Below the pieces are notes generated by a model that did not search any database, was not told the DNA's origin, and saw only the letters and a program-made list of their open reading frames with translations. The translations under genes and the position numbers were made by a program. A stretch of DNA of 64,000 nucleotides from positions 50,535 through 114,534 of the forward strand of contig CAAGDE010000026.1 of assembly GCA_900768535.1 (NCBI GenBank), written 5' to 3'. Positions 1 to 64,000 of this stretch are shown piece after piece (within the stretch, counting starts at the first letter, position 1; every line of letters starts with the position of its first letter). The stretch comes from Clostridia bacterium. GTDB taxonomy: Bacteria > Bacillota > Clostridia > Oscillospirales > CAG-272.

Positions 1-42
1 AAGGAGGACACCGCACAGCCGCACAATCCGTTCCCGCTTCAT
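1..42 (-). CDS. 5' end of an unidentified gene running off the window (MKRERIVRLCGVLL...)
   Basis: ATG at 42-40 with GGAGGGAGGGG about 6 nt upstream, 18 nt after the mutS2 stop. Only 14 codons are visible. Confidence 0.3.
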   Translation of the reverse strand, partial: MKRERIVRLCGVLL

Positions 43-60
43 GTGTGTCCCCTCCCTCCG

Positions 61-2448
61 TTATTTCAGTTCCACCACCGTCACGCCGCCGTCACCCTCT
101 CCGTACTGTCCCAGCCGGAAGTCCCTGACGCGTTTGTCCTTTTTCAGGTGCTGCCAAAGCGCGTTTTTCAAGGCACCGGTGCCCTTTCCGTGAATCAGGC
201 GGACCTTTCCGAAGCCGGCAACCGTTGCCTCGTCCAGATATTTGTCCACCTCCTGCCAGCCCTCGTCACCCATCAGACCGCGCAGATCGATCTCATCGCG
301 GAAATCGCGGTTGACCTCCACCCGGTAGCCGGCGGCGGGCGCGTGCCTGCCCTCCCGGACGATCTGCGGGGCATCGTCCAGCAGCTGCAGGTTCTCCTGT
401 TTGGTGCGGGTCTTGAGAATGCCTGCCTGCACCAGGACGTTTCCGCTCCTGTCCGGCAGTTCCAGCACCGTTCCCTCACTGCCGACATTGACCAGGTACA
501 CCCGGTCGCCCTTCCGGAGCGGTCGCGGCAGGACGTATTTCTCATCCTGCTTCCGCTCCTCCACCGGGTTGACCGCGTCGGCGTTCTTCCGCAGCTCTGC
601 CCGCACCGCGCGCCGTGCCTCGTCCAAGCCCTCGCGCAGCCGATCCTTTTCCTGTGCCTTCTTCGCCTTTTCCAGCTGCGCAAAGATGAAATCACTGGAG
701 GCTTTGGCGCTGTCCAGCATCTGCTGTGCTTTTTTCTGCTTCTGTTCGATCTCCCGCATGGCATCCTTACGCATCCGGGACAGCTCCGCCTCGGTTTCGG
801 CGCGCCTGTGCTCGTACTCGGTGCGCAGGCGCTCTGCCTCGGCACGGTTGCGGTCTGCCTCCAGGCGCGACTGCTCCAGCCTGCCGATGACCTCCTCGAA
901 CTGCCTGTGATCGGTGCTGACGTGCTGCCGTGCCAGCTCGATGATCTCATGCGGCAGTCCCAGCTTTTCGGAAATGGCAAACGCATTGGATTTTCCCGGC
1001 GTGCCGATGATCAGCCGATAGGTCGGCTTGAGCGTTGCCACATCGAATTCGCAGGAGGCGTTCTGCACCCCCGGCGTATTGAGCGCGTAGGTTTTCAGCT
1101 CGGTATAGTGCGTTGTCGCCACGCACATGGCGCCCGCCCGGCGGACCGATTCGATTACCGCCACCGCCAGCGCCGCGCCCTCCACCGGGTCGGTTCCCGC
1201 GCCAAGCTCGTCAAACAGGCAGAGCGACCGGTCATCGACCTGCTTCATGATCGACACGATGTTGACCATATGCGAGGAGAAGGTGGACAGCGACTGCTCG
1301 ATGCTCTGCTCGTCCCCGATATCCACGAGGATGCTCCGAAACACGCGCACCGACGAATCCGGATCTGCGGGAATGTGCAGTCCCGCCTGCGCCATGATGG
1401 AAAACAGCCCCAGCGTTTTGAGCGTCACGGTCTTACCGCCGGTGTTCGGTCCCGTGATAATCAGCGTGTCACAGCCGTCGCCCATGCGGATATCGGTCGG
1501 GACAACCGTCTCCTTCGGGATCAGCGGATGCCGTGCCCGGCGCAGATTGATCGCTCCGTCCTCGGTGATCTGCGGTGCGGCGCCGTTGATGCGGGACGAA
1601 AACTCCCCGCAGGCGAACCGGAACGCAAGCTCGGTGATGTTGAGGTAATCCAGCCGCAGGGATTCGGACGCCGTACTGACATCCGCCGACAGCGCAAACA
1701 GAATCCGCTCGATTTCATGCTCCTCCTTGGATTGGAGCATCCGCAATTCGTTGTTCGCCTCCACAACCGCCATCGGTTCGACAAAGATGGTGGCGCCGGA
1801 GGAGGAGGTGTCGTGAATCAGCCCCTTGATCTCGTTCTTGCATTCCGCCTTGACCGGCACGACATAGCGCCCGTTCCGCGTGGTCACCAGATTCTCCTGG
1901 AGCGCCTTGGAATAGGAGCCGCTGATATAGTGCTGCAGGGTCTCCTTGATGCGGTTGTTGGTGTCGCGGATCTTACGGCGCAGCTCGGCAAGCTCGTGGC
2001 TTGCTTCATCGGCAATCATGTCCTCGGACAGGACGGAACGCGTAATCCGCTCCTCCAGCGTCCGGTTGCAGAGCAGTCTGCCGAAGATTTCGTCCAAGGA
2101 GGTCGCGAAAGTCCGGTTGGTTTTGTTATAATCGGTCAGCGCCCTGGCGGAACGGAGCAGGCGCGCCACGTCCAGCAGCTCGCGCGTGGAGAGCATGGCG
2201 CCCTTTTCGGCACGTTCGCAGGCGCCGGAGACGTCCCGCACGCTCCCGAACGGCGGCATTCCCTTGGCGTCCGTCAGTCTGCGGGCGTCGGTCGTCTGCT
2301 CCAGCCGGCGGGCTATGATCACCGGGTCATCGGAAGGGGTCAGGCACCGACACATCCCCTTTGCGCCCTCGGTTGCCGCGCAGGATGCAAGCAGATCGCG
2401 GATTTTGTCGAATTCCAGTGTGGTCAGGGTCTTTTCGGAAAAGCTCAT
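61..2448 (-). CDS. mutS2: Endonuclease MutS2 (MutS domain V ATPase plus C-terminal Smr domain)
   Basis: 795-aa ORF with Walker A GPNTGGKT and a C-terminal Smr-like LIHGKGTGALK. Length is typical of MutS2. Confidence 0.95.
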   Translation of the reverse strand: MSFSEKTLTTLEFDKIRDLLASCAATEGAKGMCRCLTPSDDPVIIARRLEQTTDARRLTDAKGMPPFGSVRDVSGACERAEKGAMLSTRELLDVARLLRSARALTDYNKTNRTFATSLDEIFGRLLCNRTLEERITRSVLSEDMIADEASHELAELRRKIRDTNNRIKETLQHYISGSYSKALQENLVTTRNGRYVVPVKAECKNEIKGLIHDTSSSGATIFVEPMAVVEANNELRMLQSKEEHEIERILFALSADVSTASESLRLDYLNITELAFRFACGEFSSRINGAAPQITEDGAINLRRARHPLIPKETVVPTDIRMGDGCDTLIITGPNTGGKTVTLKTLGLFSIMAQAGLHIPADPDSSVRVFRSILVDIGDEQSIEQSLSTFSSHMVNIVSIMKQVDDRSLCLFDELGAGTDPVEGAALAVAVIESVRRAGAMCVATTHYTELKTYALNTPGVQNASCEFDVATLKPTYRLIIGTPGKSNAFAISEKLGLPHEIIELARQHVSTDHRQFEEVIGRLEQSRLEADRNRAEAERLRTEYEHRRAETEAELSRMRKDAMREIEQKQKKAQQMLDSAKASSDFIFAQLEKAKKAQEKDRLREGLDEARRAVRAELRKNADAVNPVEERKQDEKYVLPRPLRKGDRVYLVNVGSEGTVLELPDRSGNVLVQAGILKTRTKQENLQLLDDAPQIVREGRHAPAAGYRVEVNRDFRDEIDLRGLMGDEGWQEVDKYLDEATVAGFGKVRLIHGKGTGALKNALWQHLKKDKRVRDFRLGQYGEGDGGVTVVELK

Positions 2449-3260
2449 GTCTGATTCTGCCTCCGCATGGTGTGATAAAAATTCAGCGCTTCAAAGCCGT
2501 GCCCGACGTGGGAGAGGATGTACGTCTCCGCCGCCTTTGCAAAAGCCGCAAGGTCTGCGGGATCCTTCAGTTCGAACGAAAGGATACGCTCCAGGGGTGC
2601 CGTCCTGCAGTAGCGGAATGCCGCCGTGACCGCCGGGGAGAGGATGCAGATAATCTCCGCCTCTCTCGGATCGTCCGCATACGGGTCGGCGGACGGCACA
2701 GTCTTCTGCCGGTGCGTCCAGCAGTCCCGGCACCACAGGGCACCGTTCATCACGTCCAGATAAAACGGGTCGGAATCCCGCACGCCGCATCCGGAACATC
2801 CGGACAGCCCCGGCTCATATCCGGACAGCACTGCCGCACGGATTTCAAACGCGCCCTTGACCTGCTCCGGGGGACGGATGCCATAGGCGATTGCGTGCAG
2901 GGCGTTGAGCAGGAGCCGGAGCATTTCCCCCGCTTCCTCTCCCTCGTCCGTCAGCTCGCAGGTCAGCTCGCAGAGGTATGCGGCAAGGTTCATCCGATCC
3001 ATGTCCATGGTCAGACCGTAAAACGGCTGGTATGCGGTGCCGTCCTTGAGAATATAACGGATTCCCCGGCGGTAAAACTCAAAATTGCCGTAGGTATACA
3101 GCTGGCTGACCGACAGCTGGGTGGAGCGGATGGCGCGGCTCCCCTTGGAAAGAATGGTAATCCGTCCCTTTTCGGCGGTCAGGACCGACAGATAGCGGTC
3201 ATTTTCTCCCGCGTCCCAAACGCGCACCACCACGCCGTCTATGGATTCATGTACCGCCAT
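2445..3260 (-). CDS. recO: DNA repair protein RecO
   Basis: RecO-like N-terminal OB region (VVRVWDAGENDRYLSVLTAEKGRI) and a Cys-rich Zn module (CSGCG...CRDC). AAGGAGG lies 6 nt upstream of the ATG at 3260. The ORF-track extension to 3356 runs into a repeat and is not credible. Confidence 0.9.
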   Translation of the reverse strand: MAVHESIDGVVVRVWDAGENDRYLSVLTAEKGRITILSKGSRAIRSTQLSVSQLYTYGNFEFYRRGIRYILKDGTAYQPFYGLTMDMDRMNLAAYLCELTCELTDEGEEAGEMLRLLLNALHAIAYGIRPPEQVKGAFEIRAAVLSGYEPGLSGCSGCGVRDSDPFYLDVMNGALWCRDCWTHRQKTVPSADPYADDPREAEIICILSPAVTAAFRYCRTAPLERILSFELKDPADLAAFAKAAETYILSHVGHGFEALNFYHTMRRQNQT

Positions 3261-3280
3261 GGGCTCCTCCTTTAAGGGTA

Positions 3281-3350
3281 AGACCTTGAGACGCTGTCTC
3301 AAACTCTGCTTAGCCCCTTCTTGTAAGAAGGGGCTAAGAACACCAAGAAC
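3281..3350 (-). repeat. Intercistronic element A, copy 1 (two hairpins directly upstream of the recO RBS)
   Basis: About 70 nt, near-identical to 38134-38203. Hairpins are GAGAC-N3-GTCTC and CTTAGCCCCTTCTT/AAGAAGGGGCTAAG. Confidence 0.8.
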
Positions 3351-3402
3351 TTTCACTGCAGGGATTTTTTTACGAAAATCAGGGGGTATTTTGTGCTTTA
3401 TT

Positions 3403-3646
3403 GGGAAGCATTACGTGACTACGTTCGCCGATTTCGCCCTCATCCGGCGCTGGCGCACCACCTTCCCCACCCAGGGGGAAGGCTACTGCGGCAGTCCATA
3501 ATTGATTGGGACAGCGCCGATTGATAAGTGGAATTGAGAAGTAGGACATAAAAAACTTTGTACAGCCGAAAGAAGCCTTCCCCCGGGTGGGGAAGGTGGC
3601 GCGCCAGCGCCGGATGAGGGCGAAATCGGCGAGCGCAACCACGTAA
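3403..3646. repeat. Nested-palindrome repeat unit B (about 80-nt inverted arms around a roughly 90-nt spacer)
   Basis: Arm 3403-3484 is the reverse complement of 3574-3646. The whole unit, spacer included, recurs at 31418-31650. Confidence 0.85.
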
Positions 3647-3660
3647 CACAACCATCCACC

Positions 3661-3732
3661 GTAGCAGCCTTCCCCTTCGAGGGGGAAGGTGGCGCCGCAG
3701 GCGACGGATGAGGGCGAAACGGGCGAGCGCGC
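3661..3732. repeat. Solo, more divergent arm of repeat family B
   Basis: GCCTTCCCCTTCGAGGGGGAAGGTGGCGCC...GGATGAGGGCGAAAC aligns to the right arms at 3574-3646 and 31587-31650. Confidence 0.7.
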
Positions 3733-3775
3733 CATCGAAATTTCCACACCGATTCTGCCATCGACTGCATTTATA

Positions 3776-4657
3776 TTACTGCCTGTATCCGAAATCGCTG
3801 ATTCCGCGGGCACTGTCGCGCCAGTTTTCCTTGACCTTTACCCACAGGTTGAGGTAGACCTTGGTTCCGGTCAGGGCTTCGAGATCCTGCCGGGCATAGG
3901 AGCCGATGCGCTTGAGCGTTTCGCCGTTCTTGCCGACCAGGATCCCCTTGTGGGACTCCTTTTCGCAGAAGATCTCCGCGCGGATGCGGGTCAGGCTGTC
4001 CTCTTCCTTGTATTCCTCAATGACAACCGCAATGCCGTGCGGGATTTCGCGGTCAACGGTGCGCAGAATCTTTTCCCGGATGATTTCGGACGCAAGCTGG
4101 CGCTGGGTCTGATCGGTGATCATATCCTCCTCAAAGATCCAGTCGCCCTCGTGCATAAAGTGCCGGCATTCGTCCAGCAGCTCGTCCACGTTCTTTCCGT
4201 TTTTTGCGGAGATCGGCACCACTGCCGCAAAGTCGTGGAGCGCCGCATATGCCGCAATGGTTTCCGCAATCTGCTCCCGGCGGCAGAGATCGACCTTGTT
4301 CAGCGCCAGGATTGCCGGAATCTCCGCGCGCTTGAGCCGGTCAATGACCCGCTCCTCCACATCGCCGGGACGAAACGCCGCATCCGCCACCAGAATGACC
4401 GCATCTCCGTCCTGCATGGAGCCGGTGGCAACCTTGACCATATAATCGCCGAGCGAATTTCTGGCGTTGAAGATGCCGGGCGTGTCGATGAAAACGAACT
4501 GATCCTCTCCGCGCGTTTCAATGCCGAGAATGCGCCCGCGTGTGGTCTGCGGCTTGGAGGACACAATGGCGATTTTCTCGCCGAGGATGTTGTTCAGAAG
4601 GGTCGATTTCCCGACATTCGGGCGACCGACGATTGCAAAAAAGCCTGTACGTTTCAT
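3776..4657 (-). CDS. era: GTPase Era
   Basis: G1 GRPNVGKST, G3 DTPG, G4 NKVD and a C-terminal KH-like region. The start is placed at MKRTGF, with AAGGA upstream. Confidence 0.93.
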   Translation of the reverse strand: MKRTGFFAIVGRPNVGKSTLLNNILGEKIAIVSSKPQTTRGRILGIETRGEDQFVFIDTPGIFNARNSLGDYMVKVATGSMQDGDAVILVADAAFRPGDVEERVIDRLKRAEIPAILALNKVDLCRREQIAETIAAYAALHDFAAVVPISAKNGKNVDELLDECRHFMHEGDWIFEEDMITDQTQRQLASEIIREKILRTVDREIPHGIAVVIEEYKEEDSLTRIRAEIFCEKESHKGILVGKNGETLKRIGSYARQDLEALTGTKVYLNLWVKVKENWRDSARGISDFGYRQ

Positions 4658-4673
4658 GTGATTGTCCTGTTCC

Positions 4674-5120
4674 TTATTTTCCGAAGAATCCATTCGGATC
4701 CGATTGTTTGTCCAGAAGATCCAGCCGCTTGTCCGTTTGCACGTCCGTGACCTCGCAGAACGTGATTCTGCCGCTTGCACGATCCTCATACGCCAGAAAA
4801 ATGTAATGCCCGAACTGCGTGCTGAAGGTGTTTCCCCGATCCCCCTCGTTCCAGGTTCCGCGGTAGGTACGCAGGCGGGTCATGGTCAGGAGCGTCGGAT
4901 CGTGGGCAAAGTCGATCATATTCTCCACCGACAGCTCCGGCAGCGCCTCGGACTGTTTTTTTTCGGCGCAGTCGCGGATGCGGAAGAAGCTGAGGGGACC
5001 GAAAAAGGCAAAAAAGACGACCATACAGACAAAAAAGGTGATGACCTTGACATTCCTGCCCGCAAAGCCCTCCGGACGGACTGCCTCGCCGTCAGCCGGA
5101 CGTTTTTCTCCCGGGTTCAT
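4674..5120 (-). CDS. Hypothetical single-pass membrane protein
   Basis: 148-aa ORF with one hydrophobic helix (VITFFVCMVVFFAFFGPLSFF). Packed between ybeY and era with a 4-nt overlap to ybeY. No recognisable family. Confidence 0.55.
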   Translation of the reverse strand: MNPGEKRPADGEAVRPEGFAGRNVKVITFFVCMVVFFAFFGPLSFFRIRDCAEKKQSEALPELSVENMIDFAHDPTLLTMTRLRTYRGTWNEGDRGNTFSTQFGHYIFLAYEDRASGRITFCEVTDVQTDKRLDLLDKQSDPNGFFGK

Positions 5121-5620
5121 TGCGCACCGCCGACCGACAGTCCCATCCGATCCAGAATCTCGCGCTGGCGCCGCCGCATATCGGCTTCCTCCTCTCCGCC
5201 CGCCTCATGGTCGTACCCCAGCAGATGGAGCATGGAATGCACGGTCAGGAACGCCGCCTCGCGTTCGAAGCTGTGACCGTATTCTTCCGCCTGCAGCTTT
5301 GCCTGCTCCAGGGAGATGACAATGTCGCCCAGCATTCCCACCAGCTCGTCCACCGGCGGCTCGTCGCTCTCCCCCTCGTAGTCGAACAGCGGGAAGGACA
5401 GCACGTCGGTCGCGCGGTCGATGCTCCGGAATTTCCGGTTCAGCTCCCGGATGCCGGCATTGTCGGTAAAGGTGACCGACACCTCGACCGGATTTTCGTA
5501 CTGCTCGTAGTCCAGCGTGGCTTCCACCGCGTGCCGGACCAGCATTTTCAGCTTGTAGCTGACCGGCAGAGCCGTCTGTTTGTTCTCAAAATCGATCTTG
5601 CAAAGCATTTTGCGTTCCAT
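5117..5620 (-). CDS. ybeY: rRNA maturation endoribonuclease YbeY
   Basis: Zn motif HSMLHLLGYDH. The start at MERKML has a GGAAAGGAAA RBS. The ORF-track 5' extension overlaps phoH. Confidence 0.9.
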   Translation of the reverse strand: MERKMLCKIDFENKQTALPVSYKLKMLVRHAVEATLDYEQYENPVEVSVTFTDNAGIRELNRKFRSIDRATDVLSFPLFDYEGESDEPPVDELVGMLGDIVISLEQAKLQAEEYGHSFEREAAFLTVHSMLHLLGYDHEAGGEEEADMRRRQREILDRMGLSVGGAQ

Positions 5621-5621
5621 A

Positions 5622-6680
5622 TCAATCCGTTTCCTTTCCGTGCCGCTCCGTCCGCCTGACCGCCCGGAACCGCTCCCCCGCCTTTTCGCGGTCGCTTTTT
5701 TCTTTCCTGATCTGTTCGCGGTCATACCGCTCGTATGCCTGAATGATCTTCTGCACCAGCCGGTGGCGCACCACATCGCGCTCGGTGAAATAGTGAATGC
5801 CGATGTCCCCAATGCCGGAGAGAATCTTCACCGCCGCCGCAAGTCCGCTCTTCTGCCCGCGCGGCAGGTCGGTCTGCGTCAGGTCGCCCGTTACCACCAC
5901 CTTGGAGTTGAAGCCGAGGCGCGTGAGGAACATTTTCATCTGCTCCGGCGTGGCATTCTGCGCCTCGTCGAGAATGATGAAGGAATCGTCCAGCGTTCTG
6001 CCCCTCATGTATGCAAGCGGGGCAATCTCAATCACGCCCTTTTCCACCTGCTTCTGATAGTTCTCCACGCCCATCATTTCGTACAGTGCGTCATACAGCG
6101 GGCGCAGGTAGGGGTCGATTTTGCTTTGCAGGTCGCCCGGCAGGAAGCCCAGCTTTTCCCCGGCTTCAATGGCGGGTCTTGTCAGAATGACGCGGCTGAC
6201 CTGCTTTTCGCGGAGCGCCCGCACTGCCATGGCAACCGCCAGGAAGGTCTTTCCCGTGCCCGCAGGACCGACGCCCAGGACGATGGTGTTCTTCCGGATG
6301 CTGTCCACATACTGCCGCTGTCCCACGGTTTTTGCTTTGATGGGCTTTCCCTTTGCCGTGACGCAGATGCAGGCATCTCCCAGCGCCTCCAGCTCCGCGC
6401 CCTGTCCCGCCGTCACCATATCCATGGCATACTGCACCGACTGCTCGCTGAGCTCATCGGTCTTGCCGCAAAGCTCGTGCAGATAGGCAATGCACTGCGC
6501 GGCGGCATTGACGGCATCCGCGCTCTCCCCTTCAATAACGATCGCGTCTCCGCTGTCCCCTGCCCGGTTCCGCACCGTGACGTCGAACTGCTCCTCGATC
6601 ATCCTTGCATTCCGGTCGAAGCCGCCGAAGATCTTTGCGGTCGCGTCCGGATGCTCCATATTCAGAATTCTACGGTTCAT
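5622..6680 (-). CDS. phoH: PhoH-like ATPase
   Basis: Walker A GPAGTGKT and the PhoH signature LGFLPGD. Conserved yqfD-phoH-ybeY order. Confidence 0.93.
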   Translation of the reverse strand: MNRRILNMEHPDATAKIFGGFDRNARMIEEQFDVTVRNRAGDSGDAIVIEGESADAVNAAAQCIAYLHELCGKTDELSEQSVQYAMDMVTAGQGAELEALGDACICVTAKGKPIKAKTVGQRQYVDSIRKNTIVLGVGPAGTGKTFLAVAMAVRALREKQVSRVILTRPAIEAGEKLGFLPGDLQSKIDPYLRPLYDALYEMMGVENYQKQVEKGVIEIAPLAYMRGRTLDDSFIILDEAQNATPEQMKMFLTRLGFNSKVVVTGDLTQTDLPRGQKSGLAAAVKILSGIGDIGIHYFTERDVVRHRLVQKIIQAYERYDREQIRKEKSDREKAGERFRAVRRTERHGKETD

Positions 6681-6698
6681 CTGTATCCTTTCCGTTCC

Positions 6699-7865
6699 TC
6701 AGTCTGTCACATCAAATTCGACCTGCTCCGCGATGTCCTCAATACACAGAACCGTGCATTCCAGGATGACCTTCTCATCGGTCAGGGTCATAACGGTCGT
6801 GCGGGAGAGCAGCTGCGCGTTTTCGGCAAGTGCACGGAGCTCCGCCTCCAGCCGGTCATACGCCAGCGTGGCGGCTTCCGTCTGCGTCCGCTCCACCGGC
6901 TCCTCCCGCCACAGTCTGCGGAGCTGTTTCCGGAAGGATAGCGGCAGATTGCGCAGGAAGGGCAGATCGGGATGTGTTTCCGTTTCTATTATATCACAAC
7001 TGACTGCCTCATTTCCAGTGTTTTCTGAAATTTTTCCCGTAAAAGCGAAAAAATTCAACCACACGTCACCTTTTTCCGTGGCATAATAGACCTTTTCGGT
7101 GTCCTGCAGGGGGATTTCCACCGTCAACTGATGCTCTGTCCTTGCCGTCACCCGTCCTGCGGCACGGGTAAAGCGGCATCCGATGTTCTCATTTTCGAAA
7201 ATACCGCTGACCAGCAGGTCCCCGCGGCGGACCGCCTGCCCCGCCCGAACCACCGGATTGCCGCGGAACAGCTCAACCGTCTCAATCTGTCCGTCCGTCC
7301 GCGCGACAAGGTCTGCCGGGCGCAGCTGCTCCTCCCTGGGCGGCTTCACCTTTCTCTCCAGCACCTGCACCTTTGCAACCGTTCCCTCCATGTGAATCGA
7401 AATCCACGCAAGCCGGTCGGAGGCAAGCAGGACCCGGTTCTCCACTTCGCCCGCCGAAAAGCCGGGGAGATAGGAGCCGACGCCGAATCCGCTCTCCCCC
7501 AGCACCGCCGTCACCTCCGCCGCGCTCATCTCCCGGTTTCCCGTGACCCGGATATCCCACACGTACAGCCGGGAAACGATCAGAAGCACCAGTGCCAGCA
7601 CACCGCCCAGAATCAGACCGGGACGGCGCAGAATCCGTCCGGCAAGCAGAGGCAGTCCGCCGCGCCGCCCCTCGGAAAAGACCGCCTGCCCGCGCAGCCG
7701 GGGAAGGGATCGGGTGGCACAGAGCAGCCGGATCCCGCCCTCCGGATCGGTGTCAACTGCGGAAAACGGCAGATCGAGCCGCAGGAACGCGTCCAGCAGT
7801 CCGGCGGCGTGCTCCGCATCGGCGGAAAGCTCCGTATATCCGGAAAGAAAGAGAATCGGATTCAT
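6699..7865 (-). CDS. yqfD: Sporulation protein YqfD
   Basis: 388 aa with a central TM segment. Positioned yqfC-yqfD-phoH as in Bacillus and Clostridia. Confidence 0.8.
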   Translation of the reverse strand: MNPILFLSGYTELSADAEHAAGLLDAFLRLDLPFSAVDTDPEGGIRLLCATRSLPRLRGQAVFSEGRRGGLPLLAGRILRRPGLILGGVLALVLLIVSRLYVWDIRVTGNREMSAAEVTAVLGESGFGVGSYLPGFSAGEVENRVLLASDRLAWISIHMEGTVAKVQVLERKVKPPREEQLRPADLVARTDGQIETVELFRGNPVVRAGQAVRRGDLLVSGIFENENIGCRFTRAAGRVTARTEHQLTVEIPLQDTEKVYYATEKGDVWLNFFAFTGKISENTGNEAVSCDIIETETHPDLPFLRNLPLSFRKQLRRLWREEPVERTQTEAATLAYDRLEAELRALAENAQLLSRTTVMTLTDEKVILECTVLCIEDIAEQVEFDVTD

Positions 7866-8143
7866 CCCTTCACCCCCTCCGGCTCCTCAAAGGTCACCGA
7901 GCGGATCCTCCCCGTCAGCGTGGCGCACGCACAGGAAAAGGACACGCAGACAAGACCCTCTCCCCGCACCGCAAGCACCGATTTTTTCAGCTTCAGGCGG
8001 ATGCACACCGAGGTGTAGGTCAGAATCCGCCGGCATCCCTGCGCCGCCACGCGCTCCTGCCCCCACACCGTCACGCTTTCCCCGTACGGAAAGATGCTCC
8101 GCGCCTCCGCCGCCGCGCGCGGCTTTCGTTTTTTGTTTTCCAT
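7862..8143 (-). CDS. yqfC: Sporulation protein YqfC
   Basis: 93-aa ORF with a 4-nt overlap to yqfD. YqfC-like size and position. Confidence 0.7.
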   Translation of the reverse strand: MENKKRKPRAAAEARSIFPYGESVTVWGQERVAAQGCRRILTYTSVCIRLKLKKSVLAVRGEGLVCVSFSCACATLTGRIRSVTFEEPEGVKG

Positions 8144-8218
8144 TCCGCCTCCCCCGGCATAATCCCCGCCGCAGATTCATAGTTTATACCACCATTCTAT
8201 GCGTGGGAGGACGCAACC

Positions 8219-9232
8219 ATGACAGGAACACAACAACGCCCGGCGCACCTTGGCGGGTGGACGCCGGGACAGCTCTGCTTCGGATTTTTTGCGCTGTTCT
8301 GCCTGCTTCTGATTCTGCGCAATCCGGATACCGCCATTGAATATATGACATCGGGGCTCCGGCTTTGCGCGCGCACCGTCATTCCGTCCCTGTTTCCGTT
8401 CCTGGTGCTCTCGGAGCTGATCGTGTCCGGGGGCATCGGCAGAATCCTGTTGCGCCCGGTGTCGGGTATGCTCTCCCGGCTGTTCCGTCTGCCGGCGGAC
8501 GGCTGCTGTGCCATGCTGCTCGGAATGTTCTGCGGCTTTCCGGTCGGGGCGCGGGCGGCGGTGGGGGCTTACGACCGCGGAACGCTGACGCGGGACGAGA
8601 CGGAGCGCGTGATCTGCGCCTCCACCAACCCGTCCTCGGCGTTCCTGTTCAACGCGGTTGGCGTCTCCCTGCACGGAAACCGGCATTACGGGTCGGTGCT
8701 GTATCTTATCACGCTGGTCTCCGCGCTCCTTGTCGGAATGCTCCTCGCCCGGCTTCCGGTGAAGAACGACCGCGAAACCGGTTTTGTACCGCGGGAGATG
8801 CCCCGCACGCCCCGGAGCGGCGCGCAGTTCTTTACCGACGCCATCCGGAACGCGCTGGGGGGAATGCTGACGGTCTGCGCCTACGTGGTCTTTTTCTCGG
8901 CGTTCTGCGGAACGCTGACCGTGCTTGCCGAGCGGCTCCGGATGCCGGAGAGCCTCCGCGCGGCGGTGTTCTGCCTGTTTGAGCTGTCCGGCGGCGTTTC
9001 GGTTGCCGCATCGCTGACCCCGCCCCGGCTTTCCGCCGCTCTCACCGCGTTCGCCGTGGGGTGGTCGGGGCTGTCGGTCCACTGCCAGGTGCTGTCGGTC
9101 TGCGACGGGCGCGGACTGCGCATGAGACGCTATTTCCTTGCCAAGCTTCTGCACGGCATCCTCACCGCCGCCGGCTTTACGCTTGCCGTGCACCTGTCGC
9201 CGGAGCTGCTGATTCCCTCTGCGTACTGCTGA
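8219..9232 (+). CDS. ylbJ: Sporulation integral membrane protein YlbJ (nucleoside-recognition/gate domain)
   Basis: Polytopic membrane protein with the YlbJ-like N-terminus (ILRNPDTAIEYMTSGLRLCARTVIPSLFPFLVLSE). GGGAGG RBS. Confidence 0.8.
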   Translation: MTGTQQRPAHLGGWTPGQLCFGFFALFCLLLILRNPDTAIEYMTSGLRLCARTVIPSLFPFLVLSELIVSGGIGRILLRPVSGMLSRLFRLPADGCCAMLLGMFCGFPVGARAAVGAYDRGTLTRDETERVICASTNPSSAFLFNAVGVSLHGNRHYGSVLYLITLVSALLVGMLLARLPVKNDRETGFVPREMPRTPRSGAQFFTDAIRNALGGMLTVCAYVVFFSAFCGTLTVLAERLRMPESLRAAVFCLFELSGGVSVAASLTPPRLSAALTAFAVGWSGLSVHCQVLSVCDGRGLRMRRYFLAKLLHGILTAAGFTLAVHLSPELLIPSAYC

Positions 9233-9233
9233 A

Positions 9234-10133
9234 TCAGTCCGGCTGTCCGGCGCTTCTCTGCACCGCAAGAACGGCTTCGGGGAGGTGCGCGACCGTATCC
9301 GAGGCGAGCATGGAAATCTCTCCCTTGTCGCGGGCGGCGAATTCCCCGGCAAGACCGCAGAGGTACGCGCCGAGCGCCACCGTCCGCACATCGGGCGGCA
9401 GATAGCCGAGCAGTCCCGCCAGCACACCGGACAGCACGTCTCCGCTCCCGGCGGTTGCCATACCGGGGCATCCGCGGTCGACCAGGAGGGTGTCCGTCCC
9501 GTCCGTCACCGTTGTGACCGCCCCCTTGAGCAGGAGCGTGACGGCATATCTTTTGGCAAAAGCTTCTGCCGGGGCAGTGGGAGACGCGGCAATTTCCGAA
9601 GCCGTTCTCCCGGTCAGGCGGGCAAATTCTCCGCAGTGCGGGGTAAGCACGACCCGGCAGGACGCCTCCGACAGGCGGTTTGTGCCAAGCTCCGCGAGCG
9701 CCCACAGACCGTCCGCATCAATCACAAGCGAGCCGGTGTAATGCGCCAGGAGCCAGTCCAGAATGCGGATGTTCTCCCGGCTTCTCCCCCACCCCATGCC
9801 GACCGCGACCGCGCGCCGACCGGTGATCAGTGCGGACAGGCCGGGTTCGTCAAACAGCATCTGTCCGTCCCGGTCGGGCATCGGGAACAGGGTGCTTTCG
9901 AGCAGCTGCGGCGCGACAACGGGAGCAAGTGCTGACGGCACGGCAAGCGTGGCAACCCCGCACCCGGCGCGCAGAGCGGACTGCGCAAGATTGGCAAGGC
10001 GCGGCGCACCGGAATACGCCATGCACCCGCCGACAATGGCGATATAACCGTAATCCCCCTTATGGGTATTCCGGTTCCGCGGCGGGAGCAGTGGGGCAAG
10101 CTCGGCGGCGGTTACGCGATGCCGCCCGGTCAC
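9234..10133 (-). CDS. nnrD: ADP-dependent NAD(P)H-hydrate dehydratase (YjeF C-terminal domain only)
   Basis: Motifs HKGDYG...VGG and AGSGDVLSG of the carbohydrate-kinase-fold dehydratase. Confidence 0.85.
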   Translation of the reverse strand: MTGRHRVTAAELAPLLPPRNRNTHKGDYGYIAIVGGCMAYSGAPRLANLAQSALRAGCGVATLAVPSALAPVVAPQLLESTLFPMPDRDGQMLFDEPGLSALITGRRAVAVGMGWGRSRENIRILDWLLAHYTGSLVIDADGLWALAELGTNRLSEASCRVVLTPHCGEFARLTGRTASEIAASPTAPAEAFAKRYAVTLLLKGAVTTVTDGTDTLLVDRGCPGMATAGSGDVLSGVLAGLLGYLPPDVRTVALGAYLCGLAGEFAARDKGEISMLASDTVAHLPEAVLAVQRSAGQPD

Positions 10134-10555
10134 GGTGCACCCTCCCCGGACGCCATCGCATCGGCGGTGAAGGACTCCGGCAGAAGTGCCCCCAGCGTCA
10201 TCCGGCGGACCGTTTTCCCGTCCGAGAGCAGAACCGGGAAATCCCCCGCGCAGAATTCCGCCAGTGCCTGCCGGCAGACCCCGCAGGGCGGGCAGAAGCG
10301 GTCACCCGCCGCGCCGGAGCGCCCGCCCATGACCGCAATCGCCGCAAACTGCCGCTTTCCCGCACGAACCGCCGCAAAAAGCGCCGCGCGCTCGGCACAG
10401 CAGGTCACGGAATAGGATGCATTCTCGACATTGCACCCGGTCTCCACCGTTCCGTCCGCACACAGCAGTGCCGCACCGACGGAGAAGCCAGAATAAGGCG
10501 CATAGGCGTTCGCTCTTGCCTGCTCCGCCAGACGGATCAGTTCTTTTTCCTTCAT
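10130..10555 (-). CDS. cdd: Cytidine deaminase
   Basis: Zn ligand motifs CAERAA and CPPCGVCRQ. 141 aa. Confidence 0.93.
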   Translation of the reverse strand: MKEKELIRLAEQARANAYAPYSGFSVGAALLCADGTVETGCNVENASYSVTCCAERAALFAAVRAGKRQFAAIAVMGGRSGAAGDRFCPPCGVCRQALAEFCAGDFPVLLSDGKTVRRMTLGALLPESFTADAMASGEGAP

Positions 10556-11727
10556 GACATGACCTCCCCCGAAAAATCGGCGGCACCGAACGAACCCTTG
10601 GCACCGAGGAAGCCGAGAACGCTTTCGGCAACGTCCCCGAAGCCGTCTCTTGTGCCGAGCGCCGCCGGACGGATGCCCTGCCCCGCAACCAGGAGCGGCA
10701 CGTATTCGCGCGTGTGATCGGTGCTGACATCGCCGGGATCACAGCCGTGGTCGGCAGTCAGAATCAGCACGTCATCCGGGCGCATTCCGGGCAGGAATCC
10801 GGCAAGCCATGCGTCAAAGCGGGTCAGCGCGGCGGCGTAACCGTGCGCATCGTTGCGGTGTCCGTACAGCATATCGAAGTCCACCAGATTGACAAAGCAA
10901 AGACCGTGAAAATCGCGCTGTGCCAGTTCCCCGGTTACCGCCATGCCCTCCTCGTTTCCGTGCGTCCGGATCGCCTCCGTAAAGCCGCGACCGGCAAAAA
11001 TATCGATGATCTTCCCGACTGACAGCACGTCATACCCCGCCGCCTTCAGGACATCCGGCAGGACCGGCTCCGGCGGCTCCAGGGAAAAATCGCGCCGGTC
11101 GGCGGACACCCGTTCGAAGTCCGCTGCGCTGTGCCCGACAAACGGGCGGGCGATGACGCGTCCCACCGCAAGCTCCCCCGTCAGCAGTCCGCGCGCCTGC
11201 CGGCAGACGGCATACAGCTCCTCCGGCGGAACGACCGCTTCATGCGCCGCGACCTGAAACACGCTGTCCGCCGAGGTGTAGACGATCAGCTTCCCCGTGC
11301 GCAGATGCTCCTCTCCGTAGTCGCGGATAACCTCTGTCCCGGAGTACGGAAGATTGCAAAGAACGCCCCGCCCGGTCAGCGCGGAAAAGCGGTCGAGCAG
11401 TGCCTGCGGGAAGCCGTGGGGAAAGGTCGGCATCGGTCGGGAGGATACGTGCCCGGCGATCTCCCAGTGTCCGATGGTGGTGTCCTTCCCCGCCGAGCGC
11501 TCGCGCATTCTTCCGTATGCACCGGCGGGTTGCGCCTCGGCACCGAGAAAATCCAAGCCCTCAATGCACCCGATTCCCAGTCGCCGCAGGGTCGGGATCC
11601 GCAGCATTCCCGTTTCGTGGATGCTGCGGAGAGTGTTGGCACCGCTGTCCCCGAACGCCGCCGCATCGGGCGCTTCTCCGGCACCGAGGCTGTCCAGGAC
11701 GATCAGAAAGACCCGTTTTGCCGTCAT
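10552..11727 (-). CDS. deoB: Phosphopentomutase
   Basis: Starts MTAKRVFLIVLDSLGAGEAPDA, 391 aa, with an ATGA overlap to the deoC stop. The upstream part of the 589-aa ORF overlaps deoC out of frame. Confidence 0.92.
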   Translation of the reverse strand: MTAKRVFLIVLDSLGAGEAPDAAAFGDSGANTLRSIHETGMLRIPTLRRLGIGCIEGLDFLGAEAQPAGAYGRMRERSAGKDTTIGHWEIAGHVSSRPMPTFPHGFPQALLDRFSALTGRGVLCNLPYSGTEVIRDYGEEHLRTGKLIVYTSADSVFQVAAHEAVVPPEELYAVCRQARGLLTGELAVGRVIARPFVGHSAADFERVSADRRDFSLEPPEPVLPDVLKAAGYDVLSVGKIIDIFAGRGFTEAIRTHGNEEGMAVTGELAQRDFHGLCFVNLVDFDMLYGHRNDAHGYAAALTRFDAWLAGFLPGMRPDDVLILTADHGCDPGDVSTDHTREYVPLLVAGQGIRPAALGTRDGFGDVAESVLGFLGAKGSFGAADFSGEVMS

Positions 11728-12380
11728 GCCTCCGCCTCCTTTGCCAGCCTGACCAGCGCGCTGGTGCCCAGCCGGTCGGCGCCGAGGGAAAGGTACCGCT
11801 CCGCATCCGCGAACGACCGGATTCCGCCCGCCGCCTTGATTTTCAGGTGCGCGGGACGGTGCCCGGCAAACAGCGCAATGTCCTCCGGCGTGGCGCCGCC
11901 CGATGAAAAACCGGTGGAGGTCTTGATATAGTCCGCCCCGCTGTCCCCGACAATGCCGCACATCCGGATCTTTTCCTGTTCGGTCAGAAGACAGGTTTCG
12001 ACAATCACCTTCAGAATCTTCCCCGGACACGCCGCACGCACCGCACGGATCTCCCGCAAAACCGCCTCGTATTCCCGCGCCCGGAGCCAGCCGATATTGA
12101 TGACCATATCGATCTCGTCCGCCCCGTTTTTCACGGCATCGGCGGTCTCGAACACCTTTGCCGCCGTTGTGCCGTAGCCGTTCGGAAACCCGATGACCGT
12201 GCAGACCGGCAGTCTGCCGCCCAGGTACTCCGCCGCCCGGGCGACATACACCGGGGGAATGCAGACCGACGCGGTATGATAGCGCAGACCGTCCTCGCAC
12301 AGTGCGCGGATGTCCTCCCATGTGGCGGTCTGCTTCAGATCGGTATGATCCACGTGCGAAAGAATGCTTGCAATTTTCAT
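11724..12380 (-). CDS. deoC: Deoxyribose-phosphate aldolase
   Basis: Catalytic-Lys contexts YIKTSTGF and LKIKAAGGIR. Start at MKIASIL with a GGAAGG RBS. Confidence 0.92.
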   Translation of the reverse strand: MKIASILSHVDHTDLKQTATWEDIRALCEDGLRYHTASVCIPPVYVARAAEYLGGRLPVCTVIGFPNGYGTTAAKVFETADAVKNGADEIDMVINIGWLRAREYEAVLREIRAVRAACPGKILKVIVETCLLTEQEKIRMCGIVGDSGADYIKTSTGFSSGGATPEDIALFAGHRPAHLKIKAAGGIRSFADAERYLSLGADRLGTSALVRLAKEAEA

Positions 12381-12413
12381 CCTATCACCCTTCCTTCCTG
12401 TATCGGTACTATT

Positions 12414-12442
12414 ATTATACCATTCTTTTCCGGGATTCGCAA
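12414..12442 (-). promoter_or_regulatory. Sigma-A-type promoter of the deoC-deoB-cdd-nnrD operon
   Basis: On the minus strand, TTGCGA-17 nt-TATAAT, about 35 nt upstream of the deoC ATG. Confidence 0.5.
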
Positions 12443-12711
12443 GGGAAATCCGAATTTTTTTACATTGGGAAAGGGCGGAAACGGCGAGCGCACCCACGTA
12501 CGGAACGCCCGTCTCCACGCAAGTCCGTGACAGATGCCGCCGGAGCGGGCTTCCTGTTTTTTCCGAATCCCCCGGTTTCAGGAATTCGGCTTTCCTGCGA
12601 CATCCTTGTCTATCGGTAAATGATACAAAAAACAGCCCCCTTACCACCGGAAAATTCTCCCTCGTATGCTTTTTCACAAAAAAAAGAGCCGAAGTTTGTC
12701 AGAATTCCTAA

Positions 12712-12740
12712 TTTACAAATCGTCCGTTTTGCGGTATAAT
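12712..12740 (+). promoter_or_regulatory. Near-consensus promoter (TTTACA-17-TATAAT) about 290 nt upstream of lon
   Basis: TTTACA at 12712-12717 and TATAAT at 12735-12740. Followed by hairpins and a T8 tract at 12943-12950. Confidence 0.5.
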
Positions 12741-12960
12741 AATTATGCTGTCGGCAATAGCCGGCAGGTTCCCTTTGTTGCACACTGCGAGTCCTGTTTT
12801 CTGCGAAATGTCAATCTCATGACATCCCTGCGCGGAGCCGGCAAGTTCGGTGTGCAATTTTATGTTCTTATTTTTCATCATTTTTAGCAGTTAAATCGGA
12901 GAAAGACACCTCAAAAAACGCAAAAGTTGCGCTTCGGGGGGATTTTTTTTCGGAAATCTA

Positions 12961-12989
12961 TAGAAATCACGAAAGAAATGTGGTATAAT
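12961..12989 (+). promoter_or_regulatory. Proximal lon promoter with extended -10
   Basis: TAGAAA-17-TATAAT with TGgTATAAT at 12981-12989, about 45 nt before the lon ATG. Confidence 0.45.
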
Positions 12990-13031
12990 ACTATATAAGT
13001 ATATTTGTAATGTTTCCCGAAAGGATACCTC

Positions 13032-15446
13032 ATGTCCGCATATATCGAAACCGCAGAACAACTCACGCTCCCGGTTGTTGCCCTGCACGGCACGGTCTGC
13101 TTCCCGTCCCTGCCCATCAATTTTGAGGCTTGTGACGATGCGTCCGCCGCCGCGCTCAAGGCGGCAGTCTCCAGCGGCGGTACGGTCCTCCTGGTCTGTA
13201 CCTCCGAGATCATCCCCGCCAGCACCGCGCCGGAGCTTTCCCAATTATACAAGGTCGGAACCGTCGCCAAGATCAAACAGATGCTCCGCGCCCCGGAGGG
13301 GGCGGTGCGGGTCATTGCCGAGGGAATCAGCCGTGCAACGGTGACGGACTACCGCAGATCCGGAGAGATCATCGAAGCATCCATGGTCTGCAAGCGCTTC
13401 AGGCTGACGAATCCGACCGCCCGCACAGAGGCGTACACCCGCGAGCTGTTGGACGCACTGGAGGAAAGCCTTTCCTTCCTGCCCGCCGGCTCGGAGGATC
13501 TGATGACCACGGCGGAGAGCATTGACGACCCCGGACTGCTTGCCGATTTCATCGCCGCCGGTGTCCTCTCCCGCCCGGCAGACAAGCAGACCGTCCTGGA
13601 GCATTTCGATCCGGTTGCCCGCACGGAGCAGCTGCTGGTCATTCTCGCGCAGGAAGCGACCGTCATGGAGGAGGAATCCCGCCTGCGCCGGAAGGTCAAC
13701 GCGCGGATGAACAAAAATCAGCGCGAATACTATCTGCGCGAGCAGATGAAGGTCATTGAAGAGGAGCTGGGAGAAGGCTCCGACTACGAGGAATACACCG
13801 CGAAGATCAAACAGGCGGCACTCCCGCCGGAGGTGGAAAAGAAGCTGATCCGGGAAACGGAGCGTCTCTCCAAGGCGCCGTTCGGCTCGGCGGAAGCCAC
13901 CGTCATCGCCAACTATCTGGATGTGTGCCTGGATATTCCGTGGAAAAAGGCAACCAGGGACCGGCTGCAGTTCGCCGCCGTGGAAAAAACACTGGATGCC
14001 GACCATTACGGGCTGGAAAAGGTCAAGGAGCGCATCGTCGAATACATCGCCGCCAAACAGCAGAGCCCTGAGCTGCGCGGGCAGATTCTCTGCCTGGTGG
14101 GACCTCCCGGCGTCGGAAAAACGTCCGTTGCCGCATCGGTCGCGCGGGCGCTGAACCGCAAGTATGTGCGCATTTCCCTGGGCGGCGTGCGGGATGAAGC
14201 GGATATCCGCGGACACCGAAAGACCTATATCGGCGCCATGCCGGGGCGGATCATCCATGCCCTGACACAGGCGGGCGTGAAGAATCCGCTGATCCTGCTG
14301 GACGAGATCGACAAGATGAGCCGGGACGGACACGGCGACCCCACCTCCGCCATGCTGGAGGTGCTGGACGGCGAGCAGAACAAAGCCTTCCGCGACCATT
14401 TCGTGGAGCTGCCCTTCGACCTCTCCGACTGTATGTTCATCGCCACGGCGAACAACCTGGAGAATATCCCCCGCCCGCTGGCTGACCGCATGGAAATCAT
14501 TGAACTGGGGATTTACACCAGGCGCGAAAAGCTGGAGATTGCAAAAAGACACCTGATCCCGAAACAGCTGACACGGCACAATCTGTCCCGCCGCACACTG
14601 AAATTCACCGATGCGGCGGTGCTGGAAATCATCGACTATTACACGCGGGAAGCCGGCGTGCGGAGCCTGGAGCGCACCGTTGCAAAGATCTGCCGCAAGG
14701 CGGTCCGGGAACTGCTCTCCGAGCCGGAAAAGAAGCACATCACGGTGGATGCACCGGACGTCAAAGCCTATCTCGGTGCGCGCAAGCTCCTGCCGGATAC
14801 GGTGGAGGATACGGACGAGGTCGGCTGTGTGAACGGGCTTGCATACACCGAGCTGGGAGGGACCGTGCTGCGGGTCGAGGTCGCGGTTCTGGAAGGAACC
14901 GGCAAGATCGAGACCACCGGGTCGCTCGGCGACGTGATGAAGGAATCGGCGCACATCGCCGTCAGCTATGTGCGGTCGGTGGCAAAGCAGTACGGCATTC
15001 CGACCGACTTCTATAAAACCAAGGATATTCATATCCACTTCCCCGAAGGCGCGGTCCCCAAGGACGGTCCTTCCGCCGGGGTGACCATGGTCACGGCACT
15101 GGTCAGCGCGCTGTCCGGCAGACCGGTGCGGCACGAGGTTGCCATGACAGGAGAAATCAGCCTGCGCGGACGGGTTCTGCCCATCGGCGGACTGAAGGAA
15201 AAAACCATGGCGGCGTACGCGGCGGGTGCTACAACCGTGCTGATTCCCGCCGACAATCTGCGCGATATGGAGGAGCTGGATCCCATGGCGCGCGAGGGGC
15301 TGATTTTTGTCCCCTGCCGGACGGCGGACGAGGTGCTGCGGAACGCACTGGTCCCGGAAGCCGCACCGGATGCGGAAGCGGTTGCCGCAGGACGGTTCAT
15401 CCCGACGGCGCAGAATGTCCCGCAGCTGCGATTTTCAAAGAACTGA
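13032..15446 (+). CDS. lon: ATP-dependent Lon protease
   Basis: LON N-domain, Walker A GPPGVGKTS and catalytic Ser context PKDGPSAG. 804 aa. Confidence 0.96.
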   Translation: MSAYIETAEQLTLPVVALHGTVCFPSLPINFEACDDASAAALKAAVSSGGTVLLVCTSEIIPASTAPELSQLYKVGTVAKIKQMLRAPEGAVRVIAEGISRATVTDYRRSGEIIEASMVCKRFRLTNPTARTEAYTRELLDALEESLSFLPAGSEDLMTTAESIDDPGLLADFIAAGVLSRPADKQTVLEHFDPVARTEQLLVILAQEATVMEEESRLRRKVNARMNKNQREYYLREQMKVIEEELGEGSDYEEYTAKIKQAALPPEVEKKLIRETERLSKAPFGSAEATVIANYLDVCLDIPWKKATRDRLQFAAVEKTLDADHYGLEKVKERIVEYIAAKQQSPELRGQILCLVGPPGVGKTSVAASVARALNRKYVRISLGGVRDEADIRGHRKTYIGAMPGRIIHALTQAGVKNPLILLDEIDKMSRDGHGDPTSAMLEVLDGEQNKAFRDHFVELPFDLSDCMFIATANNLENIPRPLADRMEIIELGIYTRREKLEIAKRHLIPKQLTRHNLSRRTLKFTDAAVLEIIDYYTREAGVRSLERTVAKICRKAVRELLSEPEKKHITVDAPDVKAYLGARKLLPDTVEDTDEVGCVNGLAYTELGGTVLRVEVAVLEGTGKIETTGSLGDVMKESAHIAVSYVRSVAKQYGIPTDFYKTKDIHIHFPEGAVPKDGPSAGVTMVTALVSALSGRPVRHEVAMTGEISLRGRVLPIGGLKEKTMAAYAAGATTVLIPADNLRDMEELDPMAREGLIFVPCRTADEVLRNALVPEAAPDAEAVAAGRFIPTAQNVPQLRFSKN

Positions 15447-15458
15447 GGGTCTCCGAAT

Positions 15459-16067
15459 ATGTCCATCAATCTCAACCGGGTCGGGCTCCGCATCAGCGCG
15501 GGGCAACCGAACCAATTCCCTGCGGCGCCGGTTCCGCAGGTCGCCTTTTCCGGACGCTCCAATGTCGGAAAAAGCTCCCTGGTCAACTGTCTTCTGGGCA
15601 GAAAATCGCTGGCACGGGTCAGCTCGGCACCGGGAAAGACCGTCACCGTCAACTTCTATGACATTGACGGCAAGCTGTTCTTCGTGGATTTGCCCGGCTA
15701 CGGTTTTGCAAAGCGCCGCCCGGAGGAACGGGAGCAGTGGTCGGCGCTGACGGACGGGTATTTTACAAAGAACAAACACGCGGATCTGCTCCGGCTGGTA
15801 ATCCAGCTGATCGACAGCCGCGTGGGGCCGACCGGGGACGACGAAATGATGCTCTCCTATCTGCGCACGACCGGCACACCGTTTCTCGTGGCGGCTACCA
15901 AAGCGGATAAGCTGAACGCGACCGAACGGGAGGCGTCGGAAATACGCCTGCGCACGCACCCGCTGATCCCGGCGGACACCGTCATCCTCTTCACCTCCTC
16001 CGAAAAAGGAGAAGGCAGAACCGAGCTGTGGCGCCTGATTGCGGACTATACCGGCGTCAGACTCTGA
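15459..16067 (+). CDS. engB: Ribosome-biogenesis GTPase EngB/YsxC
   Basis: G1 GRSNVGKSS and G3 DLPGYGF. Conserved lon-engB adjacency. Confidence 0.9.
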   Translation: MSINLNRVGLRISAGQPNQFPAAPVPQVAFSGRSNVGKSSLVNCLLGRKSLARVSSAPGKTVTVNFYDIDGKLFFVDLPGYGFAKRRPEEREQWSALTDGYFTKNKHADLLRLVIQLIDSRVGPTGDDEMMLSYLRTTGTPFLVAATKADKLNATEREASEIRLRTHPLIPADTVILFTSSEKGEGRTELWRLIADYTGVRL

Positions 16068-16090
16068 CGGGAAGAAAGGAACCGGAACGA

Positions 16091-16801
16091 ATGCTCTTTA
16101 CACTTCTTCAAAGCAGAGATCCGCTGGAGGCGATTCTCTCTCTCCTGCTGACCCTGCCGATCATGCTCCTGGCACTCTCCCTGCACGAAACCGCGCACGG
16201 CTGGGTGGCATGGCGCTGCGGCGATCCGACCGCAAGGAACCTCGGACGCCTGACACTCAACCCGCTCAAGCACCTGGATCCGATGGGACTGATCTTTCTG
16301 ATGGTCTTCGGCTACGGCTGGGCAAAGCCGGTGCCGATCAACACCCGCTACTTCCGCAAGCCGAAGCGCGACATGGCGCTGACGGCGGCGGCGGGACCTG
16401 CGGCAAATCTGCTCCTGGGGCTGGTCAATGCGGTGCTGTTCGGTATCTTTTGGGGACTGTCCCTGGCACAGTCCGCACTGGGCGCCGCGGGAACGCTCGT
16501 CATCTTCCTCTCCGTCCTCAGCGAAACCTTTTTCTACGCGGCGGCAATCAACTTCATGTTCATGCTGTTCAATCTGATCCCCGTTCCGCCCTTTGACGGC
16601 TCACGGATCGCGCTGGCATTCCTGCCGGAAAAGCTCTATTTCGGCATCATGCGCTATGAGCGGCAGATCATGATCGTCCTGCTGATCGCCATGCTGGTGC
16701 TCTCCCGGTTCGGCTACTCCCCCATCGGGTATGTCGCAAGCCGGCTGCCGAATCTGATCGGGCGACCGATCGCACAGGGAATTCTTGATCTCATTGTCTG
16801 A
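16091..16801 (+). CDS. Site-2-protease-family (M50) membrane metalloprotease
   Basis: HExxH motif HETAHG and multiple TM helices. Start chosen at MLFTLL, downstream of the engB stop. Confidence 0.8.
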   Translation: MLFTLLQSRDPLEAILSLLLTLPIMLLALSLHETAHGWVAWRCGDPTARNLGRLTLNPLKHLDPMGLIFLMVFGYGWAKPVPINTRYFRKPKRDMALTAAAGPAANLLLGLVNAVLFGIFWGLSLAQSALGAAGTLVIFLSVLSETFFYAAAINFMFMLFNLIPVPPFDGSRIALAFLPEKLYFGIMRYERQIMIVLLIAMLVLSRFGYSPIGYVASRLPNLIGRPIAQGILDLIV

Positions 16802-16821
16802 TTTTTACACCGAGGTATTGC

Positions 16822-17994
16822 ATGGAAAGCGTCACCTACAGGCTGGAGCAATTCAACTTTGAAGGTCCCCTGGACCTGTTGCTCGCGCTGATTCAGAAAA
16901 ACAAAGTGAATATCACCGACATTCCGATTGCGCTGATCTGTGACCAGTACCTTGCGTACATTGCGGCGGCACAGGACCTGAACATGGAGCTGGCGGGAGA
17001 GTTCATCGTCATGGCGAGCGAGCTGGTCCGCATCAAAAGCAAAATGCTTCTCCCCCGCCCGAAGGAGGAGGAGAAAGACCCGCGCATGGATCTGCAGGAA
17101 GCACTGCGGCGCTATCAGCAGGCAAAGGAAGCCGCCGTCATTCTGGCGGAGCGCTACAGCGTCTACCGGGGGCGGATGGTCAAGGACACCGATGAGGTCT
17201 CGGTGGACACCACGTATGTCGCCGACCAGCAGGTCACCAGTCTCTGCCTTGCCGTCCGGCGCATCATTGCCGCAAACGAAAGCCGACCGAAAGCGGAAAA
17301 GGCGGTGTTTGCCCCGATGATCGCAAAGCCGATCGTCCCGGTGGAAATCAAGATCGTCGGCATCCTGCACCGCATGGAAAAGAAGAAGGAAACAAGCATG
17401 AAGGAGCTGCTCTCGGATGCGGTCTCCCTCCCCGATCTGATTGCAATCTTCCTGGGCATCCTGGAATTGGTGAAGGTGCGAAGGATCCTGATCGATGAGG
17501 GAGAATATCTGGATGCGGTTCACGGAACCAACACCTGCTTCTCGGTCAACGAAAAAACGCCGGAGCAGGAGGAGGAAGAGCGCAAAAAGCATCCCTCTCT
17601 GGCGCTTTCCAAGGATCCAATCCCCCTCTCCTCCAAAGCCGAGATGCACCGCGAACAGCGGCGGATCATCCGCGAGAAAAAGCTGGAGGAAAAGAAACGG
17701 CAGCGCGCCGAGGAACGCGCAAGGCGGGCGGAGGAACGCCGGCTTGCCGCCCTGGAAGCCGAACGGCTGGGCGGGTGTGCGGAGGAACGGATGCCAAAGG
17801 AGGATACGATCCCCGCAGACGACAGTGACCTGGACGCAGAGGAAAAGGTGGAAGCCATGCTGGAGGATCGGCTCTCCGAGGATGACAACGATATGCTCGA
17901 TGATCTCGGACTGGATATGAACGAGATTGTCCGGCATATGGCAAAGGAAACCGTCCGCATGGAGCAGGAGCGGCATAAGCAGGAGGGACAGTAA
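16822..17994 (+). CDS. scpA: Segregation and condensation protein A (kleisin) with a long charged C-terminal extension
   Basis: N-terminus FEGPLDLLLALIQKNKVNITDIPI is typical ScpA. Followed by scpB. Confidence 0.9.
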   Translation: MESVTYRLEQFNFEGPLDLLLALIQKNKVNITDIPIALICDQYLAYIAAAQDLNMELAGEFIVMASELVRIKSKMLLPRPKEEEKDPRMDLQEALRRYQQAKEAAVILAERYSVYRGRMVKDTDEVSVDTTYVADQQVTSLCLAVRRIIAANESRPKAEKAVFAPMIAKPIVPVEIKIVGILHRMEKKKETSMKELLSDAVSLPDLIAIFLGILELVKVRRILIDEGEYLDAVHGTNTCFSVNEKTPEQEEEERKKHPSLALSKDPIPLSSKAEMHREQRRIIREKKLEEKKRQRAEERARRAEERRLAALEAERLGGCAEERMPKEDTIPADDSDLDAEEKVEAMLEDRLSEDDNDMLDDLGLDMNEIVRHMAKETVRMEQERHKQEGQ

Positions 17995-18000
17995 GATATT

Positions 18001-18768
18001 ATGGAAGAGAAAAAAACAACCGAACCGGTCCTGGAGCCGCTGAAAACCGCGGAAGAGGTGGAGCAGGCAATTGAAGCCATCCTTTTTGCGGCGGGGCATC
18101 AGATGCGGTATGATAAGCTGGCGGAGGTATTGAGCCTCACGGTCAAGGACATCAAAGCCATGGTGCGTGAGATTGCGAAAAAGTATGCGGCGGAGGATTC
18201 CGTCCACGGAATCCAGCTTCTCCAGTACCCCACCGCCTGCCAGCTCGCCACCAAGGAGACCTACGCCCCCTACATCCGGGAAGCACTGGGCATCCGGCGC
18301 GGCGGCAACCTCTCGGCATCCACCATGGAGGCGCTGGCGGTGGTTGCCTACAACCAGCCGGTGACACGGACATTTGTGGACGATGTGCGCGGTGTGGACA
18401 GCTCCTACGCGGTGACCTCACTCATCGACAAGGGGCTGATCGAAGCGGCGGGACGGCTGGAGGCGCCGGGACGTCCGATGCTGTACGTAACCACCGACAA
18501 ATTCCTGCGGGTGTTCGGCATCAACTCGCTGGACGAGCTGCCGCAGACCGAGGCACTCAGCGTTTCCGCACAGGTTCAGGCGGAAAATGCCGGGGACAAC
18601 GGGGAGCAGCTGGAAATCAACCTGGACGATGCGGACAATCTGCCCGATGCGGACGAACCGCTTCCGGCGGATGCCCCCGACTACCGCCCGGTGGACGAGG
18701 ACGATGACGGAAATCTGATTTTTGAGGACGGTACACCGGATGCCGGTACGTCCCCGGAAGGAGCGTGA
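18001..18768 (+). CDS. scpB: Segregation and condensation protein B
   Basis: ScpB-like winged-helix repeats (EAILFAAG..., ALAVVAYNQPVTR) and an acidic tail. Confidence 0.9.
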   Translation: MEEKKTTEPVLEPLKTAEEVEQAIEAILFAAGHQMRYDKLAEVLSLTVKDIKAMVREIAKKYAAEDSVHGIQLLQYPTACQLATKETYAPYIREALGIRRGGNLSASTMEALAVVAYNQPVTRTFVDDVRGVDSSYAVTSLIDKGLIEAAGRLEAPGRPMLYVTTDKFLRVFGINSLDELPQTEALSVSAQVQAENAGDNGEQLEINLDDADNLPDADEPLPADAPDYRPVDEDDDGNLIFEDGTPDAGTSPEGA

Positions 18769-18772
18769 TCCG

Positions 18773-19498
18773 ATGGAAGGCTGGATGATTGCCCTGATTG
18801 CAGTCGGCGGTGTCCTGCTGATCCTGCTTCTTGTGCTGTTTTTCGGAACGGCACGGCTGCGCATCAGCTGTCGGGATTCCGTAAAGGTGCGCCTGCGGGT
18901 GCTGGGACTGCGCTTCCGGCTCTACCCGCGAGAGGATGGGGAGGACGAGCCGCGCGGCTTCTGCCGCTTCCCGAACCGGGCACTGGCGCGGGAGCTGCGA
19001 AGGCAGAAGCGGGCGGAAAAACGCGCACGGAAGGCACTGAAAAAGAAAAAGAAGCAGGCGGTCGGAGCCGGTCTCCCGAAGCCGAATGTGAAGGAAAACC
19101 TGGAGATGATCCGCGCACTGGTCAAGGAATTTTACCGGGTATCCCGCGGAAAAATCACTGTCCGGACCCTGCGGCTGAAGGCCGTGGTGGCAACCGGAGA
19201 CGCGGCAAAAACCGCACTGCTCTGGGGCGGAGTATCGGCAAGTGCGTCCATGCTCCTGAACTGGATCAATGACCACTACGCCTACATTGACCACGAGCCG
19301 GGTGAAGTGGACATCCGTCCGGATTTTGCGGGAAGCGAATCGGGCGCGGACATCGACCTGGTGTTCTCCCTTGGACTGTGGAGCGCCTTGCGCATTGCCC
19401 TGATGATGCGGACGCGCTTTGCCGAGGAAAAAGCCCGCGCACACATCAAAGCCGTCCGCCGCCTGACGCGGAAGGCGAAAAAAGCAGTCAATCAATGA
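18773..19498 (+). CDS. YtfI-like (DUF2953-type) membrane-anchored sporulation protein. The start is uncertain (18773 or 18785).
   Basis: N-terminal TM helix then basic region. Sits immediately upstream of ytfJ, as ytfI does in Bacillus. Confidence 0.55.
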   Translation: MEGWMIALIAVGGVLLILLLVLFFGTARLRISCRDSVKVRLRVLGLRFRLYPREDGEDEPRGFCRFPNRALARELRRQKRAEKRARKALKKKKKQAVGAGLPKPNVKENLEMIRALVKEFYRVSRGKITVRTLRLKAVVATGDAAKTALLWGGVSASASMLLNWINDHYAYIDHEPGEVDIRPDFAGSESGADIDLVFSLGLWSALRIALMMRTRFAEEKARAHIKAVRRLTRKAKKAVNQ

Positions 19499-19524
19499 TT
19501 TTATTCATGAAAGGATAAACAGAC

Positions 19525-19941
19525 ATGGAAAACGAAAGCTCTATCAAGCAGATGATCAACAATTCGATGCAGCAGATCCGGCAGATCATGGACGCCGATA
19601 CCGTGGTCGGTCAGCCGATCAAGCTCGACAACGGCGTGACCATTCTCCCCTTCTCCCGTGTGTCGCTCGGCTTTGCCTCCGGCGGACTGGATCTTCCCGC
19701 GCGCCAGGACAAAGCCCGCAAGAACTTCGGCGGTGCCGGCGGAACCGGCGTGACGGTCAACCCCATCGGCTTCCTGGTCACCTACCCGGACGGCAAGGTG
19801 GAAATGCTCCCCATCACGGCGCCCGAGGAGGTCGGTCCGCTGGAACAGATTGCGGAGATCCTCAACCGTGCGCCGGAGGTTGTCGGCAGACTGCGGGAGC
19901 TGTTTGACGAGGTGGACGCCGCCGCGCAGGACGGAAACTGA
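19525..19941 (+). CDS. ytfJ: Sporulation protein YtfJ (GerW family)
   Basis: GerW-like motifs VVGQPIKLDNGVTILPFSRVSLGFASGG and GGAGGTGVTVNPIGFLV. Confidence 0.85.
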   Translation: MENESSIKQMINNSMQQIRQIMDADTVVGQPIKLDNGVTILPFSRVSLGFASGGLDLPARQDKARKNFGGAGGTGVTVNPIGFLVTYPDGKVEMLPITAPEEVGPLEQIAEILNRAPEVVGRLRELFDEVDAAAQDGN

Positions 19942-20053
19942 CCGTCCGTGACATAAAACGAACTCCGGAAAAATATACATGAATGAGAGGCGCGCACACC
20001 GCATCCCGGTGTGAAGGCAACTCGAAACCGTATGTTTTTCCGGAGGTTTTATC

Positions 20054-21199
20054 ATGCGTAGATTGGTCCTGCCGATGCTGCTTCTGACCGCTTTGCTGTT
20101 CGGGTGTCTGCCGGTGTCTGCCGAGACGGTCAGTGCACCGACCGTCTCGGCGCAGAGTGCCGTTCTCATGGATGCCCGGTACGGCTTGGTCCTGTTTGAA
20201 AAGGACGCCGACCGGAGGCTCCCCATGGCAAGCACCACAAAAATCATGACCGCGCTGACGGCACTGGCAAACGCCGCGCCCGAAACGGTCATCCGAACGG
20301 CGCCGGAAGCGGTCGGCGTGGAGGGCTCCTCCGTCTATCTGTCGGCAGGAGAGAAGCTGACCCTGGAGCAATTGCTCTATGCCCTTCTGCTCCAGTCCGC
20401 AAACGATGCGGCGGCGGCAATCGCTGTCGGCGTGGGCGGGAGCATTGCGGAATTTGCCGACCTGATGAACGCGCAGGCACAGCGGCTGGGACTGACCGAC
20501 ACGCATTTTGCCAATCCGCACGGGCTGGACGCGGACGGACACTACACCACCGCGCGCGAGCTTGCCGTCATCACGCGGGAGGCGCTCTCCCATCCCCTGA
20601 TCCGGAAGATCGTCGGGACCCGCAGGGCGACCATTCCGCAGGGAGAGAACCCGGACGCGCGCCTGCTGGTCAATCACAACCGGCTGCTGCGGACCTATCC
20701 CGATGCCATCGGCGTCAAGACCGGATTTACCAAAAAGAGCGGGCGCTGTCTGGTTTCCGCCGCGGAACGGAACGGCGTGACGCTGATTGCGGTTACCCTG
20801 AACGCGCCGGATGACTGGCGCGATCATACCGCCATGCTCGACTACGGCTTCACCCGGTTTGACACGGTTGACCTGTGCCGCGCGGGAGATGCCGTCTGCT
20901 CCGTTCCGGTCACGGGCGGTACGACGGAGGCGGTTCCGATGCATGCCGCGGAAAGCCTTACCGCCGCACTGCCGATCGGTCACGCGCCGATCCGGGTCAC
21001 CGTGGAGGCACCGCATTTTCTCTACGCGCCCGTCCCGCTTGACCGGCAGACCGGCGAGGCGGTTTATTCCTGCGACCTGGACGGAGACGGTGCGGCGGAG
21101 GAGATCGGGCGCGTGGCGCTCGTCACCGCGGCGACGGTCGAACGCAGGCAGACCGAACAGCACGGCTTTTTCGCGTGGCTGAAGAAGCTGTTCCGCTGA
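20054..21199 (+). CDS. dacB: D-alanyl-D-alanine carboxypeptidase (S11 PBP)
   Basis: Signal peptide and the SxxK (ASTTK), SxN (SAN) and KTG (VKTGFT) motifs. Position after scpAB as in Bacillus. The symbol is assigned by synteny only. Confidence 0.85.
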   Translation: MRRLVLPMLLLTALLFGCLPVSAETVSAPTVSAQSAVLMDARYGLVLFEKDADRRLPMASTTKIMTALTALANAAPETVIRTAPEAVGVEGSSVYLSAGEKLTLEQLLYALLLQSANDAAAAIAVGVGGSIAEFADLMNAQAQRLGLTDTHFANPHGLDADGHYTTARELAVITREALSHPLIRKIVGTRRATIPQGENPDARLLVNHNRLLRTYPDAIGVKTGFTKKSGRCLVSAAERNGVTLIAVTLNAPDDWRDHTAMLDYGFTRFDTVDLCRAGDAVCSVPVTGGTTEAVPMHAAESLTAALPIGHAPIRVTVEAPHFLYAPVPLDRQTGEAVYSCDLDGDGAAEEIGRVALVTAATVERRQTEQHGFFAWLKKLFR

Positions 21200-21229
21200 C
21201 GGAAAACTCAAAAGGATCGGACGGATGAC

Positions 21230-21958
21230 ATGACAGAACCAATCAGACTGCAAAAATATTTTTCCGACTGCGGGGTGCTCTCCCGGCGCGCCGCAGAAGC
21301 GGAAATTCTTGCCGGACACGTAACGGTCAACGGTGTTCCGGCGGCTCTGGGCGATCAGATCACACCGGGAAAGGATGCGGTTGCGTGGAACGGCACCCCC
21401 ATTCTTCCGCGTGCGGACAAGCCCTACCGCTACATTCTGCTCAATAAGCCGCGCGGCTATGTCTGCACGGCAAAGGACGAGAAGGGACGGCGGAACGTAA
21501 CCGACCTTGTGCGCATTCCGGGCACGCGGCTGTATCCGGTCGGTCGGCTGGATATGGATTCGGACGGACTGCTGCTCCTGACCGATGACGGCGCGTTTGC
21601 CAACCGTCTGACCCACCCGCGGCACGAAATTCCGAAGATCTACCGGGTGACCGTCTCCCCTGCCCCCACCGAAGCACAGCTGGCGGAACTGCGCGCGCCG
21701 ATGGAGCTGGACGGCTACCGGCTGCTCCCGGTGGACGTGCGCCGGGAGGGAGACACGGTGCTACGGATGGAGCTGCACGAGGGCAGGAACCGCCAGATCC
21801 GCCGGATGTGCGAGGCGGTCGGACTGAAGGTCACGGCGCTGACCCGGATCGCGGTCGGAGCACTGACGCTGGGCGATCTGCGCCGCGGGAAATGGCGGGA
21901 GCTGACTGCCGGTGAAATCGCCTATCTGATGGGGAACGCCCCGGAAAGGAAGAACTGA
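21230..21958 (+). CDS. rluB: Pseudouridine synthase, RsuA/RluB family
   Basis: N-terminal S4 domain and catalytic Asp motif GRLDMDSDGLLLLT. Confidence 0.88.
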   Translation: MTEPIRLQKYFSDCGVLSRRAAEAEILAGHVTVNGVPAALGDQITPGKDAVAWNGTPILPRADKPYRYILLNKPRGYVCTAKDEKGRRNVTDLVRIPGTRLYPVGRLDMDSDGLLLLTDDGAFANRLTHPRHEIPKIYRVTVSPAPTEAQLAELRAPMELDGYRLLPVDVRREGDTVLRMELHEGRNRQIRRMCEAVGLKVTALTRIAVGALTLGDLRRGKWRELTAGEIAYLMGNAPERKN

Positions 21959-21959
21959 A

Positions 21960-22352
21960 ATGCTGGAAGTATTACCGATTCAGACAAAGACCGAACAGGA
22001 GGCTCTCTGCGCAAGATGCGGCATCCCCTTCCGGACCGAATTGCTGGCTTATCGGGCAACGGTGGACGGGGATCTGCGCGGCATCTGCCAGTTTACCATG
22101 GATTCACAGGGCGGGCGGATTGCGGACTTTGCCGCCGCCGGCGAACCCGAATTTGAGCCTTTGTTCGTCATGGGACGTGCCGCACTGAACTTTATCGACC
22201 TTTGCGGCGTTCACACTGCTTTTTTTGACGCGGATTTCGAAAATGAGACGCTCATCAAAGCCATCGGTTTTGAGAAGAATCCTGCCGGAAGATGGGAGAT
22301 GGATCTGACCGACTTTTTCCGGGAGCCGTGTAAACATTCCAAAAAAGCCTGA
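21960..22352 (+). CDS. Hypothetical 130-aa protein coupled to rluB
   Basis: The ATG lies 1 nt after the rluB stop and codon usage resembles the neighbours. No recognisable motif. Confidence 0.5.
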   Translation: MLEVLPIQTKTEQEALCARCGIPFRTELLAYRATVDGDLRGICQFTMDSQGGRIADFAAAGEPEFEPLFVMGRAALNFIDLCGVHTAFFDADFENETLIKAIGFEKNPAGRWEMDLTDFFREPCKHSKKA

Positions 22353-22424
22353 TAAAGGAAATATTTGTAAAAAATATACAGTTTAAGTCCGAAATTTTTG
22401 TATACCATTTTTTTCCAAAAGTAC

Positions 22425-22453
22425 TTGCAAATTCTTACAAAATATGGTAAAAT
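22425..22453 (+). promoter_or_regulatory. Sigma-A-type spo0A promoter
   Basis: TTGCAA-17-TAAAAT with an extended -10 TGg, within an AT-rich gap. Confidence 0.55.
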
Positions 22454-22498
22454 ATTACTGTACAGAAAACTGACCGGAATATTATGGAGGAATATGGT

Positions 22499-23281
22499 AT
22501 GGAATACACAACAAAGATCCTGGTTGCAGATGAAAGTCCCGCGAGCCGCTCCACCCTGCGTGACGGGCTGGTTCGGATGGGTTACCGGAACGTGGAGGAA
22601 GCGGTCAACGGCGAGGAAGCGCTGATGAAGATCAACCGGAACCGCCCGGACGTGGTTCTGATGGATGTCTGGCTCTCCAAGCTGGACGGCATCGGCGTTC
22701 TGCGGAACTGCCGGAACGCGGGAATCGGAAAGGACGGCACGCCGATTTTCATCATTGTCTCGTCCGTCTCCAATCAGAATCTGTTCATTCAGGCAACCGA
22801 AGCCGGCGCGGAGCTCTGCCTGCTGAAGCCGGTCAACCTCAACAGCCTCTGCGAGCACATTCAAAGCATCCTCTCCCGGCGCAGTCGGGAAGCGGCAATG
22901 GCGGTGATAAAAACGGAGGAAAAAACGCCGGACATTGAGTCGCAGGTGACGCAGATCATCCATCAGATCGGCGTTCCAGCACACATCAAGGGCTACCAGT
23001 ATCTGCGCACGGCAATTCTTCTGACGGTGCAGGACAGCGACATCATCAACTCGGTGACAAAGGTGCTTTATCCGTCGGTTGCAAAGAAATACAGCACCAC
23101 GACCAGCCGGGTGGAGCGCGCCATCCGCCATGCGATTGAGGTGGCATGGGATCGCGGCGACATTGACACGCTCAACAGTTATTTCGGCTACACCATTCAG
23201 CAAGGCAGAGGAAAGCCGACCAACAGCGAGTTCATCGCCATGATCGCCGATAATCTGCGGCTGAAATATAAGCTGTTCTGA
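22499..23281 (+). CDS. spo0A: Stage 0 sporulation master regulator Spo0A
   Basis: Receiver domain plus Spo0A-specific C-terminal DNA-binding domain ([12 protein letters not shown]...[18 protein letters not shown]). GGAGG lies 8 nt upstream of the ATG at 22499. An alternative ATG is at 22484. Confidence 0.94.
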
Positions 23282-23292
23282 CTCAATATCAT

Positions 23293-23368
23293 GCCCCCCG
23301 CACCGAACGCATTCTCCGGCGCGGGGGGCACAGTATAACTTTTACCGATCGGTGCGGGGCGGTTTTTT
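23293..23368. terminator. Hairpin/terminator region between the convergent spo0A and amidase-domain genes
   Basis: GCCCCCCGCACCG pairs with CGGCGCGGGGGGC (23293-23329). Alternatively CCCCGCACCGA (23296-23306) pairs with TCGGTGCGGGG (23349-23359), which is followed by T6. Confidence 0.55.
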
Positions 23369-23984
23369 ATGACCCTTCCACAAGCTCCGGGCGGTCAAAA
23401 TCCGGTGCTGAGGGTTCCGGCTCCGGCAATCCCTCTCCCCCGCTGATGAGATAGGCAAAACATTCATCATCGTTCACGTCAAACCGCACGCCCAGAAAAT
23501 GCAGAAACCGCGCGGAGGCAAAATTGTAGCTTGACAGCGGACGGTCCAGGGCGTTGTCCGACTGCGCGCAAACGTAAATCTCACCGTTTTCAATCTTGCT
23601 GATTATGACCGTATGGTACCAGTTCCCCTCCGCATTCGCGTACTGAACCGCATCCCCCACCTGTGCCCTCCTGCGCGGCACCTCGGCGGCATAGGGACCG
23701 ATTCCCCCGTTCCGGGAGGCGAATTCCGGTGTTCCGGTCATGAAATCGTAAAAGTACCTCACACTGCTCCAGGCGGGGGCACGGTCGGCATCCGATTCAT
23801 AATACCATCCGTAGTCCGGGGTGCGGTTCATCACACAGCTCCCCGCCAGCACACACTGTGACACAAAATTGGTGCAGTTCCCGCCCCGCCCCGTAAAATC
23901 AACAAACAGCGGGTTGCGGGATAAAGCCCACCGACGGGCATACTCCACCGCACGCGCCGCATCATACGGCTTTGTCAGTAACAT
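23367..23984 (-). CDS. Putative amidase-domain protein (Amidase_6-like), function unknown
   Basis: 205 aa from MLLTKPYDAARAVEYARRWA. The GNCTNFVSQC (Cys) and WYHTVII (His) pattern resembles a papain-like amidase fold. Assignment by eye. Confidence 0.5.
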   Translation of the reverse strand: MLLTKPYDAARAVEYARRWALSRNPLFVDFTGRGGNCTNFVSQCVLAGSCVMNRTPDYGWYYESDADRAPAWSSVRYFYDFMTGTPEFASRNGGIGPYAAEVPRRRAQVGDAVQYANAEGNWYHTVIISKIENGEIYVCAQSDNALDRPLSSYNFASARFLHFLGVRFDVNDDECFAYLISGGEGLPEPEPSAPDFDRPELVEGS

Positions 23985-24072
23985 ATCCGTTCTCCTTTCC
24001 TCTGACTCCGCTACAGTATATGCCGGCAACGGAAAAACCGCCAAGGGATTGCTCCCCGGCGGTTTTGTTCTG

Positions 24073-25911
24073 TTATGGTTTTCGTTCCAGATAGCGGCGG
24101 ATGCATTCGGTGAACACCGCGCCGTAGCGCTCGGCTTTGGTCTGCCCGACCCCGTTGACCTCCAGAAATTCCGCCAGATCGGTCGGGCGCCGGATGCTCA
24201 TATCGCGCAGGGCGGCATCCGAAAAAACGATGTACGCCGGCACCTTCTGCTCCTTCGCAAGCTGAAACCGCAGTTGCCTCAGCTCCTCAAACAGTGCCGG
24301 GTCGCCGTCTCCCGCCATGGCTTCGCGCGCAGACTTTTTCGCCTTCTCCGGCTTTTCCTGCGGCTTCTGTCGGATCACGCGCATCTGCAGCGTTTCTTCT
24401 CCGTGCAACAGCGGGCGGCTCTTCGGCGTGACCCGCAGAACGGGATAGTCGCGCCCCTCGGTGACAAGGTAGCCGCGCTCCTCCAGCAGATCCACCCGCT
24501 CCCGCAGGTCCCGCTCGCTCATGGCGGAAAGGAGCCCGTAGGTTGACTGATCCTGCAGTCCGAGGGAGAGCAGCCGTTCGTTTTTGCTCCCCCGCAGGAC
24601 GTCACAGATCATCTTTTTCCCAAAGCGCTGTCCGGTCCGGATGACGCAGGAGAGAATCTTCTGCGCGTCCACCGTCACGTCCGCCATCTCACTGTCCGCA
24701 AGACAGTTGGAGCAGTTTCCGCACGCCGATGGGCAATTCTCCCCGAAATAGCGCAGAATCGACCGCCGCAGGCATTCCCCGGTGGTGCAGTAGAAGGTCA
24801 TCTGTCTGAGCCGCTCCAGATCCCGCTCCCGCAGGGTCTGCCGCTCCTGCTCGGTCAGCTCCGGGTTGTCCTCCGACCGCGCAATCAGAAACCGGTTGGT
24901 CATCACGTCCTGCGGGCTGTAGAGCAGGATGCATTCCGCGCGTTCGCCGTCCCGCCCGGCACGTCCCGCCTCCTGGTAGTAGCTCTCGATATCCTTCGGC
25001 ATATTGTAATGGATGACGTAGGAGACATCCGACTTGTCAATCCCCATGCCGAACGCATTGGTTGCAACGATCACATCGACCCGACCGTAGATGAAATCGT
25101 CCTGATTCTGCCGGCGTTCCGAATCCGACAGTCCCGCGTGATAGCGCGTTGCGGAAATCCCGTTCTGCCGGAGCACCTCGCAAAGCTCCTCCACGTTCTT
25201 CCGCGTAGCGGCGTAGACAATGCCCGACCGTCCGGCGTGCGACCGGATCAGCTCCAGCAGTCTATCCTGCTTGGACTTCGGCTTTTCCACCCCGAAATAG
25301 AGGTTCGGACGGTCAAAGCCGGTGGTCACGCAGAGCGGATTGCGCAATTCCAGCAGTGCTTCCATGTCCGCCTTCACCCGCCCGGTTGCGGTTGCGGTAA
25401 AGGCACCGACGGTCGGTCGCCGGGACAGTCCCTTTGCAAATTCCGCAATCTTCAGGTAGGACGGGCGGAAATTCTGCCCCCATTGCGAGACGCAGTGTGC
25501 CTCATCCACAATCAGATTCGAGATTTCCAGCGCCTGACAGACCTCCGGAAAATCCGGCGCCGTCAGCCGCTCCGGCGCTACGTAAATCAGCTTGTAGACT
25601 CCGTTCCGGATGCCCCACAGCACCTGCCCGTACTGCGCTGCCGTCAGAGTGCTGTTGACAAACGCCGCCGGGACGCCGGACTGCGTCAGGGACTCGACCT
25701 GATCCTTCATCAGGGAAATCAGCGGCGAGATCACCAGGGTGACACCCGGCGACATCAGCGCGGGAACCTGATAGCACAGTGACTTCCCGGCGCCGGTCGG
25801 CATGACGCAAAGGACATCCCGCCCGTCCAGAATCGCGTCAATCACCTGTTCCTGTCCGTCGCGGAACGCACTGTGTCCGAAATATTGCTTCAGTACTTCC
25901 AGTTTTGTCAT
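24073..25911 (-). CDS. recQ: ATP-dependent DNA helicase RecQ
   Basis: Motif I MPTGAGKS, DEAH box VDEAHCVSQWG, RecQ Zn-binding Cys cluster and C-terminal HRDC. AAGGAAG RBS before the ATG at 25911. Confidence 0.94.
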   Translation of the reverse strand: MTKLEVLKQYFGHSAFRDGQEQVIDAILDGRDVLCVMPTGAGKSLCYQVPALMSPGVTLVISPLISLMKDQVESLTQSGVPAAFVNSTLTAAQYGQVLWGIRNGVYKLIYVAPERLTAPDFPEVCQALEISNLIVDEAHCVSQWGQNFRPSYLKIAEFAKGLSRRPTVGAFTATATGRVKADMEALLELRNPLCVTTGFDRPNLYFGVEKPKSKQDRLLELIRSHAGRSGIVYAATRKNVEELCEVLRQNGISATRYHAGLSDSERRQNQDDFIYGRVDVIVATNAFGMGIDKSDVSYVIHYNMPKDIESYYQEAGRAGRDGERAECILLYSPQDVMTNRFLIARSEDNPELTEQERQTLRERDLERLRQMTFYCTTGECLRRSILRYFGENCPSACGNCSNCLADSEMADVTVDAQKILSCVIRTGQRFGKKMICDVLRGSKNERLLSLGLQDQSTYGLLSAMSERDLRERVDLLEERGYLVTEGRDYPVLRVTPKSRPLLHGEETLQMRVIRQKPQEKPEKAKKSAREAMAGDGDPALFEELRQLRFQLAKEQKVPAYIVFSDAALRDMSIRRPTDLAEFLEVNGVGQTKAERYGAVFTECIRRYLERKP

Positions 25912-25942
25912 CACTTGCTCCGTTCTTCCTTCACTCCCCTTT

Positions 25943-25971
25943 ATTATACCGCATTTTCCCGGATTTTGCAA
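25943..25971 (-). promoter_or_regulatory. recQ promoter
   Basis: Minus strand TTGCAA-17-TATAAT, about 30 nt upstream of the recQ ATG. Confidence 0.55.
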
Positions 25972-26030
25972 CCCCATTCCCGATGATTCCGCAAAAAACA
26001 CCGTCATTTCGCGGTGCAAAAGGAAAAAAC

Positions 26031-26070
26031 GCCGACCGAAGGAAAACCGTTCGGTCGGCGGGGGTGGATT
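26031..26070 (-). terminator. Intrinsic terminator of the TCA-branch operon
   Basis: CGCCGACCGAA/TTCGGTCGGCG stem followed by T6 on the minus strand, 10 nt after the dehydrogenase stop. Confidence 0.75.
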
Positions 26071-26079
26071 TTGTCGGTT

Positions 26080-27240
26080 TCAGCCCTCCGCTTCCAGCTC
26101 CTGCAGGATGCGGTCTGCCAGCGCTTGGGTTGTGGCGCCGGTGGCATCTCCGGTGATGCGGACGGCTTCCGGACCGGAGGTCGCTCGCTCCATCGCGCGG
26201 GAAAGGCGGTCTGCTTCGTCCGGGAGCGCAATGTGCCGGAGCATCATCTCCGACGCGCGCAAAAGACTGGACGGGTCGGCATACGCGCCCAATCCCGCTT
26301 CAATCATGCGGGGTGCCGAGCCGTGAATCGCTTCAAACATGGCATAGCGGTCGCCGAGGTTCGCGCTTCCGGCTGTCCCCACACCGCCCTGGAGCTGTGC
26401 CGCCTCATCGGTGATGATATCCCCGTACAGATTCGGCAGCAGGAAGACCTGAAACCCGCTCCGGACGGCGGGATTGACCAGATTTGCCGTCATGATATCA
26501 ATATACCAATCCTCGGCGGTGATACCGGGATAGTCCGCCGCGATCTCGTGGCAGACGGCGGAAAAGCTGCCGTCCGTTTTCTTCATGATGTTGGCTTTGG
26601 TGACGATGGCAACCCTGGTTTTTCCGTTCGCCTTCGCGTATTCGAACGCCGCGCGCGCAATCCTTCGGGTTCCCGCATCGGTCGTCACCTTGAAGTCCAT
26701 TGCCAGCTTTCCGGGGATCACCACCCCGCGACTGCCGAGCACGTACTCCCCCTCGGTGTTCTCGCGGAAGAAAATCCAGTCGATCCCCTCCTCCTTCACG
26801 GTCACCGGGCGCACGTTTGCATACAGGTCCAGCTCCCGGCGTAGGGCAACATTGGCACTCTCCAGCGTTCCGCCCTTGGGCGTTGCGGTCGGACCCTTGA
26901 GCAGGACATCGCACTCCCGGATTGCCGCCAGCACATCACGGGGAACCGCCTCCCCCTTTGCCAGCCGGTTCTCCAGCGTCAGCCCCTCAATGTCGCGCAG
27001 GACGATCTGTCCCGATGCAATCCGGTCTCGCAGGAGCACCTCCAGAATCCGGCGCGTCTCACGCATCAGAATCGGTCCGATGCCGTCCCCGCCGCAGACG
27101 CCGATGACGATCCGCCCGGCGTGTGCGTAATCCTTTGCCGGGGATGCCTGCTCCATCCGCGCCTGTCTGGCAAGCTGTTCCTCCAGCAGGATGTGGAACT
27201 GCTCCACTGCCCGGTCAATCTCCGTTTCAAACACGGTCAT
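26080..27240 (-). CDS. icd: Isocitrate dehydrogenase (isocitrate/isopropylmalate dehydrogenase family, probably NAD-dependent)
   Basis: Family motifs GDGIGPI, NLYGDIITDEAA, GSAPR. Operon context with aconitase and citrate synthase. Confidence 0.8.
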   Translation of the reverse strand: MTVFETEIDRAVEQFHILLEEQLARQARMEQASPAKDYAHAGRIVIGVCGGDGIGPILMRETRRILEVLLRDRIASGQIVLRDIEGLTLENRLAKGEAVPRDVLAAIRECDVLLKGPTATPKGGTLESANVALRRELDLYANVRPVTVKEEGIDWIFFRENTEGEYVLGSRGVVIPGKLAMDFKVTTDAGTRRIARAAFEYAKANGKTRVAIVTKANIMKKTDGSFSAVCHEIAADYPGITAEDWYIDIMTANLVNPAVRSGFQVFLLPNLYGDIITDEAAQLQGGVGTAGSANLGDRYAMFEAIHGSAPRMIEAGLGAYADPSSLLRASEMMLRHIALPDEADRLSRAMERATSGPEAVRITGDATGATTQALADRILQELEAEG

Positions 27241-27257
27241 TCCTCCTTTGTTGTCCG

Positions 27258-29177
27258 TCAGTGCGTGACGGCAAGCAGTCCGCCTGCCTTCAGCATCGCA
27301 ATCTGGCGGGGTGTCAGCGCACAGGTCAGCGGGATCTCCGCGCCGGTCGTCTCATCGGTCAGGGTGATGCGTCCGCTCTCCATTCCGGCAAACACACCGG
27401 AAAGCGTCAGGCGGTCGCCCTCGCCGACCCGGTCATAATCCGCCGCGTCCGCAAAGGTCAGGGGGAGAATGCCGGCATTGATCAGGTTTGCCGCATGAAT
27501 CCGCGCAAAACTCTTGGCAATGACCGCACGGATACCGAGGTACAAGGGAACCAGCGCCGCGTGCTCCCGTGACGAGCCCTGACCGTAGTTCGCACCGCCC
27601 ACAACAATCCCCTGCCCGGCACGCACGGCACGTTCGGGGAATTCTTTATCGCAGACCGCAAAGCAGAACTGCGACAGATAGGGAATGTTCGACCGGTACG
27701 GCAGAATCTTCGCCCCCGCAGGCATGATGTGGTCGGTGGTGATGTTGTCCCCCACCTTCAGGACCAGCTCCGCGGTGAGGCGATCCGTCTGCGGAACGCA
27801 TTTCGGGAAGGGCTTGATGTTGGGACCGCGCAGAATCTCCACCGATGCCGCATCCGCCGGATCTGCAGGCGGCAGAATTGCGCTGTCGTCCGCCCGGAAG
27901 TGCCCGGGCAGGGTCACGACCGGGGCATCTCCCAGATCGCGCGGGTCGGTAATGACCCCCGTGAGTGCCGCCGCAACCGCCGTTTCGGGAGAGACCAGAT
28001 AGACCTTTGCGTCCGCCGTACCGCTTCTGCCCTCAAAATTGCGGTTGAAGGTGCGCAGACTGACCCCGCCGGAGTTCGGCGAAAAGCCCATGCCGATGCA
28101 GGGTCCGCACGCGCACTCCAGCACCCGTGCGCCGGACGCCAGAATGTCCGACAGTGCGCCCAGATCGGCGAGCATGGTCAGCACCTGCCGCGAACCGGGA
28201 GAGACCGACACACTGACCTCCGGAGAAACGGTCCGCCCCTTCAGCAGCGCCGCCACCTTCATCAGATCCGACAGCGATGAGTTGGTGCAGGAGCCGATGC
28301 AGACCTGATCCACCTTCGTCCCCGCAACCGAGGAAACCGGAACCACCCGGTCGGGGCTGTGCGGACAGGCAATCAGCGGCTCCAATTCCGACAGATCCAG
28401 TTCCAGGACCTGATCGTACACCGCGTCCGGATCGGCAAAAACCGGGGTGTAGTCCCCCTCCCTGCCCTCGGCGCGCAGAAAGTCCCGCGTAACCTCGTCC
28501 GCCGGAAAAACAGAGGTCGTCGCGCCCAGCTCCGTTCCCATGTTGGTGATGGTGGCACGCTCCGGAACCGTCAGCGTCCGGACACCCTCCCCGCCCCATT
28601 CGATGATGTATCCGACCCCGCCCTTGACCGTCAGTCGGCGCAGCAGCTCCAGGCTGACGTCCTTTGCCGTGACGAACGGACGGAGCCTGCCGCGCAGGTT
28701 GACCCGGATCATCCCCGGCATGGTGATATAATACGCGCCGCCGCCCATGGCAACCGCAACGTCCATTCCGCCCGCACCGAAGGCGAGCATTCCGATGCCG
28801 CCGCCGGTCGGGGTATGGCTGTCCGAGCCGATGAGCGTCTTTCCCGGCACGCCGAAGCGCTCCAGATGCACCTGGTGGCAGATGCCGTTGCCGGGGCGCG
28901 AGAAGTAAATGCCGTGTTTCCTTGCCACCGACTGAATGTAGCGGTGGTCGTCCGCGTTCTCAAAGCCGGATTGCAGGGTGTTGTGGTCGATGTACGCCAC
29001 GCTCCGCTCGGTCTTCACCCGGTCGACTCCCATGGCTTCGAATTCCAGATACGCCATGGTTCCGGTCGCATCCTGTGTCAGAGTCTGATCAATCCGCAGA
29101 CCGATCTCCTCCCCCCGCTTCATTTTTCCCGCAACCAGGTGTGCGCCGATGATTTTCTCCGCAATCGTCTGTCCCAT
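27258..29177 (-). CDS. Aconitate hydratase (about 640-aa clostridial type)
   Basis: Fe-S Cys ligand contexts IGSCTNSS and CGPCIGMG, plus a swivel domain. AAGGGGAG RBS before the ATG at 29177. Confidence 0.9.
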   Translation of the reverse strand: MGQTIAEKIIGAHLVAGKMKRGEEIGLRIDQTLTQDATGTMAYLEFEAMGVDRVKTERSVAYIDHNTLQSGFENADDHRYIQSVARKHGIYFSRPGNGICHQVHLERFGVPGKTLIGSDSHTPTGGGIGMLAFGAGGMDVAVAMGGGAYYITMPGMIRVNLRGRLRPFVTAKDVSLELLRRLTVKGGVGYIIEWGGEGVRTLTVPERATITNMGTELGATTSVFPADEVTRDFLRAEGREGDYTPVFADPDAVYDQVLELDLSELEPLIACPHSPDRVVPVSSVAGTKVDQVCIGSCTNSSLSDLMKVAALLKGRTVSPEVSVSVSPGSRQVLTMLADLGALSDILASGARVLECACGPCIGMGFSPNSGGVSLRTFNRNFEGRSGTADAKVYLVSPETAVAAALTGVITDPRDLGDAPVVTLPGHFRADDSAILPPADPADAASVEILRGPNIKPFPKCVPQTDRLTAELVLKVGDNITTDHIMPAGAKILPYRSNIPYLSQFCFAVCDKEFPERAVRAGQGIVVGGANYGQGSSREHAALVPLYLGIRAVIAKSFARIHAANLINAGILPLTFADAADYDRVGEGDRLTLSGVFAGMESGRITLTDETTGAEIPLTCALTPRQIAMLKAGGLLAVTH

Positions 29178-29187
29178 GATACTCCCC

Positions 29188-29838
29188 TTACTCCGTGTAA
29201 CCGTCAATGATATGGCGGGCGGCGTTTATGATATGTGTATGCATTGCGCGTTCGGCAGCGTCCGGATCATGCGCGGCAATGGCTTCGAAAATGCTCCGGT
29301 GCTCGGCGGCGGACTCCTCAGCCCGGCTGTGATCCTCCACCGAAACACGGCGGTATTTCTGCACCTTCCTGTGAAGCGGCAGAAGGACATCCTCCAGCAC
29401 CACGCTCCCGCTGAACCGGTAGATCAGCTGATGGAACCGGCTGTCCATTCCCCGCACGTGCTCCGGGTCATTCCGCGGAACGTAAAATTCCTGCAGCTCC
29501 ACTGCCTCACGAAGCTGTTCCAAATCCTCCCCGGTTACCCGCTCCGCCGCCGCGCGCGATGCCAAACCCTCCACACGCTCCCGCACGGCAAAAATATCCT
29601 CCAGATCCTTCCGGGACACGCCGACGATCAGAATGCCCTTTGCGCCCGTTTCCACCAGGTGCTCCAGTCCCAGCCGGTGGAGCGCCTCCCGGATCGGTGT
29701 CCGGCTGACGCCCAGGTCACTGACCAGCCGCATTTCGGTCAGAACCGTGCCGATCGGGTATTTCCCGGACAGGATGTCGTTCTCCAGACGCTCGAAAACC
29801 TGATCCGCCAGAGAAATACTGCGATGTTCCTCCATCAT
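29188..29838 (-). CDS. GntR-family (FadR/FCD subfamily) transcriptional regulator
   Basis: N-terminal wHTH (LVSDLGVSRTPIREALHRL) and a C-terminal helical FCD-like domain. Confidence 0.85.
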   Translation of the reverse strand: MMEEHRSISLADQVFERLENDILSGKYPIGTVLTEMRLVSDLGVSRTPIREALHRLGLEHLVETGAKGILIVGVSRKDLEDIFAVRERVEGLASRAAAERVTGEDLEQLREAVELQEFYVPRNDPEHVRGMDSRFHQLIYRFSGSVVLEDVLLPLHRKVQKYRRVSVEDHSRAEESAAEHRSIFEAIAAHDPDAAERAMHTHIINAARHIIDGYTE

Positions 29839-29850
29839 TTCCGTACCTCC

Positions 29851-31227
29851 TTACAGTCTTCTGAACCGGGAGCCGGACAGCTCCTCAATCTTTTCCTCCA
29901 CCTCGTGAACCGCCAGCGTTGTCTGTCTGCCGCCATCATATTCGGCATCGATCCACGCCTTGAGCTTCTGCACCAGCGGGTCGCGCTTATCGATGCGTTC
30001 CGATTCGGTCAGGCGGTAGTTTTCGTTGATCCAGTACGCAATCCCCGCCAGTCCGGAGGTCTTACCGAGCATGACCGACGCCGGTCTCCCCAGCAGCTTG
30101 CCGGTATCGAAGATGTTGTAGATCTCCTCGTCCTTGAGCAGTCCGTCCGCATGGATTCCCGCGCGGGTGACATTGAAATTTCTGCCAACAAACGGCGTCA
30201 TATCCGGAATGCGGTAGCCGACGTTCCGCTCGAAATAGTCCGCGATCTCGGTAATTACGGTCGGATCCATGCCGTCAAACGAACCGCGCAGGGAGGCATA
30301 CTCGATGACCATCGCCTCCAGCGGGATATTTCCGGTGCGCTCGCCGATGCCCAGCAGGGAGCAGTTGACCCCGCTGGCACCGTACAGCCACGCCGTGGTC
30401 GCGTTGGTGACCGCCTTATAAAAATCGTTGTGCCCGTGCCACTCCAGCATCTGGCTCGGCACATCGGAGTAATGCTGGAGACCGTAGATAATCCCCGGCA
30501 CACTGCGCGGAATGGCAACCTCCGGATACGGAATGCCGTAGCCCATGGTATCGCAGGCACGGATCCTGACCGGAATCTTCGCGTCCGCCGACATCCGCAT
30601 CAGCTCGTTGACAAACGGCACCACGAATCCGTAAAAGTCGGCGCGCGTAATGTCCTCCAGGTGACAGCGCGGCATCACGCCGGCTTCAAACGCATCCGCA
30701 ACGGTTGCCAGGTAGTGCTCCATGCACTGGCGGCGGGTCATCTTCATTTTCCTGAAAATGTGATAATCCGAACAGGAGACGAGAATGCCCGTCTCACGGA
30801 TACCGAGGTCACGTACCAGCCGGAAATCCTCGCGGCTGGCACGGATCCAGGTGGTAATCTCCGGGAAGCGCAGTCCCAGCGCCTGGCACTTCTCCACCGC
30901 TTCCCGATCCTTTTTGCTGTAGACGAAGAACTCGGTCTGGCGGATGATTCCGTACGGTCCGCCGAGCTTGGACATCAGCCGATAGAGATCGACGATCTGC
31001 TCGACCGTGTACGGCTCGACCGACTGCTGTCCGTCACGGAAGGAGGTATCGGTGATCCAGATGTCCTCCGGCATACCGATCGGTACGCGCCGGTGGTTGA
31101 ACGGAATGCGCGGCACACAGCTGTAGGGGTAAACATCGCGGTAAAGATTCGGCTCCTCCACGTCCTGAAGCGAATATTTGTACGCCTTTTGCTCCAACAG
31201 ATTGGTTTTTTTGGATATTTCAAGCAT
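29851..31227 (-). CDS. Re-face citrate synthase candidate (homocitrate/2-isopropylmalate synthase family)
   Basis: DRE-TIM motifs DTSFRDGQQS and HGHNDF. Operon with aconitase and IDH, as in clostridial Re-citrate synthase loci. Start at MLEISKK is consistent with the promoter at 31261-31289. Confidence 0.75.
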   Translation of the reverse strand: MLEISKKTNLLEQKAYKYSLQDVEEPNLYRDVYPYSCVPRIPFNHRRVPIGMPEDIWITDTSFRDGQQSVEPYTVEQIVDLYRLMSKLGGPYGIIRQTEFFVYSKKDREAVEKCQALGLRFPEITTWIRASREDFRLVRDLGIRETGILVSCSDYHIFRKMKMTRRQCMEHYLATVADAFEAGVMPRCHLEDITRADFYGFVVPFVNELMRMSADAKIPVRIRACDTMGYGIPYPEVAIPRSVPGIIYGLQHYSDVPSQMLEWHGHNDFYKAVTNATTAWLYGASGVNCSLLGIGERTGNIPLEAMVIEYASLRGSFDGMDPTVITEIADYFERNVGYRIPDMTPFVGRNFNVTRAGIHADGLLKDEEIYNIFDTGKLLGRPASVMLGKTSGLAGIAYWINENYRLTESERIDKRDPLVQKLKAWIDAEYDGGRQTTLAVHEVEEKIEELSGSRFRRL

Positions 31228-31252
31228 CTGTGCCACCGTCCTTTCGTATTTG

Positions 31253-31289
31253 TGTATACAATTATACACGAAAACAAAGGATTTGTCAA
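31253..31289 (-). promoter_or_regulatory. Consensus promoter of the citrate synthase operon with a palindrome at the predicted +1
   Basis: Minus strand TTGACA-17-TATAAT, immediately followed by the perfect palindrome TGTATACA (31253-31260). Confidence 0.6.
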
Positions 31290-31392
31290 GGGCTTGCGGA
31301 AAGTTTTCCATATTATTTTCCGAAAATCCGGGTTCCCCCGCCGTTTCGTCCGCATCCGTCGCCTGCGGCGCTAAACTGCTTGCAGTTTTCTT

Positions 31393-31650
31393 ACCACCTC
31401 GAAGGGGAACTTGGGGTGGGAAGCCATACGTGATTGCGCTCGCCCATTTCGCCCTCATCCGGCGCTGGCGTGCCACCTTCCCCACCCGGGGGAAGGCTAC
31501 TGCGGCGGTTCGTAACTGATAGACACAGCGCCGATTTATAAGCAGGATTGAGGGGGGGATGTAACAAAATTTGCACAGCCGAAAGAAGCCTTCCCCCGGG
31601 TGGGGAAGGTGGCGCGCCAGCGCCGGATGAGGGCGAAATGGGCGAGCGTA
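31393..31650. repeat. Second locus of the nested-palindrome repeat family B (full unit plus partial extra arm)
   Basis: Arms 31418-31498 and 31587-31650 are inverted copies. The arms and spacer are homologous to 3403-3646. Confidence 0.85.
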
Positions 31651-31686
31651 CTTTTTAAATCCTCTCGCGCTACCCCCACCAAATTG

Positions 31687-32085
31687 CTACATCCCCCGGA
31701 ACGGATCGTTTCGTGCCATCCGTTCCAGTCGGATGCCAACCACGGTCAGTCCCCGGCGGAAGGCACGGTAGGCGGTGCGGCGCGAAATGCCGAGAATCGC
31801 CGCCGCGCGCTCCACGCTCTCCCCCCGGATGTAACGGTGATACAGCACCAGCTTGTCCCGACCGTTCCGGAGCGATGCGATCGCCTGCCCGATCTCCTCC
31901 ATCCGCGCCCGCCAGAACGCCTCGTTTCCGGCAAGCACATCCTCACACCGGCACGGCTCGTCAAAGGTTTCCGCCCGGCGCCGCTCATATCGCTTCAGCT
32001 CCAGCAGATCCAGACACAGCTGATACCCCGCCAAAAAATCCCGTGCCGCCGCAACGCGTGCGTCCGTCCGCTCCTGCTCGGTCAT
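31687..32085 (-). CDS. Small sigma-70 region-4-like / phage-type transcription activator-like protein
   Basis: 132 aa with the C-terminal HTH pattern DKLVLYHRYIRGESVERAAAILGISRRTAYRAFRRGL. Start at MTEQERT. Confidence 0.55.
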   Translation of the reverse strand: MTEQERTDARVAAARDFLAGYQLCLDLLELKRYERRRAETFDEPCRCEDVLAGNEAFWRARMEEIGQAIASLRNGRDKLVLYHRYIRGESVERAAAILGISRRTAYRAFRRGLTVVGIRLERMARNDPFRGM

Positions 32086-32225
32086 GCCTTCACCTGCTTT
32101 CGTGTGCTTCGGAAACACGAATGAACATTCCCGTTTCCCGTTCGGTTTTCCGTCCGGGTGATGAATTCCGACCTTTGATGAAATACCCGATTTGTCATTT
32201 GTTTTCCCCTTTTTTCATTTTTCTG

Positions 32226-32254
32226 TTGACATTTTTTCCGTTTTGGTGTATACT
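32226..32254 (+). promoter_or_regulatory. Promoter of the XRE-S24 repressor gene
   Basis: TTGACA-17-TATACT, which predicts a 5' UTR of about 150 nt. Confidence 0.55.
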
Positions 32255-32276
32255 GTTATCAGGCACTCTTATTATA

Positions 32277-32390
32277 TCGCATTTCCGAAGTATTGTCAAG
32301 ACATATTTTCGCATTTCCGAAATATCAGCACTTTGAACAATTTCCTGTGTCGCATTCGGTCGAAGGCAGGAGAAAACCATTCCGAAAATC
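32277..32390 (+). promoter_or_regulatory. Tandem TCGCATTTCCGAA(G/A)TAT repeats (candidate operators) in the repressor leader
   Basis: 17-nt repeats at 32277-32293 and 32309-32325 (32-bp spacing). Degenerate copies at 32349-32366 and 32378-32390. An inverted TTTCCGAA lies at 32108-32116. Confidence 0.4.
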
Positions 32391-32404
32391 GGGAGGATCA
32401 ACAA

Positions 32405-33031
32405 ATGAACTACGCAAGGCTCGAGCACCTGCTGGCGGCGCACGGCGTCACGGTCTATCAGGTATCCAAGGCAACCGGAATTTCCCCCTCTACCTTTTCG
32501 GATTGGAAAAGCGGCAGATCCAGTCCGAAGGCGGACAAGCTGGCACGTCTGGCGGATTACTTCGGCATCGGGCTGGATGAGCTGCTCGGCACCGACTGCG
32601 GGGAGAGACAGACCGCATCCCGGCTGCAAAGTCTGCTTGCCAAAAAAAAGGTCCCGGTTATCGGCGTCATCCGGGCAGGCGCACCGATTGTGACAAGCGA
32701 AACCCTGCTTGGCATGGAATTTGCCGATGTGGACGATCCGGACGATTATTTCTATCTGCAGGTCTGCGGCGACAGCATGAAGGACTGCGGCATTGTGGAC
32801 GGCTCCTATGTCCTCTTCCACAAGCAGCAGCAAGCCGAAAACGGTGAGGTCGTGGCGTGCCTGGTTGACAGCGACAGCGCAACGGTCAAGCGCTACGAAA
32901 AGCGGAATCACCGCATTGTCCTCTCGCCGGAAAACGAGAGCTATGAGCCGATCTTCCTGACTCCGGAGGACTTTGAAACCGGACGCGCCCGGATCCTTGG
33001 CGTGGCGGTGGAAGTAAAAACGAAATTCTGA
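32405..33031 (+). CDS. XRE-family HTH plus S24 peptidase repressor (CI/LexA-like, self-cleaving type)
   Basis: HTH_3-like N-terminus (VYQVSKATGISPSTFSDWKSG), Ala-Gly site (VIRAGAPI), Ser in CGDSM and Lys in VKRY. GGGAGG RBS. Confidence 0.85.
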   Translation: MNYARLEHLLAAHGVTVYQVSKATGISPSTFSDWKSGRSSPKADKLARLADYFGIGLDELLGTDCGERQTASRLQSLLAKKKVPVIGVIRAGAPIVTSETLLGMEFADVDDPDDYFYLQVCGDSMKDCGIVDGSYVLFHKQQQAENGEVVACLVDSDSATVKRYEKRNHRIVLSPENESYEPIFLTPEDFETGRARILGVAVEVKTKF

Positions 33032-33041
33032 GGTATCCATC

Positions 33042-34970
33042 ATGCTTTGTCTGACAGTCAGCGACCTGTCCCTCTCCTACGGCACCGCTCCGGTGCTGGA
33101 GAAAGTCTCCTTTTCGGCAGACGAAAACGACCGCATCGGCGTCATCGGCGTCAACGGGTGCGGCAAATCCACGCTGTTCCGGCTCATCCACGGCGACCTG
33201 GAACCAACGGCGGGAAATATCTATCTTTCAAAAGGAAAAACCGTCGGCATTCTGCGGCAGGACGATGCCTTTGACGCCGCAGACAGCCAACAGACCGCGG
33301 AGGAACGGATGCTCCATGCCTTCCCCCATCTGCTTGCCATGGAGGCGCGTCTGCGGGAGCTGGAGGCGGGAGAGCTGAAAAGCGGCAGCGATGCGGCGGT
33401 GAAGGAATACACCGACCTCCATGACCGCTACGTGCGGGAGGGCGGGCTGGAATTCCGCGCACGGTGTACCTCCATTCTTGCAAGGCTCGGCTTTGACGAG
33501 GGTCAGCGGGCGCAGACGGTGGGAACGCTCAGCGGCGGACAGCGCACGCGTCTTGCGCTTGCAATCCAGCTCTCGCGGGAGCCGGATATCCTCCTGCTCG
33601 ATGAGCCGACCAACCACCTCGACATAGCGACCCTCTCCTGGCTGGAGGGATTTCTTTCGGGTTACAAAAAATGCTTCATGGTCATCTCCCACGACCGCTA
33701 TTTCCTTGACCGCGTGACCAACAAGACCCTGCTGATCTCCCATCACCGCGCCACGCTCTATCAGGGCGGCTATACCAAAAGCATGGCACAGCGTGAGACC
33801 GACCGCGAAATAGCCGAACGGCATTGGCGGAATCAGCAAAAGGAAATCGCGCGGCAGGAGGCGTATATCGCCCAACAGCGGGCGTGGAACCGGGAGCGAA
33901 ACATCATTGCCGCCGAGAGCCGGCAGAAGCTGCTGGATAAAATGGAAAAGCTGGAGCGCCCCGAAGCCGATCCGCGTGCCGTCCGGATGTCCTTTTCCGA
34001 AGCCGTCGCGTCCGGAAACGATGTGCTGGACGTGCGGCACCTGACCATGGGCTTCCCCGGCAGAACACTGTTCAGCGATATCTCCTTTCTCATCCGCCGG
34101 CAGGAGCGCGCACTGATCATCGGTCCAAACGGGTGCGGAAAATCCACGCTCATCAAGCTCATCCTCGGTCAATTGCAGCCGCTCTCCGGCGTGATTGAGG
34201 AAGGATATCACGTGGAAATCGGCTACTACGACCAGGAAAACCAGCACCTGTCACCGAAAAATACGGTCCTGGACGAATTGTGGAACGCCTACCCCACGCG
34301 CACCGAAACGCAGATCCGTCAGGCACTGGCACTCTTCCGCTTCACCGGAGAGGACGTGTTCAAGGAGGTCGCAGTGCTCTCCGGAGGCGAGCGGGCACGG
34401 CTGACGCTGGCGAAGCTGATGCTTTCCAAAATGAACCTCCTGGTGCTGGACGAGCCGACCAACCACCTCGATATGGATTCCCGCGAAGCACTGGAGGCGG
34501 CACTGGAGCAGTTTGAGGGAACGATTGTGATGGTATCGCATGACCGGTATCTGATCGAAAAGCTTGCCACCCGGATTCTGGAGGTCCGCCCCGGTGACGC
34601 CTTCCCCGGCGATCTGCTGGACTACACAGTCGATCATCCGGGACACGGATACAGCGAATTCACCGCCTACAAAACCGCCCGCATGGCCGAACGGCAGGCA
34701 GATCACCCGGCAGCGCAGGAATCCGCAGCCCCGACCACGCAAAAGGAGCAGTACCTGAAAAACAAGCAGGCAGCGGCGGAGGAGCGAAAGAAAAAAGCCA
34801 GGCTGGAACGCCTGGAAAAGGAGCGCATCGCCCTGGAAGCCGAACTGGACGCGCTGGAAAAGGAGCTGTACGGCTCTGCCGCCGCCGACTATATCCGCGC
34901 CGCAGAACTCGACCGAAAAAAGCAGGAAGCCGAGGAGCGACTGCTGGAAATTTACGGGGAGTTGGAATAA
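33042..34970 (+). CDS. ABC-F family ATPase (Uup/YdiF-like translation factor type, no TM domain)
   Basis: Two ABC cassettes (Walker A GVNGCGKST and GPNGCGKST; signatures LSGGQ and LSGGE) and a C-terminal coiled-coil tail. Confidence 0.92.
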   Translation: MLCLTVSDLSLSYGTAPVLEKVSFSADENDRIGVIGVNGCGKSTLFRLIHGDLEPTAGNIYLSKGKTVGILRQDDAFDAADSQQTAEERMLHAFPHLLAMEARLRELEAGELKSGSDAAVKEYTDLHDRYVREGGLEFRARCTSILARLGFDEGQRAQTVGTLSGGQRTRLALAIQLSREPDILLLDEPTNHLDIATLSWLEGFLSGYKKCFMVISHDRYFLDRVTNKTLLISHHRATLYQGGYTKSMAQRETDREIAERHWRNQQKEIARQEAYIAQQRAWNRERNIIAAESRQKLLDKMEKLERPEADPRAVRMSFSEAVASGNDVLDVRHLTMGFPGRTLFSDISFLIRRQERALIIGPNGCGKSTLIKLILGQLQPLSGVIEEGYHVEIGYYDQENQHLSPKNTVLDELWNAYPTRTETQIRQALALFRFTGEDVFKEVAVLSGGERARLTLAKLMLSKMNLLVLDEPTNHLDMDSREALEAALEQFEGTIVMVSHDRYLIEKLATRILEVRPGDAFPGDLLDYTVDHPGHGYSEFTAYKTARMAERQADHPAAQESAAPTTQKEQYLKNKQAAAEERKKKARLERLEKERIALEAELDALEKELYGSAAADYIRAAELDRKKQEAEERLLEIYGELE

Positions 34971-35044
34971 TGGGAAAGACACACACATAACCGGGAAAAG
35001 AAACCGGAAAGCTTGACAGCGCATTTTAGCGGTCGTCATTCACT

Positions 35045-35079
35045 GCCGATTGTTCCCCCTATGGCAGTCGGCTCTTTTT
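35045..35079 (+). terminator. Intrinsic terminator after the ABC-F gene
   Basis: GCCGATTG/CAGTCGGC stem followed by TCTTTTT. Confidence 0.65.
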
Positions 35080-35091
35080 GCTGTAAAGCAA

Positions 35092-35120
35092 TTGAAAAAT
35101 TTATAAAAAAGTGGTATAAT
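35092..35120 (+). promoter_or_regulatory. Promoter of the NERD gene
   Basis: TTGAAA-17-TATAAT with an extended -10 TGg. Confidence 0.55.
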
Positions 35121-35150
35121 TAGAATATTAAATGCTTAAGGAGGTATCCC

Positions 35151-36014
35151 GTGGGAATACGAGCATTTTTTCATAAAATCAAAATGGGCTTTGTAAGAGC
35201 CGGGGAGTCCTCCATTCCGTATGTCAATGAGGTGAAGCGTTACGGTAATTCCGGGGAGGATGAATTTACATATAGGCTCTGTAGAGAGCTTCCTTCGTGT
35301 AAAATCAAAAGAAATGTAGCCATTTTAACACCGGACGGCAATGCCGAAATTGACTGCCTGGTTCTCCATCATAATAAACTGTTTGCCATAGAGGTTAAGC
35401 GTTGGAAAGGATATCTGATCGAGCGAGACGATGGCTTTTTACAAGAAAAAACGGATAGGTGGACGGGAGAGACACATACAAAGCTTCTGAAATCACCATT
35501 CAAACAGCTCGGTAGAGCTATATACCTTTTGCGAAAGCAAATCCCCATTAAGGCGTGGGTGAATGCCGTTGTATTCTTTGAGGATGACGAATTGGAATCG
35601 GTTTCTGCTTTTTCGGATAATGTATGGTTTGACCGCTATCAAGATCTTGTGGATTATATCAGCAATGACGGCAAGGTTTCTTTCGGCACAAGCGCAAATG
35701 ACTTCTTTGAAAGATGCGTACCCGCTGACTACCTATACGTCAATGCTTGGGGAAAGTCCTTGCATTGTATTATCAACCGCACCACGTTGAGGTTTAAAAC
35801 TCCCCAAGTTGATATTTCTGCTGACAATATTGACTCCATTCGTATCTCCCACCATTGGTCTTATGACGAATTGCATATTACTATGGCGGATGGCTCAATA
35901 AAAACAATAACGCTTGAAAACGCAAAAATCCAAGTTAGCGACAACGGTCGCATCAGCACCTATGCTCTATGCAAATTGGATTATATTGAGCTGGGCAGAA
36001 CGCTAAATCGGTAG
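35151..36014 (+). CDS. NERD (nuclease-related domain) protein with an uncharacterised C-terminal half
   Basis: GTG start 7 nt after AAGGAGG. NERD-like core GEDEF...AEIDCLVLHHNKLFAIEVKRWKG. Visibly AT-rich relative to its flanks. Confidence 0.7.
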   Translation: MGIRAFFHKIKMGFVRAGESSIPYVNEVKRYGNSGEDEFTYRLCRELPSCKIKRNVAILTPDGNAEIDCLVLHHNKLFAIEVKRWKGYLIERDDGFLQEKTDRWTGETHTKLLKSPFKQLGRAIYLLRKQIPIKAWVNAVVFFEDDELESVSAFSDNVWFDRYQDLVDYISNDGKVSFGTSANDFFERCVPADYLYVNAWGKSLHCIINRTTLRFKTPQVDISADNIDSIRISHHWSYDELHITMADGSIKTITLENAKIQVSDNGRISTYALCKLDYIELGRTLNR

Positions 36015-36102
36015 CGATGAATATGAATACAATTTGCGTCTTCATCGAAAAAATAGCCCGAACCACACAAACGAAGAAAATTTCTAAAAATCTTCCAGAA
36101 CA

Positions 36103-36147
36103 AAAGTCCCGCCCCCCCCTTATGTATCAAGGGGTTTTTGGGACTTT
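36103..36147 (+). terminator. Compound hairpin after the NERD gene
   Basis: AAAGTCCC...GGGACTTT outer stem enclosing CCCC...GGGG, followed by CTGTTT. Confidence 0.45.
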
Positions 36148-36224
36148 CTGTTTGACGAAAAATTGCGAGAAACAAGGGAGAAATTAAGCAAAAAAACGAT
36201 CAAATGCGGAACCCGGCAAAAAAG

Positions 36225-36262
36225 AAAAAAGCCTCGAAAACGTAGTGTTTTCAAGGCTTTTT
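36225..36262 (-). terminator. Terminator of tRNA-Ser (bidirectional hairpin)
   Basis: 11-bp stem GCCTCGAAAAC/GTTTTCAAGGC flanked by A6 and T5 runs, directly 3' of the tRNA. Confidence 0.75.
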
Positions 36263-36263
36263 A

Positions 36264-36352
36264 TGGCGGAGAGGAAGGGATTCGAACCCTTGTGGGGTTG
36301 CCCCCAAACGGTTTTCAAGACCGCCTCGTTATGACCGCTTCGATACCTCTCC
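36264..36352 (-). tRNA. tRNA-Ser (anticodon UGA), CCA encoded
   Basis: Acceptor GGAGAGG/CCTCTCC, anticodon loop CTTGAAA, long variable arm TGGGGGCAACCCCACA and T-arm GGGTTCGAATCCC. Confidence 0.92.
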
Positions 36353-36503
36353 GTATATGAAACTGTCTTTCGACAAAAATCATCAGATATTCAATTGTTT
36401 TAGAAATTCTTTTAGAAATGCGCTTTTGTGCTGCTGTCAGAGTGCCGAAAAAGTCAGGTGTTGCAAGGCTTTTCAAGGTTTTTGCGACCGTTGTGCTCGC
36501 AAA

Positions 36504-36544
36504 TTTTCAAGACCGCCTCGTTATGACCGCTTCGATATCCCTCC
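36504..36544 (-). pseudogene. Truncated tRNA-Ser copy (5' half up to the anticodon loop only)
   Basis: 34 nt identical to 36312-36345 and then near-identical to the tRNA 5' end. No T-arm follows. Confidence 0.7.
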
Positions 36545-36635
36545 GTATAAACGGAACTATGAAACTGTAATCTGAAAAAGCATCAAAAGAAAATGCCGGA
36601 TGCCCGGAATTCAGGTCCTTTGCAAAACCATGTTT

Positions 36636-36664
36636 ATTTTAGCATATTTTCTCTGATTTGTCAA
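36636..36664 (-). promoter_or_regulatory. Promoter of the tRNA-Ser transcription unit
   Basis: Minus strand TTGACA-17-TAAAAT, about 85 nt upstream of the truncated tRNA copy. Confidence 0.55.
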
Positions 36665-36849
36665 GTCTTTTTTCTTTCTTTCCAAACGATTTTTGCAGTG
36701 CGGATTTCCAAAGCTGTTATACAGCAGTATTCAGCGAAGCCGGGTGACCGATGAAGTACGCGAGGTGCGTGGGAGCGAGTGCACCAATCGCGGATTGCGC
36801 CGGATTGCCTGAAACAGAATATCCCAGCCGCGCGGCGGGGACAGGTAAG

Positions 36850-36885
36850 CGGGACCGCCGTTTGTTGGGCGGTCCCGTTCTTTTT
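36850..36885 (+). terminator. Plus-strand-oriented intrinsic terminator abutting the M20 gene stop
   Basis: 10-bp stem CGGGACCGCC/GGCGGTCCCG followed by TTCTTTTT on the plus strand. On the minus strand no U tract follows the hairpin. Confidence 0.6.
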
Positions 36886-36890
36886 GCGGG

Positions 36891-38117
36891 TCATGCATGG
36901 TCTTCCAGCCAGCGCAGGGCTGTATAGGCGTAGACGGCGGTGCCGGGGGCGAGGGCGGCTGGGTCAAAGGTAACCTTGGGATGATGCAGCGGATGGACAT
37001 AGCCCTTTTCGGGTTGACCTGCCGCCAGTGCCAGCATAACGGACGGGACTGCCTGACTGACATAGGCAAAGTCCTCGGAGCCTGCCGAACCGGAGGCTCC
37101 GCCGCCACCGCTCTCCCGATTCAGCTGTGCCACGGTATGGATTCCGCCCTCGCCCAACAGCTCCCGTCCGTACCGATAGGCATCGGCTGACAGTGCTCCG
37201 TCATTTTTCAGGGTCGGACAGCCGCTGCCGAAGGTGACCTCCGCCACCGCACGGAATGCGGTTGCAATCCCTGCGGCAATGTCCGTCATGCGTTGTTTGA
37301 CCGTTGCGCGGACGTCCTCGTCAAAGGTGCGGAGGCTCCCCTTCATGACCGCTTCATCGGGGATGGCGTTTGCCGCCGTGCCTGCCTGCATGGTGCCGAC
37401 CGTCAGGACGGCGCGGTCATTCATTGCCAGCTCCCGTGCCGGAATTTCCTGCAGGGCGATGAGAATCTGCGCCGCCGCGGTCAGTGGATCGACGCCCATA
37501 TTCGGCATGGAGCCGTGACAGCCTTTTCCCCTGACGCGGATCTCGAAATAATCCGCCGCCGGGGCGCTGACGCCGGGGTCGGATACGATGACGGTACCCG
37601 GTTCAAACGGCATTCCCGCCATGACATGGATCATCAGCGCGGCATCCACCGGCGGATCCTCCAGCACGCCGGCACGGATCATATCGGCGGAGCCTTCAAA
37701 AATCTCTTCCGCCGGCTGAAACATCAGCTTGACGGTTCCGGCGATCTCTTCCTCGTGTGCCTTCAGCAGTTTTGCCGCGCCGAGGAGCATCGCCGTGTGC
37801 AGATCATGTCCGCAGGCGTGCATACAGCCGTTCTCCGACGCAAAAGCAATGCCGGACTGCTCGCGGATCGGCAATGCGTCCATGTCCGCGCGGAGCAGAA
37901 AGACCCGTCCGGGCTTCTTCCCTTCCGCAAGCACGACCAACCCCGCCCTGCCGCAGGGCTTTGGCGCATAGCCCATTTTCTCCAGTTCGGACTTCACATA
38001 AGCCAGCGTTTCCGTCAAGGCAAAGCCGGTCTCCGCGTGGGCGTGCAGGTATTCCCGCCATGCGTTGATGTCCTGCTTCATGTCCGCCGCTTCCCGCATC
38101 AGTTCTTCCGCTTTCAT
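36891..38117 (-). CDS. M20/M25/M40-family amidohydrolase (N-acyl-amino-acid amidohydrolase-like)
   Basis: Metal-binding contexts MHACGHDLH and LMFQPAEE. 408 aa. Confidence 0.88.
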   Translation of the reverse strand: MKAEELMREAADMKQDINAWREYLHAHAETGFALTETLAYVKSELEKMGYAPKPCGRAGLVVLAEGKKPGRVFLLRADMDALPIREQSGIAFASENGCMHACGHDLHTAMLLGAAKLLKAHEEEIAGTVKLMFQPAEEIFEGSADMIRAGVLEDPPVDAALMIHVMAGMPFEPGTVIVSDPGVSAPAADYFEIRVRGKGCHGSMPNMGVDPLTAAAQILIALQEIPARELAMNDRAVLTVGTMQAGTAANAIPDEAVMKGSLRTFDEDVRATVKQRMTDIAAGIATAFRAVAEVTFGSGCPTLKNDGALSADAYRYGRELLGEGGIHTVAQLNRESGGGGASGSAGSEDFAYVSQAVPSVMLALAAGQPEKGYVHPLHHPKVTFDPAALAPGTAVYAYTALRWLEDHA

Positions 38118-38133
38118 GCAATCAACTCCTTAA

Positions 38134-38203
38134 AGACCTTGAGACTCCGTCTCAAACTCTGCTTAGAACCTTCTTGCAAGAAGGTTCTAAGAACTCCAAG
38201 AAC
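38134..38203 (-). repeat. Intercistronic element A, copy 2 (directly upstream of the M20 gene RBS)
   Basis: Near-identical to 3281-3350. The long hairpin here is CTTAGAACCTTCTT/AAGAAGGTTCTAAG. Confidence 0.8.
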
Positions 38204-38264
38204 CTTTAACAAGGGGGCTTACTTATATTTTTCTCACAAATCGGGACATTATACGCGGTCAGTC

Positions 38265-40154
38265 TCATGTGTGGTTCTGCAATTGTTCACGGCTGAACTG
38301 GAGCGTGTAGAGCTTGTAATAGGCGCCTCTTTGGTGAAGAAGCTCCTGATGTGTCCCCTGTTCCCGGATTTCGCCGTGGGAAAGCAGAATGATCCGGTCC
38401 GCGTGCTGAATGGTGGAAAGCCGGTGGGCAACGATCAGCATGGTTCCGATGTTGCGCATCTTCTCCAGGGATTTCTGAATCAGCTGTTCGGTTTCGGTAT
38501 CGATGTTGGCGGTCGCCTCGTCCAGGATCATCACCGACGGGCGATGCAGGACGGTCCGCGCAAAGGACAAAAGCTGTCGCTGACCCGCAGAGAAGTTGTT
38601 CCCGCGCTCGCGCACCTCCTCGTCCAGCCCGTGATCCAGCCGGTTGATGAAGGCATCGGCGTTGACATAGCGGCAGGCTTCCATGAGCTCCGCATCGGTG
38701 AAGCGGTCATCCCGCAGGGCAAGATTGGAGCGGATGGTGCCCGAAAAGAGGAACACGCTCTGCAGCATTTGTCCGAACTGCCGGCGCAGGGCGGACAGGC
38801 GGATTTTGCGGACGTCGATGCCGTCAATCAGGATCTCCCCGCGCTGAATGTCGTAATTCCGGCACAAAAGCGACAGGATGGTCGATTTTCCGGCGCCGGT
38901 GGCACCGACAAAGGCAACCGTCTGCCCCGCCTCCACACGGAAGGAAACATCCCGGAGAACCCATTCGTCCGGCAGATAGGAAAACCAGACGTGACGGAAT
39001 TCGATCTCCCCGCGGAGGATGCCGGGGTCGATTGCGTCCGGTGCATCAACGATTTCCGGCTGCAGATCGAACACCCGGAAGATCTTCTCCGCCGAGGCAA
39101 ACGCCGACTGCAGCCAGTTGAACTGCTCCGCCAGGCTTTGAATCGGATTGAAGAACTTGGAGATGTACATATAAAACGTCACAACCGTCCCGGAATCGAT
39201 GATCTGCCCCATAAAGGAGAGCTCCCGGATATATCCCCGCCCGCCGAGGTACAGCAGGCACAGGATGGACGCGGTATAGAGCATATAAACGGTCGGGCGG
39301 AAGATGCTGAACACCAGAATCTGCCGCTGTTTCGCCCCTCCCAGCTTCCGGCTCCGCTCCTCAAACTCCGCCATTTTCGCGTCCTCGCGGTTGAAGATCT
39401 GCGTCAGCTTGATGCCGGAAAGGTTCTCGGAGAGGAAGATATTGATGGATGTGGTTCCGTCCTTCACCCGACGGTAGGCGCGCCGCGAGAATTTGCGGAA
39501 AATGAGCGTGAAAATGACGATGAACGGGACAAAGCAGAGGATCATCAGCGTCAGCGCATAGTTCAGGATCAGCATGGCGCCCAGCACGCCCAGGACGACA
39601 AAGACGTTTTTTGCAAGATTGACGATGATATTGGTGAACATCTGGGAAATCGCCTGCGTGTCGTTGGTCATCCGCGTGACCAGCGTTCCCACGGGAATGC
39701 CGTTCAGCTGTCCGTGCGAGAGTCCCTCAATGTGCAGAAAGAGACTTTCACGCAGGTCGGAAAGGATTCGCTGACCGGTCTTTTGCAGAATCAGCGACTG
39801 GAAATAGGTACTGACCAGCGAAAGAATCAGAACGGACGCGTAGACCGCGACGTAAATCCACAGCCGCGACAGCTCGAACCGCCCCTGAATCAGGCGCTCA
39901 ATCTCCCCCACGAGAAGCGGCGACACGATGTCATAGGCGATGGAGAAAAGCATCAGGAGTCCGACCAGCACGAACTGCAGGCGGTACGGCTTGGCATAGG
40001 CAAGCAGGCGGCGGATGATTTCGGAATCCTTCATCTTCCGGTCAAAACCGATTGCCTCTTTTTTGTTTTTCATCAGCGCGTAGGCAAGGATGAACACCGC
40101 AGCAAATATGCCGACGGTTGCACCGACGATCAGAAGCGGCAGGTACTCATGCAT
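38265..40154 (-). CDS. ABC exporter, fused permease-ATPase subunit (heterodimer partner 2)
   Basis: N-terminal 6-TM domain, Walker A GATGAGKST and signature FSAGQRQ. Confidence 0.9.
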   Translation of the reverse strand: MHEYLPLLIVGATVGIFAAVFILAYALMKNKKEAIGFDRKMKDSEIIRRLLAYAKPYRLQFVLVGLLMLFSIAYDIVSPLLVGEIERLIQGRFELSRLWIYVAVYASVLILSLVSTYFQSLILQKTGQRILSDLRESLFLHIEGLSHGQLNGIPVGTLVTRMTNDTQAISQMFTNIIVNLAKNVFVVLGVLGAMLILNYALTLMILCFVPFIVIFTLIFRKFSRRAYRRVKDGTTSINIFLSENLSGIKLTQIFNREDAKMAEFEERSRKLGGAKQRQILVFSIFRPTVYMLYTASILCLLYLGGRGYIRELSFMGQIIDSGTVVTFYMYISKFFNPIQSLAEQFNWLQSAFASAEKIFRVFDLQPEIVDAPDAIDPGILRGEIEFRHVWFSYLPDEWVLRDVSFRVEAGQTVAFVGATGAGKSTILSLLCRNYDIQRGEILIDGIDVRKIRLSALRRQFGQMLQSVFLFSGTIRSNLALRDDRFTDAELMEACRYVNADAFINRLDHGLDEEVRERGNNFSAGQRQLLSFARTVLHRPSVMILDEATANIDTETEQLIQKSLEKMRNIGTMLIVAHRLSTIQHADRIILLSHGEIREQGTHQELLHQRGAYYKLYTLQFSREQLQNHT

Positions 40155-41934
40155 TGATGTATTCGCCTCCTTCCTCCTCCAGGCGCTGCAGATCGACCGC
40201 CCGCCGGTATGCGGGGCAGGTTTCGTACAGCTCGGTGTGTGTTCCGGTTGCGATCAGGCGACCCTCGTCCAAAAACAGGATCCGGTCCATCTGTTCGATC
40301 GTTGAGATCCGGTGGGCAATGAGAACGGTGGTCTTCCCCTCCCGCGTCCGGCGCAAATTGCCGAGGATCACCCGCTCGGTATCGGTATCCACGGCGGAAA
40401 CCGAATCGTCCAGAATCAGCACCGGCGCGTCCTTCATCAGCGCGCGGGCAATGGAGATCCGCTGGCGCTGTCCGCCGGAAACGGTCACGCCCCATTCGCC
40501 CAGTACGGTGTCGTAGCCGTCCCGGAACTCCCGGATGTTCCCGTCCACGTCCGCCAGCACCGCCGCGGCTTCCACATCGGAGCGCTTCGGCTGATCCACC
40601 CCGAACGCAATGTTGTTCGCAATGGTATCGCTGAACAGGAAATTATCCTGCGGGACATACGCCGCCGATGCGCGGACCTGACGGATGGGAATGCGGTTCA
40701 CGTCATGACCGTCCAGAAAGACCGTTCCGTCCGGGACGTTGTAGGTGCGGAGCAGCAGATCGACCAGGGTCGTTTTCCCGGAGCCGGTCTTGCCGACCAG
40801 TCCCACGCGCTCCCCTGCCCGGATGGTGAGCGTGATGTCATGCAGAACGTCATTCTCTCCGCCGGGGTAGCGGAAGGTCAGGTGAGAGAAGGTGATCTCC
40901 CCGCGCACCGGCTCCGGAATCGGCGCCACGTCCGGCGCGTCCTTCACATCCGGCTCGGTGTCCAGCAGCTTCCCGATCCGCGCCAGTGATGCCTTCCCGC
41001 GGGAATGCATTTCAATCAGCTCGGAGACCGCCATGGCAGGCCAGACCACCGCAGTAAAGTAGCCGATGAACTCCATCAGCTGTCCCGCGTTGAAGGTTCC
41101 CGCCCACACCAGATAGCCGCCGTAGCCGAGGATGACGCAGATGACCGACTCGACAAACAGCGTAACCAGAATGCGGAGCAGAACCGACAGCCGGGTATAA
41201 TCGATGTTGGTCTCCTCGTTTTTCCGGTTCAGCTTGCGGAATGCCATCAGCTCCAGCGATTCCTTGACGAACGCTTTGATGACCGCAATGCCGGAAAAGT
41301 TCTCCTGTACGAAATCCGAAAGATCGGCGTATGCCTGCTGGCGTCTGTCCCACTTTTTCTGAAGGTACTTCCCCAGCACCACGCCGCCCGCCAGCAGAAA
41401 CGCAACGGGAATCAGGGAAAGCAGGGTCAGCATCCGGTTCATGCCCCACATCCGGCTGACGGCAAGTCCGCCCTGGAAGCAGGCGTCAAACATCATCAGC
41501 ACGCCGGAACCGAAGCAGTCCTGCACCGTTTCCAGGTCGCTGGTGTACAGGGACATCAGGTTTCCGACCTTGTTGGTCTGATAGAACGAGCAGGAAAGCC
41601 CGCGGGAGCGGTCAAACATCCGCCCGCGCAGATCGGTTTCCATCCGGATGGCAGAGCCGAAAATGCAGACGCGCCACAGAAACCGCCCGGTCACGACCAC
41701 CGCAATCACAAGGCAGAGCGGCAGACAGATTTTCTCCAGGAGAAAGTCCATATCAAAAGGAACCGTTCCTCCGTTTGATTCGACCGCACCGGTATTCATT
41801 CCGTTGATGACCATCCGGTAAAGCTTCGGAATTTCCAGCTGGAACCAGTCCACCGCCACCAGGGACACCAGTCCCAGAAGCAGCGGCAGTGCGTACCGCA
41901 GATAGTACCGGTTGATATGTTTGCCGAATATCAT
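40147..41934 (-). CDS. ABC exporter, fused permease-ATPase subunit (heterodimer partner 1)
   Basis: 6-TM domain, Walker A GKTGSGKTT and signature VSGGQRQ. 8-nt overlap with the downstream partner. Confidence 0.9.
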   Translation of the reverse strand: MIFGKHINRYYLRYALPLLLGLVSLVAVDWFQLEIPKLYRMVINGMNTGAVESNGGTVPFDMDFLLEKICLPLCLVIAVVVTGRFLWRVCIFGSAIRMETDLRGRMFDRSRGLSCSFYQTNKVGNLMSLYTSDLETVQDCFGSGVLMMFDACFQGGLAVSRMWGMNRMLTLLSLIPVAFLLAGGVVLGKYLQKKWDRRQQAYADLSDFVQENFSGIAVIKAFVKESLELMAFRKLNRKNEETNIDYTRLSVLLRILVTLFVESVICVILGYGGYLVWAGTFNAGQLMEFIGYFTAVVWPAMAVSELIEMHSRGKASLARIGKLLDTEPDVKDAPDVAPIPEPVRGEITFSHLTFRYPGGENDVLHDITLTIRAGERVGLVGKTGSGKTTLVDLLLRTYNVPDGTVFLDGHDVNRIPIRQVRASAAYVPQDNFLFSDTIANNIAFGVDQPKRSDVEAAAVLADVDGNIREFRDGYDTVLGEWGVTVSGGQRQRISIARALMKDAPVLILDDSVSAVDTDTERVILGNLRRTREGKTTVLIAHRISTIEQMDRILFLDEGRLIATGTHTELYETCPAYRRAVDLQRLEEEGGEYINA

Positions 41935-42017
41935 CCCGTCTTTCCCTCCTTTTGACGTGCAAGTCTGTTCATTATATCATATATTTTGCGGTTTGTCAAT
42001 TCTTTTTGCGAGATTAC

Positions 42018-42046
42018 TTGACAAATTCCGCGCTTTGGTGTATAAT
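42018..42046 (+). promoter_or_regulatory. Consensus promoter of rnpB
   Basis: TTGACA-17-TATAAT. The RNA starts about 6 nt downstream. Confidence 0.7.
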
Positions 42047-42051
42047 AATAT

Positions 42052-42401
42052 CAGCTTCGCCGGACGGTCGCGCGGTATGTTGCCGTAAGGTATTACCGTG
42101 AGGAAAGTCCGGGCTTCACAGGACAGGATAGCTGATAACGTCAGCCGCGGGTAACCGCCGGGAAAGTGCAACAGAAAGAAACCGCCGCTTTTGCGGTAAG
42201 GATGGAAAGGCGAGGTAAGAGCTCACCCGTTCCCATGGTAACATGGGTCCGCTGTAAACCCTATCCGAAGCAACACCCCAGGGACGGCTTGTCCGGCATA
42301 TCGTCAGGGGTGGCACGGGAGAATCCTCCCGGAGCGTTCCGGCGACGGAGCGCGGAGATTGATGACCGTTCAAGACAGAACCCGGCTTACAGACGAAGCT
42401 G
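42052..42401 (+). ncRNA. rnpB: RNase P RNA, bacterial type A
   Basis: Universal motifs GAGGAAAGTCCGGGC, AGTGCAACAGAAA and ACAGAACCCGGCTTA. P1 pairing CAGCTTCG/CGAAGCTG. Confidence 0.93.
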
Positions 42402-42424
42402 CCCCCGCCCTGCGGGGGATTTTT
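42402..42424 (+). terminator. rnpB terminator
   Basis: CCCCCGC/GCGGGGG stem followed by ATTTTT. Confidence 0.8.
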
Positions 42425-42443
42425 CATAGAAAGGATGACGGAT

Positions 42444-43130
42444 ATGAAACGTTTGATCTGTCTGCTGTTTCCCCTCCTGCTTGCCGCCGGACTGCTCTTC
42501 GGATGCGCAAAGAAAGAGGTGCTTTACTCATTCACCGACGGGGAGCGGGTCATATCGGTGCTCGGCGGGAGCGGCAGGGCGAATTACCTCTCGGTCACGG
42601 AGAACGGGCGTGACATCTGGCAGACGCGCGTCCGGGCAGACCGGACCGTCGGCTCGCGCGGCGGCACCTACGGGCTCCGTGTGGAGGATGTCAACTTTGA
42701 CGGAAGGAACGATCTCATCATTGCACTCACCGTGACGGATGATATCACCACCGAGCAGGTCTATCTGCAGCAATCGGACGGGAGTTACCGGCTCAACACG
42801 GAGCTGGACGGAAAATGCAATCTCTCCGCGGACGCGCGGCAGGAGCTGATCCTTGCCTTTGACCGCACCGACATCACCGAGCGCGATGCCGGGACCGACC
42901 GCACCTATCACGTCAAAACCGACACCGCCACCGCCTATTCCTGGCAGGGCGCCGCGCTGATTCCCCGCCGCCGTGTCTCGCTGACCTACTACGGCGGGAG
43001 CGGGCTTTACTGCTACTCGGTTGCGGACTATGACGCATCCATCGGTGCCTGGAAGACGCCCGATGACCGCTGGTTCTCCCCTGACGAAGTGGAACAGCAG
43101 AGCTTTGAGGGGCTGTATTACTTCCGATAA
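42444..43130 (+). CDS. Hypothetical lipoprotein
   Basis: Signal peptide with lipobox MKRLICLLFPLLLAAGLLFGC. AAGGA RBS. An alternative ATG is at 42435. Confidence 0.7.
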   Translation: MKRLICLLFPLLLAAGLLFGCAKKEVLYSFTDGERVISVLGGSGRANYLSVTENGRDIWQTRVRADRTVGSRGGTYGLRVEDVNFDGRNDLIIALTVTDDITTEQVYLQQSDGSYRLNTELDGKCNLSADARQELILAFDRTDITERDAGTDRTYHVKTDTATAYSWQGAALIPRRRVSLTYYGGSGLYCYSVADYDASIGAWKTPDDRWFSPDEVEQQSFEGLYYFR

Positions 43131-43167
43131 GCCAAAGCCTCACAGGTTCATATCATGAGGAGTTCTT

Positions 43168-43689
43168 ATGAAAAAGAAAATAATCATTTTCAGCACAGTT
43201 TCAATTGCAATCATCGTCGTTGCTGTACTCGCTTTGACCAACAAATTCACCAAAGGGGTCATTACGGGTAAACTTTATCAGGTAGATAACGTTTACGAGG
43301 AAATCTATAATATGGTCATTTCCGAAAGAAATGGGACGCGAACGGTTCTCACTACCTCCGTTGAAGGATCAGAGGTTGATTATGATTTTGGGTTCTTTTC
43401 AAGCATAAATATTCCTGTAAATGATGCGTATCGGGTTGTCCTATCTTTTAATCATCCAGACGAGGTTGAGATTTGGTTGTTTGAAAATAATCATACAAAT
43501 TATGATTGTGCTTGTTATGTATATAATTATAAAACCAATACGTTATACGGCAATCAGGAAGAAGCCCGCCTGATTGAAATTTTCCTATCGTCGTATTTTT
43601 CGTGGGTAGGAAGCGATGGAAAATTCAACCCTGAAAATTACGGGAATTACACATTTGTATATTCAGAATATCCTTTATCGCATAATTAG
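43168..43689 (+). CDS. Hypothetical membrane-anchored protein, AT-rich orphan
   Basis: GAGGAG RBS and an N-terminal TM helix (IIIFSTVSIAIIVVAVLAL). Composition is strikingly AT-rich compared with both neighbours. Confidence 0.6.
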   Translation: MKKKIIIFSTVSIAIIVVAVLALTNKFTKGVITGKLYQVDNVYEEIYNMVISERNGTRTVLTTSVEGSEVDYDFGFFSSINIPVNDAYRVVLSFNHPDEVEIWLFENNHTNYDCACYVYNYKTNTLYGNQEEARLIEIFLSSYFSWVGSDGKFNPENYGNYTFVYSEYPLSHN

Positions 43690-43730
43690 ACAAGCATAAA
43701 AGTTGGTGGCTCCCAACAGAGATGCTCATA

Positions 43731-43775
43731 AAAGCCCGCGCTTCCGAATGTTTCGAAAGCGCGGGCTTTTTCAAA
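43731..43775. terminator. Bidirectional terminator between the orphan gene and kdgK
   Basis: 13-bp stem AAAGCCCGCGCTT/AAGCGCGGGCTTT flanked by A and T runs. Confidence 0.8.
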
Positions 43776-43803
43776 AAAATGTTAAATCAAGTGCCGCTTT
43801 TGC

Positions 43804-44826
43804 TCATCGCTGCACTCTGCCGTTGGCGTTTCCGTTGGCGAGTGCGTGGATTTCGGAGACGGTGGCGGGGTTATAGTCGCCCTCCACCGAGTGCTTCAGG
43901 CAGCTTGCGGCGGCGGCAAAGCGGACGGCATCCTGTGCGGTCTGCCCGTCCCGCAGGGCATGGATGAGCCCTGCCGCAAAGGCATCACCGCCGCCCACGC
44001 GGTCAACAATCTCTATGCGGTACTTCTCGGAGGAGTACAGCGCTTTCCCGTCATACAGCTTTGCCGCAAAGGTATTGACCTCGGCGGAAAGCGTGCGGCG
44101 CTCGGTCAGCGCAATGTAGCGCAGCTGCGGGTAGAGTGCCTGCAGATCCTTTGCCAGCGCCAGGTATCCCCGGTCGGTCACGTCGTCCCCGTTCACCTCC
44201 GCCGCGGGAACACGGACGCCGGAGAGATCCGCCGCCTGATTTTCGTTCGTAATCAGGACATCCACATACGGCAGATAGCGCTTCATTGCCTCGGCGCAGT
44301 CCGCCACGCTCCACAGCTTGGAGCGGTAATTCGGGTCAAAGGAAACCGTCAGCCCCTTCTTTTTGGCAATCCGGCACGCATCCTCGCAGGCATCCGCCAC
44401 GCCCTTGCCGAGCGCAGGGGTAATGCCGGTCAGATGGAGCCAGTCCGCTCCGTCAAGGATGCGTTCCCAGTCAAATTCGTCCGCACGGGACAGTGCAATT
44501 GCCGAATTTGCCCGGTCATAGACCACCTTGGAGGGACGCTGGGACGCGCCGCGCTCCAGGTAGTAGACGCCCAGCCGATCGCCGCCGCGCAGGATGTCCC
44601 CGGTCTCCACGCCCCAGGTACGCAGGCTGTTGACCGCCGCCTGACCGATGTCCCCGGCAGGGATTTTGGACACGAACGCCGCCGCATCCCCCATGCAGGC
44701 AAGGGACACCGCCACGTTTGCCTCGGCACCGCCGAACGTGACCTCGAAGGCTCTCGCCTGCGACAGCCGTTCATAACCCGGCGCGGTCAGGCGCATCATC
44801 AATTCACCGAAGGTTACGACCTTCAT
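43804..44826 (-). CDS. kdgK: 2-dehydro-3-deoxygluconokinase (PfkB family)
   Basis: N-terminus FGELMMRL...FGGAEANVAVSLA and a C-terminal GGGDAF motif. Coupled to eda. Confidence 0.88.
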   Translation of the reverse strand: MKVVTFGELMMRLTAPGYERLSQARAFEVTFGGAEANVAVSLACMGDAAAFVSKIPAGDIGQAAVNSLRTWGVETGDILRGGDRLGVYYLERGASQRPSKVVYDRANSAIALSRADEFDWERILDGADWLHLTGITPALGKGVADACEDACRIAKKKGLTVSFDPNYRSKLWSVADCAEAMKRYLPYVDVLITNENQAADLSGVRVPAAEVNGDDVTDRGYLALAKDLQALYPQLRYIALTERRTLSAEVNTFAAKLYDGKALYSSEKYRIEIVDRVGGGDAFAAGLIHALRDGQTAQDAVRFAAAASCLKHSVEGDYNPATVSEIHALANGNANGRVQR

Positions 44827-45425
44827 CCGATCACCTCCCGGATTCTGCGGCAGTTCTCGCGGATATCGCCCTTCATCATGAAGCTTCCGCCGACCGCCAC
44901 AATGCGGTCAAATGCCAGATAGTCCGCAAGGTTGCCGAGATCCACACCGCCGGTCGGAAGAAACCGGACCTGCGGGAATGCCGCCGACAGCGCTTTGATA
45001 CTTGCCAGTCCCCCATAGACGTTCGCCGGGAAGAATTTGACGGTGGTGATTCCCAGTTCCAGCGCCGCCATGATCTCGGTAGGCGTTGCACAGCCGGGGC
45101 AGTACGGGATATCCGCCGCACGGCAGACCGCCGCAACCGAAGCGGAAAGTCCCGGAGAGACAACGAATTCCGCCCCCGCCGCAATTGCCGCCTTAGCCTG
45201 CGCTTCATTGATGACGGTTCCCGCACCGATGTGCATTTCGGGGAACCGCTCCGAACCGATACGGATGGCTTCTGCCGCGCAGTCGGTGCGGAAGGTGATT
45301 TCCGCCGCCGGAATGCCGCCGTCCCGGAGCGCCTCCAGGGTCGGAACCGTTTCGGACAGGTCATGAATGACCACCACCGGCAGAACCCTGATCCTGTCTG
45401 TCAGATTTCCTTTTTTCATTTCCAT
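44823..45425 (-). CDS. eda: KDPG / 4-hydroxy-2-oxoglutarate aldolase
   Basis: Eda family pattern (VVVI...EITFRT...GAGTV...KFFPA). 4-nt overlap with kdgK. Confidence 0.88.
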   Translation of the reverse strand: MEMKKGNLTDRIRVLPVVVIHDLSETVPTLEALRDGGIPAAEITFRTDCAAEAIRIGSERFPEMHIGAGTVINEAQAKAAIAAGAEFVVSPGLSASVAAVCRAADIPYCPGCATPTEIMAALELGITTVKFFPANVYGGLASIKALSAAFPQVRFLPTGGVDLGNLADYLAFDRIVAVGGSFMMKGDIRENCRRIREVIG

Positions 45426-45440
45426 GATGTATCCCCTTCT

Positions 45441-45470
45441 TCAGAAAACGCCTGCGTAAACAGGCGTTTT
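45441..45470 (-). terminator. Terminator after prs
   Basis: AACGCCTG/CAGGCGTT stem followed by TTTTCTG on the minus strand. Confidence 0.65.
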
Positions 45471-45478
45471 CGTATATT

Positions 45479-46630
45479 TCAGTTCTGCTCCTCGAATTCG
45501 ATCTTCATCTGCGATGCCTGTGCATTGCGGTGCTTTTCCATCAGCGTATTGATGCGCTTGACCGGGTTCAGGAGTGCGCTGATCGTTTCGTCGTTGTTCA
45601 GCGTGTCAATCAGGTATGCCACATATTTGCACATATTGACCTCAACGTACCAGGGCTTGGAGGCAAGCTCCGGACGCCGGTAGGTCAGGTTGGTGGTAAA
45701 GACCTTGTCAAAGACCTTCTCGCCGTATGCCTGATCGAATTTGTCACAGCCGTCCGTGAACAGACCGAAGGTTGCAAAGCAGAACACGCGGCTCGCGCCC
45801 TTTTCCTTGAGCTGACGGCAGACATCAATCATTGATTCGCCGGAGGAGATCATATCGTCCACCACGATCGCATCCTTGCCGTGCAGATCCTGTCCGAGGT
45901 ATTCGTGCGCCTCAATCGGATTTCTGCCGTTGACAACGATGGAATAGTTACGGCGCTTGTAGAACATTCCGATGTCCAGTCCCAGCACCGAGGAATAGTA
46001 CATACACCGCGACATCGCGCCCTCATCGGGAGAGATGATTGCCATGTGATCCTTGTCAATCTGCACGTCCGGGATGGCGCGCACCAGTGCCTTGATCATC
46101 TGATAGGTCGGCTGGACGTTGTCAAAGCCGGAGAGCGGAATGGCATTGCAGATGCGCTGATCGTGTGCGTCAAAGGTCAGGATGTTCGATACGCCCATAT
46201 GAACCAGCTCCTGCAGCATCAGCGCGCAGTCCAGCGACTCCCGCCCGCTGCGCTTGTGCTGTCTGCCTTCATACAACATCGGCATGATGACCGTAATGCG
46301 TCTTGCCTTGCCTTCAATTGCCGCGATGATGCGCTTCAGGTCGGCGTAGTGCTCGTCCGGTCCCATCGGAACGGTCATGCCGTACATTTTGTAGGTCACG
46401 CCGTAGTTGAAGGTATCACAGATGATGTAGATATCCTTTCCGCGCATGGATTCGTGCAGAACCGCCTTGCCCTCGCCGGAACCGAACCGCAGACAGTCGG
46501 CGGCGATGACATAGGTCCCGTCTCCTCCGTGCCTGCGCCAGTCCTTCAGATAGTAGTCCACCTGCGATGTGAATTTCTCACAGCCCTTCATGCCGATCAC
46601 GCCAAGCTCTCCGCAACGATTGTCCTTCAT
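45479..46630 (-). CDS. prs: Ribose-phosphate pyrophosphokinase-like protein (long, about 383-aa clostridial form)
   Basis: PRPP-synthetase-like regions (RITVIMPMLYEGRQHKR, AIVVDDMISSGES). GGAGG RBS before the ATG at 46630. Confidence 0.8.
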   Translation of the reverse strand: MKDNRCGELGVIGMKGCEKFTSQVDYYLKDWRRHGGDGTYVIAADCLRFGSGEGKAVLHESMRGKDIYIICDTFNYGVTYKMYGMTVPMGPDEHYADLKRIIAAIEGKARRITVIMPMLYEGRQHKRSGRESLDCALMLQELVHMGVSNILTFDAHDQRICNAIPLSGFDNVQPTYQMIKALVRAIPDVQIDKDHMAIISPDEGAMSRCMYYSSVLGLDIGMFYKRRNYSIVVNGRNPIEAHEYLGQDLHGKDAIVVDDMISSGESMIDVCRQLKEKGASRVFCFATFGLFTDGCDKFDQAYGEKVFDKVFTTNLTYRRPELASKPWYVEVNMCKYVAYLIDTLNNDETISALLNPVKRINTLMEKHRNAQASQMKIEFEEQN

Positions 46631-46773
46631 AAATGCCTCCAAAATATGTTTTTTCTCACGGCTCCGTCGGACGGGCGGCGCCGCTTTTATGCCCCTGAAT
46701 TCCGCGCACGGAGAATCCGTACACGGCTCCGGCAGGTCTGTATTCGCCGGAAAGAAGAATTGCTTCTTCTGAA

Positions 46774-48249
46774 TTACCGATAGAGTGTACGGATTCTGCC
46801 GTATGCTTCGTCCCACATATTCCGGTCAGCGGTCGGAAGATACTGCTTCGTCTCAAAGGATGCCGCCACGACCCGGCGCGCCTGGCCGAGATCCGAGACC
46901 TCGCCCGCCGCCATCAGCTGCATCATCAGGTTTCCGATTGCGGTTGCCTCCTCGGGTCCGGCACACACCGGAATTCCGCACGCATCCGCAGTCAGCTGCG
47001 ACAGGAACCGATCCTTGGTTCCGCCGCCCACAACATGAATCACCCTTGCACGTCTGCCCATCAGCTCCATAACCCGCTCGGCAACCGAACGGTATTTGAG
47101 CGCCAGGCTCTCATAAATGCACCGGACGACCTCACCCACGCTTTCCGGAACCGGCTGCGCGGTGCGCTTGCAGTATGCGCGGATCTTCTCCGGCATATCT
47201 CCGGGCGTTGCAAAATCGGAATCGTCCACATCAATCAGGCTCCGGAACGGAGTGCTTTCCTTTGCCCAGGCTTCCATCTGCGCAAAGCTGTAGTCCTTGC
47301 CCTCGCGCCGCCACTGTCTGCGCGACTCCTGAATGATCCAGAGCCCCATGATGTTCTTGAGGAACCGCACGGTCCCGCAGGCGCCGCCCTCGTTGGTAAA
47401 GTTCGCCGCCCGGCTTTCCGCATTGATGAGCGGGTCGGACAGCTCGGTGCCCATGAGCGACCAGGTGCCGCTGCTGATATAAAGGAAGTCCTTTTCCTCC
47501 GAGGGCACCGCAATGACCGCGCTGGCGGTATCATGCGAGGCAACGGTCAGCACGTGCGCGTCGGTTTTCCCGGTCTCCCCCTGCACCTGCGGCAGGAGCG
47601 TGCCCAGGTCGGTTCCGGGCGCCGTGACATCACCGAACAGCCGGCGCGGAATGCCGAGACGGTCGAGAAGTTCCCATGCATAATCCCGCTTCTTCGCATC
47701 CAGCAGTGCGCCGGTGGAAAGAATGGTGTATTCGTTCGCCATCCGCCCGGTCAGGAAGTAGTTGAGCAGATCGGGAATGTTCAGCATCCGCTCCACCTGT
47801 GCCAGCTTTTCGGGGGCTTCCTCCCGCTCCACTGCCAGCTGGTAAACGGTGTTGAAGTTGAGCGTCTGAATGCCGGCAACCCGGTACAGCTCCTCTGCCG
47901 GAACCGTGCGGCTGACCAGCTCCTGCGCCCCCTCGGTCCTTGTATCCCGATAGTGAACGGGATTGGAGAGCAGTCTTCCCGCCCGGTCCAGCAAGCCGTA
48001 GTCGACGCCCCATGTATCAATACCGATCGACGAGACTGCGTCCCCGTCCAGAACCGTTTTCTGAACGGATAGCTTGATCTCATGAAAAATTCTCAGAATA
48101 TCCCAGTAGAGTCTGCCGCAAAGGTTGACCGGGTCGTTGGAAAACCGGTGGTTTTCCCGCAGGGTGAGCCGCTCTCCGTCGAATGCGCCGACGATGCCTC
48201 TCCCGCTGGAAGCACCGAGATCAATTGCAAGCATTTTGCGTTCTGCCAT
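46774..48249 (-). CDS. FGGY-family sugar kinase, rhamnulokinase-like
   Basis: N-terminus LAIDLGASSGR...IGIDTWGVDYGLLD is typical of RhaB-type kinases. No other rha genes are adjacent. Confidence 0.82.
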   Translation of the reverse strand: MAERKMLAIDLGASSGRGIVGAFDGERLTLRENHRFSNDPVNLCGRLYWDILRIFHEIKLSVQKTVLDGDAVSSIGIDTWGVDYGLLDRAGRLLSNPVHYRDTRTEGAQELVSRTVPAEELYRVAGIQTLNFNTVYQLAVEREEAPEKLAQVERMLNIPDLLNYFLTGRMANEYTILSTGALLDAKKRDYAWELLDRLGIPRRLFGDVTAPGTDLGTLLPQVQGETGKTDAHVLTVASHDTASAVIAVPSEEKDFLYISSGTWSLMGTELSDPLINAESRAANFTNEGGACGTVRFLKNIMGLWIIQESRRQWRREGKDYSFAQMEAWAKESTPFRSLIDVDDSDFATPGDMPEKIRAYCKRTAQPVPESVGEVVRCIYESLALKYRSVAERVMELMGRRARVIHVVGGGTKDRFLSQLTADACGIPVCAGPEEATAIGNLMMQLMAAGEVSDLGQARRVVAASFETKQYLPTADRNMWDEAYGRIRTLYR

Positions 48250-48318
48250 AAGCTTTGTTCCTCCGCCGGACGGATACCGTCCGTCCTGTCTTTATTATAC
48301 CATTCCGGGAAAATGATG

Positions 48319-48951
48319 TCAAGTGGTTTTTGCTTTTTTTGCATCCGGAATCAGACAATATCCGACACCCCGGACACACTCCAGCGATGCCCCGGCGCAC
48401 ACCCCCCTCAGTTTCTTTCGGACCGAGGAAAGATAGACCTCCAGCTTTCCCTTTGCCGGAGCCTCCATCTGCGCCGCCAGTTCAGCCCGCGGGACCGGTT
48501 TGCCGTCCGCCCGCAGAAGCAGTTCGGTCAGCCGGCGCTCGGTCGGCGTCAGCGAGACAGTCCGTCCCCCGCACGCCAGCCCCGCCCCGCTTAGGCACAG
48601 TCCCGGCGCGTTTCCGCTCTCCTGGATCCGCTCCTGCGGTACGGTGCCAAGCCCCGACAGCACCTCCCGCCGGAGCAGACTCATGCGGAAGGGACGGCGC
48701 AGGATCATGGCACACCGCCTGGCATCCTCGTCTGCCGAGACCGCCGGAAGCCGGCTGAAGCCGATCAGGTAGCCGTAGCTTCCCTCCGGAGGAACGGATG
48801 CGCTGTCGAGATCCACAATGGTGACATCCGCGCTCCCCGGCGCTTCCTGACCGGATGCCAGTCCGGCGGTCAGATGCCAGCCCTCAAACTCCAGCTGCAG
48901 CATCCTGCCGAACACCGTGTCCCCCGTCAGGATCAAAACCTGATACCGCAT
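48319..48951 (-). CDS. OmpR-type winged-helix regulator with a degenerate (pseudo-)receiver domain
   Basis: C-terminal Trans_reg_C pattern (LTPTERRLTELLL...VYLSSVRKKL...VRGVGYCL). The N-terminal receiver-like fold lacks the canonical acidic pair and the Lys. Confidence 0.7.
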   Translation of the reverse strand: MRYQVLILTGDTVFGRMLQLEFEGWHLTAGLASGQEAPGSADVTIVDLDSASVPPEGSYGYLIGFSRLPAVSADEDARRCAMILRRPFRMSLLRREVLSGLGTVPQERIQESGNAPGLCLSGAGLACGGRTVSLTPTERRLTELLLRADGKPVPRAELAAQMEAPAKGKLEVYLSSVRKKLRGVCAGASLECVRGVGYCLIPDAKKAKTT

Positions 48952-48953
48952 CG

Positions 48954-51356
48954 TTATTTCACGACGAGATTGACGATCTTATTCGGAACCGAGATCTCCT
49001 TGACCACGGTTTTCCCCTCCAGCTGTGCAGCCACACGGGAATCTGCCTTCGCCAGGGCGATCGCCTCCTCCTTCGGACAGTTCAGCGGCAGCTCTACCGT
49101 TGCGCGAACCTTGCCGTTGATCTGTACCGCGACCTCCACGGTGCTGTCCACCGTTTTGGCATCGTCCCATTCCGGCCACGGTGCCAGCGAGCAGAAGCCC
49201 TTGCCGCCGATGCTCTCCCACATTTCCTCCGCCAGGTGCGGCGCAAACGGGCAGATCAGGCGGATGAGCACGGACAATTCGTCCGGTGTCAGGCTTCCGA
49301 CCTCATAGATCTCATTGAGCAGGGACATCATCGCCGCGATTGCGGTATTGAACTTCAGTTCTTCGATATCCCCGGAGACCTTTTTGACGGTCTTATGGAA
49401 GGAGGACTCCAGCTTTGCATTGCCGCCGTCCGGACGCACGAGGTCGGTCAGGTCGGCAATCCGCTCCAGAAAGCGCTTGCAGCCCTTCATCGAGCTTTCG
49501 TTCCACGGTGCGGCGCTGGCATAGTCGCCCATGAACAGAACATACGTCCGCAGAACGTCCGCGCCGTACTCGTCCACCACATCGTTCGGGTCCACCACGT
49601 TCCCCTTCGATTTCGACATTTTTTCGCCGTCCGGCCCCAGAATCAGCCCCTGCGCGGTGCGCTTTGCATAGGGCTCGTCGCACGGAACCGCGCCGATATC
49701 ATACAGGAATTTGTGCCAGAAGCGGGAATAGATCATATGCCGCGTGACGTGCTCCATGCCGCCGTTGTACCAGTCCACCGGGAGCCAGTATTTCAGCTTT
49801 TCGGGATCCGCCAGCGCCTGTTCGTTGTGCGGGTCGATATACCGCAGATAATACCAAGAGGAGCCTGCCCACTGCGGCATGGTGTCGGTCTCGCGCCGGG
49901 CATCGCCGCCGCACTTCGGGCATTTGCAGTTGACAAAGGACGGAATTTTTGCCAGCGGGCTTTCCCCGCCCTCGCCCGGCTCGAAGTTTTCGATCTTCGG
50001 CAGCTTCAGCGGCAGCTCGGAATACGGCACCGGAACCATCCCGCACGCGGGGCAATGGACAATCGGAATCGGCTCGCCCCAGTAGCGCTGCCGGTTGAAT
50101 GCCCAGTCCTTCATTTTATACTGTACGCCCGCCTCACCGAGCCCGTGCTCGGTCAGGTATTCCAGCATCCGGGCGATGGAATCCTTCTTATTGGTGTAAC
50201 CGTTGAGGAAATCCGAGTTGACCATCTCCCCGTCGCCGGCATAGGCGGCTTTGGAAACGTCTCCCCCGCGGATGACCTCCACAATGTCGATTCCGAACTT
50301 CTTTGCAAACGACCAGTCGCGCTCGTCATGCGCCGGAACCGCCATAATCGCGCCCGTTCCGTATCCCATCATCACATAGTCCGAGATATAAATCGGAATC
50401 TCTCTGCCGGACACCGGGTTGACGGCGGTCAGTCCCTCAATGCGCACGCCGGTCTTATCCTTGACCAGCTGGGTCCGCTCGAATTCGGTCTTTTTCGCGC
50501 ACGCATCCTTATATGCATCCAGCGCGGCGATATTGGCAATGCGGTCGCGGTATTTTTCGATGACGGGATGCTCCGGAGCAATGACCATGAAGGTCACGCC
50601 GAACAGCGTGTCGGGACGCGTGGTGTAAATGCGGAGCCGGTCATCCGTGCCGGCGAGCGGAAAGTTCACATAGGCGCCGGTGGACTTGCCGATCCAGTTG
50701 ATCTGCTGCTGCCTGATGTTCGGCAGATAATCGACCTCATCCAAGCCCCGGAGCAGTCTGTCCGCGTACTGCGTGATGCGCAGATACCACACGGTTTTGG
50801 ACTTCTGCACGATGTCGCTGTGGCAGATGTCGCACTTGCCTCCCTGGGAATCCTCGTTCGAGAGCACCACCTTGCAGGACGGGCAGTAGTTGACCAGCGC
50901 CGTGTCCCGGAACACCAGTCCGTTTTCGAACATCTTCAAAAAGATCCACTGCGTCCAGCGATAGTAATCCTCCTCCGTGGTGTCGATCACACGGTCCCAG
51001 TCAAAGGAAAAGCCGACCCGCTTGAGCTGAGAGGTGAATTTTGTGATGTTTTTGTCGGTCACCTGACGCGGGTGAATCCCGGTCTTGATGGCATAGTTCT
51101 CGGTCGGCAGACCGTATGCGTCAAAGCCGATCGGAAACAGGACGTTGTAGCCCTGCATTCTCCGCTTGCGGGAGACGACCTCCAGCCCGGAGTACGCTTT
51201 GATATGTCCCACGTGCATTCCCGCGCCGGAGGGGTACGGAAATTCGACCAATGTGTAATATTTCGGCTTTTTGCTGTTGTCCTCGGCATGAAAGATATCG
51301 GCTTCCTCCCATTTCTTCTGCCACTTCGGTTCAATCTCTTTGAATTGATATTTCAT
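48954..51356 (-). CDS. leuS: Leucine--tRNA ligase
   Basis: HIGH-type motif HVGH, KMSKS motif and CP1 editing domain. 800 aa. Confidence 0.97.
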   Translation of the reverse strand: MKYQFKEIEPKWQKKWEEADIFHAEDNSKKPKYYTLVEFPYPSGAGMHVGHIKAYSGLEVVSRKRRMQGYNVLFPIGFDAYGLPTENYAIKTGIHPRQVTDKNITKFTSQLKRVGFSFDWDRVIDTTEEDYYRWTQWIFLKMFENGLVFRDTALVNYCPSCKVVLSNEDSQGGKCDICHSDIVQKSKTVWYLRITQYADRLLRGLDEVDYLPNIRQQQINWIGKSTGAYVNFPLAGTDDRLRIYTTRPDTLFGVTFMVIAPEHPVIEKYRDRIANIAALDAYKDACAKKTEFERTQLVKDKTGVRIEGLTAVNPVSGREIPIYISDYVMMGYGTGAIMAVPAHDERDWSFAKKFGIDIVEVIRGGDVSKAAYAGDGEMVNSDFLNGYTNKKDSIARMLEYLTEHGLGEAGVQYKMKDWAFNRQRYWGEPIPIVHCPACGMVPVPYSELPLKLPKIENFEPGEGGESPLAKIPSFVNCKCPKCGGDARRETDTMPQWAGSSWYYLRYIDPHNEQALADPEKLKYWLPVDWYNGGMEHVTRHMIYSRFWHKFLYDIGAVPCDEPYAKRTAQGLILGPDGEKMSKSKGNVVDPNDVVDEYGADVLRTYVLFMGDYASAAPWNESSMKGCKRFLERIADLTDLVRPDGGNAKLESSFHKTVKKVSGDIEELKFNTAIAAMMSLLNEIYEVGSLTPDELSVLIRLICPFAPHLAEEMWESIGGKGFCSLAPWPEWDDAKTVDSTVEVAVQINGKVRATVELPLNCPKEEAIALAKADSRVAAQLEGKTVVKEISVPNKIVNLVVK

Positions 51357-51778
51357 TGCTCCTCTTTCGCCTCTCCTTCCGCTTTCTCATCGATGCCGAC
51401 ATAACGGATCTCCTCCGCGTCACCGTACAGCTTTTCCAGCTTGTAAAACTCGCGCGACTCCCGGCTGAAGATGTGCAGAATCACGGTTCCGTAGTCCACC
51501 ACAACCCAGTTGTTGTTATCCCTGCCCTCAAAATGCAGCGGATTCACGCCGCGCAGTCCCAGCCTGTACTCGACCTCTCCGCCCAGTGCCTTGATCTGCG
51601 TGTTGGACGTACCCGTGCAGATGACGAAACAGTCGGTCAGCACCGTCTGCTCCCGGACGTGCAGGACGCGGATGTCCTTTGCTTTCTTTGCGTCCAGGAC
51701 ATCAAAAATCGCGTGTGCCAGTTCCTCCGGGGTTGCTCCCGCCAATGAGGGAAGCTCTTCGGTCTTCATTTCTTCCAT
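51353..51778 (-). CDS. rsfS: Ribosome silencing factor RsfS
   Basis: RsfS pattern TDCFVICTGTSNTQIKAL...WVVVDYGTVILHIF. AAAGGAG RBS. Confidence 0.88.
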   Translation of the reverse strand: MEEMKTEELPSLAGATPEELAHAIFDVLDAKKAKDIRVLHVREQTVLTDCFVICTGTSNTQIKALGGEVEYRLGLRGVNPLHFEGRDNNNWVVVDYGTVILHIFSRESREFYKLEKLYGDAEEIRYVGIDEKAEGEAKEEQ

Positions 51779-51791
51779 ATCTGTGTCTCCT

Positions 51792-52757
51792 TTACGGCAC
51801 ACCCGGTGCCGTGTAAATTCTGTGAAATTCCGGGTTGGCGGTTCTGTCGAAGAGCCGCTCCGGGTCAAACGCAACCGGTTCCTCACCGGACCATCGGGAC
51901 AGTGCCCCGGTCATATCCGCCCGGCGGAGGATATAATACCATGCGCCGCTGACCCCCTTTGCCGCCTCGCCCGGTGCCGTTTCTGCCGAGAAGGACGGGT
52001 GCTCCGCCCGCCGGAGCGCAAACGCCAGGCGAACGGCATCTCCCAGAGGCAGATCGGTCCTCACGTCCGGCAGAATCCGCATACACAGCCGGATCAGCGC
52101 ATCGGGCGGGAGCGTGCGGCAGGTGCGGAAAAATGCTTCGAGAAAGAGCTTCTGCGCATCCAGCCGACCGAGATCGGCATCGGCATAGCCTGCCCGGAAC
52201 CGGACAAACTGCTCCGCCATCTCCCCCGTCAGCCGCGTCACTCCGGCGGGAAGGTTGATCTCCAACCCCTGCACCGGGTCGCTGTAGGTCATAGGTGACG
52301 GGATATCAAGCTCCACGCCGCCCACGGCATCCACCGCGCGCCGGACGCAATCGAGATCATACACCGCCACGTGATCAATACGTACCCCCAGCGCCGTTTC
52401 CAGCCATTCCGCAGCACCGTCCGCTCCAAGCGTGTTGTACAGTCCGTTGAGCTTTTTGTAGTCCCGCTCGGTGTATGCCGCGTAGGTGTCGCGCGGGAGC
52501 TGAAGAATCCGGACGTCCCCGCTCTCCGGCGTGACGCTGACAAGCAGGATGCTGTCGGTCAGCCGTGCGGCACGGTCGCAGCCCAGCAGGAGCAGATGCA
52601 GCGGTGCTTCTTGGGAATCCGCCGCAATTGCGGAATCCTCTGTCCCGCCTGCGGGGGGTTCTTTCCCTCCCCGTGCGTCCGCCCGCGCGGCAAAAAACAG
52701 AAGGACACCCACCGCCAGCAAAACGGCAATACAGACGGTCAGCCTGATTTTCGACAT
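51792..52757 (-). CDS. LytR-CpsA-Psr (LCP) family protein
   Basis: N-terminal TM anchor, then LLLGCD...SDSILLVSV...LQLPRDT, typical of LCP. Confidence 0.85.
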   Translation of the reverse strand: MSKIRLTVCIAVLLAVGVLLFFAARADARGGKEPPAGGTEDSAIAADSQEAPLHLLLLGCDRAARLTDSILLVSVTPESGDVRILQLPRDTYAAYTERDYKKLNGLYNTLGADGAAEWLETALGVRIDHVAVYDLDCVRRAVDAVGGVELDIPSPMTYSDPVQGLEINLPAGVTRLTGEMAEQFVRFRAGYADADLGRLDAQKLFLEAFFRTCRTLPPDALIRLCMRILPDVRTDLPLGDAVRLAFALRRAEHPSFSAETAPGEAAKGVSGAWYYILRRADMTGALSRWSGEEPVAFDPERLFDRTANPEFHRIYTAPGVP

Positions 52758-52805
52758 GGCGCTACCTCACCTTTCCCTATGATGTAGCGAACCGTCAATC
52801 AAACG

Positions 52806-53444
52806 TTATGTTTTCCCTGCCGCCTCGCGGAGCAGCTCGTTTCTCGCTTCAACCGTATCCGCGGCAACCGGAGTTCCCTCCTCCAGCAGGTCACGGATCG
52901 TCATATCGTAGGAAAGCAGAAGCGTCTCGCGCAGAAGGGTGTTCCGCTCCTGTGGCGTCAGCTTCTCCGGCTCCGCGCCCCAGAAATAGCGCCGCAGCAG
53001 GACGCAGTTTCGGAACGTGCGGGACGCATCGATATAATCCGCCAGGTAGAGCAGTTTTTCGGTCAGCGTCATGCCGGCGTGCCCCGTGGTATGCCAACGC
53101 ACGGCGGAAACGACGAGCGGATCGGCAAAGGCGGGATAGTCCACCGGGATCTGTGCCGCCGCCGTCCGTGCGTGCAGGGTCTTCGGCGCCAGCAGATCGC
53201 CGTCATCCACCGGAATGCCGTATGCGTTGCACAGGAGAACCTGCTCCTGCACGGGAAGCTCCTTGGTGATGTCATGCAAAAGCGCCGCCGCGCGCAGCTG
53301 CATCGTCCGCTCCGGACAGTACAGTCCGCTCAGCCGTGCAACCATGTCCTCGACTGCCGCGGTATGCCGGAACCGCTTGGGCGACAGAATTCCGAACACC
53401 GTTTCGCGCAGTCCCGACAGCGCGTCTTCCGTAATCACAGTCAT
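52806..53444 (-). CDS. yqeK: HD-domain phosphohydrolase YqeK
   Basis: HD motif (RFRHT...LLHDITK). Conserved nadD-yqeK adjacency. Confidence 0.85.
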   Translation of the reverse strand: MTVITEDALSGLRETVFGILSPKRFRHTAAVEDMVARLSGLYCPERTMQLRAAALLHDITKELPVQEQVLLCNAYGIPVDDGDLLAPKTLHARTAAAQIPVDYPAFADPLVVSAVRWHTTGHAGMTLTEKLLYLADYIDASRTFRNCVLLRRYFWGAEPEKLTPQERNTLLRETLLLSYDMTIRDLLEEGTPVAADTVEARNELLREAAGKT

Positions 53445-53465
53445 TATGTCTCACCTGCCTGAATC

Positions 53466-54068
53466 TCAAACATACAAATGTTTGTCATGAATGTATTGTT
53501 CCACCGCAGGAGGAATCAGCTCCCTGACCGATGCGCCGGCGTGCAGCCTTTTCCGGATGTCGGAGGAGGAAATCTCCAGCGGTTCGGTGACAATGCGCCG
53601 CACCACCTTGCCGTATACCGCCTGATACGCGGCGATTTTTTTGATCAGCAGACCGTCCAGCGCCGGATCCGCCTCGCGCCGGATATAGACCGGGTAGCAG
53701 AGCCGGAAGATTTCGGCAGGCTCCCGCCATTCGTCCAGCGTCAGCACCATGTCGGTTCCGCAAAGCAGAAACAGACGGCGGTCATCGCCGGACAGCTCGC
53801 GCAATGTGTCCACCGTATAGCTTTTTCCGCCGCGCCGGATCTCCATATCGCTGACGTACACGCCCTCCATACCGGCAAACGCACGGCGGCACATTTCCAG
53901 CCGGTCAGCGGCGGAAACCGGCTCCGCCATCTGCTTGTGCGGCGGAATGGCAGCGGGAATGACATACAGGATGTCCAGCCACATCTGCTCCATGAACGCA
54001 CGTGCCGCCGCAAGATGTCCGTTGTGCGGCGGAGAAAAGGTGCCGCCGTAGATACCGATGCGGGTCAT
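53466..54068 (-). CDS. nadD: Nicotinate-nucleotide adenylyltransferase
   Basis: GGTFSPPHNGH motif and a C-terminal SSSDIR. Confidence 0.93.
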   Translation of the reverse strand: MTRIGIYGGTFSPPHNGHLAAARAFMEQMWLDILYVIPAAIPPHKQMAEPVSAADRLEMCRRAFAGMEGVYVSDMEIRRGGKSYTVDTLRELSGDDRRLFLLCGTDMVLTLDEWREPAEIFRLCYPVYIRREADPALDGLLIKKIAAYQAVYGKVVRRIVTEPLEISSSDIRKRLHAGASVRELIPPAVEQYIHDKHLYV

Positions 54069-54358
54069 TTCGGCAGCTCGATCGCCGGCTTTTTCTTTGC
54101 CCGGCGGTAGAGCACAACCTTTTTGCCCGTCACCGCCACCACCTCAGCGGCCAGCGCCTCTGCCAGTGCTTGGGCAATGTCTCTGGGTGTCTCGCCGCTG
54201 TTCTCCAGCACGCTGAACTTGATCAGCTCGCGGGCTTCCAGTGCATCGGAAAAGGTTTTTATCAGATTTTCGGACAGTCCGCCCTTGCCGACCTGCATGA
54301 TGGCAGGAATGTCGTTGGCAAGTCCGCGCAGATATGCCCGCTGTTTGGATGTGATCAT
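54065..54358 (-). CDS. yhbY: CRM-domain RNA-binding protein YhbY
   Basis: 97 aa with LRGLAN...QVGKGG. 4-nt overlap with nadD. Confidence 0.85.
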   Translation of the reverse strand: MITSKQRAYLRGLANDIPAIMQVGKGGLSENLIKTFSDALEARELIKFSVLENSGETPRDIAQALAEALAAEVVAVTGKKVVLYRRAKKKPAIELPK

Positions 54359-54369
54359 ATGGGTTCCTC

Positions 54370-54867
54370 TTATCCGTTTTTTGCAATGTTCCAGCCGTTC
54401 TGACCGAGAAAATCCATAATTTCCTCGTCCGCCTCGCTCAGAACACAGATGTATTGTGTATCGCTCAGAAAAATGCGCATCCAGCCGTCCTGATCCATGC
54501 AGACCGAACGCACATCCTGCCGCTTCAGCTCCATGCAGATCCTGCCCCGCTTTTCCCGCGTCAGAAGGATGAGCGAGGAATCGTTCAGCAGGAAGTACCC
54601 GCCAAACACGCCCTTCGGCGAGCGGAACATGACCTGCTCGTCGAAGTGAAAGGGACCCGGCAATTTGGATTTGATGCGCTCAAACGGCAGATTCTGCAAA
54701 TACGCCGCCAGCGGCATCAGAACCGTGGTCAGAACTGCCGCCGCCACGCCGCAGAGAACGCCGTACTCCCACCGCGTCAACAGACCGATCAGTCCCCCCG
54801 ACGCGATGCCGACCGTTACGGCGGAGACCCGCGTTCCGGTCGAAAAGAAATAGTCGGAAAATTTCAT
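54370..54867 (-). CDS. Hypothetical membrane protein (two TM helices plus a small cytoplasmic domain)
   Basis: 165-aa ORF packed between rdgB and yhbY. No family recognised. Confidence 0.5.
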   Translation of the reverse strand: MKFSDYFFSTGTRVSAVTVGIASGGLIGLLTRWEYGVLCGVAAAVLTTVLMPLAAYLQNLPFERIKSKLPGPFHFDEQVMFRSPKGVFGGYFLLNDSSLILLTREKRGRICMELKRQDVRSVCMDQDGWMRIFLSDTQYICVLSEADEEIMDFLGQNGWNIAKNG

Positions 54868-55499
54868 GCCTTTGCTTCGTCCTCCGTCAGGCGCCGCCGG
54901 AGCTCCTGTGCAAACAGGTGCATCGCCCTGCCCCGGTGCGACACCGCGTCCTTTTCCTGTGCCGTCAGCTCCGCAAAGGTCTTGCCCAGGGGCGGATAGA
55001 AGAACATCGGGTCATAGCCGAAGCCGCCGCTGCCGCGGTAGGAACGCAGTATCTCCCCGCGCACCTCGCCCCGCACCGTAAAGGCGGTTCCGTCCGGGAA
55101 GACACAGGCAACCGCGCAGACATACGCCCCGCCGCGCGCGCCGTCCGGCACGTTCTCCAGCTTTTTCAGCACCAGCTGATTGTTTGCCTCATCATTATGG
55201 TCGCTGTCCACACCGCACCTCGCCGCGTATCTTGCCGACCAGATGCCGGGCTCGCCGCCCAGCGCATCAACGGTCAGTCCGGAATCGTCCGCCACGCCGA
55301 TGCAGTCGTTCCGCGCCGCAACCCGCGCCTTGATGAGCGCGTTTTCCTCGAAGGTCGTCCCGTTTTCTTCAATGTCTCCCTCCACGCCGATGTCATCCAG
55401 CGAGAGCACCTCCGCACCTGGAAGCAGCTCCGCCATCATGCGGCGCATTTCGGCAATCTTTTTCGCGTTGCGGGATGCCAAAGCCAGTTTGATTCCCAT
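54864..55499 (-). CDS. rdgB: Non-canonical purine NTP pyrophosphatase (RdgB/HAM1)
   Basis: Motifs LASRNAKK, GFGYDP and SHRG. Confidence 0.9.
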   Translation of the reverse strand: MGIKLALASRNAKKIAEMRRMMAELLPGAEVLSLDDIGVEGDIEENGTTFEENALIKARVAARNDCIGVADDSGLTVDALGGEPGIWSARYAARCGVDSDHNDEANNQLVLKKLENVPDGARGGAYVCAVACVFPDGTAFTVRGEVRGEILRSYRGSGGFGYDPMFFYPPLGKTFAELTAQEKDAVSHRGRAMHLFAQELRRRLTEDEAKA

Positions 55500-55503
55500 C
55501 CCG

Positions 55504-56943
55504 TCACCCCTCAAACAGCGCGCGCACAAACTCGGTGCGGTCGAATTCCTGCATATCGTCCAGCTTTTCGCCGACGCCGATGAACTTGACCGGAATGTTC
55601 AGCTCCTTGCGGATGGAGATCACGATGCCGCCCTTTGCCGTGCCGTCCAGCTTGTTCAGAATCAGCCCGGTCAGTGCCGCGGCGTTCTTGAACTCCTTTG
55701 CCTGTATAATGGCGTTCTGTCCGGTGGTCGCGTCCAGAACCAGCAGGTTTTCCCGCGCGGCGCCCGGCAGCTCACGGTCGATGACGCGGTTGATCTTTGC
55801 CAGCTCATTCATCAGGTTGGTCTTGTTGTGCAGCCGCCCCGCCGTGTCGATGATCAGCACATCGGCGTGCTTGTTCTTTGCGGCATGGCAGGCGTCAAAC
55901 ACCACCGCCGCCGGGTCACTGCCCTCACTCTGGCGAACCAATTCCACCTTTGCCCGCTCGCACCAGACCGCCAGCTGATCGATTGCCGCCGCGCGGAAGG
56001 TATCCGCCGCCGCTACGATCACCCGCTTGCCTTCCTTGCGCAGCCGGTTGGAGATCTTGCCGATGGAGGTCGTTTTTCCGACCCCGTTGACACCGATGAC
56101 CAGAATCACGGACGGCTCCGTGTCCAGCTTCAGTTCCTCGCCCTCGCCGATCATCCGCTCCAGGATGCTCTGCAGCGCGCCCATGACCTGCTCTTTTTCC
56201 TTGAGTCTGCCGTCCCTGATCTGCTCCCGCAGCTCCTCAATGATCTCCTCGGACGCATTGACGCCGACATCCGCGCAGATCAGCAGCTCCTCCAGCTCCT
56301 CCAGAAGATCCTCATCGACCTTGACGAAATTCTTCAGCAGATCGTTGATCTGTCCGAACAGCGCGTTTTTGGTTTTGGTCAGCCCCGCTCTGACACGGCT
56401 CCAGAAGGAGGTTTTCTCCTTCTTTTTTTCTTCCGCCGTCAGCGGTGCCTCCTCCGGGACGGCTTCCGATGTAGCCTCGGAGGCGGGCTCCGGGGCAGGC
56501 TGTGCCTCCTCCTTCGGCGCTTCCGGTGCAGGCTCCGGCTTCTTCTCCGGCTCCGGTTCGGGCACCTTTTCGGGCTCCGGCTCCGGGGTCAGCTCCGGCT
56601 CGGTGACGGGAATCACCTCCGGGGCGGACTCTGCCGCTTCCTCCGGCTTTTCGGGCACCGCGGGAACCTCCGGCGGAACCGGATCCTCCTGTTCCTCCGT
56701 CAGATCCGGAATGATCGGCTGCAGGGGCGCCTCCGGTGCGCCGGGCTCGGTGGGAGCAACCGGCACGTCGGGAACAACCTCCGGTGCCTGTTCGGGTGCC
56801 TGTTCGGGTTCCGGCTCCGGTTCGGGCGCAGGCTTAGGCAGCGGCTCGGTTTCCTCCGTTTCCGGCTCCGCTGCTGCGGTCCGCCCGACTGCGGCTTCCT
56901 CTTTTTTCTTCTTTCTGCCGAAGAGCTTATCCAAAAATCCCAT
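55504..56943 (-). CDS. ftsY: Signal recognition particle receptor FtsY with a long acidic Pro/Glu-rich N-terminal region
   Basis: NG domain with GVNGVGKTT, DTAGR and LNKLDG. Start MGFLDKLFG overlaps the smc 3' end by 17 nt. Confidence 0.92.
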   Translation of the reverse strand: MGFLDKLFGRKKKKEEAAVGRTAAAEPETEETEPLPKPAPEPEPEPEQAPEQAPEVVPDVPVAPTEPGAPEAPLQPIIPDLTEEQEDPVPPEVPAVPEKPEEAAESAPEVIPVTEPELTPEPEPEKVPEPEPEKKPEPAPEAPKEEAQPAPEPASEATSEAVPEEAPLTAEEKKKEKTSFWSRVRAGLTKTKNALFGQINDLLKNFVKVDEDLLEELEELLICADVGVNASEEIIEELREQIRDGRLKEKEQVMGALQSILERMIGEGEELKLDTEPSVILVIGVNGVGKTTSIGKISNRLRKEGKRVIVAAADTFRAAAIDQLAVWCERAKVELVRQSEGSDPAAVVFDACHAAKNKHADVLIIDTAGRLHNKTNLMNELAKINRVIDRELPGAARENLLVLDATTGQNAIIQAKEFKNAAALTGLILNKLDGTAKGGIVISIRKELNIPVKFIGVGEKLDDMQEFDRTEFVRALFEG

Positions 56944-59900
56944 CCCAGTCTTCTCCTTCCTTCTTGGAAATATCATTGATATTGAGCATCAGCACCTTGG
57001 AGATCCCGTGTTCCGGCATCGTCACACCGTACAGTCTGTCCGCCGCCGCCATGGTTCCGCGACGGTGCGTGATCATGATGAACTGCGTTCCGTGTGAATA
57101 GCGCCTGATGTACTGTGCCAGACGCTCCACGTTGACCTCGTCCAGCGCGGCTTCGATCTCGTCCAGGATACAGAACGGCGTGGGATTGACCTGCAGGATG
57201 GCAAAGAACAGCGCAACACCGATGAATGCCTGCTCGCCGCCGGACAGCTGCATCAGGTTCTTGATGATCTTTCCGGGAGGTGCGGCTTTGATCTCGATTC
57301 CGCTTTCCAGCACGTTTTCGGGGTCGGAGAGGGACAGCTCCGCAGAGCCGCCGCCGAACAGCTCGGAAAATACCCTGCCGAAATTCTCGTTGATCTGATT
57401 GAAGGATTCCACAAAAGCGGTCTTCATATCCGCCTCCAGGTCAAAAATCACCTGAATCGTCTTTTTGCGGCTTTCGTCCAGATCGTCCAGATCCGCCTTC
57501 ATTTTTTCATACCGGACGCGGACATCCTCATATTTGTTGACCGCATCCAGATCAACGCTTCCCATCGCGCGCAGCTTGTTTTTGCATTCGGTCTGCAGTG
57601 CCAGCATTTCGGGGCGGGTCTCCTTGGTCAGCGGCGGATATCCGAGCGCCAGCGCGTCGTTCCGCGTGATTTCGTATTCCTCCCACAGCCGTCCCGCCAG
57701 CTTGTCCTGCGATTCGCGCAGTCCGCTCAGCTTGCCCTCGCATTTGGTATATTCGCGCAGGATCAGTTCCTTCTGATTCTGCTTATCGCGCAGCCGGTTG
57801 TTGACATCGGTCAGCTTGCGCTCGAATTCCGCACCGCCCTGCTCGATGGCACTGCGGCTTGCGGTGATCTCCGCCAGCATTCCCTTTGCGGCTTCCAGCT
57901 CCTCCCCCTCGCGGCGGATCTCCTCCTCGGTCGCGGTGATCTGATCCTGCCGCATCCGGATCCGCTCCCGCAGGGCGTCCCGCTCCCCGGTCAGTGCGGC
58001 GATGCGGTTCTCGCAGTCCGTGCGCAGGGTGTTTTCGGTCTCAATGTCCTTCTGCGCTTCGCTGATCTGAATGTACAGCTCGGTGATTTTCCGGGCATTG
58101 CTGTCCTTTTCCAGGACCGTGTCGCCGTGCTGTGCCTCCTTTTCCTTGCGGAAATCGCGGATCTCGTCAATGCGGTGCGCAAGATTTTCCCGTTCCGCAT
58201 TGAGACGGATCAGATCCTCCTCGTACCGCGCCCGCGCTTCCTCGAACTGCTTCATGTCGTTCTTCAGCTTGTCCAGGAGCGTGTTGTTCGCATCCAGCTT
58301 GGCACGGAGCTGTTCCAATTGTGCCGCCTCGGTATTCCGCAGGACGCCGATCAGCTCCCGGCGATCCTCTGCGGCGTTCTTCCGGTCCTCCAGCTCGGTT
58401 GCCTCCCCGGTCAGTTCGGACAGCTGACGCTCCAGCTTGGCAACGGTTGCCTTCTTCTCCGCCAGCTCCGCCTCCAGGCGCTTGACCTCGCTTCCGCGGG
58501 AGAGGATTCCGTTCCCCGTCCGCACCGAACCGCCCGTGAACGAACCGCCCACATTGATCTGCTGACCGTCCAGCGTCACCGCACGGACGCGGTAATGCGT
58601 GGCGCGCGCCATGACATTGGCATTGTCGATGTTATCGAATACAACCGTTCTGCCGAGCAGAGAGGACAGGACATCGCGGAATTTTGCGTCACAGGAGACC
58701 AGCGTGTCCGCCACGCCGATGTATCCCCGGTAGCCTGCCGCCTCGCTCATCTCTCTGGTCGACTGCGCCGGCTTCATGGAGGTCAGCGGGAAGAAGGTTG
58801 CCCGCCCGGCTTCCCCGCGCTTGAGCGCAAACATCGCCGCCTTTGCGGTGCCCTCGTCCTCGACCACAATGTTCTGCAGATTGGCGCCCAGCGCAATCTC
58901 CAGAGCGGTGACGTAGCGATCCTCCACCGAAATCACCTTGGAAAGCGGACCGTAAATCTTTCCGCACGGCGCGCCGTGGGTGTCGGTGATCTTCCCCTCG
59001 TCATACTGCTTCATCACGTACCGCACCGCGCCGGAGTAGCCCTCGAAATGCTCCTCCATGGAACGGATGGTCGCAATGCGCTGGGAGAGGGAATCCTGCC
59101 GGAACTTTGCATCGTTGCAGTCCTTTTCCGCCGCACGGACCAGCACCGCAACGCGTCCCGCCTTGGTTTCGGCATCGGCAATCTCCGCATCGATGGAAGC
59201 CAGCTCCGCATCGTACTTTTTCACGGTCTCTTCCTTCGATGCACATTTCTCTCCGAGATCATCGGAAATTCTGCGGTAGCCGTCCATCTCCCGGAGCGCC
59301 GAGCTGTTCTTGTCAAAATCGGTCGTTTTGGCGTTATCCAGAACGGAGATGCGGATATCGACATCCTTTTCCTCGGCTTCCAGGTCCCGGATATCGGAGA
59401 GCGCCTGTGCAATGGCGGCGGAGAGCGCGTTCTCCCGCTCCCCCAGCTCCAGCTGTGCCGCATGGAGACGGCCCTGCTCGGCAGTCAGTTCGGCACTGCG
59501 GGTTTCCAGCTCGCCGATCTTCTGCGCGTGCGCCGCACCGGAGGCAGCCTCGGCGGCAATCGATTTTTCGGTGCCCGCCAGCGAGCCTTCCGTCGCCGCA
59601 ATCAGATCCTTCGCGTGTGCGATATCGTTCTGCGCCACGGTGCGCCGCCGCTCCAGCTCGTGACAGCGGTCGGTCTGCTCCTGAATGCGGGCAAACAGCT
59701 CCTCGCTTTTCTGCCGGCTTTCCTGCGCCGCCTCGGAGAGCTTTGCATACTGCGTGTCCAGCGCCTGAATGCTGTCCTCCGCCGTTTGCAGGTCAAATGC
59801 GGCACGGCTCATGGCTTCCTCCGCCGCCGTCAGCTCATCCCGCAGCTTTTCGGTATCGTACAGCCACAGACTGACGTCTGCGCGCTTCTTGCTCTCGTGC

Positions 59901-60595
59901 AGTTCAATCGCCTTTTTCGCGCGCTCCGCCTCTTTCCGGAGCGGTTCCACACGGGATTCCACCTCCGTAAAAATATCGGTCAGGCGGCTGATGTTGTCCT
60001 CCGCCTCCGCCAGCTTGCGCTCGGCTTCGGTTTTCTGATGCCGATACTTCGCAATTCCGGAGGCGTCCTCAAACACGCTCCGACGCTCCTCGCTCTTTCT
60101 GGAGACCATCTCGGCAATCTTGCCCTGCCCGATGATGGAGTATCCGTCCCGCCCGATACCGGTGTTCATGAACAGCTCGTAGATATCCTTCAGACGCACG
60201 GCGCGGCGGTTGATAAAGTATTCGCTGTCCCCGGCACGGTAATAGCGCCTGGTGACCGTCACCTCATCAAAGGGACAGTCCAGCCTTGCAAAGTCCCCCC
60301 GGTTGTCGAACGTTACCGACACCTCGGCATATCCCATCGGGCGCCGGCTGTCCGCTCCGCCGAAAATGACATCCTCCATCTTGCTTCCGCGCAGGCTCTT
60401 GGAGGAAATCTCTCCCAGCACCCACCGCATGGCATCGGCAATGTTGGATTTTCCGGAGCCGTTCGGTCCGACAATGACCGTCACTCCCTGTCCCTCGTCC
60501 GCCGTGACGCCGACATCGACCCCGCGGTCGAACAGCAGTCTGGTCTTGTCGGGAAAGGACTTGAAGCCCTGCATTTCCAGTGATTTCAGATACAC
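56927..60595 (-). CDS. smc: Chromosome partition protein Smc
   Basis: Walker A GPNGSGKSN, long coiled coils, hinge and C-terminal LSGGE/Walker B. Probable GTG start (VYLKSLEMQGFKSF) 8 nt after AAGGAG. Confidence 0.94.
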   Translation of the reverse strand: MYLKSLEMQGFKSFPDKTRLLFDRGVDVGVTADEGQGVTVIVGPNGSGKSNIADAMRWVLGEISSKSLRGSKMEDVIFGGADSRRPMGYAEVSVTFDNRGDFARLDCPFDEVTVTRRYYRAGDSEYFINRRAVRLKDIYELFMNTGIGRDGYSIIGQGKIAEMVSRKSEERRSVFEDASGIAKYRHQKTEAERKLAEAEDNISRLTDIFTEVESRVEPLRKEAERAKKAIELHESKKRADVSLWLYDTEKLRDELTAAEEAMSRAAFDLQTAEDSIQALDTQYAKLSEAAQESRQKSEELFARIQEQTDRCHELERRRTVAQNDIAHAKDLIAATEGSLAGTEKSIAAEAASGAAHAQKIGELETRSAELTAEQGRLHAAQLELGERENALSAAIAQALSDIRDLEAEEKDVDIRISVLDNAKTTDFDKNSSALREMDGYRRISDDLGEKCASKEETVKKYDAELASIDAEIADAETKAGRVAVLVRAAEKDCNDAKFRQDSLSQRIATIRSMEEHFEGYSGAVRYVMKQYDEGKITDTHGAPCGKIYGPLSKVISVEDRYVTALEIALGANLQNIVVEDEGTAKAAMFALKRGEAGRATFFPLTSMKPAQSTREMSEAAGYRGYIGVADTLVSCDAKFRDVLSSLLGRTVVFDNIDNANVMARATHYRVRAVTLDGQQINVGGSFTGGSVRTGNGILSRGSEVKRLEAELAEKKATVAKLERQLSELTGEATELEDRKNAAEDRRELIGVLRNTEAAQLEQLRAKLDANNTLLDKLKNDMKQFEEARARYEEDLIRLNAERENLAHRIDEIRDFRKEKEAQHGDTVLEKDSNARKITELYIQISEAQKDIETENTLRTDCENRIAALTGERDALRERIRMRQDQITATEEEIRREGEELEAAKGMLAEITASRSAIEQGGAEFERKLTDVNNRLRDKQNQKELILREYTKCEGKLSGLRESQDKLAGRLWEEYEITRNDALALGYPPLTKETRPEMLALQTECKNKLRAMGSVDLDAVNKYEDVRVRYEKMKADLDDLDESRKKTIQVIFDLEADMKTAFVESFNQINENFGRVFSELFGGGSAELSLSDPENVLESGIEIKAAPPGKIIKNLMQLSGGEQAFIGVALFFAILQVNPTPFCILDEIEAALDEVNVERLAQYIRRYSHGTQFIMITHRRGTMAAADRLYGVTMPEHGISKVLMLNINDISKKEGEDWDGIFG

Positions 60596-60617
60596 AACAG
60601 ATGTTCTCCTTCTTTGA

Positions 60618-61634
60618 TTATTCCGCCGGTCGCACCGAAAGCACACCGTCTCCCGGTATTCCCGTGACCGACACTACGGTCGTTTGATATTCTTCCTTCA
60701 GCCGGATCAGGTTCCGCCGCCGCTGTCCAACGGTCTGGGAAACAAGACGGTCGGGGATTTCCAGCGCCACGCGCCGCCCGGTCAGTCCCGCATCGGCAAC
60801 CGCACGGACCGTCTCCCGGTACCGCACCTCGCCCAGAACCAGCTCCCCCAGCGCCGGGTGATTGGGTCCCGCCAGCGCGCACGCGGGGTCGGTCAGCTCC
60901 TCCGATGCGCATAGCCCGATCCGCAGACAGCGGACGCCGCCCTCCGTCAGAATTTCATACGCATCCGCCGCACGCGCCACTGCGTCATCCACGGTCAGCG
61001 GCTGATACGTCCCGTCCCGCATCATGCGGGCAAGCGGCGTTCCGTCAAAGACCACCGTGGGATAGATTCTCGCCGCCGCGGCACCGTAGGAAACGATATC
61101 CTGCGCAGTCCGGCGGTCATCCCCTGCAGTGGAGCCGGGCAACCCAATCATCATCTGCCCCACCAGCTCAAAGCCCGCCTCCCGGACCATCCGGCAGGCA
61201 GACGCACTGTCGTGCGCCGTATGTCCCCGCCCGGAAAGCATCAGAACCCGGTCACAGGTGCTCTGAATGCCAAGCTCTACTGTCCTGACCGGGTAACGGC
61301 AGAGAAGCTCCAGCACCTCCGGATCGATGAAATCCGGTCTTGTCGACAGCCGGACGGAGGATACCCGACCGGCGCGGACATAGCCTGCCGCCAGTTCCAG
61401 CAGACGGCACATCAGGGCGCGGTCGATTCCGGTGAAGGATCCGCCGAAGAACGCAATCTGACAGTCCGTCCCCGCCGGAACGGTCGCAAGCGCGGCATCA
61501 ATCAGCGCGGGAACCGTCCGCTCGTCAAATCCGCCGCTCCCCGAAATGGCATTCTGATTGCAGAAGACGCACCGGTGCGGGCATCCCATGTGCGGGATGA
61601 AAACCGGAATATTCCGGTGCCCTCCGCCCCTCAT
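60618..61634 (-). CDS. Radical SAM protein (ELP3/coproporphyrinogen-oxidase-like family)
   Basis: CxxxCxxC cluster CPHRCVFC near the N-terminus. Conserved rnc-radical SAM-smc arrangement. Confidence 0.8.
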   Translation of the reverse strand: MRGGGHRNIPVFIPHMGCPHRCVFCNQNAISGSGGFDERTVPALIDAALATVPAGTDCQIAFFGGSFTGIDRALMCRLLELAAGYVRAGRVSSVRLSTRPDFIDPEVLELLCRYPVRTVELGIQSTCDRVLMLSGRGHTAHDSASACRMVREAGFELVGQMMIGLPGSTAGDDRRTAQDIVSYGAAAARIYPTVVFDGTPLARMMRDGTYQPLTVDDAVARAADAYEILTEGGVRCLRIGLCASEELTDPACALAGPNHPALGELVLGEVRYRETVRAVADAGLTGRRVALEIPDRLVSQTVGQRRRNLIRLKEEYQTTVVSVTGIPGDGVLSVRPAE

Positions 61635-62344
61635 CCGATCTCCACGCCGAACAGCTTCAGCGCCTCGGCGGCGGCTCTCTGCTCCGCCATGCGCTTGGAC
61701 GAGCCGCTCCCCGTTCCGATGCGGTTGGAATCCAGGTACAGCTCCACCTCAAAATGCTTGCTGTGGTCGGGCCCCGATTCGTTCACCACGCGGTATTCCA
61801 GCCGTTGCGGTCCGTCCATCTGCAAAAAACGCAAAAGAGCGGTTTTGGGGTCTGTCCCCCCGCCGGGCGGAAGCGTGTCCACCGTCCAGCGGAGCAGGGG
61901 CAGCAGGAAATCCCGCACGGTGTCCAGCCCCGCGTCCCCTGCGTCAAGATAGATTGCCGCCAGGAGTGCTTCGAACGCGTCCGCCAGAATTGCCGGATTG
62001 CCGGCGCCGCCGTTGTTGAGAACGCCCCGTCCGAGCAGCAGATGCTCGCGCAGACCGATCTTTTCCGCATAGGATGCCAGCGCACGCTCGCAGACCGCCG
62101 CCGCACGGAGCCTTGAGAGGTCCCCCTCACTGCTGTTCGGAAACCGGCTGTAGAGGTACGCACTGCTGACCGCCGACAGCACCGCGTCACCGAGAAATTC
62201 CAGGCGCTCATTGCAGAGCAGGTGGTGATTTTTTGCCCCCGTCTCGTTCGCATAGGAGGAGTGCGTCACTGCGCGTGTGAGCAGTGTCCCGTCCCGGAAC
62301 CGGTATCCGATTTTTTCCTGCAGCTGTTCCAATGATTCCGCCAT
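61631..62344 (-). CDS. rnc: Ribonuclease III
   Basis: Signature NERLEFLGDAVL and a C-terminal dsRBD. Confidence 0.94.
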   Translation of the reverse strand: MAESLEQLQEKIGYRFRDGTLLTRAVTHSSYANETGAKNHHLLCNERLEFLGDAVLSAVSSAYLYSRFPNSSEGDLSRLRAAAVCERALASYAEKIGLREHLLLGRGVLNNGGAGNPAILADAFEALLAAIYLDAGDAGLDTVRDFLLPLLRWTVDTLPPGGGTDPKTALLRFLQMDGPQRLEYRVVNESGPDHSKHFEVELYLDSNRIGTGSGSSKRMAEQRAAAEALKLFGVEIG

Positions 62345-62361
62345 GCCACACTCCCTTCCCG

Positions 62362-63396
62362 TTACTCCGCGTGCTTCTGCTGTTCCCGCTCCGCGTGTTT
62401 GCGTTCCGCAAACGCCTTTGCGCTGTCTGCGAGATCGTAAATCGCTTCCGACCGCTTGTAATCCATCGCCTGCCGGATAGCGTTCATAACCGCCCGGTCA
62501 TCGGAGGAGCCGTGTGCCTTGATGACCGGCTTGGAAATGCCGATGATCGGTGCACCGCCGCGCTCGGACGGGTCGTATTCCTTTTTCATTTCGGTCAGCT
62601 GCTTCCGGATTGCCAGCGCCGCCAGCTTTGCGGTCGGGGAGGACAGGAACACGCCCTTGACGCGCTTGAGCAGGAATTTTCCGACGCCCTCCACGCTTTT
62701 GAGGTAGATGTTCCCCGTAAAGCCGTCCGCGACCAGCACATCGCACACGCCAAACGGTGCGGCACCCGCTTCCACGTTCCCCACGAAGTTGATCTCCGGG
62801 TTATCCGACAGCAACCGGTATGCCGTCTGCTGCAGTTCGGTCCCCTTGCACGCCTCGGTGCCGTTGTTGAGCAGACCCACGCGCGGCTCGTCAATTCCGT
62901 ACATCTTGCGCATATAAGCCGCGCCCATGGCACCGAACTGCTCCAGGTTTTCCGGCGTTACGGTGACGTTTGCACCGGTATCCAGCAGCAGCACCGGGGT
63001 CTGGAACGGCAGAACCGTCCCGATTCCCGCGCGCAGAACGCCCTTGACCTTCCGCACAATCAGGGTTGCCCCCGTGAACAGCGCGCCCGTGTTGCCGCAG
63101 GAGACGAACGCATCGCCCTTCCCCTCCGACAAGAGGTGCAGGCCCACCGCCATCGAGCTGTCGCTTTTGGCTCTGACCACCGACAGCGGGTCGTCCTCCA
63201 TGGTCATATAGGATTCGGTGTGAACAATGTCTATCCGTCGGATGTCCAGTCCTTCCTCGTTTGCAATCTGCTCGATCTGCCTGCGGTCGCCGACCATGAT
63301 ATAGGTCGCACGCCACTGCTCTGCCGCCATGCAAACGCCGCGGACTGCCGCTCGCGGGCAGTTGTCCCCGCCCATTACATCAACAATTATTTTCAT
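62362..63396 (-). CDS. plsX: Phosphate acyltransferase PlsX
   Basis: N-terminus [14 protein letters not shown] and the PlsX core. 344 aa. Confidence 0.94.
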
Positions 63397-64000
63397 CGGA
63401 TCTCATCCCTTTGTTTCCGTTCATTGCCGCAAGCGTCTCCAACGCACGCTCCGACAGCCTTTCGTTCCGCGCCGCCTTTCCGCCTCTGACACGTACATCA
63501 AGCGGTCTGATAATTCCAAAATTCGCGTTCATCGGCACGAATGCACCGATCCCGCCGCGACTGACATATGCCGCCATGGCTCCCAGCATCGTTTCCTCCG
63601 GGAAGATCAGCTCCCCCTCACCCAGCAGCCGTCTTGCCGCATTCACTCCGGCAACCAAGCCGCTTCCGGCGGATTCCACATAGCCCTCCACACCGGTCAT
63701 CTGCCCGGCGAAGAACACGTCCGGACGCGCGATCATCGCGTAGGTCGGGGTCAGAAGCCCGGGGGAATTGAGATACGTATTCCGGTGCATCACGCCGTAG
63801 CGCAGGAACTCCGCCTGCTCCAGTCCGGGGATCATGCGGAAGACCCGCCGCTGTTCGGGGAAGGTCAGATGGGTCTGAAAGCCGACCAGATTGAACATCG
63901 TCCCCTCGGCATTCTCCTTTCGGAGCTGTACCACCGCGTACGCCTCTTTCCCGGTTCGCGGGTCGGGCAGTCCCACCGGCTTCATCGGTCCGAACCGCAG
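63380..64000 (-). CDS. trmFO: tRNA (uracil-5-)-methyltransferase TrmFO, C-terminal part (5' end outside the window)
   Basis: TrmFO/Gid pattern [23 protein letters not shown]. The reading frame stays open to the window edge. Confidence 0.88.

Follow-up and report, generated by a model that had tools for sequence, protein, structure and literature searches.

Two unrelated genes in this genome, recO and a gene for an M20 peptidase/amidohydrolase, are each preceded by nearly the same hairpin-forming sequence, placed directly in front of the ribosome binding site (RBS), which raises the question of whether this sequence regulates its neighbours or has merely been inserted next to them. The question was addressed in a window, i.e. 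the whole stretch of 64,000 nucleotides of the Clostridia bacterium contig that was analysed, and in related loci. We consider it probable that both sequences belong, as solo units, to an undescribed interspersed, insertion-type REPIN/MITE-like repeat family of uncultured gut Clostridia and are not regulators of the adjoining genes. The family is new; its broad class, that of small structured interspersed repeats, is already known.

Two solo units in the window

A repeat search of the window returned a direct repeat of 88% identity, and a covariance-model scan run with the filters off recovered the same two full copies as the only ones present. The initial annotation had described two copies in the same orientation between co-directional genes, flanked by era/recO and by an ABC exporter and an amidohydrolase, and both its positions and, by Pfam, its gene assignments were correct (Table 1). 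Each unit is ~80 nt long and lies on the minus strand, and an 18-mer common to both, CTAAGCAGAGTTTGAGAC, occurs exactly twice in the window for a shuffle expectation of 0.00. The 3' end of the unit is 5 nt away from the RBS of recO and 2 nt away from that of the M20 gene, and 57 nt separate the stop codon of the ABC exporter from the 5' box of copy 2. The described position beside the downstream RBS thus holds for both copies, but copy 1 is ~420 nt distant from era, the space between them being occupied by another, unrelated repeat family.

Read from 5' to 3', the unit opens with a 5' box (GAAAGTTCTTG), which is followed by hairpin H1 of 13 bp, hairpin H2 of 11 bp and a 3' box (AAGGTCTT). The sequence of H1 is variable, a linker GCAGAG joins H1 to H2, and CCCC often follows the 3' box. 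In both window copies, which are singlets, the fold comprises H1 and H2 (z = -3.75 for copy 1 and -3.1 for copy 2); the H1 stem, of 13 bp, is perfect and closes a 4-nt loop, and H2 has the general form AGA-G-UUUGAGAC-NNN-GUCUCAAG-G-UCU. Three compensatory stem changes had been claimed between the copies: two H1 pairs indeed differ (CC/GG versus AA/TT), the third pair is identical, and everything else that differs is in the loops of H1 and H2 or in the 5' box.

A further motif, AAATACCCCCTGAT or AAGTAAGCCCCCTTGT, was observed 5' of the 5' box in copies 1 and 2 and in the reverse unit of locus L034, and in copy 1 a 22-nt insert separates it from the 5' box. Judging from these copies, the unit may be ~20 nt longer at its 5' side in the lineage that carries this motif.

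Table 1. Positions of units, neighbouring genes and other features in the window and in related loci
Sequence	Feature	Coordinates	Strand	Remarks
Window	Direct repeat	3280-3353 and 38133-38206		repeat search
Window	Copy 1, solo unit: 5' box, H1, H2, 3' box, ACCC tail	3276-3355	-	93.9 bits, E = 1.5e-24
Window	Copy 1 5' box TGAAAGTTCTTGGTGTT, conserved unpaired block	3339-3355	-	two family alignments
Window	Copy 1 H1, perfect 13-bp stem CTTAGCCCCTTCT/AGAAGGGGCTAAG, loop UACA	3309-3338	-	fold and per-pair covariation
Window	Copy 1 H2, AGA-G-UUUGAGAC-AGC-GUCUCAAG-G-UCU, contains 3' box AAGGTCT	3281-3307	-	fold and covariation
Window	RBS of recO, GGAGG	3266-3270		
Window	recO, downstream of copy 1	2445-3260	-	Pfam RecO_N and RecO_C
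Window	era, upstream of copy 1	3776-4789	-	Pfam
Window	Copy 2, solo unit	38129-38208	-	90.5 bits; same site in L043 and L006
Window	Copy 2 H1, CTTAGAACCTTCT/AGAAGGTTCTAAG, loop UGCA	38162-38191	-	fold
Window	Copy 2 H2, loop GGA	38134-38160	-	fold
Window	RBS of M20 gene, AAGGAG	38126-38131		
Window	M20 peptidase/amidohydrolase, downstream of copy 2	36891-38117	-	Pfam
Window	ABC exporter, upstream of copy 2	38265-40154	-	Pfam
Window	Extra motif 5' of the 5' box	3378-3391; 38209-38224	-	
L034	Extra motif 5' of the 5' box	1370-1383		
L003	Doublet	2808-3041		covariance-model matches
L004	Doublet	2741-2970		covariance-model matches
L007	Doublets	50-284; 9439-9669		covariance-model matches
L034	Doublet	1286-1539		covariance-model matches
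L048	Doublet	1055-1247		covariance-model matches
L004	Degenerate doublet	1627-1852		
L034	rsmB end, stop TGA inside H2	1526-1545		
L024	APH-family kinase end, stop TGA inside H2	7748-7761		
L028	ORF end, stop TGA inside H2	367-380		
L067	H2-less unit, rlmN stop codon in H1 loop	3570-3635		
L048	AAGGTCTTAGC (3' box) three times before recO RBS	1230-1275		
L004	Partial extra AACCTTGAGAC adjoining doublet	2700-2745		
L006	Reverse-complement H1 and H2 joined to forward copy	1-45		start of contig
Window	GC-rich repeat	3402-3640; 31417-31650		
Window	GC-rich repeat, partial arm	3680-3735		
Window	Terminator-like hairpin in GC-rich repeat	3596-3576	-	
L024	GC-rich repeat	3130-3185		
Window	tRNA-Ser(tga)	36264-36352	-	
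Window	Partial duplicate of tRNA-Ser(tga)	36504-36549		
Window	RNase P RNA, class A, bacterial	42052-42405	+	238.5 bits
Window	Short-period GC-rich direct repeats	56522-56847		

A dispersed family at gene junctions

An exact search for the 18-mer in 185,579 species-representative genomes gave three real loci, one in a Eubacteriales MAG (L001) and two in the Clostridiales MAG UMGS1865 (L003 and L004), the matches L002 and L005 being rejected as chance occurrences. A looser pattern added contigs from human-gut metagenomes, among them both loci of the window as recovered in other samples (L019, L043 and L006) and the new loci L007, L024, L028, L034, L021 and L022; some 25 further matches to the pattern were rejected as chance matches within a coding sequence, and L033, which holds the H2 core only (26 bits), is a doubtful member. 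A covariance model built on 12 copies found 21 full copies at E <= 1e-9 in the element-bearing loci, about 20 of them distinct, and zero copies in 32 unrelated control loci totalling 202 kb. The carrier contigs, from gut metagenomes and MAGs, are labelled Clostridiales, Eubacteriales or Clostridia bacterium and belong to an uncultured gut clade. The portable, REP-like structured module that had been proposed from two copies is therefore borne out by the presence of the same family next to unrelated genes in several genomes. BLAST against plasmid and phage collections returned no similar sequence, four matches from a pattern scan of viral contigs all failed the covariance model, and a literature search found nothing comparable for uncultured gut Clostridia. 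The start of contig L006, where an inverted H1 and H2 are joined to the forward copy, is probably an assembly artefact caused by the perfect palindrome.

The nucleotide similarity between the window and the element-bearing loci is confined to the element, which has a GC content of 41–47% in surroundings of 56–62%. Copy density is lowest in the window, with 2 in 64 kb, and highest in L007, with 5 in 14.9 kb. Copy 1 is 91% identical to the forward unit of L003, which lies at another locus in another genome, but only 80% identical to the forward unit at the same locus in the relative L048 (and 82.5% to copy 2), so that similarity does not track orthology.

The usual form in relatives is an inverted doublet of 190–255 nt, in which the 3' boxes face outward and the 5' boxes face a spacer of 30–88 nt; it fills the gene junction, and its inverted arms of ~80 nt end in GGGG(A/G)AAGACC...GGTCTT(C/T)CCCC. 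Degenerate doublets occur in L001, where two lie in tandem, and in L004. The L034 doublet, taken as RNA, is predicted to form a duplex of ~80 bp (-134 kcal/mol, z = -12.5), the end of which lies immediately ahead of the rlmN RBS; in the predicted fold of the L048 doublet the outer H2 halves pair together and the H1 hairpins stay local. Among the variants, L028 has an additional hairpin of 26 nt within H1 and one copy in L007 is without H1. The 3' box is repeated before recO in L048, and a partial extra copy adjoins a doublet in L004; on the evidence of these sequences, local tandem duplication readily affects the outer end of the unit.

All copies are located at gene junctions, some of them overlapping the last codons of a gene, and a gene boundary always lies within ~0–15 nt of the 3'-box end. 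At five junctions (window recO, L048 recO, M20, L003 AMP-binding and L034 rlmN) the 3' box is turned toward the RBS and start codon and the unit is sense, at a distance from the RBS that varies between 1 and 14 nt. At ~9 junctions (L048 era, an L003 transglutaminase-like gene, L004 transaldolase, L004 1859-2458, two in L007, L024 APH, L028 and L001) it is turned toward a stop codon and the unit is antisense, and some copies lie between convergent genes, past terminators. A unit or doublet may abut or overlap a stop codon on one side and an RBS on the other. A stop codon TGA inside H2 ends three open reading frames, and in L067 the stop codon of rlmN lies in the H1 loop of a unit lacking H2; genes of the opposite strand thus read into the element, and the repeat has rewritten their last few codons.

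Relatives of the era-recO locus were reached through RecO homologues. Without the unit, the spacer between the two genes measures 12 nt in L046 (RecO 85% identical to that of the window), 15 nt in L060 (80%), 24 nt in L050 (76%) and 1 nt in L053 (74%); with the element, it measures 226 nt in L048, where a doublet is present (RecO 83%), and 515 nt in the window. The rsmB-rlmN junction likewise consists of 8 nt, CGATAGGAGGGACTATG, in L067 and L069 and of a 254-nt doublet in L034, which has retained the original TAGGAGG at the right junction. Two loci with M20 orthologues (L056 and L058, 84% and 82% identity) have different upstream regions and no unit. Since orthologous junctions occur without the unit, and are only 1–24 nt long where the gene pair is kept, the units are insertions. 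At both era-recO and rsmB-rlmN the empty site is an overlap of stop codon and Shine-Dalgarno sequence (TAAGGAGG and TAGGAGGG) and the insertion took place at that overlap, the flanks being too diverged for a target-site duplication to be read; the outer flanks of units are often TA or TT. The empty sites already hold an RBS, so the RBS found beside sense units is host sequence, and the initial suggestion that the module may carry its own RBS is contradicted both by these sites and by at least nine other copies whose 3' end abuts or overlaps an opposite-strand stop codon or a CCCC tail.

These contexts bear on two readings of the hairpins. A role as an intrinsic or bidirectional terminator, or as an attenuator, would suit stable, GC-containing hairpins that in several loci lie just past a stop codon. 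We hold it to be extremely unlikely, as the annotators had for a standard terminator: neither hairpin is followed by a U tract on either strand, neither a terminator-like nor a promoter-like site was predicted at either window copy, L001 and L024 possess a separate canonical terminator beside the unit, and doublets sit inside the conserved operon junctions era-recO and rsmB-rlmN, where termination would be harmful. A gene-specific cis-regulatory leader for recO and the M20 gene (a riboswitch, an attenuator or a protein-binding leader) draws on the conserved structure directly before the RBS in both window copies, and is largely refuted. The neighbours are unrelated over ~12 loci, in keeping with the doubt already expressed about a gene-specific riboswitch, many copies are antisense or at gene 3' ends, and orthologous leaders do without the unit. 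Moreover, the unit has no conserved internal loop or junction for a ligand pocket and the possible helix between its 5' and 3' boxes shows no covariation. Rfam at gathering thresholds found only RNase P and one tRNA in the whole window and no family at the element, and around copy 1 a threshold of E <= 10 yielded only microRNA noise (E > 0.8).

Covariation of the hairpins and the folding strand

Covariation was scored on 20 distinct full copies (24 pairs, 470 pair cells) in an alignment fitted to the covariance model, which favours structure. The proportion of paired cells was 95.3%, and 12 of the 24 pairs were changed on both sides, in 47 cells, a result reached by 0 of 500 shuffles; slid-register controls were 27–62% paired. 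RNAalifold run on an independent MAFFT alignment returned the same two hairpins with six compensated pairs. The H2 strands occur as TTGAGAC/GTCTCAA, TTGGGAC/GTCCCAA, TCGGGGC/GCCCCGA, GTGAGGC/GCCTCAC and TGCGGGGC/GCCCTGCG, and variants of H1 begin with CTTAGCCCC, TTTAAAACC, CTCAAACCC or TTAGAAAAC. Both stems therefore vary and yet stay paired, and the selection on hairpins first proposed from two copies now has far stronger support: we conclude from the aligned copies that the hairpin structure of the family is under selection.

G.U or U.G occurs in 43 pair cells and A.C or C.A in 6, an excess which indicates that one strand, the one written here, is the folding strand, whether it folds as RNA or in the form of single-stranded DNA. 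The same G.U pairs on the forward strand are seen where a copy is antisense to local transcription, so that the asymmetry belongs to the family and does not stem from local mRNA. A palindromic double-stranded site for a host protein (a nucleoid protein, gyrase or IHF, as proposed for BIMEs, or else a recombinase) is very unlikely. It would account for the strong conservation of the unpaired blocks, i.e. the two boxes and the linker, and the layout of the doublets does resemble BIMEs; but the stem sequences are free to vary as long as they can pair, and only one of the strands tolerates G.U (G.T), which argues for a folded single strand over duplex read-out, and no candidate protein is known.

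Other candidate features were examined and rejected. The closing helix between the 5' and 3' boxes is complementary in the consensus and 87% paired, with zero both-side changes and with variants that break the pairing. Mimicry of the H2 5' strand by the 5' box, suggestive in L048f, L003r and L007f, was dropped because its registers are inconsistent. A small open reading frame on the reverse strand (SD-like GGGGA/GGAGA, then UUG) is conserved neither in length nor in residues and is scrambled by the stem covariation.

The reading that most directly competes for these data is that of a host-selected intercistronic RNA module, in which the sense unit would be a 5' stabiliser or processing determinant, the doublets would be RNase III sites uncoupling the cistrons, and the hairpins would be conserved for an RNA function at each locus, mobility being secondary. 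The close approach of sense units to the RBS at five independent junctions agrees with it, as do the G.U excess, which fits RNA pairing, and the predicted long duplexes of the doublets, which stop just before the RBS. A precedent exists in the intergenic stem-loops of Ruminiclostridium cellulolyticum, which direct selective RNA processing and stabilisation (PMC4423207, PMC10311766). In addition, within the perfect stems copy 1 and the copy at the same locus in L048 differ only by fully compensated pairs, three in number, which suggests, if the two copies are truly orthologous, that structure has been selected in place, an outcome unexpected for a purely selfish decaying remnant. We nevertheless judge this reading unlikely: the orthologous junctions of most relatives work without the unit, ~9 copies are antisense to the sole adjacent gene or lie between convergent genes past terminators, those antisense copies keep the family's G.U asymmetry, and the distance to the RBS varies. 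Anything inserted into a junction of 1–24 nt will in any case come to lie next to an RBS.

Affinities and probable origin of the units

REPINs, BIMEs, Correia elements and ERIC are well studied in Proteobacteria. Classical REP sequences are 20–40 nt long with a single hairpin, unlike the present unit of ~80 nt with its two different hairpins and conserved boxes, and the arms of active REPINs are usually near-identical, unlike those of the doublets described here (71–84% identity within a doublet), which counts against a REPIN-like reading. Shared with REP, REPIN and BIME elements are the largely extragenic palindromic units, the inverted doublets with a spacer (six of them, in L003, L004, L034, L048 and, twice, L007), the singlets, the tandem clusters (L001) and a conservation of structure over sequence. 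By definition, a REPIN is an inverted pair of REP sequences that encloses a spacer and folds in single-stranded DNA or mRNA, singlets being regarded as immobile remnants (PMC3116915), and REP/REPIN elements are associated with RAYT transposases (Bertels & Rainey 2011, PMC3116915; PMC3337134). A GTAG or CGTC tag is conserved at one end of the REP palindrome (PMC3733652); GTAG/CTAC is absent from all 20 copies examined here, and CGTC/GACG, missing from 8 copies, is elsewhere a chance product of the H2 loop. The REPIN literature that we found concerns Pseudomonas and enterobacteria, whereas the present host belongs to the Clostridia.

Correia/CREE elements of Neisseria and ERIC of enterobacteria are bacterial MITEs acting at the RNA level (PMC2649163, PMC2229807, PMC10969869). 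Like them, the present elements are small (<500 bp), non-coding junction insertions with long inverted arms, present or absent among related genomes and able to supply gene ends; no sequence similarity is shared with them, and each arm here consists of two local hairpins with compensatory evolution. Typical Correia and ERIC insertions have a TA target duplication, to be compared with the frequent TA or TT flanks noted above. The layout of the doublets, with inverted arms of ~80 nt, is that of REPINs and BIMEs or else of a MITE with long terminal inverted repeats, solo window units having no such repeats, and no insertion sequence sharing the ends of the element was present in the loci examined. 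As the family departs from the REP definition in some respects and, as a MITE, comes with neither parent insertion sequence nor target duplication demonstrated, it is placed in the broad class and in neither of the named families.

Modular hairpin-forming intergenic repeats are also known from Firmicutes as the pneumococcal BOX, RUP and SPRITE elements (PMC3049150), which are transcribed with neighbouring genes; their sequence and module layout are unrelated to ours, and SPRITE is terminator-like with a U tract, unlike the present unit. The R. cellulolyticum stem-loops (PMC4423207, PMC10311766) are stable, lie between co-transcribed genes and come from a related group of Clostridia, which makes them a plausible model for a co-transcribed sense unit, but they are locus-specific and not dispersed repeats with conserved boxes and an insertion history. 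An integron attC site was also considered and rejected. Such sites have R''/R' core sites (RYYYAAC ... GTTRRRY) around an imperfect palindrome and occur in cassette arrays; the start of the unit, GTTCTTGG/GTTCTTAG, does not fit GTTRRRY, and the neighbours are core genes (era, recO, rsmB and rlmN), not cassettes.

If the units are indeed members of a REPIN/MITE-like family, as we consider probable, the hairpin covariation and the tolerance of G.U on one strand would be most economically explained by recognition of the element as a folded single strand while it is copied. The obvious model, a conjectural one, would be copying on single-stranded DNA by an HUH/Y1 transposase of the RAYT or IS200/IS605 type. 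Strand-specific hairpin conservation with G.T tolerated is a likeness to IS200/IS605-derived palindrome-associated elements (PATEs) and HUH hairpin recognition on single-stranded DNA, which would account for the covariation with no need for an RNA role. On the other hand, an arrangement in doublets or TIR-like ends is atypical of IS200/IS605, no cleavage site or target tetranucleotide was identified, and no transposase was identified in the loci examined, tnpA and tnpB being absent from all of them. Units and doublets have been inserted into very short gene junctions at or beside the overlap of stop codon and Shine-Dalgarno sequence, where they sometimes supply a new stop codon; solo units such as the window copies would be immobile remnants of doublets. 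That both window copies are sense and beside an RBS counts against the present reading, since it also fits a selected RNA role.

Being sense and between co-directional genes, the window copies are probably co-transcribed, which would put a stable structure of two hairpins immediately ahead of the RBS of recO and of the M20 gene, and doublets in relatives would fold into long double-stranded RNA. Correia and ERIC elements are transcribed along with their neighbours, and their long hairpins serve as targets of RNase III or RNase E, with reported effects on mRNA processing and stability (PMC2649163, PMC10969869); by analogy, either structure of the present family, which would likewise be co-transcribed, could plausibly alter mRNA processing or stability as a side effect. 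A stronger version, in which the host exploits the mobile unit as an intercistronic RNA module, appears to us quite unlikely. The doublet being symmetric, transcription in either direction would give an antisense arm followed by a sense arm; under such exploitation the arms would form a long duplex, RNase III would cut it and uncouple the two cistrons, and the two hairpins of the sense unit would be left as a protective 5' cap right before the RBS. The solo sense units ahead of recO and the M20 gene would on this view have been domesticated as 5' stabilisers and maintained where they are by compensatory evolution. Were the units to affect mRNA processing, they would offer these Clostridia a natural, portable means of re-tuning operon expression.

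Uncultured Clostridia dominate the human gut, and the covariance model of the family lets such junction repeats be annotated in gut MAGs. The family explains puzzling long spacers in conserved operons (era-recO and rsmB-rlmN) as well as altered gene 3' ends, and it calls for caution, as hairpin covariation in a repeat is not evidence for a riboswitch.

Several other features of the window were recorded. The unrelated repeat family between copy 1 and era is GC-rich and ~235 nt long with inverted arms of ~60 nt (CGCTCGCCGATTTCGCCCTCATCCGGCGCTGGCGCGCCACCTTCCCCACCCGGGGGAAGGC), its window copies are 88–93% identical, one of them contains a terminator-like hairpin, and it has no Rfam match at gathering thresholds. 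Conspecific contig L062 (RecO 99% identical) has a unit identical to copy 1 and is without the adjacent GC-rich repeat of ~245 nt, so that the latter is a recent insertion or deletion. Part of tRNA-Ser(tga) is duplicated 192 nt away as a 46-nt segment of 96% identity; a partial tRNA duplication can mark an integration site. The RNase P RNA gene lies on the plus strand, and a further segment, made up of GC-rich direct repeats of short period (TCCGGCTCCGG...) that are spaced at 12 and 18 nt, is probably repetitive coding sequence.

Follow-up and report, generated by a model that had tools for sequence, protein, structure and literature searches.

Several families of short bacterial repeats are close enough to the DNA considered here to be compared with it. 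The MITEs known from bacteria include the Correia elements (CREE) of Neisseria, RUP of Streptococcus pneumoniae, and ERIC/IRU of enterobacteria, and the Correia elements have TA target duplications. The BOX repeat of Streptococcus pneumoniae is a modular, non-coding, hairpin-forming repeat of a Firmicute, with exchangeable boxes, and is often co-transcribed; BOX elements are not known to have long terminal inverted repeats or to duplicate their target. To our knowledge, the Y1 chemistry of RAYTs leaves no target-site duplication. Typical REPs are palindromic repeats of 20-40 bp, and one end of the palindrome bears a conserved tetranucleotide, GTAG or CGTC (PMC3733652). High-copy REPIN populations are described for RAYT Groups 2 and 3, and from Clostridia only Group 1 is reported (PMC5581495). 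The Rhizobium-specific intergenic mosaic elements (RIME1/2) and the Sm-repeats of Sinorhizobium go back to Osteras et al. 1995, as cited in PMC2573895.

The repeat cluster analyzed in this study lies between era and recO of an uncultured human-gut Clostridia, in a window of 64,000 nucleotides, by which we mean the whole stretch of DNA that was analyzed. A previous sequence-only reading had put the era stop at 3776 and the recO start at 3260, and both positions are correct, with about 515 bp between the two genes. It had also taken era and recO to be normally contiguous, which holds for this lineage: in five relatives, with RecO identities of 85, 70, 71, 80, and 76%, the gap is 12, 30, 27, 15, and 24 bp, respectively. 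The roughly 500 bp found here are therefore lineage-specific inserted DNA, and these empty sites, which that reading had proposed to look for, favor a mobile repeat. The features of the gap are as follows (a strand is given where one is assigned).

3280-3353, minus strand: type-B repeat, a solo copy of family D5 that matches 38133-38206 at 88% identity, the changes in the stem being compensatory.
3402-3491: A1, left arm of unit 1, in "tail-outside" orientation (model match 3432-3489, minus strand, 50.6 bits, E = 1e-14); outer end TGGGAAGCATTACGTG...CGCC; inner parts are the tail TTCGCCCTCATCCGG, hairpin 2 at 3446-3459, and hairpin 1 CCTTCCCCACCCAGGGGGAAGG at 3461-3482.
3492-3568: spacer of unit 1, sharing ~75-80% identity with that of unit 2.
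3569-3660: A2, right arm of unit 1 (model match 3569-3625, plus strand, 55.1 bits, E = 3e-16), in the order hairpin 1, TGG, hairpin 2 (GGCGC-GCCA-GCGCC), GGATGAGGGCGAAAT, and an outer end closing with CACGTAACACAACCATCCA.
3661-3745: A3, third and more divergent arm (model match 3661-3719, plus strand, 46.1 bits).

Unit 1 (W1) extends over 3402-3660, its inverted arms of ~80-95 nt flanking the spacer. The repeat finder recovered the inverted pair that had been claimed for this gap as arms at 3411-3503 and 3554-3646, which are 93 nt long, 82% complementary, and 50 nt apart. The limits of 3403-3646 first given for the pair were too narrow, however, and the true ends lie farther out, at ~3402 and ~3660. 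The presence of a third, divergent arm was likewise confirmed, both by the covariance model and by the repeat finder, which pairs it with the first arm (3450-3491 with 3659-3700, and 3422-3455 with 3696-3729). Its hairpin 2, of the type GGCGCC-GCA-GGCGAC, is of the subtype also present in Eubacterium sp. CAG:180 and UMGS1014. The type-B copy, which is located directly upstream of the recO ribosome-binding site, is a two-hairpin repeat unrelated to the arm family, yet it belongs to the same era-recO mosaic cluster. The gap had been described as consisting almost entirely of repeats. For element A (3733-3775), no second copy was found in the window or in 70 loci; its sole other match in that set is the orthologous site of the conspecific contig L051, and its status as a repeat was not confirmed.

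The arms fold on themselves, as had been proposed from the letters, and each consists of two nested hairpins. Hairpin 1, CCTTCCCC-loop-GGGGAAGG with a loop of N5/6, is present in every arm and is followed by TGG, by hairpin 2 (a 5-6-bp stem of variable sequence with a 3-4-nt loop), and by the invariant tail CGGATGAGGGCGAA. A complete element measures ~260 nt, with arms of ~80-95 nt and a spacer of ~50-90 nt, and the units of the window are ~235-260 nt long. Folded as single-stranded DNA, the unit reaches -100.8 kcal/mol, compared with -40.2 +/- 4.0 for shuffles (z = -15.2). Compensatory change preserves the hairpins across copies. The stem of hairpin 2 appears as GGCGC/GCGCC, GTCAC/GTGAC, CAACC/GGTTG, CTGCC/GGCAG, CCCGC/GCGGG, and GGCC/GGCC, and the length of this hairpin ranges from 10 to 17 nt among copies. 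In the structural alignment, the paired cells amount to 96.8%, versus 89.0% in shuffles, and 8 pairs have changed on both sides, a result matched by 0 of 500 shuffles; slid controls gave 38-67%.

A second complete unit with a homologous spacer had been noticed elsewhere in the window. This unit (W2, 31417-31650) is indeed 87.2% identical to unit 1 over 234 nt (31417-31648), spacer included, and the two units occupy unrelated intergenic sites. The remaining arms and parts of the window are as follows.

12454-12500: arm remnant, in which TTGGGAAA is joined to ~35 nt from the outer part of a right arm (GGGCGGAAACGGCGAGCGCACCCACGTA).
31344-31412: B0, degenerate extra arm adjoining unit 2 (model match E = 0.077).
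31417-31503: B1, left arm of unit 2 (model match 31447-31503, minus strand, 48.9 bits).
31504-31581: spacer of unit 2, from the alignment with unit 1.
31582-31650: B2, right arm of unit 2 (model match 31582-31638, plus strand, 55.1 bits).

The outer end of B2 is truncated past GGCGAGCGTAC. B0 is A3-like and carries a 20-nt palindromic insertion, AAACTGCTTGCAGTTT, a variant also present in the left arm of L068. The spacer block ACAGCGCCGATT is common to all four window-type units (W1, W2, L065, and L068). Across the 64 kb, the covariance model detects five strong arms and no more (E <= 3e-13), and the 19-mer CCTCATCCGGCGCTGGCGC occurs four times in the window at three mismatches or fewer, against a shuffle mean of 0.17, with 0 of 100 shuffles reaching four.

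It had been predicted that ORF callers would translate the arms as a recurring pseudo-peptide, and this is what happens: the reading frame of W2 yields FALIRRWRATFPTRGKA. This peptide and its relatives might be translated now or have been translated formerly, as a decayed gene or a small-protein repeat, and ORFs do cross the arms (3241-3501 on the plus strand, 3379-3813 on the minus strand, and 31178-31519 on the plus strand). Such ORFs have entered public databases through gene callers, and in one public MAG the era-recO cluster is translated as a "hypothetical protein" (P0267). However, the 89 database matches are all 70-217 aa long, with 79 single-sequence clusters, no cluster of more than three, and no Pfam domain, and "hypothetical protein" is the only name that they bear. 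Pfam is also empty for the ORFs of the window itself. Furthermore, different matches read this DNA in different frames, all six being represented, unit 1 and unit 2 differ by a 1-nt indel that shifts the frame after FPT, the variation is compensatory at the nucleotide level with hairpins of varying length, and the copies lie in both orientations. Since short ORFs, in clusters of one to three sequences, are all that the pseudo-peptides match, a protein origin is rejected, and we give it a negligible probability. The check for a protein family behind the pseudo-peptide, which might have spoken against mobility, thus favors a mobile repeat.

Within the species, the era-recO site is polymorphic through deletion, with no clean insertion or excision. 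The conspecific contig L051, whose RecO is 99% identical, is a deletion derivative without the doublet; it has kept arm A3 and retains the terminal ~20 nt of the doublet and a 17-nt piece of hairpin 2. A metagenome contig (L065, 97.8% identical) carries a full unit where the window has the remnant 12454-12500, and its synteny with the window stops at that remnant. At the site of unit 2, relatives (L071 and L072) have a different mosaic, the neighboring sigma-like protein being 95% identical, and a conspecific "Eubacteriales bacterium" MAG (GCA_034101435.1), with 99.25% identity to the window, is identical at this site. A clean filled/empty pair within the species was therefore found in none of L051 (deletion), L065 (synteny break), and L071/L072 (other mosaic).

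The census of copies returned dozens in related genomes, which favors a mobile repeat. Five further contigs of the window type come from one human-gut metagenome, and arms at 86-91% identity are present on at least 29 contigs of Oscillibacter sp. RGIG3329 (a goat-rumen MAG), as well as on 6 contigs of Eubacterium sp. CAG:180 and 5 of UMGS1014. A scan of viral contigs gave 0 matches, and the phage collection was matched only in 5 unannotated fecal "Bacteriophage sp." contigs. The RGIG3329 elements are 256-319 nt long and have the termini GTATGCGTAAAG...CTTTACGCATAC. Direct target-site duplications of 8-10 bp flank 5 of the 11 complete copies (gcgctttcc, 9/9; acaaaagc, 8/8; three others with one mismatch), the chance of such a duplication being ~4e-4 per element. 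A 60-nt mini-element, made up of the two termini alone, is flanked by the duplication GATAGTTT, and the same termini enclose different palindromic cargo in other copies. The search for target-site duplications thus succeeded in the homologues and found none at the copies of the window itself, where unit 1 abuts A3, unit 2 is truncated at its right end, and window-type copies are too few to fix the termini; as far as it applies to the elements of the window, the duplication evidence is carried over by homology from a different species. Between distant arms (L036) or termini (L020, L026, and L038), no full-length element with a transposase was found; what lies between them is housekeeping genes, a mini-element, and elements whose cargo is an alternative one. 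Likewise, no parent insertion sequence sharing these termini turned up in the window and 69 loci (476 kb), Y1 being the transposase family that the systematic search covered.

Several of these properties could also belong to a REP system. In that case, the arms would be REPs and the inverted doublet a replicative REPIN, moved as single-stranded hairpins at the replication fork by a single-copy HUH/Y1 RAYT. We consider this unlikely, although a number of observations agree with it. The GC-rich nested palindromes adjoin a conserved single-stranded motif; the repeats are imperfect extragenic palindromes in many copies (~140 full-length matches to the covariance model in 405 kb) in which inverted doublets dominate, the 26 doublets sharing one geometry with hairpins inward and tails outward; the mosaic clusters mix hairpin families while the linkers stay similar; and the copies are intergenic and, where examined, between co-directional genes. 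GTAG stands directly 5' of hairpin 1 (CCGCAGTAGCCTTCCCC) in A1, B1, L065, and L068, with a near version (GTAGCAG) in A3, and Group 1 RAYTs are reported from Clostridia (PMC5581495). However, most arms have GAAAGAAGCC, TTTGCC, or TTTACC instead, GTAG being missing from A2, B2, and nearly all RGIG3329 arms, and both the arms (80-95 nt) and the spacers (85-97 nt) exceed typical REPs. Insertion without duplication, as expected of REPINs, is not what the RGIG3329 homologues display, since 5 of 11 of these elements and the mini-element have 8-10-bp duplications and defined termini. In a tblastn search with four Y1-transposase queries (RAYT/IS200/IS608), nothing credible was found in the window and 69 loci (476 kb), and the weak matches in L011, L030, and L032 fall in ordinary-looking ORFs; this missing Y1 homologue is weak evidence because RAYTs are single-copy.

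It had also been suggested that the unit might be a structured RNA. Both window units lie within co-directional gene strings, where read-through transcription is expected, and the invariant single-stranded GGUGG and CGGAUGAGGGCGAA accompany covarying stems across phyla. In addition, hairpin 1 of A2 is followed by CUUCUUUCGG on the transcribed strand and scores as terminator-like. Either the ~240-nt unit or its two-hairpin module of 58 nt could be an RNA selected by the host, for example for processing, mRNA stabilization, or termination/insulation, or as a small RNA, but we regard this as very improbable, as the suggestion received no positive support. Rfam 15 has no match for the region 3200-3850 even at E <= 10, where noise of <= 17 bits is all that appears, and at the gathering threshold it identifies only RNase P and one tRNA in the whole window. 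Promoter-like sites number none and terminator-like sites two, versus 1.1 +/- 1.2 in shuffles. The covariation of the hairpins does not help either, because DNA palindromes covary equally without any RNA function, and there is no strand preference, the T.G of A1 and the A.C of B1 (wobbles or mismatches) pointing in opposite ways. The copies occur in both orientations, are absent from the orthologous sites of close relatives, and are being deleted within the species, so that no particular locus requires one. A hammerhead reading of "CUGAUGAG" in a variant family was rejected by eye, with a misfit of the core and no GAAA after stem II.

The arm contains a 50-nt core that is unexpectedly conserved in Alphaproteobacteria (a Hyphomicrobiales MAG, Shinella, Methylobacterium, Methylosinus, Azospirillum, and Nitratireductor, in genomes and plasmids), Planctomycetes, Lentisphaerae, and Rudaea. 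By eye, the genes beside these cross-phylum copies are ordinary ORFs with no common neighbor. Conservation is higher in the internal core than at the termini. The reverse would be expected of an inverted repeat bound by a transposase, and the core may thus be a cargo that exists for a reason of its own. A further reading, which seems to us quite unlikely, is that the 50-58-nt core (hairpin 1, UGG, covarying hairpin 2, and the invariant CGGAUGAGGGCGAA) is an autonomous cross-phylum module, spread over Clostridia, Alphaproteobacteria, Planctomycetes, Lentisphaerae, and Gammaproteobacteria, that travels as the cargo of different transposon chassis and is kept by a conserved recognizing protein or as functional single-stranded DNA or RNA. 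Its partner, if it has one, could be a transposase, a nuclease, or a host factor. If this were true, the core module would be a new, widespread class of structured repeat, and if the core proves to be recognized, it would point to a protein partner common to very distant bacteria.

A MITE/REP-type reading is supported by the census, the empty sites, the duplications of the homologues, and the failure of a protein origin. We therefore suggest that the repeats are probably a family of non-autonomous transposons of the MITE type that carries REP-like hairpin modules and builds BIME-like mosaic clusters. The elements have the size of MITEs (below ~500 bp) and no coding content (~235-260 nt, no Pfam domain), the 93-nt arms of the window and the RGIG3329 termini are terminal inverted repeats, and the copies are dispersed, with both occupied and empty sites found among relatives. 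The class of element is an ordinary one, but this particular family is previously undescribed: the literature on the repeat sequence, REPIN/RAYT, and Firmicutes yielded no description of it.

For such a MITE-type family, the ends of the element would be recognized by a transposase whose gene lies at another place in the genome, and a staggered cut at insertion would give rise to the 8-10-bp target duplication. New copies would land in intergenic DNA, operon interiors included, and a preference for landing beside or within earlier copies would produce mosaic BIME-like clusters. Since the element is a near-perfect long palindrome, the copies would decay through internal deletion, spacer inversion, and module exchange between families. 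At least three such events, together with one insertion of a second-family repeat, would have expanded a junction of some tens of bp to 515 bp. A read-through transcript of era and recO would then hold a double-stranded RNA hairpin of ~80 bp, which could uncouple the two genes and act as a site for processing or stability.

These repeats matter for the interpretation of metagenomic data, as short-read assemblies of Clostridia from gut and rumen break at them. At least 10 contigs of RGIG3329 and CAG:180 start or end within ~350 nt of an arm, most of them within 80 nt, and contig L070 ends inside a unit. The repeats also seed databases with spurious "hypothetical proteins" (89 small domain-free clusters). 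Because their content differs between strains that are 98-99% identical, they are good strain markers. In this lineage, operon junctions between core genes, such as era-recO, are hot spots of insertion, and if the transcript is formed as proposed, a double-stranded RNA hairpin of ~80 bp would be tolerated within such an operon.

Compared with the known systems, the family resembles BOX in being a modular intergenic hairpin repeat of a Firmicute but has no sequence similarity to it. RIME can be likened to it by description, both being intergenic mosaics of large palindromes of unknown function, and close relatives of the 50-nt core do occur in Alphaproteobacteria. The host, however, belongs to the Clostridia and is no rhizobium, and no Sinorhizobium plasmid was found among the matches to the core. 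A rhizobial origin of the window, with the cluster as a RIME or Bru-RS repeat, was rejected, as Era and RecO are Clostridia-like and the window is 99.25% identical to the "Eubacteriales bacterium" MAG.

The likeness to the REP, BIME, and REPIN-RAYT systems of Proteobacteria (PMC3116915, PMC2817692, PMC5581495) lies in GC-rich extragenic palindromes that are common as inverted doublets, in mosaic clusters of different palindromes with recurring linkers, in the GTAG head of some copies, and in solo copies that resemble remnants of doublets. Unlike REPs and REPINs, these repeats have, in the RGIG3329 homologues, target-site duplications and defined terminal repeats, and their units are two to three times larger. 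They also differ from REPIN-RAYT systems in their host, an uncultured gut Clostridia, and in that no RAYT was found with four Y1 queries in 476 kb.

Like MITEs, the elements are shorter than 350 nt, non-coding, and multi-copy, and their terminal inverted repeats make the whole element one long hairpin. They have target-site duplications, here in the sister-species copies, although at 8-10 bp these are unlike the TA duplications familiar from Correia elements. As with MITEs, insertion is intergenic or within operons, presence and absence vary by strain and species, and the copies break short-read assemblies. In contrast to MITEs, the arms are unusually long (80-95 nt) and hold two nested hairpins, the most conserved part is an internal core common to several phyla rather than the termini, and the same termini enclose exchangeable palindromic cargo or none.

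The gap between era and recO measured 515 bp, in agreement with the separation of about 515 bp described in the sequence-only reading, and the RecO homologues carry PF11967/PF02565. The genes and repeats concerned are as follows.

2445-3260, minus strand, recO
3280-3353, type-B repeat (a second, unrelated family)
3402-3660, unit 1, two inverted arms around a spacer
3661-3745, third arm
3776-4789, minus strand, era
12454-12500, arm remnant
31344-31412, degenerate sixth arm, found with a covariance model
31417-31650, unit 2, two inverted arms around a spacer
31687-32118, minus strand, small sigma-70 region-4/HTH protein, adjoining unit 2
38133-38206, type-B repeat, second copy

The proposed inverted pair was recovered by the repeat finder at 3411-3503 / 3554-3646 (93 nt, 82% complementary, 50 nt between), with its ends corrected outward to about 3402 and 3660. 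The proposed third arm pairs with the first at 3450-3491 / 3659-3700 and 3422-3455 / 3696-3729, and the small palindrome CCTTCCCC-N-GGGGAAGG lies inside every arm. The gap had been described as almost entirely repeats; one stretch of it belongs to the separate type-B family, and no second copy was found of "element A" (3733-3775), which had been named among the repeats. A complete second unit with a homologous spacer is indeed present (31417-31648, 87.2% identical over 234 nt including the spacer), and with a covariance model of one arm the strong hits in the 64 kb number exactly five (E ≤ 3e-13). Four copies of the 19-nt arm core are present in the window, against a shuffle mean of 0.17, and none of 100 shuffles reached four. 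Folded as single-stranded DNA, the unit gave −100.8 kcal/mol versus −40.2 ± 4.0 for shuffles (z = −15.2); the whole intergenic region folded as RNA also gave z = −15.2.

The five arms of the window and some 140 copies in other genomes share one plan: hairpin 1, CCTTCCCC(C)-loop-(G)GGGGAAGG, whose stem hardly varies and whose loop is free; TGG; hairpin 2, with a 4-6-bp stem and a 3-4-nt loop; the invariant tail CGGATGAGGGCGAA; and a more variable outer end. The pairing of hairpin 2 is kept with differing bases (GGCGC/GCGCC, GTCAC/GTGAC, GTCGCC/GGCGAC, CAACC/GGTTG, CTGCC/GGCAG, CCCGC/GCGGG, GGCC/GGCC). Paired cells reached 96.8% versus 89.0% in shuffles, with changes on both sides in eight pairs (135 cells), values matched by none of 500 shuffles and compared with 38-67% pairing in slid controls; since the copies share ancestry and were aligned on the structure, these values show hairpin maintenance only. 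They do not separate a DNA role from an RNA role, and wobble and mismatch positions gave no strand preference.

The copy census that had been proposed was performed by scanning 185,579 species genomes with GGAAGGTGG-N5-14-CGGATGAGGGCGAA, which yielded 50 stretches, many of them at contig ends. Oscillibacter sp. RGIG3329 (goat rumen) contributed 29 contigs, Eubacterium sp. CAG:180 six and UMGS1014 five, together with single matches in other Clostridia and a few in other phyla. The arms overwhelmingly form doublets of the window geometry, hairpins inward and tails outward (n = 26), mostly with spacers of 85-97 nt. In Clostridiales bacterium UBA6330 (locus L033, 2670-3051), four arms follow one another as direct tandem repeats with a period of about 109 nt, not as inverted doublets; a stretch of N hides one end of the array.

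The window has a G+C content of 59.5% and matches contig JAXEJR010000181 (MAG GCA_034101435.1, 'Eubacteriales bacterium') at 99.25% identity over 6.2 kb that include unit 2. Given this match and the Clostridia-like Era and RecO, a reading of the repeats as rhizobial RIMEs was rejected. Exact window-type arms outside the window were found only in one human-gut metagenome, UEQL01.

Orthologous junctions, retrieved through RecO homologues, supplied the empty sites that had been sought.

Era-recO junctions in relatives (RecO identity to the window, gap, content)
L052, 85%, 12 bp, empty
L059, 80%, 15 bp, empty
L061, 76%, 24 bp, empty
L056, 71%, 27 bp, empty
L054, 70%, 30 bp, empty
L057, 83%, 226 bp, inverted doublet of the type-B repeat
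L051, 99% (conspecific), 267 bp, third arm, 3733-3775 stretch and type-B, no doublet

At the doublet position, L051 retains ~20 nt from the end of the doublet (TGGATGGTTGCGTTACGTGG) and 17 nt that match hairpin 2 exactly; its site is a deletion derivative, not a virgin site. In L065 (human gut, 97.8% identical; 6824-7072), a full unit stands at window position 12480, where the window has a 45-nt remnant. Because synteny stops exactly at an arm, the window continuing from the remnant into unrelated sequence, recombination or a larger insertion or deletion at the repeat is suggested for 12454-12500. L071 and L072, whose neighboring sigma-like protein is 95% identical, carry a different mosaic at the unit 2 site, in which half of a window-type arm is joined to a different hairpin family. 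Gene order differs at this junction between the window, where an HMGL-like (homocitrate/isopropylmalate synthase-type) gene comes after the sigma-70 region-4/HTH gene, and L074 (protein 86% identical), where cotJA-cotJB-cotJC follow. The empty sites and the differing content in near-identical strains show that the ~500 bp are lineage-specific DNA inserted in a hot spot, whose content turns over quickly through deletion and module exchange.

Pfam found nothing on ORFs running through the arms. The pseudo-peptide reads FALIRRWRTTFPTQGEGY in unit 1 and FALIRRWRATFPTRGKA in unit 2, the frames differing because of a 1-nt indel. Among 5.8 billion proteins, the concatenated pseudo-peptides gave 89 matches of 70-217 aa, all domainless, which translate the same DNA in different frames; 79 are single-sequence clusters and no cluster exceeds three. 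The prediction that ORF callers would translate the arms is borne out by P0267, the era-recO cluster of a 'Eubacteriales bacterium' MAG, deposited as 'hypothetical protein'. With only short domainless ORFs and no full-length protein gene among the matches, a protein origin was rejected, as was a known RNA family, the repeats having no Rfam match. Promoter and terminator scans showed no excess over shuffle expectation.

The type-B repeat, on the plus strand AAGACCTTGAGAC-N-GTCTCAA-ACTCTG-CTTAGCCCCTTCTT-GT-AAGAAGGGGCTAAG-AACACCAAGAACTTT, forms two hairpins, the larger stem with compensatory changes (GCCCC/GGGGC versus GAACC/GGTTC). It recurs in L057 (1060-1250), L066 (1647-1724), L067 (4540-4610), L068 (3188-3410 and 4679-4763) and L069 (1838-1924). 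In four cases (recO, the gene starting at 38117, L067 and L057), it ends 5-30 nt upstream of a Shine-Dalgarno sequence and ATG in the same orientation. It had no Rfam match or promoter-like site, and might serve as a 5' stabilizer or processing hairpin; alternatively, it might be an element that prefers targets close to ribosome-binding sites. Elsewhere in the window, a 46-nt stretch overlapping a tRNA-Ser(tga) gene has a second copy at a distance of 192 nt with 96% identity (36264-36352 and 36504-36549), which could be a partial tRNA duplication, e.g., the attachment-site scar of an integrated element. The 12/18-nt periodic repeats (TCCGGCTCCGGTTCGGGC...) at 56522-56847, on one strand of apparent coding sequence, probably encode a low-complexity Gly/Ser/Pro/Glu-rich segment.

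On the mechanism, the decisive evidence comes from RGIG3329. Its arms are 86-91% identical to those of the window, and its complete elements (256-319 nt) have the termini GTATGCGTAAAG...CTTTACGCATAC. Direct repeats of 8-10 bp, the target-site duplications that had been looked for, flank 5 of 11 complete elements and all differ in sequence (gcgctttcc 9/9, acaaaagc 8/8, three with one mismatch). A 60-nt mini-element consists of the two termini only and is flanked by GATAGTTT; some copies hold quite different palindromic cargo inside the same termini, and 'solo' arms usually have a partner arm from a different hairpin family, with a similar spacer between the two. This genome has at least two further palindromic families, CCCCCCTCTGTCAC-TTC-GTGACATCTCCCCCC-loop-GGGGGGCGAC and CCCCTCCCCCTGTCCCCCTCCCCTTTCAGGGGCGGGGG, both with two hairpins and a G-rich tail, which are paired with family-1 arms or carried inside the same termini (L012 2790-2940, L026 1083-1300 and 4700-4850, L029, L032 300-400, L037, L038 4230-4467).

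The combination of terminal inverted repeats and target-site duplications marks cut-or-copy transposition with a staggered cut in the target, by which the element would have been inserted, and is not the mark of HUH/Y1 chemistry (RAYT, IS200/IS605). The RGIG3329 element is therefore a MITE, and through these homologues the window units probably belong to a MITE-type family with REP-like hairpin modules in its arms, which favors the MITE/REP-type option of the sequence-only reading. We go no further than "probably" because the duplications come from the sister species (none was seen at the window's own copies, which are nested or truncated), no credible transposase was found in 476 kb (tblastn with four Y1 sequences), in keeping with the earlier remark that none is nearby, a small number of candidate ORFs proved either ordinary or without a match in Pfam, and viral contigs gave no match to the repeat. 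The termini and duplications make a REPIN-RAYT model unlikely, although it would accommodate the doublets, the mosaic clusters and the occasional GTAG head, and Clostridia do have RAYTs of Group 1 (PMC5581495).

Unexpectedly, conservation of the 50-nt core extends far beyond Clostridia: it is found in MAGs of Hyphomicrobiales and Pirellulales (two loci each), Rudaea and Lentisphaerae, and on plasmids and chromids of Shinella, Methylobacterium, Methylosinus, Azospirillum and Nitratireductor. In all six MAG loci read, the sequence of hairpin 1 and of the tail is nearly unchanged, and hairpin 2 is formed by other bases; only 23 core positions were set by the search pattern, which dictates neither the 5' half of hairpin 1 nor the palindromy of hairpin 2. 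Carrier elements have far less conserved termini, contrary to expectation for a transposase-binding inverted repeat. Because the core is the most conserved part, the module might be cargo with its own partner, which we consider improbable.

The literature search found no paper describing this repeat family, which matters mainly for the assembly and annotation of gut Clostridia. Compared with known systems, the repeats depart from REPINs in one respect, since REPINs are not known to have target duplications, and show the features of a MITE that could be tested here, the target duplications in the sister species only. In function and form, the cluster is of the MITE/REP-BIME type, a known kind.

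Follow-up and report, generated by a model that had tools for sequence, protein, structure and literature searches.

What is a genetic switch of phage design doing in a Clostridia chromosome where no phage surrounds it? The question arises from a 64-kb stretch of DNA from a Clostridia bacterium (64,000 nucleotides; the window, hereafter), for which a preliminary description had noted a 132-aa protein of sigma-region-4 type encoded divergently from a 208-aa XRE-S24 repressor, with ABC-F, NERD and tRNA-Ser genes following. Both open reading frames lie where they were placed, the downstream genes are present as described and, as had also been noted, integrase, structural and transfer genes were not found near the pair in the 64-kb window; nor were bounding att repeats. 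Two explanations had been offered, a domesticated switch or the last remnant of a decayed element, and of these we favour the former. The pair is not the ‘orphan’ it was taken for, as it forms a conserved trio with the ABC-F gene in essentially all of 80 related loci, and we think that this trio is probably a domesticated phage immunity switch. The genes and their immediate surroundings are as follows.

32085..31687, minus strand: sigma-like gene, 132 aa from its ATG (open reading frame call)
32405-33031, plus strand: XRE-HTH/S24 repressor gene, 208 aa (open reading frame, Pfam and NCBIfam matches)
33042-34970, plus strand: ABC-F ATPase gene, 642 aa, with a C-terminal extension
35151-36014: NERD gene
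36264-36352, minus strand: tRNA-Ser(tga)
35045..35072, plus strand: terminator-like hairpin and T run 3′ of the ABC-F gene (consensus scan only)
32082..32198, minus strand: upstream open reading frame of 38 codons, its TGA overlapping the sigma-like ATG as ATGA (open reading frame scan)

The ABC-F gene begins 10 bp past the stop codon of the repressor gene and is thus presumably co-transcribed with it, and the hairpin at 35045..35072 is likely the end of this operon. On the other side, an in-frame GTG at 32118 would extend the sigma-like protein to 143 aa, while the alignment of its orthologues begins at the ATG. At the position of the 38-codon reading frame, about 26 of 72 related loci carry an open reading frame of 80-115 aa resembling a LIM-like zinc ribbon (scan of the orthologous intergenic regions), and these longer versions give weak matches to LIM and zinc-ribbon Pfam models. 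Known RNA families were not detected in the leader regions, tRNA-Ser being the sole match.

A search with the repressor returned hits in 179 species, from which 80 related loci were fetched for a comparison of gene neighbourhoods. This comparison, which the preliminary description had proposed, bears out the unit: the trio recurs in essentially all 80 loci, more than chance would allow, with the sigma-like gene pointing away from the S24 gene and the ABC-F gene following the latter in essentially every locus that extends far enough. The sigma-like gene is present in about 72 of the 80. Identity to the window’s proteins ranges from 61-84% for the S24 protein and 52-86% for the ABC-F protein to 32-82% for the sigma-like protein, and the three genes co-diverge (Spearman 0.56-0.72). 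Outside the trio the flanks are unrelated: left and right neighbours differ in identity and orientation among the ~80 species, no gene beyond the trio is conserved, and the commonest neighbouring cluster is an ABC transporter present in no more than 17 of the 80 loci. The GC content of the module follows that of its flanks (r = 0.74, mean difference +0.01). On balance we regard the trio as a vertically inherited core module of a clade of uncultured gut Clostridia of the Oscillospirales type, fixed in at least 80 species, rather than a stray leftover of a dead phage.

The repressor combines an XRE-type helix-turn-helix domain (HTH_26, 8e-12; HTH_3, 8e-10; HTH_31 is also matched at the N-terminus) with a Peptidase_S24 domain (3e-23), and matches the ‘transcriptional repressor’ family PHROG 4 over residues 4-207 (1.6e-36). 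The cleavage site and catalytic dyad, previously judged intact, are Ala91-Gly92 (in IRAG), Ser124 (in GDSM) and Lys162 (in VKR), all invariant in 26 orthologues whose mean column identity is 84%. The LexA winged helix, whose absence had been noted, is indeed missing, as LexA_DNA_bind is unmatched in the Pfam search. Among the nearest 100 representatives S24 occurs in 100, HTH_3 in 88 and the LexA DNA-binding domain in none; an origin of the C-terminal S24 domain from host LexA was considered and rejected, since the closest relatives are all XRE-S24 proteins. By its domains (XRE-HTH plus S24), its cleavage site with Ser/Lys dyad and the predicted dyad operators at its own promoter, the repressor is of the cI/HdiR type, and LexA is not among its nearest relatives.

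The identity of the small protein comes from structure more than from sequence. It scores above the cut-off for HTH_23 (26.1 bits), and the profile searches that had been proposed, positive for the repressor with HTH_3 and Peptidase_S24, fall short here: Sigma70_r4 gives 21.1 bits against a gathering score of 24.1 and DUF1492 15.4 against 21.5, so that the protein belongs to neither Pfam family, while Sigma70_r4_2 gives 23.1 bits (cut-off 25.7) and TIGR02937 27.7 (cut-off 42.9), the latter aligned only over model positions 67-158. In its AlphaFold (AF2) model, which is confident (pLDDT 90.9), one long helix spans residues 3-40 and leads into a domain of four helices, for which the best PDB matches are the region 4 or −35-binding domains of ECF sigma factors (target-normalised TM-score 0.7-0.8), with SigL, SigD and sigma-E region 4 matched at probability 1.0. 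Sigma region 2 is absent, there being no Sigma70_r2 match and the model holding only the one helix and the sigma-4 domain. Searched at full length with Foldseek, the model finds phage ‘Sigma-70 region 4’/DUF1492 proteins of 120-150 aa (E down to 2.6e-05, TM-score up to 0.66-0.70). Sequence searches are less informative: a profile search of a large protein database returned only members of the protein’s own family and no distant homologues with informative context, the profile matched only SigF region 4 among PDB sequences (E = 0.016), and neither single-sequence nor alignment queries found relatives in the 2.9 million viral contigs of IMG/VR. As no viral relatives were detected by sequence, the case for a phage origin of this protein is one of fold and architecture only. 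In its modelled structure it resembles phage late-gene activators of the Ltr/DUF1492 type, and such small sigma-r4/DUF1492 proteins activate late genes under the control of cI (PMC3753634). RinA, ArpU, LtrA (sigma70_r4) and LtrB (DUF1492) are likewise proteins of ~120-150 aa with a C-terminal sigma-4-like domain that ultimately answer to a cI-type repressor (PMC3753634). The sigma-like protein differs from them in its scores, which lie under the family cut-offs, in its chromosomal location, in the predicted direct repression of its gene at its own promoter, and in having no terS or late operon downstream; the genes that follow it include no terminase and vary in identity and orientation.

The third member is an ABC-F ATPase of the translation type, having two ABC domains joined by an ABC-F linker and no membrane domain (two ABC_tran domains and ABC_tran_Xtn in Pfam; NF000355 at 453.7 bits, its cut-off being 380). 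Its best PDB relatives by sequence are YbiT, YheS, EttA and Uup. Models of the resistance (ARE) proteins OptrA, Vga, Sal, Msr, Lsa and CplR all score far under their cut-offs.

Comparison across 72 loci resolves the intergenic region into two promoters and a set of putative operators.

32226..32254, plus strand: promoter P1 (TTGACA-17-TATACT), 11/12 consensus, predicted to drive the repressor-ABC-F operon
32271..32299, minus strand: promoter P_sig (TTGACA-17-TATAAT), 12/12 consensus, predicted to drive the sigma-like gene
32273..32294, no strand assigned: operator O1, TATATCGCATTTCCGAAGTATT, a 22-bp dyad from the 72-locus footprint (PWM 32.4 bits)
32305..32326, no strand assigned: operator O2, ATTTTCGCATTTCCGAAATATC (PWM 22.3 bits; direct repeat D1)
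32104..32125, minus strand: operator-like site O4, TTCATTCGTGTTTCCGAAGCAC, shortly before the ATG of the sigma-like gene
32332..32340, plus strand: short element TTTGAACAA in the repressor 5′ UTR (family consensus TTnnCACAAA)

The two promoters do not stand back to back, as the classic layout assumed earlier would have it, but are crossed and face to face, with their −10 boxes 16 bp apart in the window. This geometry is closely kept: P_sig has its 17-bp spacer in 72/72 loci and P1 exactly 17 bp in 69/72, and in 68 of 69 the −10 boxes are separated by 14-17 bp. O1 fills the P_sig spacer and part of its −10 box, lying at about +12..+33 relative to P1, and O2 sits just upstream of the P_sig −35 box, 32 bp from O1 centre to centre, a spacing held within 2 bp across 70 loci, over which both sites are footprinted. 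A third operator, O3 (TTCGGAAATCCG), occupies the P1 spacer in 30 of 72 loci and is degenerate in the window’s subclade. O4 forms an inverted repeat (I3) with O1, and its core (CGNATTTNCGAA) recurs with at most one mismatch in nearly every one of the 72 loci, on the same strand and close to the start of the sigma-like gene. The distances between O4 and O1 give no convincing sign of helical phasing (p about 0.15 for unique distances), so DNA looping between them is unsupported. In short form, the operators of the switch are of the TCGNATTTCCGA type. The element in the repressor leader recurs at a fixed offset, 34-35 nt past TGTCAA, in 46 of 72 loci, as against 7% of random 75-nt windows. We scanned the 64-kb window and 1.01 Mb of loci around the switch (1.07 Mb) with the operator PWM at a threshold of at least 14 bits, and all 80 switch regions were matched.

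This design is supported as being of phage-like ancestry, in that operators and promoters of the same plan occur in the immunity regions of temperate phages of gut Firmicutes. Three IMG/VR phage contigs (L173, L175 and L179) share the operator, placed between a Cro-like gene and a block of ImmR-like, ImmA-like and integrase genes; O1 has a 22/22 identical counterpart in the immunity region of contig L179/L138 and near-identical ones in L173 and L175. Their HTH proteins are 44-58% identical to the N-terminal domain of the repressor and of the same type (STFSDWK recognition helix), and like the trio they place operators inside 17-bp spacers of face-to-face, near-consensus promoters (11/12 each). 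More broadly, operator-like sites adjoin the HTH gene in 66 of 80 viral loci with this type of HTH. There are differences too: 67-87 bp separate the promoters of the phages where the trio has 14-17 bp, the opposing gene is Cro-like instead of sigma-like, and the phage repressors lack S24, having an ImmA-like protease and an integrase alongside. Nine viral matches to the operator pattern included six inside the terminase gene of one phage lineage, which are not operators.

From these sites and residues we infer how binding, cleavage and promoter competition might work together. P1 would transcribe repressor and ABC-F genes jointly, and P_sig the sigma-4-only protein; the two start sites practically coincide, so that RNA polymerase could occupy only one promoter at a time. 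At rest, repressor dimers would sit on O1 and O2, possibly on O4, and in many species on O3 inside P1, keeping P_sig shut while P1 remains free to make repressor and ABC-F protein; the occupied operators downstream of P1 would act as a roadblock that moderates it, giving autoregulation. Upon induction a stress signal, most likely RecA-ssDNA filaments formed after DNA damage, would trigger self-cleavage of the repressor, a step suggested by the invariant Ala-Gly, Ser and Lys and by the behaviour of LexA, cI, HdiR and FddR. P_sig would then fire, competing with and occluding P1 and so sharpening the switch, and the sigma-4 protein would build up to act in trans on distant promoters or to feed back on the switch. 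By analogy the cleaving signal is probably RecA, with the proviso that IrvR is cleaved independently of RecA (PMC7101444) and PrlP answers other stresses (PMC12273997), so RecA dependence is not guaranteed. As a counterpoint to the switch reading, the analysis brought up no target for the sigma-4 protein, and conservation in the neighbourhood stops at the trio.

Alternative explanations give more weight to one or another part of this picture. The S24 protein could be the functional LexA of the clade, a non-canonical, XRE-type SOS master as in Bacteroidetes, whose genome-wide regulon would count the sigma-like and ABC-F genes as no more than two members. It is clade-wide, syntenic and probably single-copy; XRE-type replacements of LexA are on record (PMC8565304, PMC13148647); the conservation of repressor and operator is unusually strong; the C-terminal domain (residues 80-204), the only part to align, reaches 102.0 bits on the lexA equivalog model TIGR00498, near its cut-off of 110.95; and canonical LexA was not seen, as tblastn with the E. 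coli and B. subtilis proteins matched only the S24 gene in the window and the 1.01 Mb of the 80 loci. A conserved, syntenic S24 protein is what was found, with its nearest relatives of cI/HdiR type and, as noted above, no LexA DNA-binding domain in any of the 100 nearest representatives. An SOS regulon would have operators upstream of many DNA-repair genes. In the DNA scanned, operator matches reach 14 bits solely within the switch, bar one inside a coding region in the 1.01 Mb of variable flanks, and the rest of the window has none, the surroundings of recQ and recO included; we hold this reading to be quite unlikely. Canonical Gram-positive SOS boxes are no more frequent in the window than by chance, and eight of the ten matches in the loci lie in coding sequence. 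As a counterpoint to the local switch, such strong conservation of HTH and operator across species would better suit a regulator that has many sites, and there may be a small regulon elsewhere in the genome, the operator sampling having covered ~1 Mb around the switch. Strong purifying selection with no obvious local target also fits a host immunity or phage-sensing module, in which the repressor would repress incoming or resident phages of shared operator type, or phage Cro or ImmR proteins would titrate or displace it, with the sigma-4 protein and ABC-F as response arm. The operators and HTH proteins shared with phage immunity regions speak for this too; shared ancestry alone would explain that similarity, the exact operator type is present in just three IMG/VR phage contigs, and the PADLOC defence-system models give only generic HTH and ABC matches; we consider such a module unlikely.

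Alternatively, the real output could be the ABC-F protein, a ribosome-associated or Uup-like factor under stress- or antibiotic-responsive control, with a cleavage signal other than RecA and a sigma-like protein confined to local feedback, in the manner of Cro or of an anti-repressor. It is the sole non-regulatory gene kept with the switch in ~80 species, usually 10-47 bp past the repressor; RecA-independent or multi-stress S24 regulators are known (PMC7101444, PMC12273997); and the fourth operator-like site and the conserved UTR elements suggest dense local control. The wiring is against it, as ABC-F would be made with the repressor at rest and induction would tend to favour the opposing promoter, and so are the low scores on the resistance-type models and the closest structural analogues of the sigma-4 protein, which activate distant promoters (PMC3753634); we judge it decidedly unlikely. 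A last remnant of a prophage or conjugative element, bounded by the left-hand repeats and tRNA-Ser as had been proposed, is the least tenable explanation and a very improbable one. It draws on the phage-like components, on the repeat element to the left and on the low-GC NERD gene, which adjoins a tRNA-Ser whose 5′ half is duplicated. However, the trio persists among unrelated flanks in essentially all 80 related species with host-like composition; NERD and tRNA-Ser are specific to the window’s genome and missing even from its closest relatives; the ‘repeats’ on the left make up an independent MITE-like element, a second copy of which lies at 3402-3646, 28 kb away; integrase and structural genes are not to be found around the pair within the window; and in IMG/VR the composite of the switch is absent except from two genuine phages.

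A domesticated immunity switch would have company, as S24 phage repressors have been co-opted in core genomes before, for example FddR (PMC13148647), IrvR/IrvA (PMC7101444) and HdiR (reviewed in PMC8565304). FddR of Francisella is one of the closest parallels. It joins a phage-type N-terminal domain to S24 and holds a fixed core position throughout its genus, being autoregulated via a palindrome in its own promoter region and forming a self-contained unit that controls itself and divergent genes (PMC13148647). It differs in belonging to another phylum, in its operator (GTG-N11-CAC) and in having neither a sigma-4 partner nor an ABC-F gene, and its description mentions no face-to-face promoters (PMC13148647); its binding and DNA-damage induction have been shown experimentally (PMC13148647), whereas the trio is known from sequence alone. 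IrvR/IrvA of Streptococcus mutans (PMC7101444) and HdiR of Streptococcaceae (PMC8565304) are, like the trio’s repressor, core-genome XRE-S24 ‘LexA-like’ proteins of cI ancestry, each controlling a few local genes, among them, in the case of IrvR, the gene of a small regulator (PMC7101444, PMC8565304). That regulator, IrvA, is a Cro-like XRE protein (PMC7101444) where the trio has a sigma-4 protein; HdiR, unlike the trio, controls umuC-type cassettes (PMC8565304). Neither IrvR nor HdiR is co-transcribed with an ABC-F gene, in which they again differ from the trio.

The logic proposed here, a repressor set over a positive factor, has analogues in PrtR/PrtN of Pseudomonas aeruginosa and Xre/Xpf of the Bacillus subtilis element PBSX. 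In both systems a domesticated repressor restrains a small positive factor that, once free, turns on a function of phage origin: PrtN switches on pyocins, and the sigma-like Xpf switches on the late genes of PBSX. The target clusters of PrtN and Xpf are known, and are nearby or well defined; Xre is without an S24 domain. Face-to-face lytic and lysogenic promoters are in turn familiar from coliphages 186 and P2, where mutual interference is part of the switch. In phage 186 about 62 bp lie between the start sites, and the promoters interfere chiefly at the elongation stage; as the start sites of the trio coincide, its promoters would instead compete directly for binding.

Beyond the domesticated switch itself, it is conceivable, if doubtful, that the trio is a clade-wide master switch, in which the repressor’s specificity matches that of temperate phages infecting the same hosts, so that host and phage decisions are wired together, and the released sigma-4 factor redirects RNA polymerase. 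If so, it would provide host-encoded immunity or synchronised induction, the sigma-4-only factor would turn on a domesticated, late-gene-like set at another genomic location, such as a tailocin, gene-transfer agent or lysis genes, or else DNA-damage genes, and coincident, face-to-face consensus promoters would yield bistability without a Cro protein. Co-opted phage S24 repressors such as HdiR, IrvR, FddR and PrlP represent a recurring and emerging route to small stress circuits, to which the trio adds an abundant group of uncultured gut Clostridia; what is unusual in it are the coincident start sites, the operators within promoter spacers, the sigma-4-only partner and the permanent linkage to ABC-F. 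With a defined 22-bp operator, and phages that bear the same one, questions of cross-talk between host and phage, of the genes under the sigma-4 protein and of a possible part for ABC-F in the response to DNA damage become testable in heterologous hosts.

The divergent repressor and sigma-like genes, which the preliminary description took for an orphan pair, belong to a conserved three-gene module completed by an ABC-F ATPase gene. The module and its switch region, the stretch between the divergent genes, comprise the following features in the window:

32085 to 31687, minus strand: gene for the 132-aa sigma-like protein
32104 to 32125: O4, predicted variant operator (CGGATTTGCGAA type), close to the start of the sigma-like gene in nearly every locus
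32226 to 32254, plus strand: P1, promoter toward the repressor and ABC-F genes, 11/12 consensus match
32299 to 32271, minus strand: P_sig, promoter toward the sigma-like gene, 12/12 consensus match
32273 to 32294: O1, predicted operator within the P_sig spacer and -10 box
32305 to 32326: O2, predicted operator beside the P_sig -35 box
32405 to 33031, plus strand: gene for the 208-aa XRE-S24 repressor
33042 to 34970, plus strand: ABC-F ATPase gene (642 aa), beginning 10 bp past the repressor stop codon
35045 to 35072: terminator-like hairpin after the ABC-F gene, from a consensus scan

When a single genome from each species was scanned, 179 species proved to have a repressor relative; the best 80 of these 179 loci were fetched, all of them from MAGs of human and ruminant guts labelled Oscillospiraceae, Eubacteriales, Clostridia or ‘Eubacterium sp. 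CAG:180’. Searched by tblastn with the window proteins, essentially every fetched locus of sufficient length carries the sigma-like gene on the minus strand, followed by the repressor and ABC-F genes on the plus strand, with identities among the 80 loci of 61–84% for the repressor, 52–86% for ABC-F and 32–82% for the sigma-like protein. Clustering of ORFs across these loci gave only three widely shared clusters, namely the trio itself, the next cluster occurring in 17 species. The immediate neighbours vary in identity and orientation on both sides, and the genes to the left in the window (homocitrate-synthase-like, GntR, aconitase, ICDH) and to the right (NERD, peptidase, ABC exporters) recur in the two closest relatives only, or in none. 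The GC content of the module tracks that of its flanks (r = 0.74, mean difference 0.01), and divergence goes hand in hand among the three proteins. Because gene order is conserved while flanks vary, GC is host-like and the proteins diverge together, the trio is best read as a resident unit inherited vertically and not as a decaying insert. The same conservation across 80 loci with varied flanks and host-like GC sets the module apart from prophage remnants and contradicts the earlier suggestion of a last remnant bounded by repeats on the left and tRNA-Ser on the right; the other suggestion made then, a domesticated switch, fits a conserved module with phage-like switch anatomy.

The repeats to the left belong to a MITE-like element, some 234 bp long and with terminal inverted repeats of 65–93 nt, present at 31417–31650, where it separates the sigma-like gene from the homocitrate-synthase-like gene, and at 3402–3646 (88–93% identity); spurious ORFs (MGKVARQRRMRAKWAS...) arise from it. 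A 74-nt intergenic repeat with a hairpin, REP-element- or terminator-like, occurs at 3280–3353 and 38133–38206 (88% identical). The minus-strand cluster at 26080–31326, common only to the two closest relatives, places a homocitrate/isopropylmalate-synthase-like gene, under all equivalog cut-offs, beside genes for a GntR regulator, an aconitase and an isocitrate dehydrogenase; the cluster may represent a Re-citrate-synthase-type oxidative TCA branch. As noted previously, ABC-F, NERD and tRNA-Ser are the next genes; past the hairpin comes the NERD gene, which lies in a 42%-GC stretch and has its own promoter-like site. The segment 35001–36560 (42–47% GC) contains the NERD gene and adjoins tRNA-Ser(tga), whose 5′ half (36312–36357) has a 96%-identical duplicate at 36504–36549. 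Since NERD and the tRNA are absent beside the trio in relatives, this segment has the look of a small island, or of a scar left by integration, particular to this genome. The remaining window is ordinary core genome (SMC, Lon, RecQ, RecO, a GTPase, PRPP synthetase and the aconitase/isocitrate dehydrogenase/homocitrate-synthase-like cluster).

Orthologue alignment sets the repressor start, in a plus-strand ORF with MNYARLEHLL... that ends at 33031, at ATG 32405. The protein matches Peptidase_S24 (3e-23) and the XRE-type models HTH_26 and HTH_3, and profile search found no LexA DNA-binding domain in it; the lexA equivalog model covers residues 80–204 only, at 102 bits against a cut-off of 110.95. 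Across 26 orthologues Ala91-Gly92, Ser124 (GDSM) and Lys162 (VKR) are invariant and mean column identity is 84%. The databases hold more than 1,100 relatives, of which the top 120 clusters share 71–99% identity and are nearly all exactly 208 aa. Among 2.9 million viral contigs the best full-length relative reaches only 33–39% identity. Because the nearest 100 cluster representatives in a library of 1.8 billion proteins all carry S24, mostly with HTH_3 (88/100) and none with the LexA DNA-binding domain, sequence comparison places the repressor in the cI/HdiR radiation and outside LexA. These results bear out the preliminary description of an XRE-S24 protein with intact cleavage and catalytic residues and a non-LexA N-terminus.

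Its divergent partner, likewise correctly recognized then as a 132-aa protein with a region-4-type HTH, lies in a minus-strand ORF (31687–32118) whose start orthologue alignment sets at ATG 32085. Profile matches are all borderline: HTH_23 clears its cut-off, Sigma70_r4_2, Sigma70_r4 and DUF1492 fall short, and the protein lies outside the Ltr sequence families. The AlphaFold model (pLDDT 90.9) has a long helix (3–40), a loop and a four-helix bundle (55–125) that matches, in structure, region 4 of ECF sigma factors, the domain that binds the -35 element. Region 2 is absent, and the protein is therefore not a complete sigma factor. IMG/VR holds no sequence relatives of it; its whole fold matches phage proteins of 120–150 aa annotated ‘Sigma-70 region 4’ or DUF1492, which are the LtrA and LtrB families of late-operon activators, under cI repressor control (PMC3753634). 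The third protein, with two ABC domains and the ABC-F linker, belongs to the ABC-F proteins; it passes the generic model NF000355, falls below every resistance-specific ABC-F model, and is closest among solved structures to YbiT, YheS, EttA and Uup.

With the intergenic regions of 72 orthologous loci aligned at a shared anchor, two crossed promoters emerge: P1 (TTGACA-17-TATAAT/TATACT, 69/72 loci) lies on the sigma-like side and is directed at the repressor, while P_sig (TTGACA-17-TATAAT, 72/72) lies on the repressor side and is directed at the sigma-like gene. Both spacers are 17 bp without exception, and only 14–17 bp separate the two -10 boxes. Taking starts about 7 nt past the -10, both transcripts are predicted to begin at practically one position (about 32261–32264); from this geometry, two polymerases should therefore be unable to occupy both promoters together.

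The predicted operator is a 22-bp dyad (consensus TATaTCGnATTTcCGaAaTATT), with O1 and O2 about three helical turns apart (32 bp centre-to-centre in the window) and a further copy, O3, inside the P1 spacer in 30/72 loci, degenerate in the window's subclade. In 46/72 loci O2 is followed at a constant distance by a TTnnCACAAA element (window 32332–32340, in the repressor 5′ UTR), which might serve as another site for protein binding, perhaps by the sigma-4 protein. In the 64-kb window, a PWM trained on 140 O1 and O2 sites detected nothing besides O1 and O2 with a threshold of 10 bits; with the threshold at 14 bits, it matched 80/80 switch regions and, in the remaining 1.01 Mb, a single stray inside an ABC-F coding sequence. 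A typical SOS regulon would be expected to surface in such a variable-flank sample, and the repressor thus looks like a local regulator, though each genome may hold a few remote sites. Missed by the PWM is a 14-nt direct repeat, TTCCGAAAATC(C/G)GG, that resembles the operator core, one copy (32380–32393) just 5′ of the repressor ribosome-binding site and the other (31318–31331) at the homocitrate-synthase-like gene start. In about 26/72 loci (e.g. L024, with an 82-aa ORF, L030, L032, L041 and L077) an extra LIM-like zinc-ribbon ORF of 80–115 aa (CxxC...CxxC...L[VI]RICE) leads the P_sig transcript, between P_sig and the sigma-like gene; its ‘RICE’ codons coincide with O4, whose sequence is kept even after ORF loss, and the window retains merely a 38-codon ORF there.

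An operator search of IMG/VR returned nine contigs. Six (L171, L172, L174, L176–L178) were discarded: TATGTCGAATTTCCGAATTATT, which fits the operator pattern, is conserved there within the gene for the large terminase of a single phage lineage of low GC, most likely a coding-sequence coincidence. The remaining contigs, L173, L175 and L179, hold true immunity regions: the operator lies between an ImmR-like XRE repressor, ImmA-like protease and integrase on one side and a Cro-like XRE gene with early genes on the other. The L179 site is identical to window O1 (22/22), the phage HTH proteins share 44–58% identity with the repressor N-terminal domain, and all three regions have face-to-face 11/12 promoters, 67–87 bp apart, whose 17-bp spacers contain operator sequences. 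Operator-like variants sit right beside the HTH gene in 66/80 viral loci with this HTH type; L127 (7380–8040) and many other loci (L099–L170) carry the operator-skeleton variants TAGGATTTCCTA, TATGATTTCATA and TCACATTTCCGA in promoter spacers; in this large family of gut-phage immunity regions, they seem to represent different specificities of one HTH/operator system. Given the identical operator, related HTH and face-to-face promoters, the chromosomal switch most plausibly descends, in compacted form, from a widespread phage immunity cassette, or is its sibling. IMG/VR (2.9 million viral contigs) otherwise lacks this exact composite, so nowhere is the module being labelled viral.

Computation shows the parts and how they are conserved, how promoters and operators are arranged, that the operator is confined to the locus, and the homology to phage immunity regions; how binding, cleavage and promoter competition might operate is inferred. 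A repressor dimer on O1 and O2 (with O3 and O4) would silence P_sig and leave P1 free to express the repressor and ABC-F, while operators occupied downstream of P1, plus O3 where present, would give negative autoregulation. Self-cleavage at Ala91-Gly92 would lift repression, the likeliest stimulus being RecA filaments by analogy with LexA, cI, HdiR and FddR; RecA-independent cases are IrvR (PMC7101444) and PrlP (PMC12273997). Once released, P_sig would contest the same DNA stretch with P1 and so reinforce the flip, and the sigma-4 protein could then act on distant promoters or on the switch itself. That the whole constitutes a host–phage-coupled master switch, with the sigma-4 factor driving a distant regulon, we consider rather unlikely.

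Among known classes, the module falls outside canonical LexA, full sigma factors, the Ltr sequence families and prophage remnants, and within cI/HdiR-type repressors and ABC-F proteins. PrtR/PrtN and Xre/Xpf are close to it in concept. Closest are HdiR (PMC8565304), IrvR/IrvA (PMC7101444) and FddR, a co-opted phage S24 repressor that, throughout a genus, controls its own gene and divergently transcribed ones (PMC13148647). What is distinctive of the module is its coincident face-to-face consensus promoters, its sigma-4-only partner and its permanent ABC-F linkage, together with the breadth of its conservation within an uncultured clade.
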